Shown piece by piece: positions 1-64,000 of a stretch of DNA of 64,000 bases; position 1 is the first letter of the stretch; each line of letters starts with the position of its first letter. The notes below the pieces were generated by a model, which worked only from the letters and a program-made list of their open reading frames with translations, made no database searches and was not told where the DNA came from. This DNA comes from the human T2T-CHM13v2.0 reference genome, Homo sapiens: NCBI RefSeq assembly GCF_009914755.1, contig NC_060927.1; one strand, 5' to 3'. The position numbers were made by a program, and so were the translations under genes.

Positions 1-1303
1 GTTAGCATTATTTTCAAAAATTGGGAGCATATTACGTATTCCATTTTGAAACATCAACAAACACACAACTATAGCATCACTTTTAGTAATGGCATTTTGT
101 TCCACTATAACTATTCATATGATTTATTTTTTTTTAATGTTGTATACTGGCAGCCCATGTCTCAGAGCCCACAAATGCATCTGGTTTTTCCTACACATAA
201 TTTTAAAACTTGACAAATTACCTTACAAAAAATGGGCTTGCAGTATCTTTCGATGAATCAAAAACTCTAGCAACATCTCCAGGTAGCAATCACCTGCTAG
301 ACCTGCCTGCACAGTTTGCCTCACCTCCTACTTGCCACCATCTCTTTTGTCCCACACGCAGCCTACTTAACTAATTTCGATTACCTTTCATTTGATTCAT
401 TACCTTTGGTTAAATAATTCCCTGTTTTGGAGAATTTTTCACTATTACAAAAGCCTTATGATGAATAGCCATTTGTATACATTTATCTTTGCATGTTCTT
501 CTGATTTGTTTTTCTCCTTACAATAAGTTCTTAGGAGTGTCATTGGAGGTTCAAACAGTATTTTAAGTCTTTTGATTCATATCATAAGATTTCTATCCAA
601 ATGCGTTAATATTTGTATGCTCCTCCCATCAGAGCCTGTGAGCATTTATTGGCACCTGCTAGCCCTCCTCCCTCTTGTCCTTGTGAGCTGTGCTAATTCA
701 ACTTATGTTTTATTGATCTAGAAAAAATGTTTTAAGTGATAATACTCATTGTTGGCAAGTGTGTAGCAGAGACAGAATATACTACGCTTGCATAAGTCAG
801 TACTTCTCTGGCAGATTGCGTGCATTATACATATTTACATGCCTCACCTCCATTAGATTATATTTTCCAAAACATTGTTAGGGGTAGAATTTTCAGCCCA
901 TTCATTTTTTATTAATAATAACACAAAACTATGCCACAAATTTTGTGCCTGCACTTCTGTTTCATTAATCTTTTCATATAACTGAGAAAAGTTAATGAAA
1001 AAGGATAAGCTGAGCATATTTTACCATTTTAATCCCTTAACTTAAATCATATTGTGAAGGAAAATGTCACCAAAAACCTCTTCAACTGTTTATCTAAAAA
1101 TCCAGTTTACACATTTTTGTCCTTTGAGGGAATAATTACTAATTCTGCGGGTCGCGCTGATGTCTACATATCCTAAGCTATTGAAATAGCCTGGCAATAG
1201 GAGAGAAGCTAGTGAAGGAAAAGGGTTGTAACCATTAGATTCTGACGTCTTAATATAATTTATGGGAAGCCCATAATTAAGCCCAATTCTGAATTGTCGC
1301 TTC

Positions 1304-3420
<2,117 letters not shown>

Positions 3421-6084
3421 AATTGTCACTTCCGAGGGACTAGGAGCCCAGAGATATTTTAATGTTTAATTTCACTTCTCATACTCACCTAGACTTATAG
3501 ATGGTGCTCAATATGCATTTGTTGAATCTAATAAATTAGATTAGAAACCAGTTCTCTTAAAAGTGAAAACTTTTCTTGTATTTTACCCAAATTTCCCCTC
3601 AATGACATTTGGGTCTATACCTGCTCATGTGTCCAATCAATTCAGAATCTCATTATTCAAGAAAAGACCTCAGTTTTGTACTGTCAAAAGAAAAGATGTG
3701 TTTGAGATAATGTTCTTCAGTTTAAAAAAATTAAAGTTGTTAATAATTAATGTGTTCAAATCATTTTATCAGATATATGTGTATACGATATGATAGCATA
3801 TAGTATATATATGTATATATATGCATTATCACTTAGGATATGTAGCTGCAGTATATTTTTAGCTTTGGAAGACAGGGCTACTTGTAAGAAATTGTGAGAA
3901 TTAACAAACAAATGGCTCAAAATATCATACACATATGAAAATTCCTAAAGGGAGAAAACTCTCCATTGGCAAAATATGTCTTGGGGAAATTATGGTTTTT
4001 TTCTTCCCCTGTAAAATCTTTGAAGCCATGGAAAATTCCAAACAACAGGTGAGAAAACTAAAAAGTAGCCACTTTACTACCATAAGAAGATATTGATGAA
4101 AGGTAGTAACGTCAGCATACACTTCAACATTATCAGCAAGGAAACTTTTTTCCCAAGAAATAATAGAAATAGAGATGAAGAAGGGTTATGTTATAAATCA
4201 TATTTTGAATTGTGAATTTTTTCAGGTGACTAGACTGAAGGGTAGAAGATGCTAAGCCATTTGCCATTTAATCCATTTCATTTAAAGGATCACTAGCTAT
4301 ATTTAATGACATCCAAAAATAAACTCTTCAGATGCTGAAATACTAGGCTGGGAAGGCAGGCAGGGGAAGCAGGAAGGTTATTCTGGCTTTATTTCATTTT
4401 CTTGAAGGGCAAAGGCGGCTTCTCATTCATAAGAAGAAACTGACCTCAAACTGACAGAAGGTACAAAAAAAAAAAACAACTATACCAGGTCTATGGAACT
4501 AGAGTTGACAATTGATACCTATCCACAATAGCAGCAAATTATTTCCTTCTACAGAAATTCAAGACAGAATCCCCACCTCTAATGAAGTTGGAAATTGTAA
4601 TGGTTATTAATTCGTCTAACTAATGTGAAATTGTATATAGCAAAGTACAAGCAGGGCAAGTACTTGATTTCAAGCAAACGGTTCTTAGTGATTGCATAAT
4701 ACACACTTCAAAGGACCTGAGACTCAACAGGATTTATTTCATTGAACACTTTCAACACCTATTGTAATTCAGCCTTTTTATTCAACAGTAGCTCAAGCAC
4801 GTTAACATTGTCAAACTGCATAAAAACATTAAGTTCCGAAACTTTCTCCTTGTATTTTTTTATCTTGAATTCACATATGATTATCTTTTTTTTCTTTTTG
4901 ATTTCAGGTACAAAAATGTCCACATAGATATACCTGTCAAAAATCTACGGTTAGTAATTAGGTAGCTACTACACAGTTGGATGGTTTAGCTAGAATCAGT
5001 ATATGATATTTTTAAAACAATTTTTTAATGAGATATGGCTGTCTCTCTTACAACACTCTGAATATATCCTATTGCATTTTCTCCTTTCTAGAGCCCCTGT
5101 ATTCTATCTACTGAAATCTCTGGCTTACTCATGTGGAATGCATTCAGCCTTATTGAGGTGGTAGCTGAATGTCAGAATCAGTAATTATCAGTGGGACACA
5201 AGATGGAGACATGACCTGCCAAAGAACATCATATTGTATCACTTATAGTACTTTGTCAAGTTGCAAATATAGAGGATCCTCACTGGAGGTTTGGCATTGA
5301 TCCCCGTGGCAAGGGTGGATGGGAGCGAACAGCACATCTTGCAGGTTGAAAATTAATTCCACTGCGAATATGTGTCAATCCTTAGAAGTGTTGGTATCAA
5401 AAAAATGTTGAGAACTACTCTTCTAAATCCCACCCAACCACCCAGAGATATGCTTACAGCTTTGTTTCTCTTCAAGCACCTGGCATATAAGTGCTTAGAA
5501 ACTACTGTTAAATAAACAAGTAAGTCAATGCATAAATAATTGAAAGTTTTCACATAATCTGAAAGTTTAAACATTTGCTTTACAGTCTAAAATTCCTGAA
5601 GTCATCATTGTGGAACAGATGATTTCACAATAAACACTGATCCTAAACAAAATAACATGAGATCTCTATCAGTGAAATAGTAAAATGAACATTAACTATT
5701 CGAAGGCTTAACTAAATGAGGACTCAATTTATTCAGACATCCTAACCTTGTTCCCCCAATAGCCATATCTCCCCTCTCCAAGAGGCCGCATTTGTGTACC
5801 TTCTCAAGCCATCATTTCTTTGATGGACCCATACTTGCTCTGGAAAAATCAGGAGCTTCAGGAAGGGTGGAAAGGATAACGATCTTTCTACTATCCATGC
5901 TCCCTCTATCAGCCAAGAGTTCCATTCACTTCCTCAGCCCTAATTTCAGACTTTAGTTAAACTGATTAGTGAGAAGTCAGCATGAGTAAAGGAATAAGTA
6001 GTTCCCCATGGCTGAGACAGCTAGCTGATCCTCAAACTTGGTGCTCCTCCCTTCCATAATATAAGTGGTTATTGAAAAGTTACT

Positions 6085-6450
6085 GTCAGTTAGGGTCTAC
6101 GTTTCCTGACTTTTCTTGCATTTAAGAATGGTCGATGTGACTAGTTCTTGCCGGTGGACTATCAACAGAAGTGAGATGTGTTGCTCCTGTGCTAATAGAG
6201 TTTAAACAGAAGAGCCTTCTCCTCACCCCCGCTCTCCTCTTTTGCCAGCTGAATACCAGGGAGACAAAGTCTTAGAGAATAACGGAACCACAAAGTGGAA
6301 GAAATCTGGATCCTTGAGTCACTACATGGTGTAGAAGACTGGCACTCACCAGTCAGGAACACTACCACTGGTCTTTTACATGAATAAGAAATAAATTTGT
6401 GTTCTGTTAAGTCACTGAAATTTGAGGATGTATTTATGATAGTAGCAACA
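6085..6450 (+). mobile_element. MaLR LTR relic (MLT1-type)
   Basis: MLT1-like motifs (tgtgactagttct..., aataaatttgtgttctgttaagtcactgaaatttgagg); boundaries approximate. Confidence 0.65.
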
Positions 6451-7670
6451 ATTACACTAATGAGTACATTTCTCCACCTATTTACTTGATGCTCCAGTAA
6501 TAACAACCTACGTGCAATTTCCCGGCTCCACCAGGCAGTTTCATGCCTTCATGTGTTTGCACATGCTGATCCTTCATAATTCTTAATTTTCTCTACCTAT
6601 TTTCTCTCCTTTCTGGCACTTTTTCCTTCACTGACTCTTACTAATCCTTAAAAACTCAGCTCCTAGGCTTCTGTGAAGCATTACTCTGCCAACAGGCTCC
6701 ATTCCTGCCATGTACTTTCCTAGTCTGTACATAATTCCACTTTTGCATATGTCACAATATTTTAGGATTCTCGGTTTATAAATATGTCAACCTTACAACA
6801 TACACATTTGTCATATTTCTACCCTGTAAAGCTTCCAACAGAGTGGTGATACATAAAAGATGATTTATGACTGTATGCTAGGTTCCTATCTCATTAGGAT
6901 TTTATTTTAAATTAATCTGATCCATGGAGGATTAGAAACTAAGAGTCTGTTAGCCGTTGGAAGATGGTGACAGCAATGAAAGAGAGGAATCCTGGTGTGT
7001 GCTGCTAATTACTCTAGAATAACAGCAATGCAAGCTTGCAAATAAAGCAAGGAAAACACGTGCACTTCTATAGGTTAACAATTTCGGCAGAAGTTCAAAG
7101 GAAACAGAGATCCTGATGTAGGGGACGAGCCCAATTTTAAGTTTCAACATTTCAACATAAGACTTTGGTTCAACATATGGCTCAACATAAGACCTTTATT
7201 GCATGTAGTATTTATATTTTAATATAAATGAATTTTGTTTTAAAGGACATGGTCTATTGTTTTTCAGAAATTTGGGAAGATTAAATGAGTTAATAGACAC
7301 TGGCACATAATGAGTATTGAATAAATGTTGGATAAATGCACTTATAAAATGATGTTCATGACCAAAACGATAAGTATTTTTTTAAACTGAATCTATGTGG
7401 TTTTGTATCATAAGTGCTGACCCAGGTTTTTCATCCTTTATTCCTTTATTTTTTTTAATACTGTACTTTATGCCAAATATTCCTGTCTTGAGGCAGGCTT
7501 GGAGGCTGGTATGGTACGTGGGAGTAGAAGATGAGATTCTGTGGGTAGAATCATAAGGTTTTAGGAGGTGAGGGAGCTCATTTACAAACTTCTCTGGGCC
7601 TTTCATTTGGTGCAAATTTGAGACAGGTTGTTTTTCAACTTAGAAAAAGAATCGCTCATTGAATTTTTCT

Positions 7671-7760
7671 TTTAAAATTATATTTTATTATATTTAAAAT
7701 ATATATTATATAAAATATATATTATATTTTATTATATTATATTTAAAATTATATTTTATT
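7671..7760. repeat. Pure A/T low-complexity tract
   Basis: About 90 bp of only A/T, bounded by the direct repeat tttaaaattatattttatt. Confidence 0.85.
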
Positions 7761-10309
7761 CTGCCTACTGGTTTTACACTGGTCCCCATAAAATGTACAT
7801 TATAAAAAATACAAACCTCATTTGATAAGCCTATTACCTGATGTTCATGGCTGCTAGCTTTATTCTATTGAATTCAAATTTGCCTGTGGCAGTGCTTTGT
7901 ATCTAATTTGTGACTTTCACAAGGTGAGCCTTGCATCATTTTCCTTTGCCTCTGCTTCCATTTATCTAAATGAAAACAGTTTCTCTTAATGCATAGGTTT
8001 GCTTGATAAGCCATTAATACCACAGCTGGGCCTTGAAATGCTCATAAAAAGAAGCATCAAAATAAATATTTATTGTTGTTTCACCCAGACATACAAACCT
8101 TGGATATCTTTAATACGGCTGGCTACTTGGTTTCTAGTTTAATACAGCTTATTTACTTGATTTCATTTTCTCAAATAATTGCTATTTCTCTGAAGGTTAT
8201 TTGAGGGGAAGAGGTGGTTGAAGGAGTGGAATGAATATTGAAATATGTGAGATGGAGGCTGATGGTACATTTAAGTTGATTAGAAGAAGACTGAAATGAA
8301 ATGAGGGCCAAATGTTTTGCGTGTAAATTCATGAACTTGTACAGAATTTATCAAACTTAGAAAAATATCTGTTAAACACAGCATTTCATAAACACAGCTT
8401 AGGAAAAAACAAACAGAGCTCTTAGCTTACTAAATTTCACAGAGAATAATTCTCAAAGGGAAAAACAAATCATGAGGAGGCTTGTGGTATTTTCTTTAGC
8501 TTCTATATCTTTTATGATTGGTGCTCAGTATATTTTAAGTCATATTTATATTCCAAATGCCTCTATCATGTGATGAGCAATATTTGCACAGCTTCAAAAA
8601 TAATCCTTAAGAGCTATTTAAAACATAAATGTCATTAAACAACATGCAATAAAGTTTAAAATTCCTCTCTTGTTGGCAGAACCCTGTGAAGGGCACTTAA
8701 CTAGGCATATGGTCCCTGAGGGTCCAGAGCTCATGATGTGATGGAAAAAGACATAAGTCCTCATGTTAGGGACACAATGGAGGGAAGTCCACCCACTGTG
8801 GACATCAGGGAAGCCTTCGTGGATGATATGGTAACTGAATTGGGTTTAAAGAATGTAGGCATTTATAGGAATTAATGAGCAAAAAGAGGCATAAGGAAAA
8901 GGATCCGGCAGAGGGAAAAACATTAACATGAGCATTTCTCAGGTGCGACAGAGCATAATGTGCAAGGAATATTACAGCTCTTTCTATATTACTGAACATT
9001 TTTTAACACCCTATTCTTGCTATCATTTAAAGAAATTATTTTAGGAATTACATATTTTTAAGTATTAATTCTTTAGCTAAAGTTTTATTTAGCTAAACCA
9101 TGATTTTTTTAATACATGTAAGTTTAAGGATGAAAACATGAAATGTCCCTTGTTTCAAAAGGCAACTTACTACCTCTATACATGCTTATTTGTATTTGTT
9201 ACATAAATACTAATGAGGTATCTAATCAATTGTAAAATCTATAAAAGAAAAAGGAACACAGTTGAAAAATATCAGGTTTCTTTTTTACAAATTGATCATA
9301 AAAGCTAAGAAAACTTTTTTCCTTGGAAGCATTTTGCTTGGCCTTTTGTAATTAAGAGAGTACTTTAGGTGAGACAAGAATCTTTATTTAAGAGAGTGAT
9401 GTCTTTAAAGAAAGTTATTTGAAGAGACTGTAAATAAAAGTAAATTTAGTCTATTTAATCTTAGATTTAAGAAATCCCTGGTGCATCATTTGAGCCAAAT
9501 GAAAATTACCTCCTATAGATTCCTCTAGATATTTCTCTGGAAATAGCATCTCCTAGGAACCAAAAAAGATATGACTAATATTGGGGAAGCATATCCATAA
9601 TCTTTAGAGAATATGTAGTTTATATTTCCATGGAGTTTTGCTTTCTGATTATATAATATTTACTTGATAACAGAAGAAGTTTATCCTCTATTTCTTCATT
9701 TTTAATCCATTGAATTTCAGGAGTTACATGCATTTGGCATTTATTCCAATTCCTTAAAAGTGATTATATGTTTCTCTTCTAATTGGAGCCTCTTAAATTG
9801 AAGGAGTAAATAATTTACATTTTATCAGAAAAGTTGAATCTGCAGAGGATTCTAGTTTTATAGGTGGAATACAATGCTAGAAACAGCATTGATCTCATAC
9901 AAGCACTTCTAAAATCTCATTTCTCTGGCCATAAAAATGTTGGGTGAGTTCAAAAATGTACAGAAAATTATTTTATAATGAACTGTAATTGGCAGTATAT
10001 TTAACAAACTTCAGTAAACTTGCCATATATATAGATATTGATTCCATAATTGAGTTGTGATCTCCTTGAGGGCAAGAACTACTGGTCTCATACCACCTCA
10101 GAAAACTGAGTTTTCCTCTAGAAAAATCCATATTTCCAGTTTTTGTATTTGTCAGCACATGCTGGTTACTGTCCATTTTTTTTTAACTTGGAAAACAACA
10201 TTTAGAGCATTAGCATTAATTAGATGATTAATACATATATTTGCAAATTCTCAAACATAGAACCTGTTTATTAAAAGAGAAGCTAAGATATTCCAGAAGA
10301 AAGGACCCT

Positions 10310-11170
10310 GCAATGCCATGACAAATGTATGTAACAGTGATTCTCTAAGTTCTCCCCCAAAGGAACTTATAGCCATTTACTCAGGCAAACTTACATGAAG
10401 GAAAGGGGAGTACACTGTTGGATATGGGGCACCAGTTAATGCTAACTCAGGCACCTAAAACACTATTATGGTCCCTCTGTTAAAGCAGAGATATATATGT
10501 GTCAAGTAGCAATTAGGTTTCTAGCTCATGTCTACCTCACAGACAGCCCTAGGATTCATCTTGTGATCATTTCCTCACTTTTCAAATAAATAGTTGTAAT
10601 GGATATACTAAGCATTGGTAGAGTCCTCACTCTGATGCTTTGATAAATAAAATAAGAGTTATTATAGTAAGGTACAGCAAGTGGAAGCCTCTGAGACTAC
10701 CTTTCTACTCCACCAACATAATTAATCAAAAACAACATTGCAATTCAGAAGAATGGCAGAGATTAGTATCAACTTCAAGGATTTAAAAGATACAGGGATT
10801 GCATTTCCCATATCACCATTTAATTCACCCATTTGGTTTTGAGAAAAGTAGATATTTTGTGACAAATGACAGTGGACTACCATAAACCTAACCAAATAGT
10901 AACTTCAAACACAGCCTCAGGTACATGATATCTAGCTACTGATATGGCAAATGCATTTTTCCACAGCTGTTGGAGAAGAGAATTAGAAGTAATTTGCATT
11001 CGTTTGGAATGGACAGCAGTGCAAATTCATGGTTTTGCCCTAGATATATGTTAATTATCCTGCTCTCTGTCATAATATAGTCCAAAGGGACTTGTTTGAT
11101 TGAATCATCCTGCAGAATATCACTTTGATCCACTATATTAATGAATCATGTTAATCAGACCTAATAGGCA
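10310..11170 (+). mobile_element. Degenerate ERVL-class internal segment (protease/reverse transcriptase)
   Basis: Decayed RT motifs readable: SPFNSPIW, MTVDYHK.NQ, DMANAFF, FAFVWNGQQ.KF.VLP, PALCHNIVQRDL, ITLIHYI. Confidence 0.85.
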
Positions 11171-12289
11171 ATACACCAGCTCGATAGGTGTATAAGCAAC
11201 CATGCTGTTTTGCCACCTTTATAAAGAAGGCATATATAAAGCACAGGCATGAAGTTCAACAAAGAAGTTCCGACCCTTTGACTAGGCTCACAATCTGGTT
11301 GCCAACCATCTCACTTGCCTTATATCCTCCACATGACCTCCACCTGAGTATTACCACACACCATTTTCCTTATGCAATGCATTTGTCCTTCTTCTCCACT
11401 GAGTGACCTAGGACAATAATGGAATGCCCACATCCCTTGTCTCTTATGGTCTGAGTTACAAAGTTATTTGTGGGCAAGAGATTGGTGTTTCAGAAAACTT
11501 TTCATTCCCATATAGTCTACATCCAATCAACAGAACTGGCAGTACAGCTCCTCCACAACTCATCCTCATTTCAGACAACTCGGGAAGAAACTCTCAGGCA
11601 AACACTTCATTTATCCCTGCCCATCCAGAGGTACTCACTCCTCTTGTCTAAGTTTTAATACCAGCTTCACATGCCTACCCTTCCTTCCCATCATCTCTGA
11701 CTCACACATGTTCAATTCCTCCACCCTGGAATTAGAAGTGCTCAGGGGAGAAAATTACTCCTCTCTCAATGCCCATGTTTTTTTTTTAATTCATAGGATT
11801 TATCTCTAGTGCACTATTAATCTAAAAAGTTGATTTGCCTTTCTAAGAAATAACACACATAGTTGAAATTCATTCTTACAAATGAAAAGGCCTGGCATTA
11901 GCTACTTTGTCTTTCATGTAACTTGCTTTATCTTCCACAGCATTCTCAAGTAAAAAGTGCAAATCTTAGTACAAAACTTAAAACACTTTAGTCGCTAGAT
12001 ATAAGAGCAGCAATTAACAGGGACCAGCTTGATCCCCTCTACCAAGAGTTTCTAGGAAACACGGTTAATCACAGGAGCAGCTGACTTCTCCTGAGAAGCT
12101 TGGTCCTTCTCCCCTCTCACCAGACAGCAGGAGACTGCTTGGAATACTTGTATGGGAAAGTATGATCAGCGAAAGCCTTTATATCTTACATCTTTCCTAT
12201 GCTAATCCCCACGCTTCTCTGGACTTACACCTCCTCATCTACACCCCTACAGATTTACTCTTCCTCTCAGATCTCTCCGCTGTGCCCTC

Positions 12290-12980
12290 TGGAACCTCTG
12301 TGGAATCCACATTAAATAAATTTTCCCGTGTCCTCAGCATCTTGCATCTTGACTGAATATTTCTCATGTTCTCATGTGGAAACTGGATTTTCTCATGGTA
12401 CACCTCGTTCCCTGTCTTCCCAGGGGAGATAGTGTCAGATCACTTCCCAGTGCCACTTCAAGACCTCTGCATCCCTCTAACTTGTGTAGCAAGCATCTGC
12501 CTCTTTGAAGTTTTCACTCTCTTGTCAATATCCCCCACATTGCCATTTCTCTTGGAAAACAGCAGTACATTCTCATTGCATTTCCTCTCTACCTCAAGAT
12601 CTGATATCATCCTGGGGGATATCAACACCCACCCAAACTGTCCAACACCCTGACCTCCCTCCTTGGTCTTCTCATTGTCAGGGATGCATATGTCAGTTCA
12701 CTTTCAGCCACCCCTGGACTCTAAATATGCACCTCCAAAAATTAAATTCGAGTGTCCCACATTGTCACCACAGCCTTGTCTCTTGCCAGCTTTCTGCTGC
12801 AATTACTTCTTTTTCTGTTCCTTAAACTTCTGGGTCCTCCAGTGCCACACCCCTCCACTTCATTCCGAGCTACCAATCCCTCCTAACTTCATCATTCCCT
12901 CTCAAGATTACCATCAATATTTCAGCTCTTCTGTAATCACTTGCCAATATTCTCAAGTCTTTTGAACATTCTCTTTCCGT
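12290..12980 (+). mobile_element. L2/CR1-clade LINE relic covering the AP-endonuclease domain
   Basis: ORF 12366..12653 contains IILGDINTH, matching the APE motif IILGDFN.H; pyrimidine-rich L2-like composition. Confidence 0.6.
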
Positions 12981-13774
12981 AACATCTATGGAGCAAAAAA
13001 TGAACTTTGTTTTTACTATTTAATTCCAATATTTAATTTGGGATATAACATGGCATGTTAATCTTATGTGTTATTTTTTAATCTGCTAAGAGTTGATATT
13101 TTATTAATTTTTAGGTTATTTTACCTATTTATTATGTGTTAGAATTTTCTTAGCCCTATTTGATGTAAAATATGATGGGATACTTGAAAATGTGGTGTAG
13201 AGAAGAAGTCTTGCTGGGATGTCAGACAAGTACGATAGTTCATAGCCAGACTGCAAGTCTGGCTGAGGATTCTGAGCTATGTACTTCCCTTGCTCTCAAC
13301 ATGTGGGAAAGTAGCAGATTTTTAACTATACATTCATAATCTTTTATAAATGAAGCAGGAAAATGCAAGGATTGGGTGGGAGTCAGCTGCACGGGAAGTT
13401 TTCTGCATTGTTTCCCTACACTCACTCCTGCGAAGCCTTCATGATAGATGCGCCCATTTAGGGCCACCCCAAATGTTGATGTGGATTGCACCCTACAAAA
13501 TGGCACCTGGCAAGGGAGTGAGAAGGGGCTTACATTGAGTGTGCATTTTGTGCTCACTAAGCTGTGTGCTCTGGCTTAGAGGAAGAAAGTTTTTCTAATA
13601 CCTGCAAAAGCATAATGTAAACTACAAGCACTTCTTTCCCATGCTCTCTAATTCTGAACCTCTAATTCAAACGTATTTAAGCCAAACTGATCCAGTTAAA
13701 TCACCTGCTGACTTCCTTTTCTTTTCCCCTTCCTCTACCCCTTCCATTCCAGAAGAAAACTACCAAGAGAGGCA

Positions 13775-13990
13775 ACCATATGTAGTGTCTGGAGTCAAGC
13801 CTCTGAATTTTATCCCAGATCAACTACCTAAAGACTAGGACCTTGGGTAAATTATTTGACCACTCTGAGCTTCAGCTTTCTTGTCTGTAAAATGGGTGGG
13901 TAATAAGTTTTTTGTAAAGATTAAATAAGATAAAGGTAGTGAAACATCCAGGACAGTGCCTAGCATATAGCAGGTACCTATTAAATACGT
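13775..13990 (+). mobile_element. MIR SINE
   Basis: MIR core: ccttgggtaaattatttgaccactctgagcttcagctttcttgtctgtaaaatgg. Confidence 0.8.
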
Positions 13991-14758
13991 ACAGACAGAT
14001 AGTAGGCAAGATGGATGGATGGATAGTTGGATGGATGAAGGAAAACAAAGAGTTTGGGTATCTTCAGCCACTCTTTTCCTTTATGAAGTGACACATGATT
14101 TACATGACTGGAGTGATGGCACTGTAGCAGAGAATCCTAAGAAACCAACAAAGGAGAAATTTTTAATAAATGGCCTTTATTTCTGGATTTTTTTCTATTT
14201 ATTTTGCCTGATGACAGCAGGGCTTTATTACTGCAGAACAAGGAATGATTTGTATACTGGAGAATTTTCCATCATTTAAATCTCTGAAACTTTACACATA
14301 AACTCAAAGACCTTATGCATGTTATGAATAAATTAAGCAAATTACTAGCATTATAGGTGGCTTAATTTTACTGATAACTTATTTACACTGATAGCCTAGT
14401 TCTAAGAAAACACCACTTATCCAGTTTCCAAATATATATTGCAAGTACACGGAGAGAATAAATGGCACGAATTAGTTTCAAGCAGAACATATCAAAAATA
14501 CAAAAATGTGTTAAGTAATTAAAAAAAAAAGAAACTCCATATTTCACTGATGGCCATATTAACACTCTTATTTCTGTAAAGAAGTTTTGCAATTGTTTTG
14601 TCATCAAATTTTAAGTGCTAACCAGGTATACATGATTAAATAGTAAATTTAAACACAGCAAAGCAAGGTGACAGGATGACTTAGGAAAAAATTGAGTTAA
14701 CTATAAAATAATTATTGCCACATTCAGATGCTACACTTTACTAGTCTCTCCTTCCCTA

Positions 14759-14759
<1 letters not shown>

Positions 14760-14789
<30 letters not shown>
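14760..14789. repeat. (CA)n microsatellite
   Basis: About 15 CA units. Confidence 0.95.
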
Positions 14790-14791
<2 letters not shown>

Positions 14792-16115
14792 CAGATACAC
14801 ATGCACATACTCATGCACATGCCCACACTTGAGGAATGAAAGAAAAAAATTACTGAAACACAGATTCCACTTTCTAAAATAATATACTGATATTATTATT
14901 TAAAATATGTTATCAGAGAAAAGAGAGTGAGTCCATTTCTACCAATGGCAGGCAGGTGTTTATTTAGTAAAAGCAGTCAAAACAAGGCAATGTGTTAAAA
15001 GTCCACAAAAAGCTATTAAACATATAAAAAGTAGACTAAGTGTTTTTAAGAACCCTAAAATATTACAAGTAGAATTGAATCTCTCTTTTTAAAAAAACCG
15101 ACAGGTCAATCACATTAAGATAGTAAAAAAGTCTCACAAGCAAAGATATCATTTCACAAGTAGTTATTGAGTGTACATTACCACCATCATGTGTCAGATA
15201 CAGTTCTATATGCTGGGAACACATCAATGAGCAAACAAGTAAAATTCTTGCCATGAAGCTTATATTCTAGTAAAAGAAAATGTTTATCTGTTGCCTGGCT
15301 AACTCCTAAGCATTATGAAAAAACAAACAAACAAACAAAAACACTGTATAACTCTGTTACAAAACTTTTGTTCCAACATTTTTTAAAGTTTCAAAAGGGG
15401 AAAAGGAATTTCTTTAAGAAACAAGCATAAATTGAAGTTTCTTAGAGACTTATAGAAAAATTGGGGAATTTATGTACTAATTTTATCTTACAGCAAAAAA
15501 AAAGAGACAACTTAGAAAGATCATTCCCAAAAACGACTTTCTGATTCCTTAGCCAAGCCAAGCTGTGCCTCATTTCTATGTAATCCCATCCATCTATTTA
15601 TGTACCTTCAAACAAAAATTACTTATTGAACTCATACTATGTCCAAGGAATATTACTTGCCAAAAAGCCTAGTATCTTGTGTGGGAACCAGAAAAATAGC
15701 TGGATATTTAAAGTACAATATGAAATGTTCCACAAGAAAGGCATAAAGATCCTGGCCAATCTTAAACAATCAAAGAAAATCAACAAGGGATTCCTGAGCT
15801 GGGTATTAAAATTGATTAGGAGGTGAGAGCATGTGATAAATTGTTAATAATTATAGATATGGCTGGGCCTTAGGATGTTTTCATGGGAGTGGAGAGAGCT
15901 GCAGCTGAGAAGTTCACAGAGGATTAAGTTATGTTATCTCCCTATTCCCTGCTGAGGATATTAGAGTTAACCCTGAAGTCTCTCAGGAAATGTTAAAGTA
16001 GAAAAGTCCCATGAAAAGGTTTACGTTGTAGAAAGCTCCATTTGGGGTAGTGCAGAGAACAGATCTTCATCCGCTCTAGGAATTTAATTTGAGGGAACGA
16101 TGGTAGCTCCAGAGC

Positions 16116-16571
16116 TGTATTCATTTCCTAGGGCTGCCATAACAAATTACCACAAACTAGGTGGCTTAAAGTAACAGAAATTTATTATCTCTCCATTCTG
16201 GATGGTAGAAGCCCAAAGTCAATTATCAGTGCTATGCTCTCTATAAATGCTCTAGGAGAAAATCTTTTTGCCTCTTCCTAGCTTGTGGTGGTTGCCAACA
16301 ATCTTTGGCTTTCCTTGGTTTGCAGATGCATGATTCCAATCTCTGCCTCCTCTTCATACGGCATTCTTCCCATGTATTTCCATCTTCATTTGGCATTCTC
16401 CTACCTACATCTGTGTTCAAATTTCTCTCTTATAAGCCATTGGATTAAGGTACACCCTAATCTAGTATAATTAACTTGATTACATCTACAAAGGTCCTAT
16501 TTCCATATAAGGCTATATTCTGAGGTTCTAGGTGAGTATGAATTTGGTAGGGACATAATTCCATCCTGTAC
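16116..16571 (-). mobile_element. MaLR solo LTR (MLT1A-D type)
   Basis: tgtattcatttcctagggctgccataacaaattaccacaaac... to ...tgtaca termini. Confidence 0.8.
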
Positions 16572-16699
16572 AGGAGCTATTGTGATAGCCTAGTCAGAAG
16601 ATGAGAATGGAATAAAACTGAGATAGTGACAGGTTAAACAAATTAACTCAAAATAATTTGAAAAAGTGTAATCAATTGGGTTTAAGGACTTACTGGATA

Positions 16700-17181
16700 T
16701 GTAGCATAGCAACTAGTTGCACTGATGGCTCCAATTATTGGTCGTCCTATACCCACTCCCTTTGACCTATAATTTTATTGGTTTATTTTCCCCTGATATA
16801 GATCATGCAGCTTCCTTTGGCCAATAGGGCTTTAGAAGGTTTGGCATAAGCAGAGACTTTTAAAGACTTTGTAATGTTTCCATTTCCTCTTCTGGAACCC
16901 TGCCACCTCCATGAGAGTAAGCCCACACTAGCCTGCTGGAGGATGAGAGAGCACACACAAAACAGAGCCTGCTTTTCCCATCTGAAACTATCCCAGACCA
17001 ACTTATAGCAAACCAATCTACAAACGTCTAAGAGAGCCCAGCTAAGATCAGCTGACCCAAAGCTGACAGATGTTTGAATGACCTCAGCCACAATCAGAAG
17101 TACCTCCCAACTGATGCATACACTCATGAAAAATAAATGCTTAATGGGATAGTTTGTCACGCAGCAATAGACAATTGACAC
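16700..17181 (+). mobile_element. MaLR LTR (MLT1F/G/H type)
   Basis: Ends aataaatg...gtttgtcacgcagcaatagacaattgacaca, a typical MLT1 3' end. Confidence 0.7.
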
Positions 17182-17276
17182 ATGAAGAATAAGGGAGGAG
17201 AAATAATCAAAGATAACTTCCACTGGTTTGCAGAACTAGGTAAATAGCAAAAACATAAGAGAAAAAGTAGAAACCC

Positions 17277-17517
<241 letters not shown>

Positions 17518-17778
17518 TTACTAATATTATGTTCTCTTTTGGAATGTTATACTCCCCTGGTCTTACATATCTAGGTATAAATTGTTCAGAAACAACTTTA
17601 GTATTGCCCTTTTCAATAAGCTTTGTCTGGTACTCACCCAAACTAATCACTCACTCTCCTTAACATTCTTGCTGAGTTATTATGCCGCATCTCACTCCCG
17701 CAACCATCAAACCATTTCTCTGCCCCCTATTTAGACCATAATTCTTCCAAAGAATCCCTCACTCTTGGTACCAAATTC

Positions 17779-18422
17779 TGTAACGATCAGAGTTCAATAA
17801 CAGAAGCAGAAGCACTAGGAGACATATATAATTTATTACATAATTTGACCTTATGTAATTGCAGGGTTTGGTATAAAATTTTCTGGAAAGCTGTTATCTT
17901 CATATCTGATGTTGGAGCTTAAAGTCTACAGGGCAAGAGATCAAGAAGGGACAAAGAGTATAAAATGTGGAAGAGAAAGGATAAGCTGTAACTCACACGG
18001 TCAAACTGGAACCCACAAGGACAGACTGGAACTCAATCAGGCTCTTACTACTTCTGACTTCAGTGATGTGAGTGCCTTGCAAAAAAAAGCTGGTGCTCTT
18101 CATCATGGAAATAAACACACACCTGCACACCTGGCCAAGGAGTGGAGGAAGCTAAAAGAGGGTTCATAGGAAGGTAGAGAAGCTGCTGGCCTGGCTGCTG
18201 TCTCACACCAGCATCTAACAAAATGCTAATTCGTCAATAGCACCTGCGCTGGCCTTCTGCACGTAAAAACAATATGATGGCTGCTTCTTTCCACCCCCCG
18301 AATCTCAAATAAAAGAAAAAAAAAAAATCTCTTGCAGCCCAACCAACTGGAAACTTACAGTGAAGATAATTCTACTAAATGAACTTGAGCCTAGCCAAGT
18401 TAGCATATCATAAAAACCACCA
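17779..18422 (-). mobile_element. ERVL LTR (MLT2-like)
   Basis: TG...CA termini; end motif gcctagccaagttagcatatcataaaaaccacca; ERVL PPT and Leu-PBS adjacent. Confidence 0.7.
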
Positions 18423-18900
<478 letters not shown>

Positions 18901-21900
18901 CATTCATCTCCTGATCATCGCAGGGTAAGAACTAGTCTTTCCCTAATCATTCAGCTTAAAAGTCCCAGCCCAAAGGTTCTCTCTCTTAAGAGTCTGCATT
19001 GGCATATGATACTGCTATATTGCTGTGTGCTGCCCCAGAGTGTCGGGGCAACACCTCTGCAAGAGTCCTATCACTGTGAATTTTCTCAAATAAATACTCT
19101 TCTATAAGGGCTGATTGTGTATGCTGCAGCTCACTTCTTGTTTGCTCAACAATGTAGTATTTAAAAATTAATGAATCATAATAAGTCAAGTATGAATTTA
19201 ATTAAAAAAAATTCCTAACATTGTGTTTAGGACAGCATTTTACATGACTGATTGCTGAAAATAGCCCAGCAATTATATAATTTCCCCCAAATTAATCTAT
19301 GTTTCTATCAACTGAAAGACTGTTTGTAATTCAAAAACCTGAGATTTTCCTTTTTCTACAAACTGAATTTCTTTCTTCCTATTCAAGTATGCTTTTTGCA
19401 AAAAAAAAAAAAAAAGACTTAACTTACAGTGTTACACTTTAGAGAGAGATTTACCAAGGGATCCAAAATTTTACTCATGTTTTAAAATCCTATTTATCTG
19501 TTTGTTATTGATTCTTATTTCCTTCTCTTTCACATTCAAAAGTAAAACTATTCTATTACTCTTGATATGTATAACTGCACTCTCTGAACACTGAACTCAG
19601 GCCAAAATACGTCAATTTTTTTCTCTGATTCTGGACACGGTGCACAGCTGGAAACAAAATGAGGAATTATCATTAAGACAAATAAGGTTATAATGGTCAG
19701 TTGAGCCAAGAGATGAGAAGAATTCTAAGTAAAGATAGTTCTTAGCCTGCTTTTTTAATTAGCTGTGTTCATTCTCAGGTCATTCCATGTGAATTTGTTT
19801 AATACACTTCCTCCTCACTTACTTTTACCAGTCTTTTATACATTTTAATGAATGGGATATTCAAGAATGATTTGACATTTTTTCTTTTTCTTAATGATTA
19901 TCCTTATTACATCATATTATTAATTATGCAATGTAAAACATATTGATTTTATAACATAAAATACTTCAATGTTATCAGTAGTGTTAAAAATATAGTGGTG
20001 CTATTTATTTAAATTAATCAATTTAAATGAATTTAAAACTCCGAGGAAAGTGCTGTTAATTTATCCATTTTATAAATGAGGAAATTGAGGCCTAAAAAGT
20101 AACTTACCAATAAGAAGCAGAAACAATGTTACAACACAGACAGGATAATTCAAGAGTTGTTCTTAACTACTGTGTTCTACTATGTAATGATAACACTTTG
20201 CAATATATACTGCTTTACAGTTTACAAAACACTATCATATGATCTTCACACCAAAACTAAGAAACAAATATATCCATTTTCAAACCTAAGTAGTAAGACT
20301 CAAATAACTTAAATAATCTTGCCAAAGTCAAACAGCTGAGACATGATAAATACAGGACAAGAACCCCAGTTTTCTCCTAACCTGTATTCTTTCTTTTGTA
20401 TACTTTGATTCCTATAAAATGTTAAAAGATCAACCTGTGAAGTGTATGGCAATAATAAAAATTCTTCTGTTTTTGTCAAATCACAGTTTCCTTTAAAGTA
20501 TCCAGAATTTATTGGTTATATTCAGCTTATCTTTGTGTATGAAAGATATCTGTACTTTAATAATACATATGAATATCAGTTTGGAAATTATAATGTATAT
20601 TATAAAAAATAGTGTATATTTTTCCAATTTATCATAATTCTTTGTCAACGTAGTTCATCATTTGAATATGAGCTGAGTAAGGGAGCCCAGGATGAGGAGT
20701 AAGGTGACTTGACTTCTGGTCCTGTTTTGTCAGTAACAGGTGAACCGAGTGAGTCATTTAACTGCTCTGGTCTTCAATTTCCTCAGGTGTACAATAAGAG
20801 GGACCTCCAAGTTACAGCCCCATAGTCTAGGACAGTAATCATGTGCTTCACTGAGTCTGTGACAAGTAAAGAGAAAAAACTATACAAATTTTTATAGAAC
20901 AAAGAAGCTTTGAATAATGTACTGATGAATTACAAACTGTCACATAGATGAGGGGCATTTGCCTCCCCCAAAAGAGGGAGATGCATGTTGCTAATAATGC
21001 ATTGAGCTCTTTCCACGTGCCAGATTCTGTGCAAAATGTTTTTGTATGCACACTTTCTTGTTACACAGCTCAAAGATACCCCAAGAACATTAATAAATTT
21101 ATCTGGAAATGTATATTGGGTACTGCTAAACCTGTTCCTTATATTGCCAACCTTACTTATACTCCATTTTGCCTTTGGCATTGCATCTTAGCACTGTTTT
21201 TTTCCATGATGTTAACGGTTTCCAACTTGTATTTTTCCAAGTACTGAACACATTCAATTAAAATATAACCAAAGCTCAGAAGAGAGAGTGGTAGCAAAGA
21301 TGCCAGAGTCAGCAATTATGTAACTTTTTAAAAATTAAGTGTATAAATTAAATATGTATATATGTAATAGTGTGTATACATGTATGTACACACAGTAGAC
21401 TCATTTCAAATTGTCAGAAATTTCAGATTTAAAAACTTTAAGCAACTAAATGTTAGTAGAACTAGAAAAGACAAAAATAATTATTTTTGAAAATGTAAAA
21501 GATACTGCAATGTCAAAGTAATGCTGAGCATCTATCTGTACTGTGGTATGCATTAAAATCCATTACATTCTTTTTCATTTCCCTAGGTAAAAATGTTACT
21601 GCAATGTGTTGATACAAATTGTATTTAAATCTGCTTCCTTTATTTGAAAGCCTTATGTTTTGTGTTAAGAGAGGACAGTTGTAAAATTGTTAAGTGTACA
21701 TTAGTTTCATACAGATTTCAGAGGCTATTAAGCAATATACACATCTTGATTGGGAATTAGCACCAAACACAGCATATTCCATAGGATTCCATCTTCACAA
21801 TCTGTTTCATACTGATTGAAAAACACTAAAGCCAAAAGCAATAGAATTGTTAGAATATTAAACAAAGTTTATATGATAATAAATACTTGGTCATTATGAA

Positions 21901-23759
21901 GAATTATAATGGATCTCTTCAATGAATGAATACCATTTGGCTTACTCAACAACAATATGTGGTTTTTATTGAGTACCTACTATGTGCCAGGCATTGTTCT
22001 GAGAAATGTGACTATCACAATGCCCTTTACCTTAGAAATAACATGGCAAGACCAAAATTTGTTATATCATCCTAGATATATATTAAGGTTTACATTTTCA
22101 AAGAAAGCCAAATAAATACTTTGACAAAATCTTCACTACCTATGTCTATCCAAGAGTAGTATCTCTAAGGTCAATTCAATATACAGATAGTTTTTTTCTT
22201 CCCTGAATAGGTGAACTTTAGGTTGTTTATGCTCATGCTTAAATATTTGATGCTTATGTACATTTAGAAGTAATACAAATGGTCGCAGGGAGAGACTTTG
22301 TTATATTATTATCAGATTAAACTAAAACTGTCTTTGTTAATTATCCTTTAGTCATCTGGGCTGGAATATGACAAAATCAAAATACCCAAGACAAAAATAG
22401 GTTACCAAAAATAGGTGTTTCCTCAATGTAGATTTATGAGTTCACACCAAGCTTATGGTCACCAAAAACAATGCTTATAAAAGCTAAGCTAGAATTACAC
22501 ACTTTTCTGAGCTCAGTAGAGCAGGAAATCTGAGACGTTGTGTATATTTTTCTCTCAAAGCTTAAAAATTTGAAAATAAGGGTAGAACCTGTGGCCAATT
22601 GAAATGCTGAAAGTTCTAGCTATTTCAGATATTAAGACTGTATTTGGCCTTGCTATTACACTTATTGGTCTGGTGTACTCTCTGCAGAAACTGGAACAAG
22701 AGAAAGTCAGATAAAATGCAGGGAAGTTTCACTGGCCTTGAAGAAAAGCCCTTTAAACATATTTATAAAAGTGGAGTAAACTAAAAAACTCTGGAATATT
22801 CAAGATTTAGAAAACCATGAATAATTTGACTAGTCACCAGCTTGCATACCAGGAATATGGGCTCAATTTTATGATCCTAGATTAATTCATATAATGCATA
22901 CTTTCAATTCACTTTCATGCATATCACCTAATATTCAATTACACTGACCAGTCTTTTGTACCTCTTTTTATATTTGGATGGATGTCTTCATTTTTAGCAA
23001 TGCTTTTTTACTTAAACCTAAAATCAAATCTGACAACCATTCTGAAAATTTGAACAGTTATTGTGCTTGAAAAAACATCTGCAACTTCTATTTAAAGAAA
23101 ATTCAAAAACCAGGTATCAGTCAGGGTCTCATCAAGAAACAGAATTTACTCCAAATGAATTAAAGAAGACTTTAAAAGGGAAACAAATAAGTGACAGTAA
23201 GTACTTAGAGACTAGCAATAGTGGAAAGCCATTGCCACTCTTGGAATTGAAGGGACAAGGGGAAAAAATAGTGGTCCTGGAATCCAGCAAAAACTGAATC
23301 CATGGAGAATGGGCTTCCCAGAAGGAACTAGAGCCATGAAGTAATGGATCTACTGTCAGTGCCTCAGTACAAAACCAGGGAGGAAGTCATTGAAAAATAC
23401 CCCAACTGCTCTCCGGTCAGATATCCTCCCTGTGCATCCTATTAGCCAAATGCACTAGAACTAGAAGCCAAACCCAATCTCCCATTGGCCAAACGCAACC
23501 AGAGGACAACCCTCAGTAGGCGTTAACCTGCCAAGGAATAAATAAAGCAGAACGGGGAAGGATAGACAATAGTTTGGGAGGTGTCGGGGTACGAATGGTG
23601 GTTAATCAGCATACCAGTATACCTAAGCACCCATTAAATTTAAGATAGAAATTGAGAATGTAAACGGAGTGTTTTTTGGAGTTCATTGAGTGGCAACAGA
23701 ATGGAAAGATAAAGCATTTATTCCTTAAAAGAGTGACTGCTACTGAGTTGGTCAATTTA

Positions 23760-24390
23760 AAGCCTATGCTCCTAATATCACTTTAAAAGTGTGTATAAAG
23801 TGGACACATATACAAGGATATTCATTCCAATAACATTTGTAATATCCAAAATGTCAACCCAAATGTCATGCAGCATTGGTTGTATAGTGGTGAGCATAGC
23901 TGCCTTCCAACCCAAATGTTTCTCCACAGTGGAATAAATGCATGAGGTAGGTATGCTCATTCAGTAAAATAACCTATCATAATAAAAATGAACAGCCTAG
24001 AACTATACACAACAACATGGAAAATCATTACCAACATTACATTGACCAAAAGAAGTAATATGGAAGCAAATACATAACAGTATGGCTCTCTCTATATGAA
24101 GTTTAAAAACTTGTTTGGAATATATTCATATGCAGAAAAACTATAAAGTAAAACAAGGAAATGATTACCATACAAGTTAGAATAATGGTAACTTCTAAGG
24201 GGAATGGAGGGGAATTTGACAGAAAACTGACACATGGGGGCTTCTGAGATTCTGGCAATATTAATTTTTTTTCTTACTTGGATGGTCTTTACATGGATGT
24301 TTGCTTTATAATTATTCAATATAATGTATGCTTATTTTGTGTACTCTTCTATATCTGTGTCATATTTCACAATGAAAATGTTTTTAAAAT
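23760..24390 (+). mobile_element. Old L1M (L1MC/ME-type) 3' region
   Basis: Motifs caacccaaatgt, aataaaaatgaac..., ggggcttctgagattctggcaata. Confidence 0.7.
23873..23910 (+). pseudogene. 5'-half tRNA-Gly(TCC) retropseudogene (tailless)
   Basis: gcattggttgtatagtggtgagcatagctgccttccaa matches recalled human tRNA-Gly-TCC nt 1-38 at 36/38; TSD caacccaaatgt. Confidence 0.88.
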
Positions 24391-25315
24391 TATTGCTTGA
24401 GTTTCTGTTATTTGAAAGATTTGAATTTTACAATAAGGAGCCTTCTTGGTAATTAAATAGATAATCTCTTTCCAGGGAACTTTATGCTTTGAAATAATTT
24501 CCTGTGGTTTCTAATCTTTAATTATAGCACTCACCAGATACAATAAATTACAAGGAAAGTCCAAAACATTTTGTTTCTGTAATCTCTTTGGAAACGACAT
24601 CTTAGGTGTATCTCCATTGAGGAAGACAATTTGTTCCAGAAACACATGTGCCATGCATTTGTTTTCAGAAGAAGAAACAGCATAGAAAATATAATTGCAT
24701 GGCTTTATCTCAGAAGCAAAGAATTATAGTACAGAAAAATCATTAAATAACAATTAAAATAGCATCAGTGTGCCAAAAATACACATATATAATTGGCTTC
24801 TGGGTGACTTTGGACTCAGGGATGTAAGGGTAAGGGGTCAAGTTAGTGATGAGAGACTGATATCCCCAGGGATCTCTGTGGACAGAAAGTGAATCTAGGG
24901 CAGGAGGGAAAAAAACCAACTGAAATTAAATGGAAATTAAGTTAGGGTCTTAATTAGAGCTCTGAAATGATTTATTCACAGAATAATTTCATCTTCATAT
25001 AACATTTTGACTCCTATTCCTTGAAATTTAGAAAAGTTCTGTCATATCTTGGCTTTGCTTTTTCTTTAATAAGCAAGCATGTTGGAGATGTGACTTACAG
25101 GTAGTAAGAAATATTTAATAATTTGGGGTGTTGAATACTATCCTTTTCTACCAATTTATTCTAAGTTGCTTTCTATTTTTATATAAAGTGTGTTCTGGAA
25201 CTGTGCTATGGCTTCCTTCTCCTGTCAAATTCCTTTTCCCAACATATTTTTCTCATAACCTAAAATGTTTCTGTAAGCATTAGTTATGCTTGCATCCTCG
25301 TTTATGTTTTTTTTT

Positions 25316-25632
25316 AATTTTATTATTATTATACTTTAAGTTTTAGGGTACATGTGCACAATGTGCAGGTTAGTTACATATGTATACCTGTGCCATGCTG
25401 GTGTGCTGCACCCATTAACTGGTCATTTAGCATTAGGTATATATCTCCTAATGCTATCCCTCCCCCCTCCCCCAACCCCACAACAGTCCCCAGAGAGTGA
25501 TGTTCCCCTTCCTGTGTCCGTGTGTTCTCATGGATGAAACTGGAAATCATCATTCTCAGTAAACTATTGCAAGGACAAAAAATCAAACACCGCATGTTCT
25601 CACTCATAGGTGGGAATTGAACCATGAGAACA
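25316..25632 (-). mobile_element. Short young L1PA 3' end with 5' inversion
   Basis: Antisense 3'UTR 25316-25531, then sense segment 25529-25632; TSD cgtttatgttttttttt at 25299-25315 and 25633-25649. Confidence 0.93.
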
Positions 25633-27233
25633 CGTTTATGTTTTTTTTTTAAAATTACTTTCCCTAGAGCCCCCTTGCCTTTCCTTGTTAGCACACACTA
25701 AACGCTCTAGCCTTAAGGCCTTTAGTAATTGTTGCATTAGGTGGATAGAGTGGCCAAGACACAAAGGAAACAGTTACTTCTCCTCCATCAGGTTGGGTAC
25801 CGTTGTCTCCAAACCCCTCTGGATAGATGGAAGCCCTACTAAAATTCAAACTGCAGGTAGAATTTAGTTTTGAAACACCACTACTTGTACTCCATTATTA
25901 TTTTTAGATTACATCTCTACAACAGTCTTCAATGTTTTGAAAATAGAGGGGAAAAGAGATGGAACTTAGATATGGTTAATATTAAAATTTCTTCAGCGTG
26001 GATTAAATAAACCCTCTCCATTATGTTTCAACTATTTACAAACATCTCTAGGTTTTCGGCAAGTTTTTTTTCAGCCTTGGAATATTCTATTTGCCTACTC
26101 CCCTAATGGCTAGTGGCTAGAAAGGGCTGATCATGACAAGACAATTATCCTACAAATGACATCATTTGAGCAGGTCTCTGTGCACATGAGGAGGAATTAC
26201 CTAAATACAGTGATGTAGCAAGAGTTGCAATTCAATTTTCCTGAGATCTTAACCATTAGAAGCCAAAAAGCCCATCTAATTATAAAAAAAATCAATAAAC
26301 ATTTATGTCAAACTTCAGAAATAAAAAACTACAGGGATATGACTCACTGTAACATAGCCTTTAAATCAAAAGATCTCTAAATACAAGTAAATAGATGAAT
26401 ATTTAATTCAAATCTTATTTAAAATATTACCACTAAACTCTCTTGCATGTTACAAACTTACTTAGAAGTAGGGAAAAAAGCAGAATACAATAAAAGGGGA
26501 ATTTAAGCTAGAATTAGAGTACCTGGGTTACTAATCTACCGTCTGTTAACTAGATGTCTTTGAATACATTGAATTCTTCATCCTCATTTTTTTATCTGTA
26601 AATTGTTGGTAGTAACATCAGACTTATCCGTCAAACTGAATTATTTCAAGGATGAAACTGAGTTCCTTTCAGCCATCTTAGACGCTGTCTTAGAAGCACA
26701 ATTCAGAATAGAGACCACAGGAGAGAACAAGATGGCTTAGTCCAACCTCAATCAAAAGACAAGGAGAACCAAAGGTAATCTGTCCAGCTGAATACAGAAC
26801 CCTATGTCCTCCTAACTTCCACAGGATCTTGTTCTGCCAACGATCTCTTGTCTCCTAAACCTGTAATCTCTCTTCTTTTTCACATGGCTCTTTTATCTAC
26901 AAAAATAAAAATAAAAAAAATAAAAAATAAAAGGCCAAATTACCTACATGCTGAAACAAATGAAACAAGAAAACCTTCCTAAGCATTGCTTTTCCCTTAA
27001 ACTGTCACATTTGTCTTTTTCTCTCCTGTTAAACTTTTAAAAATCCCTACACTTATTCTATCAACTTCCTAATTATTCCCAAACCTAATAATACAAAGGC
27101 ATTTCTGCCCCTTCAATCTACTGAAACCACTTCTGCTAGGTTATCAACTACTTCCTACTTGCAACATTCAAGTGATATTATTCGGACTCAAATGCTTGCA
27201 TTTAACAGTTTACACCTTTCTTTTTCTTTAATC

Positions 27234-27540
27234 CACGGATGAGCAAACCACAGCTCACTCCTTGTTTATGTATGGCCCGTGCTCTTAGAACAGTTTTCAC
27301 AATTTTAAATCGTTTAAAAACTGAAAAGAATAGTATTTTGTGACATGTAAAAAGTATATGATATTGAAATTTCAGTGTCCACAAATTAAGTTTTTTTGGA
27401 ACACTGACATACCTATTTACTTGTCTACAGCTGCTTCTGTACTACAGAAGCAGAGTTGCCTAGTTGCACTCTAGTTGCTGTAGAGACAGGATAGCCTTAA
27501 ACATTTACTACCTGGTCTTTTACAGATTAAGTTTGCCACT
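27234..27540. mobile_element. MER58-like hAT-Charlie DNA transposon
   Basis: Motifs gcaaaccacagc..., aaatttcagtgtccacaaa..ttggaaca, tttactacctggtctttacag..aagtttgcc. Confidence 0.7.
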
Positions 27541-27899
27541 GTAAACTTAAACTCCCTCCAGCCAAGGTTTCAGGATGCATTTCCTGGAAAAGTTCCTACT
27601 TCTCTGATAAGTCCTCCCTGAGATGTTGTAAAGATTAAATAGTCTAACATATACAAAGTACCTAAGACAGTATTGTCCCAAAGCTTATGTTTGAATCCAT
27701 ATTAGCTCTTTTGTCTGTTGACTCCTTCTCCTCTTCCTATGTCTGTGTTCCCCCAAAGGTTCCATTTCATTTTTTTGTTCTTTCTTTATTCCTTACACTC
27801 TTCTTATTAACCTTATTTCCTCCCGTAACCTCAAGCATCATCTCCATGCTGATGAATTCCACAGCTACATATTCAATCCAGATTTTGCCTTACCTGGAT

Positions 27900-28480
27900 G
27901 TCTTTTTGAGAAAACAAACTAAGTGCATTCAAATTTAAACCCATCCTTCCCCATAAAATTTGCTTCTCAAAAAACAATCCCTGTTTTCAATTTTTAGTAC
28001 TGCTATCCTCCCAAACTCAACGCAAAGACCTCTTCCTTTCTGTCTCTTTTTCACCCTCCACATCCAACCAGTCCATGAATCCTTTCTACCACATTTTAGA
28101 AGCTTGTCCCATCATCCACAAATTCACCACTTTAAGTTTACTTCATTTTGCTTCTGGAATGACTAACTCATCTATCTGCCAATAATCTGGTCCTACTTGT
28201 ATCTATCCTCTATATTTTCAATAGAATTGCCTTTCATCTTCCTATATAACAAACGGGATCACAGGACTCAATGCTTAATCATCTCTGTGACTCACACTGC
28301 CTACAGAAATAATATAGTCCAAACACTTGAGCCTAGCCTTTCACAATGCATTCATTCATTCAACAAATATTTATTATTTACTACATGCCAAGCTCTATGC
28401 CAGACTGTGGATAGGGCAGTGAACAAAATCAGCATGGTATCTGCTTACAGGGAGATTCCAGTCCTGCAGAAGAGACCAAT
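27900..28480. mobile_element. L2 fragments
   Basis: cattcattcattcaacaaatatttatt (L2 3' end) and an upstream pyrimidine-rich L2 body. Confidence 0.6.
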
Positions 28481-31400
28481 ATTAAACAAAGAATCATTGC
28501 ATTTTCCATCTACCCGTATGGAAAAGGTATACTTTTATAGTGTCATCTGCATGTGCAGTGACCTCTGTCTAGAATACCCTAACCTTCAAAGCAAGACTCA
28601 AATATTTACTCCTCTGGTATGGAAACTTTTCCCAACTTGTGGCTGTCAGAGTTAATTCTGGCCTTCTTTGTATTCCGTAAGAATATCTTAATTATTTAAA
28701 CACAATATTATACATTCTTACTGCTCTTACTTCACTGGGTTGTGAACTTCTTATACTCATGGACTATGTCTTATTGATGTCCCATGTTAACTCAGTAATC
28801 ATTATAGTTTATTTAATTAATGAATTATGTCTCTTCTGTGATTAAAGGCCAGAAACCAGGTTAGATCTATGCTGTAATTAATAAAAAGCAATATTTGATA
28901 AAATAATAAAAAATACTTAAAGAGATAACATACGTTGCTCATAGATGAATAAAAAGTAGCACTTTTTAAATTTTTAAGTAATTAATTTTAATAACATGAC
29001 TTTTACATTTATTTCATTCAGAAAAAGCCAAATGATTTCCCAAAAAAGGCATATTAGCTGTTAATGCTTAATTTTTATCCACTAATTTTGTTTCTTATTT
29101 TAGTATGTTCAAAGTATATTTTAGCAAACTATAAATAAATCTCTTTGCTAAAAAATATTAGAGAACATTATCCTCACAATAAGATATTTGTTTTGTATAA
29201 ATAATATGTTTACATTTTGTAGATATTCAAGTCACAGACAATGCAGAAATAGAGAATGATGAATGGGCTGCAGAGTCAAGAAAATAATTGTAATAATAAG
29301 TAGCCTAATTTATAAGATGTGCCAAAGGGGAGATCCAGGAAATTACCAAGCAGTTAACATCAATACTAAGAAAGAAAAAGAACAAATAATAATAGAACTG
29401 ATCAGGAAGTACTTAGGCAAGAACAATTTAATGAGCAACTAGCAGCATGAGTTCATGTAGAAAGATTACGGAATACAAACCAGACAGAAAGTGTGAGAAC
29501 AAGCAGAGTCAGCCCAAGGAACCTGAATTTGTCTATTTTAAATTATATCGATAGCCATGTGAAAAAGCATCATAAATTAAAATAATCCTGTGAGGTTCAT
29601 TTATATAAAATTAACTTTTGGCTCATATACTACAAAAGGCATTATTTTATTTAAAAACCCTCCTATTCAGAAGATATCTTCCAATCCAATGATGCTTCCA
29701 CCACTGGACTCTGAGTGGTGCATATGAGTGCAACTGATAGTACTTAAATTATCTTAGCCCACCTCCCAAAAAATAGTTGCATAAATCTTGCTAATATGTG
29801 CTTTTCAAGCCAGCCAGATATGGCAGTCTTGGTGAGTGCCTCCAGCATGAAAACTAGTATAAATGAAGTCCTAAAAAGATGACAGCTATTAGCAATCCAG
29901 GGGCTATAGGTGGTGCAGCAAGTTTTACTTTTCTAAAGATAATTTGATTATGTGTAAGAACTCAAAGCAAAGTCTTTAAAAGTATTTGGACTACAAAGTG
30001 AAGTTAAAGATTGTCTAAATGGGCCAGAGGAAGCTTCACTCATTAAGGGCTGTCTCTAACATAATGGAGCTCAGGTCACCTATAAGCATCTCCCCTCTAG
30101 AAAGACATGCCTATCACTTATTTATGAGAGAGGAACCTTCTGCTTGGATCAGGAATCATGCAGCTCAATCAGCAGAGGCAGGAGTGTGCCTTGGCCAACA
30201 CGGGCATTCTCAAGGTGGCCAGGTGCCAAAGAAGTGTTGGCCAAGTGGACAGTCTGCTATCGTGACCTCTATAGTGGGTAAAGACAGCCAGCATAGTTGT
30301 GTGACTAATTTGTTTGACAGTAAAGAAGGGGCCTCCCCGCAAAACTGAAGCAAAATAAGAAATATGGTGGAAAATATTTGGGTTTTATTGTAATGACACC
30401 ATGGAAATATAACTACAGTTGGGACAGCCTGCCCTCCTTATTGTTCCTCAGTCAGTTAAACTCAAACACAATTTTTCAAATGCCACCCATTTTTCTAAAA
30501 TGTTTAATTTCAAGGTCTGTTGATTCTTTATATGGGCCAAAATATATACTCTTTATCATCTTAAATATCTCCCTTTTTCTTCTCTGATACTTCATTATTC
30601 AGCACCTTCATTTATTATATAAAGCTTTCTTCTCTTAAAGTTAAATATTTAACTAATTGATACAACTCTTAGGTACATTAGTTCCTTTATACAGAGTATG
30701 ACACATGTATTTGATGGTTATCAACAATGATGTTCATAAATTTAAAATACTCACATATAAAAACTGCCCTGTTGAGAATTTTATTTTGTAATGCTTTTCC
30801 TATCATGTATCAACATTTTTATTGGTGAATATAGTAACCTTGTTTTTTTTAGAAAGTGAAATTAATTTAATACAAAGGTGATACATCTTTACTATATCTG
30901 TCTTCATCTCTAATGTTAAAAATAGCTTTTTTCTGTTAGTTTTCTCCTCTTTTCTTATGAACATTTATGTAATTTTTAAAATTTTTAACTCATAGTTAAA
31001 GCAAAACATAATTTAGAATAATACATTTTACCCTTTTAGATTATTCTAATCCTCTACAAATTTTATCACATTTACCAGCTTTTGGATAATATTTAAAATA
31101 GCCTTCTGCCCTAATAAGTTTACAGAGCCTTGCTAATGTTTATTCTCTATTTCTATAAATAAAGGTAATAAGAAATAGTAGAAATCCTGCCTGATTAATG
31201 ATCTGTGAAGTTTATAACTTAGTTTTTTAAGAGGTTATATCTGTAAGAGGTAGAAAATAAGAGGGATAAAGTAGTTGTTTACTCACTCTACATATTCATT
31301 TCTAACAGTTTATTATATGGACAATTGAAATAAATCACTCGAGAAGTAGGCTTTCATTATAATACACAGAACTGTAAAACACAGTTATACTAGTGAGGCT

Positions 31401-33317
31401 ATAAACATTATAAACATGCCCCAGTAAAGAATGTTCAACAATACTGTTTATTTTGTTTGTTGGTTTTTGTTTGTTGGTTGGTTTGTTTTTGTTGTATTCA
31501 TCTCTTTCTCTATATCCTTGTAAAACTACTTAAAGCAGGGATATAAATTTTGATAAAGTGTATTGAGTAAGATAGATTCCTATCTTATCAAAAGGATTTC
31601 TTAGTGACAGTTCTATTTGCTTTACCTCATTTAATCCTCATTCACATTGAGTTAGGTGCTATTACTATCCACATTTTACTGATGATTAAACTGAAGCACA
31701 GAGATGTTAGTTCACACAACTAGAAAACAGGATATTGGAAATCTCTTATTTTAAGTGCCAGGAGATATCTAGATGTAAAGATATTTTCGTATCCTGGACA
31801 ATTTTCATATCTTGACCAAGCTCCATTGATGCCTCTTCAGAGAAAGGAAAAAGGACCCTAGGTCTCTGAACTCCTTGTTAACATTTCTTCCCATAAAATC
31901 ATGCTACATTTTTATTTTCAAAAACAAGACGTAAGTTCAAAGGAGAAAGTAGTGGCTTCTGGCAGATGTGATCAGGAAAATTAGGAAACTGGCATTTGAT
32001 CTGAGTCTTTGAGGACAGGCAAGTTTTTCAAACAGCAAAGGCTGGAAGATAATCTAAACAATGGGTCAGCCTGGGCAAAAGGATGAAAGCAAAAAATTGA
32101 AGAGATGTGAAAGGTATCTCTGAGAGAATTTAGTAATATGGGTAAAAATTTTAAAAGCAGGGAAGAGTGATGGAAATTGGAATCAAAAATAAAGCTCTCC
32201 TTGTAAATTTAAAATTCATAAAGCTTAATGATATTCTTAGAAAAAAATTAAAGGAAATATAGAAAATGTTCTTTTTTCATCGTAAGTAATATAAGTAGAC
32301 ATTTGCATGTGTTCCCATTTATAATCTCCCATGGCTGTGTAATGAATTAATTTGTAAGCTACATAGTAGCTTATAATACAATATTGCATACAATAATATA
32401 ATATGATCAGTCTAACCCTCTGCTTTCTCTGAGACAAAAAAAAAAAGCCATAAAACACACAGTGATAGGCTAGGTTAACTTTGCTGTCTGCCACAGTATC
32501 CATCTCAAAAGCCTGGCTCAATTCTCTCAGCATCTCTTGACTATGATGGACTCCACTTAGAAAGAAACTTGAACATGATGAATATTTACATATGTATATA
32601 ACACCCTTTCTCACGTTAAACACTAGCTGAAATTTTATGAAATGACATAAAATTTGGGAGAACCAGTTGCATACTCAAAACCGGAGGAATGCCCTAAAAT
32701 ACAGATACAGGCACACTTACAGGATTAAAGCCATTGGGCCTTCAAGTTTAGTGTCAGCAAAAGCTGTCAACGAAAATTCCCCTCAATGGTCCTTGCTTTC
32801 CAAACAGATCCTGTGTTAAGTTCCCTGCCCTCTTGTTCATTCTGCTTATGTTTTATAGTGATATAACTGCTAGATAAAATTTAGACAATGTAACCAAGCA
32901 GAAAAAGAAAATGTAATTTCAAATTACCTATAATCCCTATATTCAGAAGTAACCACTGTAAGGATTTTAGGAAATATATATCCAATCTTTTTCTATGTGT
33001 ATGTGTGTTTGTGATGTTTTACATAATTTAGATAACAGTTTACATATTGTTCTATAAACTGATTTTTCACTAATTATCATATCATGAAGACTTCCCATAT
33101 AATTAAATATCCGTTGCGTTACTTTTAATGTTTAAGTTCTATTCTAGATGTATCATAACCAACCCTCTACTTGAGAGATATTAAGTTCGTTTCCAATTAT
33201 GTGCTATTATACATAGCAATGTAAATAACATCCTTGTATATAAATCTTGGCTCATATCCATTATTACTATTTAGAATAAGTTCCTGGTTGATGAGGATAT
33301 GCAACAATCCTACAAAT

Positions 33318-33408
33318 ACACACACACATATATGTGTGTGGGGGTATACGTGTGTATATATACACACATATATATACATATATATACATGTGTGTGTATG
33401 TGTGTGCA
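33318..33408. repeat. Compound (CA)/(TA)/(TG) microsatellite within an old L1
   Basis: Alternating purine-pyrimidine tract. Confidence 0.9.
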
Positions 33409-34423
33409 TGAGAGTACGAACTTCCCCACATTCTCCACATTCAGCAAAAACTGAATTCTGGTATGATCATCTTTTCTTTTTAATCTTTGTCAATTTTATA
33501 GATGCATAATTGTACCTTGTTACTTTAAATTACGTTTTCATTATTAAAAAGAGTAAACTTTTTTCATGTTTATTATACACTGCATTTCTTTTGCATGTCC
33601 TGTCGAGTTTTTTCTCCAGAATGATATTTTGAGTTGGGCCTTTGGTAGGTGATCTAGAATCTGATACCAGCCAAGCCCTGGCCTCAGCAGAAGTGGGGTT
33701 CTGGGGTACTGTCTTTCCTCATCTAGCATTTCAACAGCCTGGCTTCCCTTGAGCTGTGTGTTCACACTTCCAGCTACACGGTGACAGCACCACCCAATCC
33801 TGCCTCACGTGGCACATAAAGAGAGGAGAGAGAGTAAGAAAAAGACTGTACTTGAGTCCATACCATCAGGACTGCAATTATATCAAAATTTCAAAATTTT
33901 GATACGAGAAACAAATTAATCAGAAAGATATCAAGATGTTTTATCCCTTTTTAAAAAGTATCAAAAAGCCAGTATATTCCTGTTCTGGCTGCAAAATTGC
34001 CTGCTTCTCAATGAAACTGGCTAGTATCCATTAAGCACTTACTATGTGCCAGACAGTGTCTGAAGCTTTCACATATACTCTTTTCCTTAGCCCTGACAAA
34101 TGTTTAGGGAACATTATTGCCCTTTATATTAAAATCCATATCAGAGGGGTAACTTGTCTAAGTGTACTGGGTGAACAATAGCAAAGTTGAACTTCAAATC
34201 CCTGCCTCTAGTCACAATTCTAAGGCACACCCTTTTGTGTAGGACCAACGTGTAACCACAGTAGAAAACCCCAGGGTTTAAAACATACCATTACTCAGCC
34301 AATTCATTACAATAGTAATGATACCATCATTTTCTTCTCATCTGCTTGTTTCTGATGATATAGTATCCCTGAGATCAAACCCCACCCTTTCAAGAAGTTT
34401 TACCAACACAGTTGACTCTCTAA

Positions 34424-34762
<339 letters not shown>

Positions 34763-36149
34763 TACTATGGTTATTTCTAAAACCAAGCTGGAATTTAGTA
34801 CAGAAGTGACTATGGTTAGTGATTTTCAGCAGTAAATAGATTCAAAAATATAAAGATCCCCTGAATCTTAATACTCAGAGGAGTATTTTCTATTTTCAAT
34901 CACAGATTCTAGATTTTGGTTGTCACTCACTTCTGGCTTTTCTACAAAGGACTTGTGATAATGGCTCCAAATATCTGTGACGGTATGAGGTAAGTCTCAC
35001 AAAGAGTCCAATTTCAAAACTGATCAGAGAAATAAATGAATGCCTAGGACAAGCTTTACACCATGTAGGAGAGTTGGATGTTCTGAGTCTCGTCTCAGTG
35101 CAGACCAGCAGTGACTTTTATCTCCGTTCCCTCATCATTTAGCATAGCATGAAATACAGAGAAGATCAGTAAACATCTGCTAAGTAAATAACCCAGGAGA
35201 GAAAACTGAAAACTTTATACACAGGAAGATGTTACATAAAACAAAAAGAAACAGTACCACTGTGGGTTCTTGACTGCTAGCAGGCATGTTACGAAGGGGG
35301 ATGTCACATCCAAGAAAGTGTTGTCTATTTAAAATGGAATACTCCAAGGCTTGGACATCAATGCTGAAAGGTGAGAAAAATGCCCAGAATCCTATAAAAA
35401 GTTCATAAAATCTCGCTGTAGCTTCATCCTTTCTCTATTTCCTGATTCCATCATGCCCTCTCTTCACTGTCAAGCTTCTTGGAAGGTTCATTCCTGCAGC
35501 CACCCCTGCCTCCTTGTCAGTTCCCTACCATGCCACTCATCTCCTGATTCCAGTGCTCTTTCCCTTATCAGGAGACTTTCACATCTAATTCCTGGTTACC
35601 CTGGTCTTGAATATAAATGCAAATCTTTATAAGCCATCAAAACCTGTGTATATCTTTTCTAGCCATTTAAACTAAAAACCAAGCATTCTCACCAAGAAAA
35701 AAATCAACAACAAAGTAAATACCTTGAAGCTCTCCAAAGGAGGCCCATCTCTCTTCCAATTATAATGGCTAGTGTGACATCTGTGTAAGGTTCTTCAGTA
35801 GATGAAGCCGATCAGCTGCCTCTTAAAAGCTCGATGAACCCCCACCCCAAATCCCCAGTTATTTTTGTAAGTTCTCTGTATTCTGTCTTGACACTGTCTC
35901 TCATCCTAATTTCACTGGTGTGGGTTTTTGTGTGTGTGTTAACCCTAGCCTAGTCCACTGTTATCCCTATTTCTAACATCTCCACACCCTAATGCACCTT
36001 ACACATCACGCCTCTCCTCATTCATAAGCCTCAGCCATTCCTCAATAACCAAATTAAGTTCAAACCTCTCTACAAACTTCTGAGCTCCACATTCATGATA
36101 ATCCATCTTTCTAGCTCTTTCTACCACTCCCTCTTATAGCAAATATATG

Positions 36150-36370
36150 GCCTTTTATGCCAGAGAACCTGGACTCTTGTCTCTGCCTCTTACAAGTCAT
36201 GTAACCTTGGGTAACTTGCTTAATTTCTGTACCTTACCTTCCTCATCTGTAAAATCTGTAACTTTTATATACAGATTTGCTATAATGATTAACTAGGTTA
36301 ATAGATATGAAGGGCTTAATAAGATGCCTGATGTATATAGCAAGCATCCAGTAAATAATAACTCATTATT
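36150..36370 (+). mobile_element. MIR SINE
   Basis: ccttgggtaacttgcttaatttctgtaccttaccttcctcatctgtaaaat core. Confidence 0.75.
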
Positions 36371-36802
36371 AATTATGTACTCCAGAAAAATTCAGTAACA
36401 ATCTGTTCCCACACAAATGACACTTCGTTGCCATGGTACTTTTACATGGCTGTTTCCTTGTTCCTAGTTCAAATAATGCTATTTATTCTTCAGGACCCAT
36501 TTCAAACAACATTTCCTCCAAGATAGAGTTCACATATGAACTAAAAGTCAGTCTTACATCGGAGCAATTTGTTTGCATTTGTGGGAATTCTTTTTTTTCT
36601 TCTTCTTCTTTAAAAAAAGAACAGGTTCATTGAAATATATTCCACATGCCATAAAAGTCACTCATTTTATGTGTACAAACCAATGATTTTTAGTAAATTT
36701 ATAGAGTTGTACAGCCATCATATACGTATGTACATAAATAAATAGTTATTTTCTTACGCCCTATTTAACTTACTCTCCCAGTTCTAAAATCTACTTACCT
36801 AA

Positions 36803-40026
<3,224 letters not shown>

Positions 40027-40555
40027 TTCTTAACCCAGGAATACAGTGAACTGATAAGACAGAGCCCTGTCGCAGAGGCACAATCCAGTGGAGAAGGGAA
40101 TGCTAACCCTCCTGGGTCACCATACTCAGGACTCAGGAACCATGTCTTCCTCAGGTTTGCATTCTGAGAAAGTTCTCCTGCAGAAACCTATGCTTACTAC
40201 ATGCTTGATTATATTTAAGTAAATTTGCCATTTTTAATTTAATGAAAATTCAAAACATGTAAGTCATTTCAACATATGGTATGTTGCTAAATAAAAACCT
40301 TTATTTTAAAAATAGGTTTTAATTATTAATAATTTATATTACTTTCCTGATCCACAATGTGGTCTAGCACAGAGGTGTTAGCCATTGCATGAAAGATAGG
40401 AACTGAGCCCCTCTTCTCTCTTCAGAAACTTGGAAGCAAGAAACAAAAGTCAGACATTCATGTCTTTACTCATCTACACAAATTTCATATTTTACCTTTT
40501 TAAAATAGCTTTACTTATATATACTCTACATACTATACAGTTCACCCATTTAAAG

Positions 40556-40947
40556 AATTAAGTTTATCCTAAAGCTGCTTCCTTACGTATTTTAAATTTG
40601 GCCTAAAAGTTTCTCAGTATGTAGTGAACTGTAACCTAACTGGATGCTGAAAAGACTGAAACCTACTCTTGTGCCAATCACAGAGTTTCAGCATATCTAA
40701 GGTGGTCAGTTGTTCAAACTGTGTTCAAATAAGGCAAATGCCAAATTATAACCAATTCTATTTCTGTACCTCATTTTTGTCTTCTTTACATCACTTTCCT
40801 TTTTCTGCCCATAAATCTTTTTCAACCACGAGGCAGTGCTGGAGTCTCTCTGAACCTATTGCAGTTCAGTGGCTGCCCGATTTGCACATCACTCTTTGCT
40901 CAATTAAGCACTGTTAAATTTAATTTGACTAGGTTTGTCTTTTAACA
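40556..40947 (+). mobile_element. MER57-like ERV1 solo LTR
   Basis: aattaagtttatcctaaagctgcttccttac...ttcaaataaggcaaatgcc...cttttaaca matches the recalled MER57 consensus. Confidence 0.8.
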
Positions 40948-42558
40948 AAGATGTACAGTTCAATGTTTTTTGTATGTTTTCAAACATACAAAAGTTGTGT
41001 AATGATCACCATAATCAAATGTACAATTTTTTATCATCGTCCAATTAGCAGACACTACCATTCCCTCCTACCCCTCCACTCTCAGCCTAGGCAATCAAAA
41101 TTCTCTACAGTTATGTCACTCCTGAATATTTCATATAAATGAAATCATATAATATGTCTTCTTCTGTGACTGGCTTCTTTCAATTAGCACAAGGTTTTCA
41201 AGGCACTTCCATGTGTAACATGTACTTTATTCCCTTTTATTGCCAAACAATATCCTATGGTATGGAGATATCACATTTTATCTATTCATCAGTTGATAGA
41301 TATTTGACTTATTTCTGCTTTGGGGCTATTATGAATAATGCTGCTATGAATTTTCACGTCTACATTTTTGTGTGGACATATGTTTTCATTTCTAATGAGT
41401 ATATACCTAGGAATGGAATTGCTGAGCCATATGGTAACTCTATCTATGCTTAGCATTTTGAAGAATTGCCACTGTTTTCCAAAATGGCTGCACTATTTTA
41501 TATTCCCACCAACAATATATGAGGGATCCAATTTCTCCACATTCTGGACAACACTTGTTACTATCTGACTTTTTGATTATAGCTATCCTAGTAGGCCTAA
41601 AATCATAACTAGTTGTTCCTTTGAGTTGCATTTTCCTGCTGGCTAATAATGTTGAGTTTTTTTATGTGTTTGTCTACCTTCTTTAGAGAAATGTATATTA
41701 AGATCCTTTGACCATTTTTAATGGTGTTTTTATTATCTTTGTGTGTGCTTTATTATCTTTATATGTTCTATACACAAGTCCTTATCAGGTATATAATTTG
41801 CAAATATCTTTGCACATTCTTGGCTTTTTCTTTTCACTTTCTTGATACCCTTGGAAGTACAGATGCTGTTAATATTGATGAAATCAAATTAATTTACCTA
41901 CTTTTTCTTGTATTTCTTATGCTTTTGGAGTTGTATCTAAGATGGCTTTGCATAACCCAAGGTAACAAAGGTTTACTCCTACGTTTTCTATTTAGTTTTA
42001 TAATTTTTCTCTTAAGCTTGGGTCTATGATCCATTTTGACTTAATTTTTACATGTGGTATTATAAGGAGTCCAACTTCATTCTTCTGCATGCAGATATCC
42101 AATTATTCCAGTACCATTTGTAATAAAGATTACTCATTCTGCATTTTTTCAACCCTTTTCAAAATCTAGTGGCTCATAAATGTAAGGGTTTAGTTTGTGG
42201 ACACAATTCTGTTCCATTGATCTTTCTATCTATTGCTATGCCAGTACCACATTGTCTTGTTTATTGTAATTTTGCAGTAAATTTTGAAATTGGTAAGTTT
42301 GTTCTTTTTCAGAATTGTCTTGACTATTCTGGGCCCCTCGCACTGCTACATGTTTTTAGGATAACTCCATTCATTTCTGCAATAAAAGCTTGCTGGGTTT
42401 TGATAGAGATTTTGTTTAACCTGTAGATCATTTGAAGATTAATGCCATTGTAACGATATTAAATCTTTCAATCCAAGAACATGGAATGTCATTCCATTTA
42501 TTTAGGTCTACCTTATTTCAACAATTCTTTTTGTTTGTTTTCAGACTACAAGTTTTAG

Positions 42559-42929
<371 letters not shown>

Positions 42930-42978
42930 ATTTCTTAGTATTTTTACTCTTTTGATCTATAGTAAGTAAAATTGTTTT

Positions 42979-43296
42979 TATCTTTGAATTTTTAAATTTT
43001 TAACACAGTTCAAATCAGTGTGTCTGATTTCATCTCCTTCTCTAACAAACCAGGGTGCCAGAACTGCTTCAGTTTCTCTGCCTTCTCTTTGTCTATGATG
43101 ACTAATGTATGAAGGTATCTGCTGCATCAAACTTTAAACTTCACATTATCCTTATTTCTCTTGACCTTGACAGATCTGGCATCTTTTCACCTGGCTGTAA
43201 GCAGAAAGTCCTTGATCTCCTTAACTTTTTGAGGCATGGCAGCATGTGAGGCAGGGAGAGGACACAGACCCACACAGCAAGTGGTGAGAAGCCAAC
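42979..43296 (-). pseudogene. RPL38P1: Processed pseudogene of ribosomal protein L38 (probably RPL38P1)
   Basis: Minus strand from ATG 43237: [68 protein letters not shown]; intronless, UTR remnants, TSD agtRRaattgtttt at 42965-42978 and 43297-43310. The P1 number is from memory of the locus. Confidence 0.9.
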
Positions 43297-43863
43297 AGTG
43301 GAATTGTTTTCTTAATTCCATTTGTTGATTGTTTATTGCTAGTGTATAGAAATACAACTGATTTTTGTATATTGATCTTGTATTCTAAAAACTTGCTCAA
43401 CTTGTTTCTTAGTTCTAATAGTTAATTAATTGATTCCTTAGGGCTTTTTAATACAAGATCATGTCATCTACAAATAGAAATTGTTTTACTTTCTTTCTAA
43501 TCTGGATGCCATTTATCTTTTTTTCTTGTCCAATTGCCCTCACTAGAACCTTTAGTACAAAGTTAAATAGAAATGGGAAGACTAGACATTTTGTCTTGTT
43601 CCTGATCTTAGACATAAAAACGTTGTCTTCCGTTATTATGTGTGATATTAGTTAAGTTTTTCATAAATAAACTTCACAGTTTGAGGAAGTTCCTATTCCT
43701 AGTTTGTTGAGTGTTAGCATGAAAAAGTGTTGAATTTTGTCCAATAGTTTTTAAAAATTTTTTTAGACAATCATGTAGGCTTTGTCCATTTTTTACTTCT
43801 TTAATTTTATTTTTATTGATACACAATAGATGTACACTTTTTAGGTACATGCAATAATTTAAT

Positions 43864-43951
43864 GCCCCTCACTATAAATTCGGAGCTGCCTCCTCGCCGA
43901 TGATTCCAGCGCCTGACAGCCAGGACCCCAGGCAGCAGCGAGTGACAGGAC
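43864..43951 (+). repeat. Duplicated copy of the AGTR1 core promoter/TSS (88 bp, donor 44897-44984)
   Basis: 87/88 identical to the donor; flanked by a 30-bp direct repeat at 43836-43865 and 43950-43979. Confidence 0.97.
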
Positions 43952-44830
43952 TTTTTAGGTACATGCAATAATTTAATGCATTCATATAAAGATCAAATCA
44001 GTGCAATTGGCATATCCATCACCTTAAATATTTGTCTTTTCTTCATGCTAGAAACATTCAAGTTATTTTCTCCTAGCTACTCTGAAATATACAATAGATT
44101 ACTGTAAACTACAGTCACCCTACTCACCTATCAAACATTAATTGATTTTTGGTAAACTAATCTAATCTTGCTTTCTGGCATCAACCTCACTTGACCATGG
44201 TGTATAGTCCCTTTCATATGTTATTGGATGCAATTTGCCTACATTTTGTTGAGAATTTTTATCTATACTCTTAAGAAATATTGATCTGTAGTCTCGTGAT
44301 GTCTTTATCTGGTTTTGTTATCAGGGTGATACTGGCCTCATAGCATGAGTTGGGAGATCATCCTTACTCTTCTATTTTTTGGAAGAGTTTGTGAAGAATT
44401 GATATTATTTCTTCTTTAAATATTTATTGGGTTTTTAAAATACATTTTTAAAATGCAACTTGGGTAGCATGTCCAATAGGAACAAATGAGTGTCCACCCT
44501 TGAATTTCATAACCCTGGAATTAATCCATGTAATCTATGATCCACAACTGTATTACCAAAGTTCGAGTTACTCATAGGAAAGAGAAAGAAGTTCTCTAAT
44601 TCGTCCTTAAAAGTTTTCCAAGTTCAGAAAAAAAAAATGTTGAAGAACACGAATCTCCGCAGGAAATGATACTCCTGTACCCCCAGCTCGCTCTCCCTCA
44701 CGACCCCTCGCTAGGCGGGGTTCGGGACCCCGTGAACGCTGATCTGATAGTTGACACGGGACGACTGTGGCATCATCCTTGCTGCCGTCAGTATCCCGAG
44801 AGGGAGGAGGTTGGGCCGGGAGGGTCTCCC

Positions 44831-44911
44831 GGGGCGGGGCGGAGGAGGAGGGAATGCAAAACAGAGCCTCGTCCCCGGAACCCAAGAAGCAGCAACGCCC
44901 CTCACTATAAA
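44831..44911 (+). promoter_or_regulatory. AGTR1: Core promoter: tandem GC boxes (ggggcggggcgg, 44831-44842) and TATAAA (44906-44911)
   Basis: Consensus Sp1 and TATA motifs, with the TATA about 30 bp before the recalled mRNA 5' end. Confidence 0.85.
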
Positions 44912-44935
44912 TTCGGAGCTGCCTCCTCGCCAATG

Positions 44936-45160
44936 ATTCCAGCGCCTGACAGCCAGGACCCCAGGCAGCAGCGAGTGACAGGACGTCTGGACCGGCGCGC
45001 CGCTAGCAGCTCTGCCGGGCCGCGGCGGTGATCGATGGGGAGCGGCTGGAGCGGACCCAGCGAGTGAGGGCGCACAGCCGGGACGCCGAGGCGGCGGGCG
45101 GGAGACCCGCACCAGCGCAGCCGGCCCTCGGCGGGACGTGACGCAGCGCCCGGGGCGCGG
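44936..45160 (+). other. AGTR1: AGTR1 exon 1 (5' UTR); start approximate
   Basis: Matches the recalled AGTR1 mRNA leader; strong donor CGG|GTGAGT at 45161. Confidence 0.9.
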
Positions 45161-48100
45161 GTGAGTCCGCGCGGACCGCCAGGCATGCTTGGGGGACTTC
45201 AAGGGCGGGGTGCTAAGTTTCATGTCACGGTGTCCTAACTGCTGGCTCTATACTGGGAAGCTCTCGGGGACCAAGGAAAGAGCGACCGTAGTTCTGGTCA
45301 GCGCCTGCCCCTGGAGCTGGCCACACTTTCCCAAATCAGGTGAGGGGCTTCTGGAATGGGAGGGAACAAGGTAGGTTTGTTTGCCACGTGCCTCGAAATT
45401 CTCAATCCATTTTAACCAAACTCTTCCGAGTGCAAGGAAGAAATCTACAGAAATAAGATGCAATTCAATAAACTTTCTTCCTGAGGCTTTTAGTTAACTC
45501 TTGTATTTTAGCCATCATCTGAGCGGGAAGCCGGTATGACTCTGCAAGGCGTTCGTTTAAAAGTTGTGCTACTTTTGAGGTGAAGTTAAGAGTGTCTCCA
45601 TCCACGCCCTCTGCTTCCCAGTCAATGTCCCTGCACTGCTCACGTCCCTTTAGCTCTCTCCCTGCAAACCATAGCGGTGGGTCCTAGACACGGGACATCG
45701 CTCCAACCTTGGCCAAACTCTCCCACCCTCAGGGTTCCCAGATGTCCTTTGAATAATCAAACTGAAGAAGGAGAAGCAAGATGTCTCCACACCCCAATCC
45801 CTACAGCCTTAGCCAATGCATGTGTGTAACTGAGACAGAATTTTAGCAAAAGGTCTCCTGCTTCCAGGACTAAACAGAGCCTCTGGCAGGCCACTGCCCG
45901 ACACCCAACTCCATCCTCCAATTTTCTTAAATGTCCAGGTAAACATCTCCATAGTGCCAGCCTGCTATAGTCTCCCGAAGACCTCAGCAATTCTTCCCCA
46001 AAGCGTCTCCTTCTGCACCGTTTTTTTCTTTGGGCAACCATTTGTGACCTGGCTATTGAGCCCACCTGGGCCTCTTCTCTTTGTTTGCTGATAGCCTCGT
46101 TAAGTATTAAAAACCTACTCCCCCCCTTCAGGAGCCCTCTTTTAATGAAAGTTTGGGTACTGGGATCAGATTTGGGACTTGGCTACATTTATTTCCTGTG
46201 TCATTCTGAGAAGAGAAAGTAATAGAGGCAAGAAATTTGGCACCCTATTGATCTATTTTATTACTTTGTTGAGCAACTTGTGCTTCCCGCTGAAGATGCT
46301 GCATCCCAACATGATTCTCTTATTATTAGTTACCACCTGAGGGTTTTGGATCTCCAGGTGTTTATTTCACATAGCATATGCTTTAACCCCCTTATAAGTC
46401 TTCTCTAAGGAAGAAACTGCCATACTTCCCTTGTCTTCTCCGGTGTTTCCCTAGCTATAAAGGCCCCACCTGCATAACCTGTCCTCAGGCTGTGATGTAT
46501 TCCCGGGTGCCCTGGTACCTTCTCCTTCCTCTCCACCACCCTTCCTGACAGTGCAGGGGCAGGAAAGCATGGGGAGAAGGGAAATGGAGACTCCCACTTA
46601 ACTTGCTGTGTGATAGTAAGAGCATTATTTCACAACTCTGAACCTCAAGTCTCTGCCCATAAGGTTCCCTCCAGTGATATAATTCCTTAATTTCTTTTGT
46701 TTTGGTTATTGCTTTAAAATAAAAGTCTAAGCTTAAGGCTAGGTTATAGAAACTGCCCATCATAATTGCTAGGTCTCAACATTTGCTTAAGTTTTGTGAT
46801 TCTTAGTTTCAAGTCTGTTACCCACTCTCTCTCCCCGCCACCTTTTTTCCCCCTGACTTCATTGTTCTTTGTTCCCATCCTGAGGCCTTGATTTCTGGTT
46901 CTGCTCTTCTTTGACCTTAAACTGAATCAACTCTTCCATCATCCAACTCAGAATAAAATTGGTTTTCTTCCACCGGTTCCACTGATGCCAATGGAAGACT
47001 TGTCTTCCTTGCGATTTGCAAAATGTCTTTCAGTCACAGGTGCTGCGGCAATGCTGCTGTCCCACAGCATTCTAAGCTTCAGTCTTTCTCTCTCTTATCG
47101 TGGGTCAGTATTCAGAAAAGGGCAGATTTGTGGGTTGTTCAGGTTTCTCACTTTTCTTTTTCTTCTTTCTAGTTTGGGATCAGAGTTGTGTGAGTATTTG
47201 TGTATATAATTTTGTTTTGGTTTTTTGTTCCTGCTGCTACTTACGACTGCTGTTATTATTTCAATTATGACTAATTAATACTAATGACTAATTTTCCCCT
47301 ATGCTAGAGGGAAAATAAGGAAGAAAAGTTTACTCTGCTACTTACCCAAAGCCCAGGTAAAATGCTTAGCTGAGAAGGAATTTAAAACTCATAGTTTAAA
47401 TGCATGATGCATGTCTGCTGTCATTTTATCTGTGCTGCCACAGTGTCCTTTCAAGCAGATAACTGAGAGTTGCTGTATTTTGCTTTCGAATTTGTTACAG
47501 GGACAAAAATAGTGACCCCTCACATTTAGGTGTTTTGGCTGCTTAATGCGAGCTCCTGCCCTCTAGCCGCATGCTTATTAGTTTACCTAGCCCTTTTTCT
47601 GGTCAGTCATGACTGGAGAATGCCAAAGAGTCTCCCAAGTAGGCTACCAAATTAAGAATTGTGTTTAGAAGTTTGAAGTCAGTCCAAGTGTTGTAAAGAT
47701 TAAAACGTTGTTTTGAAGATATGCTGTGTCAATAAACAAATATGGAGCCAGAGCAACACAATGTGACCAAGTGTCCAAGCCCAGCTTAGGAACACTTTTC
47801 TCCCATGTTATCTAGCAAACTGACAAATCAGCTTTCCAACACGTGATGATTGGAAAATGCTATTAGTTTCCTTCAAAATTCTCCTAATGTTTCTTTTTCA
47901 AAATTGCCTAAGATCATTGGATTATGTGGTTTGTGTTTCTTTTCACTGTAGCTGCTTGTTAAAGCAGTATACTCAATCTCTGATAAGCAACAGTAAATTT
48001 GATCGATTTGTATCCTAAATTTAGCTATCACTTTACATTTTGTTTTATTCATAATATGAACTTTAGCTTCTAAAAATCAACTTTTTAATAGCTTAATATA

Positions 48101-48966
48101 TAAAGCCATCTTAAATCAAGGAATATCTATAGGGACTTAAGGTAATATTCAACTAAATTGGCAAGTGACTACCATTATCCTATTAAAGCTCTAAAATGCA
48201 ATATTTCAATCACAGAAAAAAAATCTTATAATTTAAAGAACTATAAATTGCCAGATGTTTCCCTAGTTATTACGTTAGTGACAAATTAGACAACTGGAAA
48301 TAGAAAACAGAGTATATGTTTGGAACAGTCATAAAAGGACTAGTGACTATTGCTGCTAGCTGTGGTTGTATTAACATTAAAATATTTGCTATGGGATTTT
48401 TCTTCTTATCAAAGCAGATGCTCAGATGAGGAAAAACTTTCTTGCATATGAAAATCAAAATTGTCTTCCAAAATATTTAAGTAACAAAAAATTCATTATG
48501 TAGTATAAATGCTGTATGATTACATTATTCTTATAGTTAATTTAGAAGGGTTTGAATTTGTTTTTGTTTTGTTTGTGTTTGTTTCTTCGATAGGTGCATT
48601 CTCTAACTGTCTTAAGTAGAAACAAATGTCTAGAATCTCTCAGTGATTATCAGTCTCCTTCCTATTACCAAGAATGTTTTTATTGTGTTGTTAATCTCAC
48701 ATGTAATTTTTTTAACATTTAAAAGTTTGGAAAATGGGTAAAAAATGAGTGTGCCTTGTTTCCTATTATTACAATGTGCCTTCCTATTTCAAGTCCCAAT
48801 TCTAGATTTCCTTAAAACTTAAAATCATAGAATTAATAATCTTTCAGTTTAAGTCAACTTTTGTGTGATTTCTTGTCCACTTATACACACATAGATGCCT
48901 TCATCTTCACCAAATAATGTAGAAATTTTATTTAGTTCAATGGATTTAAGTACTCTGTATGCTTAA

Positions 48967-49309
<343 letters not shown>

Positions 49310-50289
49310 TGATTTTGTACTTTTAAAGAGAATTTGTTGTTGCTAATTTGCTAAGTTTATTTAGATATTTTCTGATTCTATATTAGTCAAAGCTCCTCTT
49401 ATCTACTTTGGAAAATGAAGAATTATGTCTATAAAATATATCAACAACAGCTGCAGGTACTTACAGAGGAAATACTGTGGATCTGAGTGATATTAGGCCC
49501 TGAGGATACAAGCCAAAGTATAAAAATGGTCTTTGCCGTAGAGAGATAGTAGTCAAGCTAAGCACATATTTTGGCATGGGTCTCTAATAGCCTAATGCTA
49601 GTAGGGTGGGAAGCCATTTAAAAATGGCCCCTCCTTCTGTCCTGCCTTTCAGACCAGATGGTGTGTCTAAAGTGGTCACACTGTTTGGTTCTGGCCACTT
49701 CTGTAATAACCACTGCTCCTTTCCCCTCCTCGTGAGATTATAACTCCTTTGACAGTATGGATGGCACCTAACGCATCCTTGTTTTCTTTTACTAAATGTT
49801 CCACGGAGTCACTTGCTTGCCTGTTTGTTGCTTATTTGTTTGTTTTTGGCTAAAACTACAGAAAATGTTAAATACATTTTCAGACCTTTATATTTTAAAA
49901 AAGAAATGTTAAGAAATAAATAATTTTTCTAATCTCATTTAGATACACTGTCCTATTACACACAATGACAAATTTGATGCTTTTGTCTTGCTAATTGAAG
50001 AGCTAAGCATGAATACAGTTTTTCAGTCTACAGCAGCAATGACAAGGGTAAAGTGGAGAAAAGAGTAAGGAAAGAAAAAATTAAAAAGAATAAAAGGTTG
50101 AAATATCAAATCGGTGGTTCTTAAGATGACAGAGGCAGGTGAGACAAGAATACTGGAATCACCCAGGGGGCATATGAAATCTGTACATTTCATCCACACC
50201 TTCTTTTCTCCCCCTGTCCTCATTCCCCCTGTTGAGACACATTGTATTACAAATTAGGAGGAAACCATCTAAAATTATCTCACGTATCC

Positions 50290-50430
50290 CAGTTCCCATA
50301 TTAGCATCATGAGTATCACCTGAGAGTTTGTTGGAACTGCAGAATCTCAGACCCTGTCCAGACCCATTGATTGCATAAGAATCTGCATTTTAGCAAAATC
50401 CTCAGGTGATTCAAATGCACATTAAGGGAA
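50290..50430. mobile_element. MER5A-like DNA transposon
   Basis: gaatctgcattttagcaaaatcctcaggtgattcaaatgcacattaag. Confidence 0.75.
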
Positions 50431-50509
50431 AAGAAACACAGTGTACCGTACCTGTGGCTTGTTTAGAATAATTATGAAGAGGTGTTTTCTTGGCTCTTAA
50501 CTAACGTTT

Positions 50510-50740
50510 TTAATAAAGCTAATATTTATTGAGTACATAAATGTGCCAAACACAACGTTCAGTCTTTCTTTAAATTTTTTTTATTTAATCCTCACAACAA
50601 CCCTGTGAGATAGTTTCTGTTTTATCCTTATTTTATAGATTGGGATACCAAGTAATAATGAGATAAGTAGTTTACCCAAAAGCTGTAACTGATACAGTCG
50701 AGATGTAAACATAAGAATTCTAATTTCATTGCCTGTTCTC
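50510..50740 (-). mobile_element. MIR SINE
   Basis: atttaatcctcacaacaaccctgtgagatag...attttatagat. Confidence 0.75.
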
Positions 50741-51112
50741 TTAGCTGTTACCTACAGTGTCTGCTCTATACTGGGCTACCTACTTTTTAAGGCCAACTAA
50801 TTATTTGAAAATTTATTTAAAGTTTTAATTTGAGATCAAAATCTGTTTCCCTCATAAATTTTTTTTAAAAAAAGCAAACAAGATCTATTCCATTTTGATC
50901 TAATGTTTTCCTGTCACCTTACCTTTAAGTGCAATAATGGGAAATTCTAGAAATTCCTTCTTTAACTGTTTGAAAAAATACCAAAACTATGACAGCCTGT
51001 CCAAATCCACTAAAATATATTTTTATATGCATGCTTTTTGTATATCAATTATACTTCAATAAAGCTTTTTAAAAAAATAGTAGATGACATACTTTTAAAA
51101 ATTAACTTTGGA

Positions 51113-51434
<322 letters not shown>

Positions 51435-52207
51435 CTATTTTTTCCCATAAAAATCCAAAATTTTCTGTTTACTTTTTGGTGCTCTCATGCTATAAAGTAA
51501 ATTCTCCCTTGGATTGGACAAGTTATTTTCTGTTTTCTACATACACATAGACTGTTCAGCATTCCAACTCAAATTACATATTACTTTTTCAGCTTTTAAT
51601 ATAAATGCTTATTTACTACAAGCATGGTTTACAAAAATGTAGTAAAATATAGTTACTAACCAGTCAATGCTCAAGCCAGTGACTCCCCAAATGATTCAGT
51701 CCCTGAGCTGTTTCACCCAGTGCAGGTAGATTCTCTGACAGCCATCAGTTGGATCTGTCCGAATATCTCCTGTTTTGACAGGGGCTTATTGATGTTGGTC
51801 AAAAGACAGGTGTGTATGGGTTCCCTGGGATCATGTTTGAGGGGAAACCTGTGCCAACAGGACTGAGCAGCCACTTTTTCAATGGTATTGAGAAAATTTG
51901 TAGGAGATAAAATTTCACCAGCTCCTTGAATCTAGAACTGTAGATATTCAGGTAGCACTGACATTACAACATCTAATTTGTAAGTTATGGGTTAGGGCAA
52001 AATCAATCCAGGGCTGCCATCATGACAAGTAGTGGAAGTTTGAAAGAAGGAGAAATACCCAAAAGATATCTTACACATAGCAGGCAGAGTTTCTTAGTAC
52101 TAATAAAAAATAAAGTACCAGTGATCACCCTCTATAGCCCCTAAGAGTCCCCTGGTTTCACTAAGCCCCAATATTTGTGGCTGTGGCTGAATGCAATCTG
52201 CACAAGG

Positions 52208-52299
52208 TTTTCTTTTTAACAGTTGGAAAAAATCTCATAGCATAGCATTTTTTTCTTTTTAACAGTTGGAAAAATTCTCGTAGCATAGCATTTTTTTCT
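52208..52299. repeat. 43-bp tandem duplication
   Basis: aacagttggaaaaa.tctc.tagcatagcattttttt at 52218 and 52261. Confidence 0.9.
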
Positions 52300-53499
52300 A
52301 GTAAATTTCATATACTTAACAACTTTATCAGCACATATATTTTCCTTCACACTTACAATTTCATCAACACATATACTTTACTTTTTGACTCAAATTCTTC
52401 TTGCCATCAATTCAAATGCTCCTGCCCTTAGAATGAGAATTTTCCATTAACCCAGCTTTAATAATCTAACTCTCCCATTCAAATGATGTCACTTCATATA
52501 AAACACATTTTATCATGATGTCTCCCAGCCCTCAGTTACACAGTTAATTGCTGCCACTTTATCATGAATGAAAAAGATGTGATTCTTGGGTAATGATTTC
52601 TTGAGTATGTCCTGGTCTATTATCTACTGAGTTACCAGAGTGGATTTTTGAGAGAACACACAGTTATTCCTATTCCTTTTAATTTCCATTAACTTAAGCC
52701 ATATGATAGAACATTACAGTTGTTATATATTTTGTATAAATATAAAATGTAATATATAATTTATATATTTTAAAATATTTAGTGGCAAGTAAAGATAGTA
52801 GTAAGTGAAAAAATCACTGTATAACATATGAATCGTAAGTGTGATCCCATGTATGTGTATACCTGGTAGATGCTTGTCAAGGTGCCATTAAGGTCTTGGG
52901 TTATTGGCATCTTAATGAAATTCATTTAATTATGTTAGGATTGATTTGTTAGTAAAATCACTTACATGTTTTTTAAATGCATGCATATCTGTGGAGCCAA
53001 TAAGAAAAATTAGGAACAATATACAACAAATCTTAAGAGCTTTTGAGGATGATTTTTTTTCTTTCTTTCTTTTGTATGTACCTACAAAATTTTCTATAAT
53101 GGATCTCTATTGATTTTATATTTTTTACTTTCTATTTGTCTTGGAATTTCTATTACTTTATTTATAATTCACTCTAGATTTTAGGTACTAGACAACTACT
53201 ATTAACTCTCTGGAGAATGGTACTATAAATCTGACCCTTTCTGTCATTTTTTTTTCCTGTGGTACACTAGTGTCTCACAAAGAGTCCACAGAATTCACAC
53301 GGTCATGATATTTTATAGAAGAAATCATTTTATGGGAACTTTCTTTTGTTAATAGATCCTTCCAATGCTAACATTATTCTGTATAACAGTGCTAAAGTTG
53401 GTATGCCTAAATGCTAAACTTGGTATGCTAAAGTTGGTTTAAAAATTAACCTATATACAATCTTCTTGAATAACTCTTCAACTTTAAATAAATTTCTTA

Positions 53500-54480
53500 T
53501 TTAAAAAATCCTCCTATATATAATTAAAAATACTGATGAATTTGACTACATAAAAATAAATGCTTATACAGTAAAAAGTACCATAAACAAAGTTATCATC
53601 TAAACAAGAAACCTGGGAAAGCTATTTGCCAGCCATTACATGTAAAATTTAAGTTTCCTTAACATAACATGAGCTCTTTAATGTGAGAAACAATAAACAA
53701 CCTAATTGAAACATGAGCAAAAGCCATGGCTGAGAAAACTCGTAGAAGAATTACTATGGAAACAATAAGAAAATGAAAAGAAGTTCAACCTCATTCATAA
53801 TTAACGAAATGCAAGTCAAAACAAAGATATACCTTTTACTTATCAGATAAAGAAAAAATGATTTGATAAAACCCAGATTCTTGGTATTATAAATTGGTAT
53901 AACCTTAACGGAGGACATTTTATGAATATCTATCAAAAACTTAGCATATACAAACAATTTGGTTCAACAGTCTGTTAGAATTTATTATATAGATACATTC
54001 ATATAAGTACAAAAGTGCATATATGTAAATATTATTATTGGGACATTTTTGTAGCAGCCAAAAGGAAAACTGAAAAAAAAGATTAAGGCTCATTAATAGC
54101 AGACTGGTTAAATAAACTATGTGTGAGTACAATGAATGAAATATTGTACAGCCATCAAAATGAATGAGGTAGATTTATATATGCTGATGTAGGAAATCTG
54201 CTAGCCATCATAAGTAAAATAAATGAAACAAAGAAGAAAATACTATGATGTACAAAAAGAAAAAACTATAGATATACATATTTATATGCATGTGTATGCA
54301 TTTTTTATGAATATACATATTTATATGCATGTGTATACAAGTCCTAGAAGGAGACATAGGTAACTATTAGTAGTACCTCTGGGAAGTAAATGCAGAGAAA
54401 AGTAATAGAGGGTAAGGATATGTTTACTTTTATTTTACATCCTTCTGTAACTTGACATTTATACGACGCGTTAGCATTAC
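53500..54480 (+). mobile_element. Old L1M (L1ME-like) 3' region
   Basis: Degenerate ORF2 end/3'UTR motifs (aagttcaacctcattcataattaacgaaatgcaagtcaaaac). Confidence 0.7.
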
Positions 54481-54976
54481 TTCTGGGAAAAAGAAAAACA
54501 GAAAAGGTAATCTTTTAAAAAGGTATTTTTTAAATTATGGTACAATAAAATGTGCATAAGCTTTATACTAAGTAATAGAATCATTTAAGTTTAGCTGTAG
54601 ATTCACAAGTAAAAATCCAATCTATTTTCATATTCTTACATTTATAGACATTTCTTACATGTCTATAGAAAGAAATGGCTAGGAATGAGACTGCACTATT
54701 TTACCCTAAAACGTTCTTTTTCTCTTTGCCTAATGTATATCTACAAGGGCATTGGGGAAGATGTTGACCACAGGCAGGAAGATGATGAGATCCTGTGCCC
54801 ACCACTTAATGCAGTCTAGCTCTATATAAGGAAAAATATGTTCTTGATGTGAACCAGATGGTTTCACTCCCTTCAAAAACACTCTTAAGATGCAGTGTGG
54901 AAGCTTACTCTGTAAATTAAAAAATAAAAACCTGACTATATTCAGTGGAATGCGTTAATCATTTTTTTCTTTTTAG

Positions 54977-55060
54977 GTTTGATATTTGACAAATTGATCT
55001 AAAATGGCTGGGTTTTTATCTGAATAACTCACTGATGCCATCCCAGAAAGTCGGCACCAG
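54977..55060 (+). other. AGTR1: AGTR1 exon 2 (84-bp alternative 5' UTR exon)
   Basis: Polypyrimidine tract plus AG at 54975-54976; donor CAG|GTAAAT at 55061; sequence and 84-nt length match the recalled exon 2. Confidence 0.93.
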
Positions 55061-56967
55061 GTAAATGCCTTACATCTACAGCAGTGGGTCTGTCAGCAGT
55101 TTTCTTTAATGTGTCAGCAGTGGGGAGAGCGCAAAAACCCACACACACCATTATCTTGTGAAAGAAGTAGAGGAAGCAGAAAATAATGAAATCCCAGTGT
55201 TACCACATCCCCTCCAATATACAGATTAAGAGCGTTTGTATTTATATGGTTTTAAACATAAATAACATCAGAATTACTAAGCTATTTCCATTCATGTACT
55301 GATAATGAATCATGTGAGAAAGTCCTTTGGCAAGGACTCCACATGGCCACAGGTGATTCCTTTGAGCAGTGTTCTTCCTGTATAGGGCTTAAGAGGACCA
55401 GAAGGGAAATGATTGTACTCTCTTGTCAGCTACTTCCTGGGCGATTTGGGTTCTTTGATACCCCAGTGCTCACTTTCGGAAGTGTTAAGACCATAAACCT
55501 TAACAGTTGACCTTCTCACCTTCAGAAAACCCAAATGTCTCGGAGTTTCATTCTCACAAACTTCCACCTTCCTCCAATGATGAGATATAGGAAAAAAGAC
55601 AATGTGAAATTGGAGATGGAGGTGCCCTCTTAGCCTCTTTACAGGCATGAGTCACATGGCAGGGCATTAAACTCTCTCACAACCTGTTGTGGAGCTCAGC
55701 AGGGTTAGCCAGGACTGTTTTGTCTATCTAACTCTTCTTACATGGGCCTATGTGATATTTTTCATAACAAGAGTCCGGGATTTACCTAACTAATAAGATT
55801 TCCCCACGCCCCTCCTTACAAAAACTCAGTTCAAAGAACAAGCCCTCAGCTTCTCCTAGTCCCCTCCAGGGAAAATGAAGAGTAGCTTGTCCTATTCTGA
55901 ATATGTTGTGCTCCCATTTTATCAAAGTAGAGGATAGATACGTAGGTGCTGGGTGGGTAGATAAATATTAGAGGGATGCTTCTTCTTTGCTGTAACAGAT
56001 TGGCAAGTAGGAATCATTTTCTGGAAGGTACTCCACAGTGGTGGTGTTAGAAAACTATTTAGAATGCCTTTAATCTTGGAGATAAAAATAGTAACACTTT
56101 ACAGAGTTCTGTCAATGGATATCTTTAGGGATGTTTTGTTTTGGGAGGTTTTTTTTCTGATTTTGTTTTTTTCAGGTATAGCGAAGCTTGGGAATCTGGA
56201 CTGTGCAGATTTTCTGCAAAAATCCAGCTCTGGAAAGAGTGTATTAAGATGCATATCCTAGGATGACACAAAGACAGTATGCTTTATTTTACATCTTAAA
56301 AGTATTGAACAGAAGGAGTTTTGTCCATGATATCCCATCAGCCCACTAGCAGGAAAAGCAGGACACTTACCCAGGGGGTTCCTGCTGGAAATGATTCTTG
56401 GAATCAGCCTTCCTTCTACTCTATTTGGGAAGTCTTTGGTTTCTAACATTCACACATTTGTAGCAAAGCTTCCAAAATAACTATGATGTTTTGCTTAGGA
56501 ATAACAAAACATGGAAGAAAACATTCTGTGAAATTTTAAACTTTTTCAAACCTTTAAGTTTCAGATGAATAAGCAAAACATACTTAAGTCTAAGAAGCTA
56601 TTTTTTGTTTGTCAAAGAACTGATGTTATACCAGTTCTAATATTAATTAGCAACTTTGCCCTGGTTTTCCTGTAAAATAATCTCCAAGGCCCTATCTCAA
56701 TCTGTGGGCAGTATACTGAAATACAAAAAGTGTTCACAAAAGGACCTTCTGAACTTTGCAATCTCCCTTTAAAACTTTTACCAACTTAAAACTACAGAAC
56801 TCTGATCTCTTATTGATTTAAACTAGTGATATGTAAACAGCACTTCAGAGCTTGTTTCACAGGACCAAAAAATTTATGCTGAAATCTACTCATGACAAAT
56901 GGGAAAACCCTGATTAGCACATTTAAATGAATAAATAAAGAACCGTATTCAATGGCTTAAAATTTAT

Positions 56968-57171
56968 AGACCTGCATCATCCATTATGGTAGCCATTTAC
57001 TATATGTGGCTATTTACATTTAAATATAAACGTATTAAAATTAAACTAAAAATTCAGCCCCTCTGTTGCATTACCCCCATCTCAAGTGCTCAGTAGACAC
57101 ATGTGGTTAGTGGACAACACAGATTTAGAACATTTCTATCATAGGAAGTACTACTGGACAGTACTGCTGTA
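56968..57171. mobile_element. MER3-like hAT DNA transposon
   Basis: atggtagccatttactatatgtggctat...tcaagtgctcagtagacacatgtgg...ggacagtactgct. Confidence 0.75.
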
Positions 57172-57758
57172 AACACACTTATTAATAATGCAGCAGACTT
57201 TCTTGGCCACTTGGTAAGAAAGTTTTCTGCTCTTTTAAACTTATTTGGGAAGTTTTTAATACTTTTGAAATTATGATTTCCTCAGTGTTAGATTATCTGA
57301 TATACAGCTCTCACAGACCATTTTTTGTTTTTCCTGTTTGTTTGCATATTAAAATATATAGGATTCAATGTTTCACGTGCTTTTCTAAAGTTGCAGTTCT
57401 TGATTTCTTAAAATTGTGAAAAGAAGTACCCACAGTTATATTAAGAACTAAAATATATGGCTGTTGGCTTGGTTACCAACATTGCTGACAGCTCCAAGTA
57501 AGCAAAAGTAAAAAAGATGTAGGATCATTTTTAAAGGCCAATATTTTCTTCCTTACTCATTACCTTCTGTAAAATTCTGTAAGATTTTCTTTAGTTTTCC
57601 AGTAATGATAAACATTTCACCATTGCATAGACATAATTAATTGATTTTTTAAGCAGTTGGAGAGCCAAACAAAATAAGGGGTAGAATACTTCTTATTTTA
57701 TTTTTTAATAAAAATGTACATATTAGAAGCCTTTATTTTTATTTAAATTGTATGTCAC

Positions 57759-58148
57759 TGATAAGGTTTGGATATTTGCCCCTCCAAATCTCATGTTGAA
57801 ATGTGATCCCCTGTGTTGGAGGTGGGGCCTGGTGGGAGGTGTTTGGATCCTGCAGGCGGATCTCTCATGAATGGCTTGGTGCCCTCCCCATGTTAATGAA
57901 AGAGTTCTTGCTCTGAAACTGTGACACCTCCCCCCTCTCTCTCTTGCTCCTGCTCTCGCCATGTGACATGCTGGTTCCCTATCACCTTCTGCCATGATTG
58001 TAAGCATCCTGTGGCCTCACCAGAAGCAGAAGCTAACACCATGCTTCCTTGTAAGCCTGCAGAACCAGGAGTCAGTTAAAGCTCTTTTCTTTATAAATTA
58101 CCCAGTTTCAGGTATTCCTTTATAGCAACACAAGAATAGACCAACACA
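57759..58148 (+). mobile_element. MST (MSTB-like) MaLR solo LTR
   Basis: TG...CA termini; perfect 5-bp TSD gtcac at 57754-57758 and 58149-58153. Confidence 0.92.
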
Positions 58149-58794
58149 GTCACGGATAACAGTAGTTTTTCATTTTTCATCAATATAATGATCCTGCTGT
58201 ATTCTTAAAGTTCTTAATCACTATTTGTCACTAATACGATAACATTAATAAAATTTGAGTCTCAGTTACTTTCCAGTCACTTATACCTAGCAGTTCAATA
58301 ACATTTAGTTCCTGGACTAATGATCATGTGTTATATAAGGCAAAAAATTAAAAACAAATTTGTCTTTGAGTCATCAAAGCATCAAGGGTTTGAAATAGCT
58401 ATATAACTAGCTGTGAAAAAGGGATATAAATATCCAGCTGATATTTCCTTTACACATTTAATAGTATCATTTTTCAATGAAAGCATAAATAAAATAAGTT
58501 TGGAACCAGTTTGGAATTTTTAAATATTAATCGCAGAATCTTACTAACAGAAAACAAAAGCAAGATAAATGCTAGTCATTTGTGCCTGAGTTTTTTTTTC
58601 AATAAACAGAAATGAAGCTTGCTTTAGGAAACATGTGTACTCCAAATAACCTACTATTCACACAATTCTCAGTAACATTCTTTCTTTGCTTAAATAATAC
58701 AGCCAGATGTGCTTAGCACATAACTCTATAGAAAATAATAATTTAAATTAGATTTAAATAGAGATAGATAGACAGACAGACAGATAGACAGATA

Positions 58795-59084
58795 TTTTTG
58801 AGACAAAGTCTCACTTTGTCCTCTAGGCTAGAGTGTAGTGGCATGATCATAGCTCACTGCAGCCTTAAACTCCTGGGCTCAAGCCATCCTCCTATCTCAT
58901 CCTCCCAAGTATCTAGGACTACAGGCACATGCACTATGCCCAGCTAATTATTTTTTTAATTTTTTGTAGAGATGTCGTCTTGCTACATTGCCTAGGTTGC
59001 TCATGAACCCCCAGCCTCAAGTGATCCTCCTGCCTCAGCCTCCCAAAATGCTAAGATTACAGGCATGAACCACTGCACCCAACC
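58795..59084 (-). mobile_element. AluJ preceded by a (GATA/GACA)n repeat
   Basis: AluJ-type motifs (atcatagctcactgcagccttaaactcctgggctcaag). Confidence 0.9.
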
Positions 59085-61159
59085 AATATTAATATTTTTA
59101 ACAATTGAAAGAGCTCAAAGAAATAGGTTTTAAATTTAGAGGCCCTGTTTTGCTGACAGGAAAGGCTTTTAGCTGGAATCAAGAGTGCTGTTGTCTTTTC
59201 CCTTCAATTAGTCATTCCTTTTAAGACTTTTAAGATTTAAATGTATGAGTCATTTTTTAAATCCCAGAAAGATCTAGTATATCTCATAAATGTAATAATA
59301 CAGTGCAGACCTGGTGGAAAATAATTATTTATCTGAAACTGGGCCTCAGTGCCTTTCCTGAATCTAAACAAATGTTCATCTCACCCAGAGAACTGGGACA
59401 ACAGGAACAAGGTATTGCAAGTCCAAAATCCAATCCAAAGCAGCGTTCTTCCTCCCCACCTCTAGGCAAGGCCAAAATACTTCTGCACACAGTATAGACA
59501 CCAGAAAAAAACAGAGCCACTGTAGATGAAACCAGTCAGGGGGTAAGAGCTGTCTTTTGATCTAGAGCTTGCACCTTTGCTCCTCAGTAATACTCCCAGG
59601 TCAAAAAGGAAAAATAAGATGGGCAGTTGGCTGCCTCCTGGTCCCTCCAGCCTGGTCAGTGAACAGAGTGGGAAGATAAAACAGCTAAGTATCTTCCTTA
59701 ACAATGCAAAGCAAGAAATCCAGTCTGCTTTGGGAAAGTGAAAGCAATGCAAATTCAGATTATTAATCATAAGAGCATCTCATGTGATATACAAAATTAT
59801 TGTATAGCAGTAATGGGTCAGCCGTATTTTATTCAACACTGAACCATTAATGAATGCTAGCTAGTCTTCCTTTCACTTACAGAATGTTTATCTATACATG
59901 ACTAAACAAAGAAGGAGCGCTGGAAATGATCCTGTGAAAAATACTGGCTCACAATGTATCAGCTGAGTTTGGGGCAACTGAGGTAGTAGGAGGCGCCCCC
60001 TGGACTTCTGCTGGAATTTAGATTTAAATAGATGGATGAATTAGACAAAACATACTCTCTGAAAGAGTGAGAAATACAATATTCACCAATTAAGTGAAGG
60101 AAAAATCTACACTATGAATAAAACAATAAATGTGGATACATTTGAAAATTTGAATTTCAAACCCCTTAAGATAATGTGACAAATACAACAGGCCTAATTT
60201 AACATCTTAAAGAGATCTGTGTGACCTATTTTGCAGTTTTATTTTCTTAGGACAATGCTTCAGTATCTTTAACTTTCATATTTAATCATTTTTTTTCTTT
60301 TTTGGTTTCTATGGTATCACCATCCATCAATCCATATTGGTTGGAGGGGGGGAATATATATATATATATATGTATGTCTCCCAAGAGAAAGTAATTCTGC
60401 AATCTTCCTCAGCAATTCAGTCTAACAATTAAGAACCCTTAAGCTAAATAGAAAAATTCATTTCACAGGCAAGTTTTACTCAATATGTATAATTAGTTTT
60501 AGTTAACTTTATTAATGAAATGTCGCAAATCAATTAGGTTTGCAATAATCAGATGCCGAGGACCCAAGAGGAACCATTCCTCTCACAAGAGGGGAAGGTG
60601 ATACACAATTTAGTTGGGAAGCAAATGTAATTAGATTTGATCAATTGAGTATTCCTGTCCTGATGTGGAGTCAGTCACATACCCAAGCCTGAGAATATAT
60701 TTGAAAAGAGGTAGAAAAAAACCCAGTATGACTTAGAAAATGTCCTTGTGGTCCTATTGGCCACAACTGGCAGCCAAAAAGGGCTTTGAAGCCACAGGTA
60801 GACAGGTTTTGTTCAGACAGGGCTATGTTTTAGATTTCTCTTTCAAATCTGAATGGTTTTACGTAGGGCAATATATAAACTTTCCTATTTGTCACAGATT
60901 CTAGCACTCTTTAATGCCTTATACTGGGTGTTTCACACAGTTATTTAACTGCCCAAATCCCAATGGCACTTCAGTTTGCAACTATCATGACCTAGAAGTT
61001 AGTTATTGAACAGTTATGAGGTAACTTAAAGTTTCTTCCCTTTGCCTCTAGAATAAGAATATCAAAGAAATGTCATGATGATAGGAATACTACTGAAAGA
61101 GGATATTAAACACTAGGTATTCCTACTTAGGGCTACAGTTTGCAGCAGATTCTATTGTG

Positions 61160-61570
61160 TTTCAGTCAATAAGTGTTTTTGGACACCTACATGCCAGACA
61201 CTATTCTCAGCATTGAGCACAAAGTCGTGAGCAAGGTAGACAAAAATGCTTGGCCTCATAAAACTTACATTCCAGTGCATAAAGATGAGAACAATCACGT
61301 AAAATTTATAATATGTTGGATGGCATGGAAAATGGAAATAAAGTGGAAGGGAGGCTTCAGGTTAAAAAGAGTGTTTAGGGAAGGTCTTCTTAGGAAGAAG
61401 GAGGAAGCTATGTGGACATCTGGGAGAAGATCGCTCCAGGCAGAGGGTAGAGCAAATGCAAATTCCTTGAGGCAGCAATGTGCTGGCATGGTCAAGGCAC
61501 AGCGAGTATGCCAGGGTCTTCAGAAACCACAGAGAAGAGTGGATAACAAAAGTGAAATCAAGTATTGAAG
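61160..61570 (-). mobile_element. L2 fragment
   Basis: tcagtcaataagtgtttttggacacctacatgccagacact... and tccaggcagagggtagagcaaatgcaaa, typical of antisense L2. Confidence 0.75.
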
Positions 61571-63407
61571 AGTATGAACTGACAGGAACTAGAGACATAT
61601 TTAGAATGGATGCCAGAACAGGAGAAATGGGTGGGATTTTAAAAGCTAAATGATTTAAAGACTTAAAATGCTCTGAAGTGTAGTGAAATGTTCCCCAAAC
61701 TGCAGATTTTCCCAGGAAACCAGGTGCATAATTTAGTCATCGATGACTGGTTCTGTGGCAATGACTCTAGTAATTAGACCCCTGCATTTTATGTCAGTTC
61801 CTTCTGGATACTCAGCTACATTATTTGGTGCTTTTGGTATACTTCAAATATGCATTGCCTATCACTGACCTGTAATCCTGTGTCTCTGGGCCTGAAAATA
61901 TAACTTTTCATGTAGTAGAGAATTAGGGCTGTGCAACATTGCCACTAGATTATTTTTAATGAAAGCTTTGCCCTTTTAGATAAATACAGCAATGTATTCA
62001 AACAAGTCCTAGGGATACCACTGAGTGCAAAATGTCATGTACTAGTTATTCCATTTAAATTATTTTATCTTCAAGTCTAATAAGAAAATTCTAAATAAAA
62101 TTATATATTTGGGATTGTGTGTGTATCATCCATCCACATGTAAGTAGGAATAAAATTATTTAATGGAAAATTTCAAATAGGCTAACTCTAAAAATGTACA
62201 GATAATCTGGATGAGAGAAAACTATCCTCACTTTGTGTTATTTTTCAATGGTAGCATTTTCTCATAATCCCCATGCTTTTTTCATGTCCTGCTATTCTTT
62301 AAGATTTCCTAATGAGGATTAGGGAATAGGCATATTTAACAATCTGTGTTCGCAGGTTGAAAACAAGAAAATGAAGACTAATAGTTTCTCTCCTGTTAAT
62401 TTGATTTTCTACAGCTCCTCTCCTACCAGCTTAGGCAGAGGACTTAGTTACTATTTCCAATAGATGGGAGCCAAGGAAAAGACAAGCATCTGTGATGTCA
62501 TGTCTCCCCCAAACGGGTAGCTGCCTCACCAGCCTCCATTAGAGACATCCCCCAGAGTAAGAAATAAGAAATAATCATGAGTAGAATGAGAAAAAAATGC
62601 AGCTTCCTTTATCTGAGAAAAACAATAGTAGCTCAATGCTGTGGCCTAAAGGGCTTTGAAAATAATGCAATTTCTGATAAAAATAAATGCCATTATTCTT
62701 GCTTATTGTCACTGTTTTAGTCAAATAAGATTTTAGCAAGCATATTTCAAATTGTTCTAAATCTAAGTAAATTGGTAATTAAATGCTATCATTAGAAAGT
62801 ATTTTAATATCAGAAAAATTGGACCATAAGAAAGTTAGTTTACCCTTGTATTCATATATACATGTGCTTTGTGCTAAAAATTGTTATCATTTAGTGAGAA
62901 CCTGTGACTATATTAATTAATTTAATTTAATCTTCATATTTCTCTGACCGTTAGAGAGTTTGTGACTTGGATAACTTTCAAACAACTAGTACCCTGATGG
63001 AAATCCAGAATTTTGTTAACCCAGATCACAGCTGCATACTTAAATGCTATGCAACAGTGGCACTTACCCCCAAACCGTATCCTATGGAAATGCCTTTTTA
63101 GCAAATTAAACTGAATTGTGTTCAGAGATCCACAGGTCTAAGCAACATTAGGGAAGGGGTAAAGTAGTCCTCAGCAAGGCCCTTTTCAGAGCACTCCACC
63201 AGTGCCCTTGTCCTCCTGGGCAGAGCTCCTCAGCTATACTCCCTTTCCTAGTCTACCCTATCCCACAACGGAACCATACTTCTCTCATGGAAGCCCTGGT
63301 CTCACAGAACTAAAAAGGAGGCTCCTAGAAATGGGGTTGTGTTGAGTTGACAGAGATGTGTGGCTCTTTAAACTGAAATATAATCCAAAGAGAACAAGAT
63401 CTAGTAG

Positions 63408-63514
63408 AATTTCAGGTCCTAAGCCTGGTTAAATTTCAGGTCCTAAGGCTGGTTAATAGTACAAATACAGTTATTTATTTATAACTAGTGCAAATACAGT
63501 TATTTATTTATAAC
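63408..63514. repeat. Two abutting tandem duplications (24 bp x2 and 29 bp x2)
   Basis: 63408-63431/63432-63455 and 63457-63485/63486-63514, each pair with one mismatch. Confidence 0.9.
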
Positions 63515-64000
63515 TATACAGGAATTTATTTCCCAGTACCTTCTATATTACTAACATCCCATAAAACCAGCCATGTAAGGAACTAGAACATTTTGAGAAT
63601 ATGCAATACATAACCTTAAACAAGAAGTTTTCATTCCTAATTAAAAAAAATAAGCTAGTTCATCACAACTTCCTTCAAATCCTTCTGCCACTGATTTCTC
63701 TCCTGAAAAGAGATATTATACGGCATTTTAGAGAAAACAAACATCTCTAAGTCACAAGGAGTGGAATAATCAAAGTTGCATTTTAAGCAAGATTATGGTT
63801 TTTTCTTTGAGTTCTCTGAATTTGAATAGTTTCTTAACCTTAGTTTTTTAACTGCTCTGAAAATGGTTTCTGTCCCTGGTGGACTCTTGTTTCAATGCAG
63901 TTATTTTGTCTGGTAGAGTCACAGAGTTAAGCTGTCATTCAGATCAGAAAAAATAAAAGAGAGAGATGAATTAATCTCAATGGCACAGTCTCCTTATTCA

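What the first reader, a model, noticed from the sequence alone, without database searches (positions are those of the whole stretch)
43836..44984. A second copy of the AGTR1 TATA box/TSS pasted 1033 bp upstream ('shadow core promoter')
Seen: 43864-43951 matches 44897-44984 at 87/88 positions in the same orientation. It includes TATAAA (43873-43878) and the first bases of exon 1. It lies in an old L1 3' fragment between two perfect 30-bp direct repeats (actttttaggtacatgcaataatttaatgc, 43836-43865 and 43950-43979), a net 114-bp insertion. Both junctions show 2-bp microhomology with the donor (GC left, AC right). It has no poly-A and includes sequence upstream of the TSS, so it is not a retrocopy of the normal mRNA. 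Inference: a recent DNA-templated insertion (template switch, MMBIR or Pol-theta-like) that could act as an alternative TSS, a TBP decoy or a source of transcriptional interference on a blood-pressure gene. It lacks the GC boxes, so it may be inert. I do not know whether it has been described.
Basis: partly seen in the sequence, partly recalled or inferred. Interest (0 to 1): 0.8.

Follow-up and report, generated by a model that had tools for sequence, protein, structure and literature searches.

The report
Copied AGTR1 core promoter piece upstream
An 84-base piece of the AGTR1 core promoter (TATA box and start site) was copied into an old L1 repeat about 1 kb upstream, most likely as a scar of DNA repair or replication, and nothing yet shows that it does anything.

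Summary
Bases 43864-43951 repeat 44897-44984 (AGTR1 -39 to +49) at 87 of 88 positions. Two perfect 30-bp direct repeats flank the copy, so the net insertion is 114 bp. The T2T genome holds only these two copies of the promoter piece.

The acceptor is the antisense 3'UTR of an L1, nested in an older antisense L1 ORF2. Of 28 paralogous L1 copies, 24 carry the 30-mer once, 4 have no ungapped match and 0 carry it twice. This defines an empty site.

There is no poly-A and no L1 endonuclease site. Each junction has 2 bp of microhomology, and the donor lies 1033 bp away on the same strand. The best reading is a one-step, DNA-templated insertion primed by microhomology: either two template switches, or copying repair at a break with 30-nt overhangs. 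An RNA-templated patch is not excluded.

The age is poorly bounded, at roughly 0.2-40 My. Function is untested. The copy lacks the GC boxes, and the supplied RefSeq table lists no upstream start.

One practical consequence follows. 5' tags of 49 nt or less from the two start sites are identical, so short-read data cannot tell the sites apart. I found no description in print. This is a new member of a known kind, of modest interest.

The parts
43836..43865 (+). Left copy of the 30-bp flanking (target-site-like) duplication. Its last 2 bases (GC) are also the left microhomology with the donor.
   Evidence: 30 of 30 identical to 43950-43979, with 0.00 expected by chance.
43866..43949 (+). The 84-bp insert that can only come from the donor. 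It copies AGTR1 -37..+47 (donor 44899-44982) in the same orientation. 61.9% GC with 5 CpG, inside 28-32% GC L1 sequence.
43873..43878 (+). TATAAA of the copy. By the native spacing, the start site would fall near 43903.
   Evidence: The start position is inferred from the native spacing of TATA at 44906 and TSS at 44936.
43899..43899 (+). The only difference between copy and donor. The copy has G, within a CpG (CCGAT). The donor has A at 44932 (-4), so the native promoter reads CCAAT.
43950..43979 (+). Right copy of the 30-bp duplication. Its first 2 bases (AC) are also the right microhomology with the donor.
44897..44984 (+). Donor: the native AGTR1 core promoter from -39 to +49, with TATAAA at 44906-44911 and the exon 1 start at 44936. 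It is intact.
   Evidence: plus the supplied annotation for the exon 1 start.
43781..44150 (-). Acceptor: a 5'-truncated L1 3'UTR on the minus strand (ends approximate), with a T-rich tract on its left. The insertion lies in it.
   Evidence: 6255 first-look candidates genome-wide. The 40 scored comprise the window itself, 38 copies at 80-88% over window 43950-44150, and L014 at 76% over window 44135-44400. In paralog L005 the ORF2p C-terminus (residues 1193-1274 of 1275, E 3e-22) lies about 140 bp beyond the homology on the opposite strand. L016 carries ORF2p residues 962-1067.
43451..43651 (-). Older antisense L1 ORF2 (reverse-transcriptase domain) into which the L1 3'UTR fragment is nested. 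It continues at about 44141-44440.
   Evidence: The translation matches L1 ORF2p residues 651-707, E 2.5e-10. For 44141-44440 the assignment rests on my reading of the translation against a recalled ORF2 sequence. Pfam gave 0 families for both short pieces.

Best explanation
A single mutational event copied 84-88 bp of the AGTR1 core promoter (-39 to +49) from the DNA 1033 bp downstream. It pasted the copy, in the same orientation, into the 3'UTR of an antisense L1 and duplicated 30 bp of the acceptor on both sides.

The likely course is as follows. A 3' end stopping at ...TAATGC (43865) left its template. It re-annealed through 2 bases (GC; 4 of 5 as AAnGC) on the promoter and was extended to ...CAGGAC (44984). 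It then returned through 2 bases (AC) to a point 30 nt behind where it had left.

Two mechanisms give exactly this product. One is two template switches at a stalled fork (FoSTeS/MMBIR type). The other is synthesis-dependent repair of a break with 30-nt single-stranded overhangs. The sequence cannot tell them apart.

Shown: the structure, the empty site in the paralogs, the intact donor, and the absence of L1 hallmarks. Inferred: the template was DNA, there was one event, and the enzymes involved.

The copy carries TATA and start-site sequence but none of the upstream GC boxes. It is most likely a neutral scar with little or no promoter activity.
For: - **Structure and uniqueness:**
- **Empty site:** in an ungapped scan of 28 paralogous L1 3'UTRs, 24 have one 30-mer-like site, 4 have none (indels) and 0 have two. 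The window has two perfect ones. In 6 of the 28 (L004, L015, L023, L027, L029, L032), BLAST aligns one paralog segment to both window copies. Alignment.
- **Later than the L1:** the two 30-mers are 30 of 30 identical to each other but only 47-80% identical to the paralogs (mean 69.6%).
- **No L1 hallmarks:** there is no poly-A, and neither junction reads TTTT/A. The criteria are from PMC5110952, passages read.
- **Microhomology:** 2 bp at both junctions. By my own arithmetic (no call), the chance of 2 bp or more is about 0.16 per junction and 0.024 for both.
- **Donor close by:** same strand, 1033 bp away. An insertion from a free RNA or DNA fragment has no reason to land there.
- **Experimental precedent in human cells** (bioRxiv 10.1101/2022.09.30.509517, passages read): inserts at breaks have a median of 120 bp, more than 70% of donors are promoters or transcribed gene bodies, 2-3 nt microhomologies occur, and single-stranded overhangs increase insertions.
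Against: - Nothing here separates a DNA template from an RNA template. [quoted passage not shown]
- A 30-bp flank duplication suggests a staggered break rather than a fork. The replicative and repair versions remain unresolved.
- From recall, templated insertions by polymerase theta are usually shorter and copied from immediately adjacent sequence.
- DNA folds of the acceptor and donor are no better than shuffles (z -0.55, -1.71, -0.34). No structure-induced stalling is indicated.
- I could not compare GRCh38, other human haplotypes or ape genomes. The single-event reading, the age and fixation are unverified.
- 'Inert' is a prior, not a result. A TATA box with correct spacing to start-site sequence sits 1 kb from the native activator sites.
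Confidence: 0.6

Rival explanations
1. RNA-templated patch. A short transcript crossing the start site was reverse-transcribed and used to repair a break. The transcript could be sense RNA initiated upstream of -39 or an antisense RNA. The reverse transcriptase would be L1 ORF2p acting without its endonuclease, as proposed for class 2 templated sequence insertions.
For: Class 2 insertions show microhomology and no poly-A, and are proposed to be RNA-derived (PMC5110952, passages). Core promoters can be transcribed and retrotransposed because start sites are dispersed (PMC2386082, abstract only). Transcription and RNA-DNA hybrids promote promoter-derived insertions. A nascent RNA is tethered near its gene, which could explain the 1-kb distance.
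Against: The copy starts 39 bp upstream of the only start annotated in the supplied RefSeq table. It ends after 49 nt of a 225-nt exon, so it matches neither end of the known mRNA. There is no poly-A and no TTTT/A site. Class 2 events are defined as lacking a target-site duplication, whereas this one has 30 bp. No upstream or antisense AGTR1 transcript was found in print.
Confidence: 0.17
2. Capture by ligation, or a two-step origin. In one version, a physical double-stranded fragment of the promoter was ligated into a staggered break whose 30-nt overhangs had been filled in. In the other, a 30-bp tandem duplication arose first and the fragment later landed exactly at its junction.
For: DNA fragments can be captured at breaks with microhomology (PMC5110952, introduction passage). 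Filling in 5' overhangs gives a flank duplication.
Against: The donor is intact, so any fragment must itself have been a copy. A two-step origin needs the insert to hit the exact unit boundary. The two 30-mers show no divergence that would suggest separate ages (30 of 30), although this test has little power.
Confidence: 0.13
3. The copy is a working upstream start site or an interfering element for AGTR1. This is a functional reading and is compatible with any of the origins above.
For: TATAAA is at 43873 with the native 30-bp spacing to identical start-site sequence. There is no AATAAA or ATTAAA and no GTRAGT between 43903 and 44935. A transcript started there would be expected to run into the native promoter and exon 1.
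Against: The copy lacks everything upstream of -39, including the GC boxes at 44820-44850. It sits in AT-rich L1 sequence. The supplied RefSeq table shows all listed AGTR1 transcripts starting at 44936 and no functional element. A read-through 5'UTR would gain 1033 nt and 17 ATGs. No paper on an upstream AGTR1 start was found.
Confidence: 0.1
4. Assembly artefact in T2T-CHM13.
For: None from these calls. It is listed only because no reads or second assembly could be consulted.
Against: The insertion is clean, with perfect 30-bp flank repeats, microhomologies and one CpG-type difference from the donor. That is the signature of a biological event and is not a typical long-read assembly error (inference).
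Confidence: 0.02

Closest known systems
Microhomology-mediated template switching (FoSTeS/MMBIR) and small dispersed duplications among complex structural variants
   Same: Short microhomology at each junction, a nearby donor in cis that stays intact, direct orientation, and an insertion combined with duplication of acceptor sequence.
   Different: The event is very small (84 bp plus 30 bp) and has only two switches. Replicative origin cannot be shown. The mechanism is named from recall and from its mention in the passages. For dispersed duplications I saw only the search listing and abstracts.
Templated insertions at double-strand breaks in human cells (Indel-Seq study, bioRxiv 10.1101/2022.09.30.509517)
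   Same: Similar insert size (their median is 120 bp). Their donors are mostly promoters or transcribed regions. They see 2-3 nt microhomology, and single-stranded overhangs at the acceptor favour insertion.
   Different: Their events are somatic and experimentally induced in U2OS cells, and many donors lie next to induced breaks. Ours is in a germline-transmitted assembly, and no break or transcription state is known.
Templated sequence insertion polymorphisms, classes 1 and 2 (PMC5110952)
   Same: A short stretch templated from elsewhere in the genome. It shares a flank duplication with class 1. It shares microhomology and the lack of poly-A with class 2.
   Different: It fits neither class. 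It lacks the poly-A tail, poly-A signal and TTTT/A site of class 1, and it has the duplication that class 2 lacks. The donor is 1 kb away rather than distant. AGTR1 is not mentioned in the main text of that paper (0 occurrences).
Retrotransposed core promoters (Okamura and Nakai 2008, PMC2386082)
   Same: A core promoter sequence ends up at a second locus, where it could act as an alternative promoter (abstract).
   Different: Those are parts of processed retrocopies of whole mRNAs at distant sites. Here there is only an 88-bp piece, with no mRNA body or poly-A, 1 kb from its source.

Membership tests
L1-mediated retrocopy / class 1 templated sequence insertion | Flank (target-site) duplication of at least 5 bp | tested here: met
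   30-bp perfect duplication. From recall, this is longer than the usual L1 range.
L1-mediated retrocopy / class 1 templated sequence insertion | Poly-A tract at the 3' end of the insert, downstream of a poly-A signal | tested here: not met
   The insert ends ...GAGTGACAGG directly at the repeat, and its other end starts CCCTCAC. There is no A or T tract at either end.
L1-mediated retrocopy / class 1 templated sequence insertion | Insertion at a 5'-TTTT/A-3' endonuclease site | tested here: not met
   The inferred nick positions read GATGTAC/ACTTTTT and TTTAATGC/ATTCAT. Neither strand gives TTTT/A at the boundary (criterion).
Class 2 templated sequence insertion (break repair patch) | No flank duplication; microhomology, microdeletion or untemplated bases at the junctions | tested here: not met
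   Microhomology is present (2 bp at each junction), but so is a 30-bp duplication, and there is no deletion or filler.
Template-switch insertion (FoSTeS/MMBIR type) | Microhomology at every junction, with the donor intact and nearby | tested here: met
   GC and AC microhomologies. The donor at 44897-44984 is intact, 1033 bp away on the same strand.
Template-switch insertion (FoSTeS/MMBIR type) | Arises during replication or break-induced replication | not testable with these tools
   The sequence product is identical to that of copying repair at a staggered break.
Functional RNA polymerase II core promoter | TATA box about 30 bp upstream of start-site sequence | tested here: met
   TATAAA at 43873-43878. 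The sequence identical to the native -3..+49 begins at 43900.
Functional RNA polymerase II core promoter | Proximal activator sites (the GC boxes of the native AGTR1 promoter) | tested here: not met
   The copy begins at -39. The GGGGCGGGGCGG region at 44820-44850 is not copied.
Functional RNA polymerase II core promoter | Transcripts that start there | not testable with these tools
   The supplied RefSeq table lists none. No expression data were available, and no paper was found.
Segmental duplication | At least 1 kb at 90% identity or more (definition recalled) | tested here: not met
   88-91 bp only.

The most novel reading that the evidence does not exclude
The copy is an ape- or human-lineage insertion that may still vary between people, and it is not silent. 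In this reading it fires as a weak upstream start, or it loads polymerase that reads through and dampens the native AGTR1 promoter, so carriers and non-carriers would differ in AT1 receptor expression. Its ends (-39 and +49) would mark the stretch of an active promoter that is open or held as an RNA-DNA hybrid in the germline. The copy would also be a fossil of the promoter at that time. It keeps a CpG (G at -4) where the present promoter reads CCAAT, which suggests the CCAAT arose after the copying.
Probability: 0.07. Interest if true: 0.7.

Novelty: new member of a known kind. Interest (0 to 1): 0.35.

Why it matters
AGTR1 encodes the receptor blocked by the sartan drugs, and its promoter is heavily studied for variants and methylation. 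A near-perfect second copy of the TATA-to-+49 segment has three consequences.

1. Short reads cannot be placed. The 52-nt exact run covers -3..+49. CAGE-type 5' tags of 49 nt or less, short ChIP reads, and bisulfite or PCR products confined to the 88 bp could come from either site.
2. The one difference (G at 43899, A at 44932) can look like an A/G variant at -4 if reads are misplaced. This is inference.
3. It is a clean, datable example of a promoter-derived templated insertion in the germline. Events of this type have been produced experimentally in human cells.

Any effect on blood-pressure biology is speculative.

Tried and rejected
- **Literature on this feature:** five searches found no description. 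They were AGTR1 with promoter and templated insertion; AGTR1 with TATA box, start site and Sp1; a 21-nt promoter string anywhere in the text (0 papers); AGTR1 with duplication, LINE-1 and core promoter; and AGTR1 with alternative promoter, CAGE and upstream. Subscription papers, including the original AGTR1 promoter papers of the 1990s, and supplements are not covered. 'Not in print' is therefore limited to these searches.
- **Bacterial-type promoter and terminator scan:** not applicable to a human locus, so disregarded.
- **Tandem repeat finder:** found only a TTTTTA tract at 43790-43817.
- **DNA folding of acceptor and donor:** no fold was better than shuffles. A small hairpin at 43830-43851 spans the left edge of the 30-mer (z -1.71, 15 of 200 shuffles as good), which is not significant.
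- **Pfam on two short L1 translations:** 0 families. The PDB sequence search then identified ORF2p.
- **C2 locus where both flanks have homologues (L020 and L039):** I considered it as evidence for one intact L1. I dropped it because the order of the pieces does not fit an intact element.
- **MAFFT alignment:** it places 26-31 paralog residues under the insert columns. These are the paralogs' own upstream L1 bases, misplaced by the aligner, and not homology to the insert. The empty-site claim therefore rests on the ungapped scan and the BLAST HSPs.
- **17-nt similarity at 43532-43548 (family D3):** taken as chance.
- **L014:** left out of the 28 paralogs because it matches only 44135-44400.
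- **Comparison with GRCh38, pangenome or ape assemblies:** not possible with these tools.

Full report
**1. The observation**

The region was read directly and scanned for repeats. Bases 43861-43951 match 44894-44984 at 89 of 91.

The 30-mer at 43836-43865 recurs perfectly at 43950-43979. It occurs nowhere else in the window even with 3 mismatches allowed, and 100 shuffles gave 0.00 expected matches. The start-to-start spacing is 114 bp. The event therefore added 84 bp of promoter sequence (43866-43949) plus a second copy of 30 bp of acceptor sequence.

TATAAA lies at 43873 and at 44906. The supplied annotation puts the exon 1 start at 44936, so the copied segment is -39 to +49.

A self-comparison of the whole 64 kb at 93% identity or more returned only one other non-self match, a repeat pair (25315-25633 vs 36800-37107, two rows). 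A search of the whole assembly found the promoter segment at these two places only (2 candidates, both scored).

**2. What the acceptor is**

The right flank (43950-44400) has thousands of relatives in the genome: 6255 first-look candidates, of which 40 were scored. Besides the window itself, 38 match window 43950-44150 at 80-88% identity. The remaining one, L014, matches window 44135-44400 at 76%.

The left flank (43500-43865) matches a different and older repeat at 70-75% over about 43500-43790.

The translation of 43451-43651 on the minus strand matches human L1 ORF2p residues 651-707 (E 2.5e-10). In paralog L005 the last residues of ORF2p (1193-1274 of 1275, E 3e-22) are encoded on the opposite strand about 140 bp beyond the end of the homology. 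L016 carries ORF2p residues 962-1067.

So 43781-44150 is the antisense 3'UTR of a 5'-truncated L1. It is nested in an older antisense L1 ORF2 that resumes at about 44141. The assignment of 44141-44440 rests on my reading of the translation against a recalled ORF2 sequence, and Pfam found nothing in the two short pieces.

**3. The empty site**

I compared 28 paralogous L1 3'UTRs (L004-L032 without L014, which matches only 44135-44400).
- In an ungapped scan allowing up to 10 mismatches, 24 of 28 have exactly one 30-mer-like site, 4 of 28 have none because of indels, and 0 of 28 have two. The window has two perfect ones.
- In 6 of the 28, BLAST aligns one paralog segment both to 43781/43810-43863 and to 43950 onward.
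- The paralogs run without interruption from the sequence left of the 30-mer to the sequence right of it.

The two window 30-mers are identical to each other but only 47-80% identical to the paralogs (mean 69.6%). The duplication therefore happened long after the L1 had diverged from its relatives, and it accompanied the insert.

One caution applies to the alignment. MAFFT placed some upstream paralog bases under the insert columns. This is an aligner artefact, not homology to the insert.

**4. How it arose**

The insert has no A or T tract at either end. The inferred nick sites (GATGTAC/ACTTTTT and TTTAATGC/ATTCAT) are not TTTT/A sites. The copy begins 39 bp upstream of the annotated start and stops 49 nt into a 225-nt exon. 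It is therefore not an L1-mediated retrocopy of the mRNA.

Against the published classes of templated sequence insertion (PMC5110952, passages), it fits neither. Class 1 requires a flank duplication, poly-A and a TTTT/A site. Class 2 has no flank duplication.

Each junction shows 2 bp of microhomology, and the left one reads as 4 of 5 bases with one mismatch. By my own arithmetic, the chance of 2 bp or more at both junctions is about 0.024. The donor is intact, on the same strand and only 1033 bp away.

The simplest account is that one 3' end left the acceptor at 43865, primed on the promoter through GC, copied up to 44984, and returned through AC 30 nt behind its point of departure. Two template switches at a fork would give this product. 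So would copying repair at a break with 30-nt single-stranded overhangs. I cannot separate the two.

An experimental study in human cells supports the plausibility (bioRxiv 10.1101/2022.09.30.509517, passages). It found inserts with a median of 120 bp, more than 70% of donors from promoters and transcribed gene bodies, 2-3 nt microhomologies, and more insertions when the acceptor has single-stranded overhangs. That same study implicates transcription and RNA-DNA hybrids at donors.

Core promoters are also known to be retrotransposable (PMC2386082, abstract). An RNA-templated patch therefore remains a real rival, which I put at about 0.17. DNA folds of the acceptor and donor were no better than shuffles.

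**5. Age**

There is 1 difference in 118 compared bases (88 + 30), and it lies at a CpG. There are none in the 108 non-CpG columns.

With recalled rates of 0.5-1.0e-9 per site per year, this gives a point estimate of 4-8.5 My and rough bounds of 0.2-40 My. Gene conversion is ignored. The event could be human-specific or shared with other apes, and I could not test which.

The difference is G in the copy (CCGAT) and A in the promoter (CCAAT). CpG decay makes a G-to-A change in the promoter the more likely direction, but only an outgroup can decide.

**6. Function**

The copy has the TATA box with native spacing to identical start-site sequence. It lacks everything upstream of -39, including the GC-box region at 44820-44850. 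It also lies in 28-32% GC L1 sequence.

Between 43903 and 44935 there is no AATAAA or ATTAAA, no GTRAGT, and there are 17 ATGs. Any transcript started there would be expected to read through the native promoter and carry a long 5' leader rich in upstream ATGs.

The supplied RefSeq table has all AGTR1 transcripts starting at 44936 and lists no functional element. I found no paper on an upstream AGTR1 start. I put measurable activity at about 0.1. The TBP decoy idea is weak because TATAAA also occurs by chance at 43985 in the adjoining L1.

**7. A practical consequence**

The exact shared runs are 35 nt and 52 nt, and the 52-nt run covers -3 to +49. 5' tags of 49 nt or less from the native start are therefore identical to tags from a start at 43903.

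Short ChIP, bisulfite or amplicon reads confined to the 88 bp are ambiguous in the same way. Misplaced reads could mimic an A/G variant at -4. This follows from the sequence, and I have not checked any dataset.

**8. Novelty**

None of the five literature searches found a description of this duplication. They cover open-access texts and bioRxiv only, not the older AGTR1 promoter papers or supplements.

The kind of event is known: a small templated insertion, or dispersed micro-duplication, with microhomology. This is a new member of that kind, notable mainly for what was copied and where.

Interest is 0.35. The structure is clean and the gene is important, but the mechanism class is established and no function is shown.

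Noticed in passing
window 43300-43790 and 44141-44440, minus strand: An old L1 ORF2 reverse-transcriptase region (including an FVDDMILY motif in the translation) is split by the nested L1 3'UTR fragment. There are three layers of insertion within about 1.1 kb, directly upstream of the AGTR1 proximal promoter.
   Followed up: partly
window 25315-25633 vs 36800-37107: The only other non-self match at 93% identity or more in the window. It has a 217-bp direct part (93.5%) and an adjoining 105-bp inverted part (94.3%). It is probably a young interspersed repeat with a rearranged copy. The family was not identified.
   Followed up: no
window 44930-44934: The native promoter reads CCAAT at -6..-2, where the upstream copy reads CCGAT. 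The promoter may have gained this CCAAT by a CpG transition after the copying. The direction is untested.
   Followed up: partly
window 43830-43851: A small imperfect hairpin (ATGTAC...GTACAT) spans the left edge of the duplicated 30-mer. It is not significant against shuffles (z -1.71).
   Followed up: yes
G000 contig 2, loci L020 and L039: Homologues of both window flanks lie about 750 bp apart on the same strand, but in an order that does not fit one intact L1. This is probably another nested L1 arrangement.
   Followed up: no
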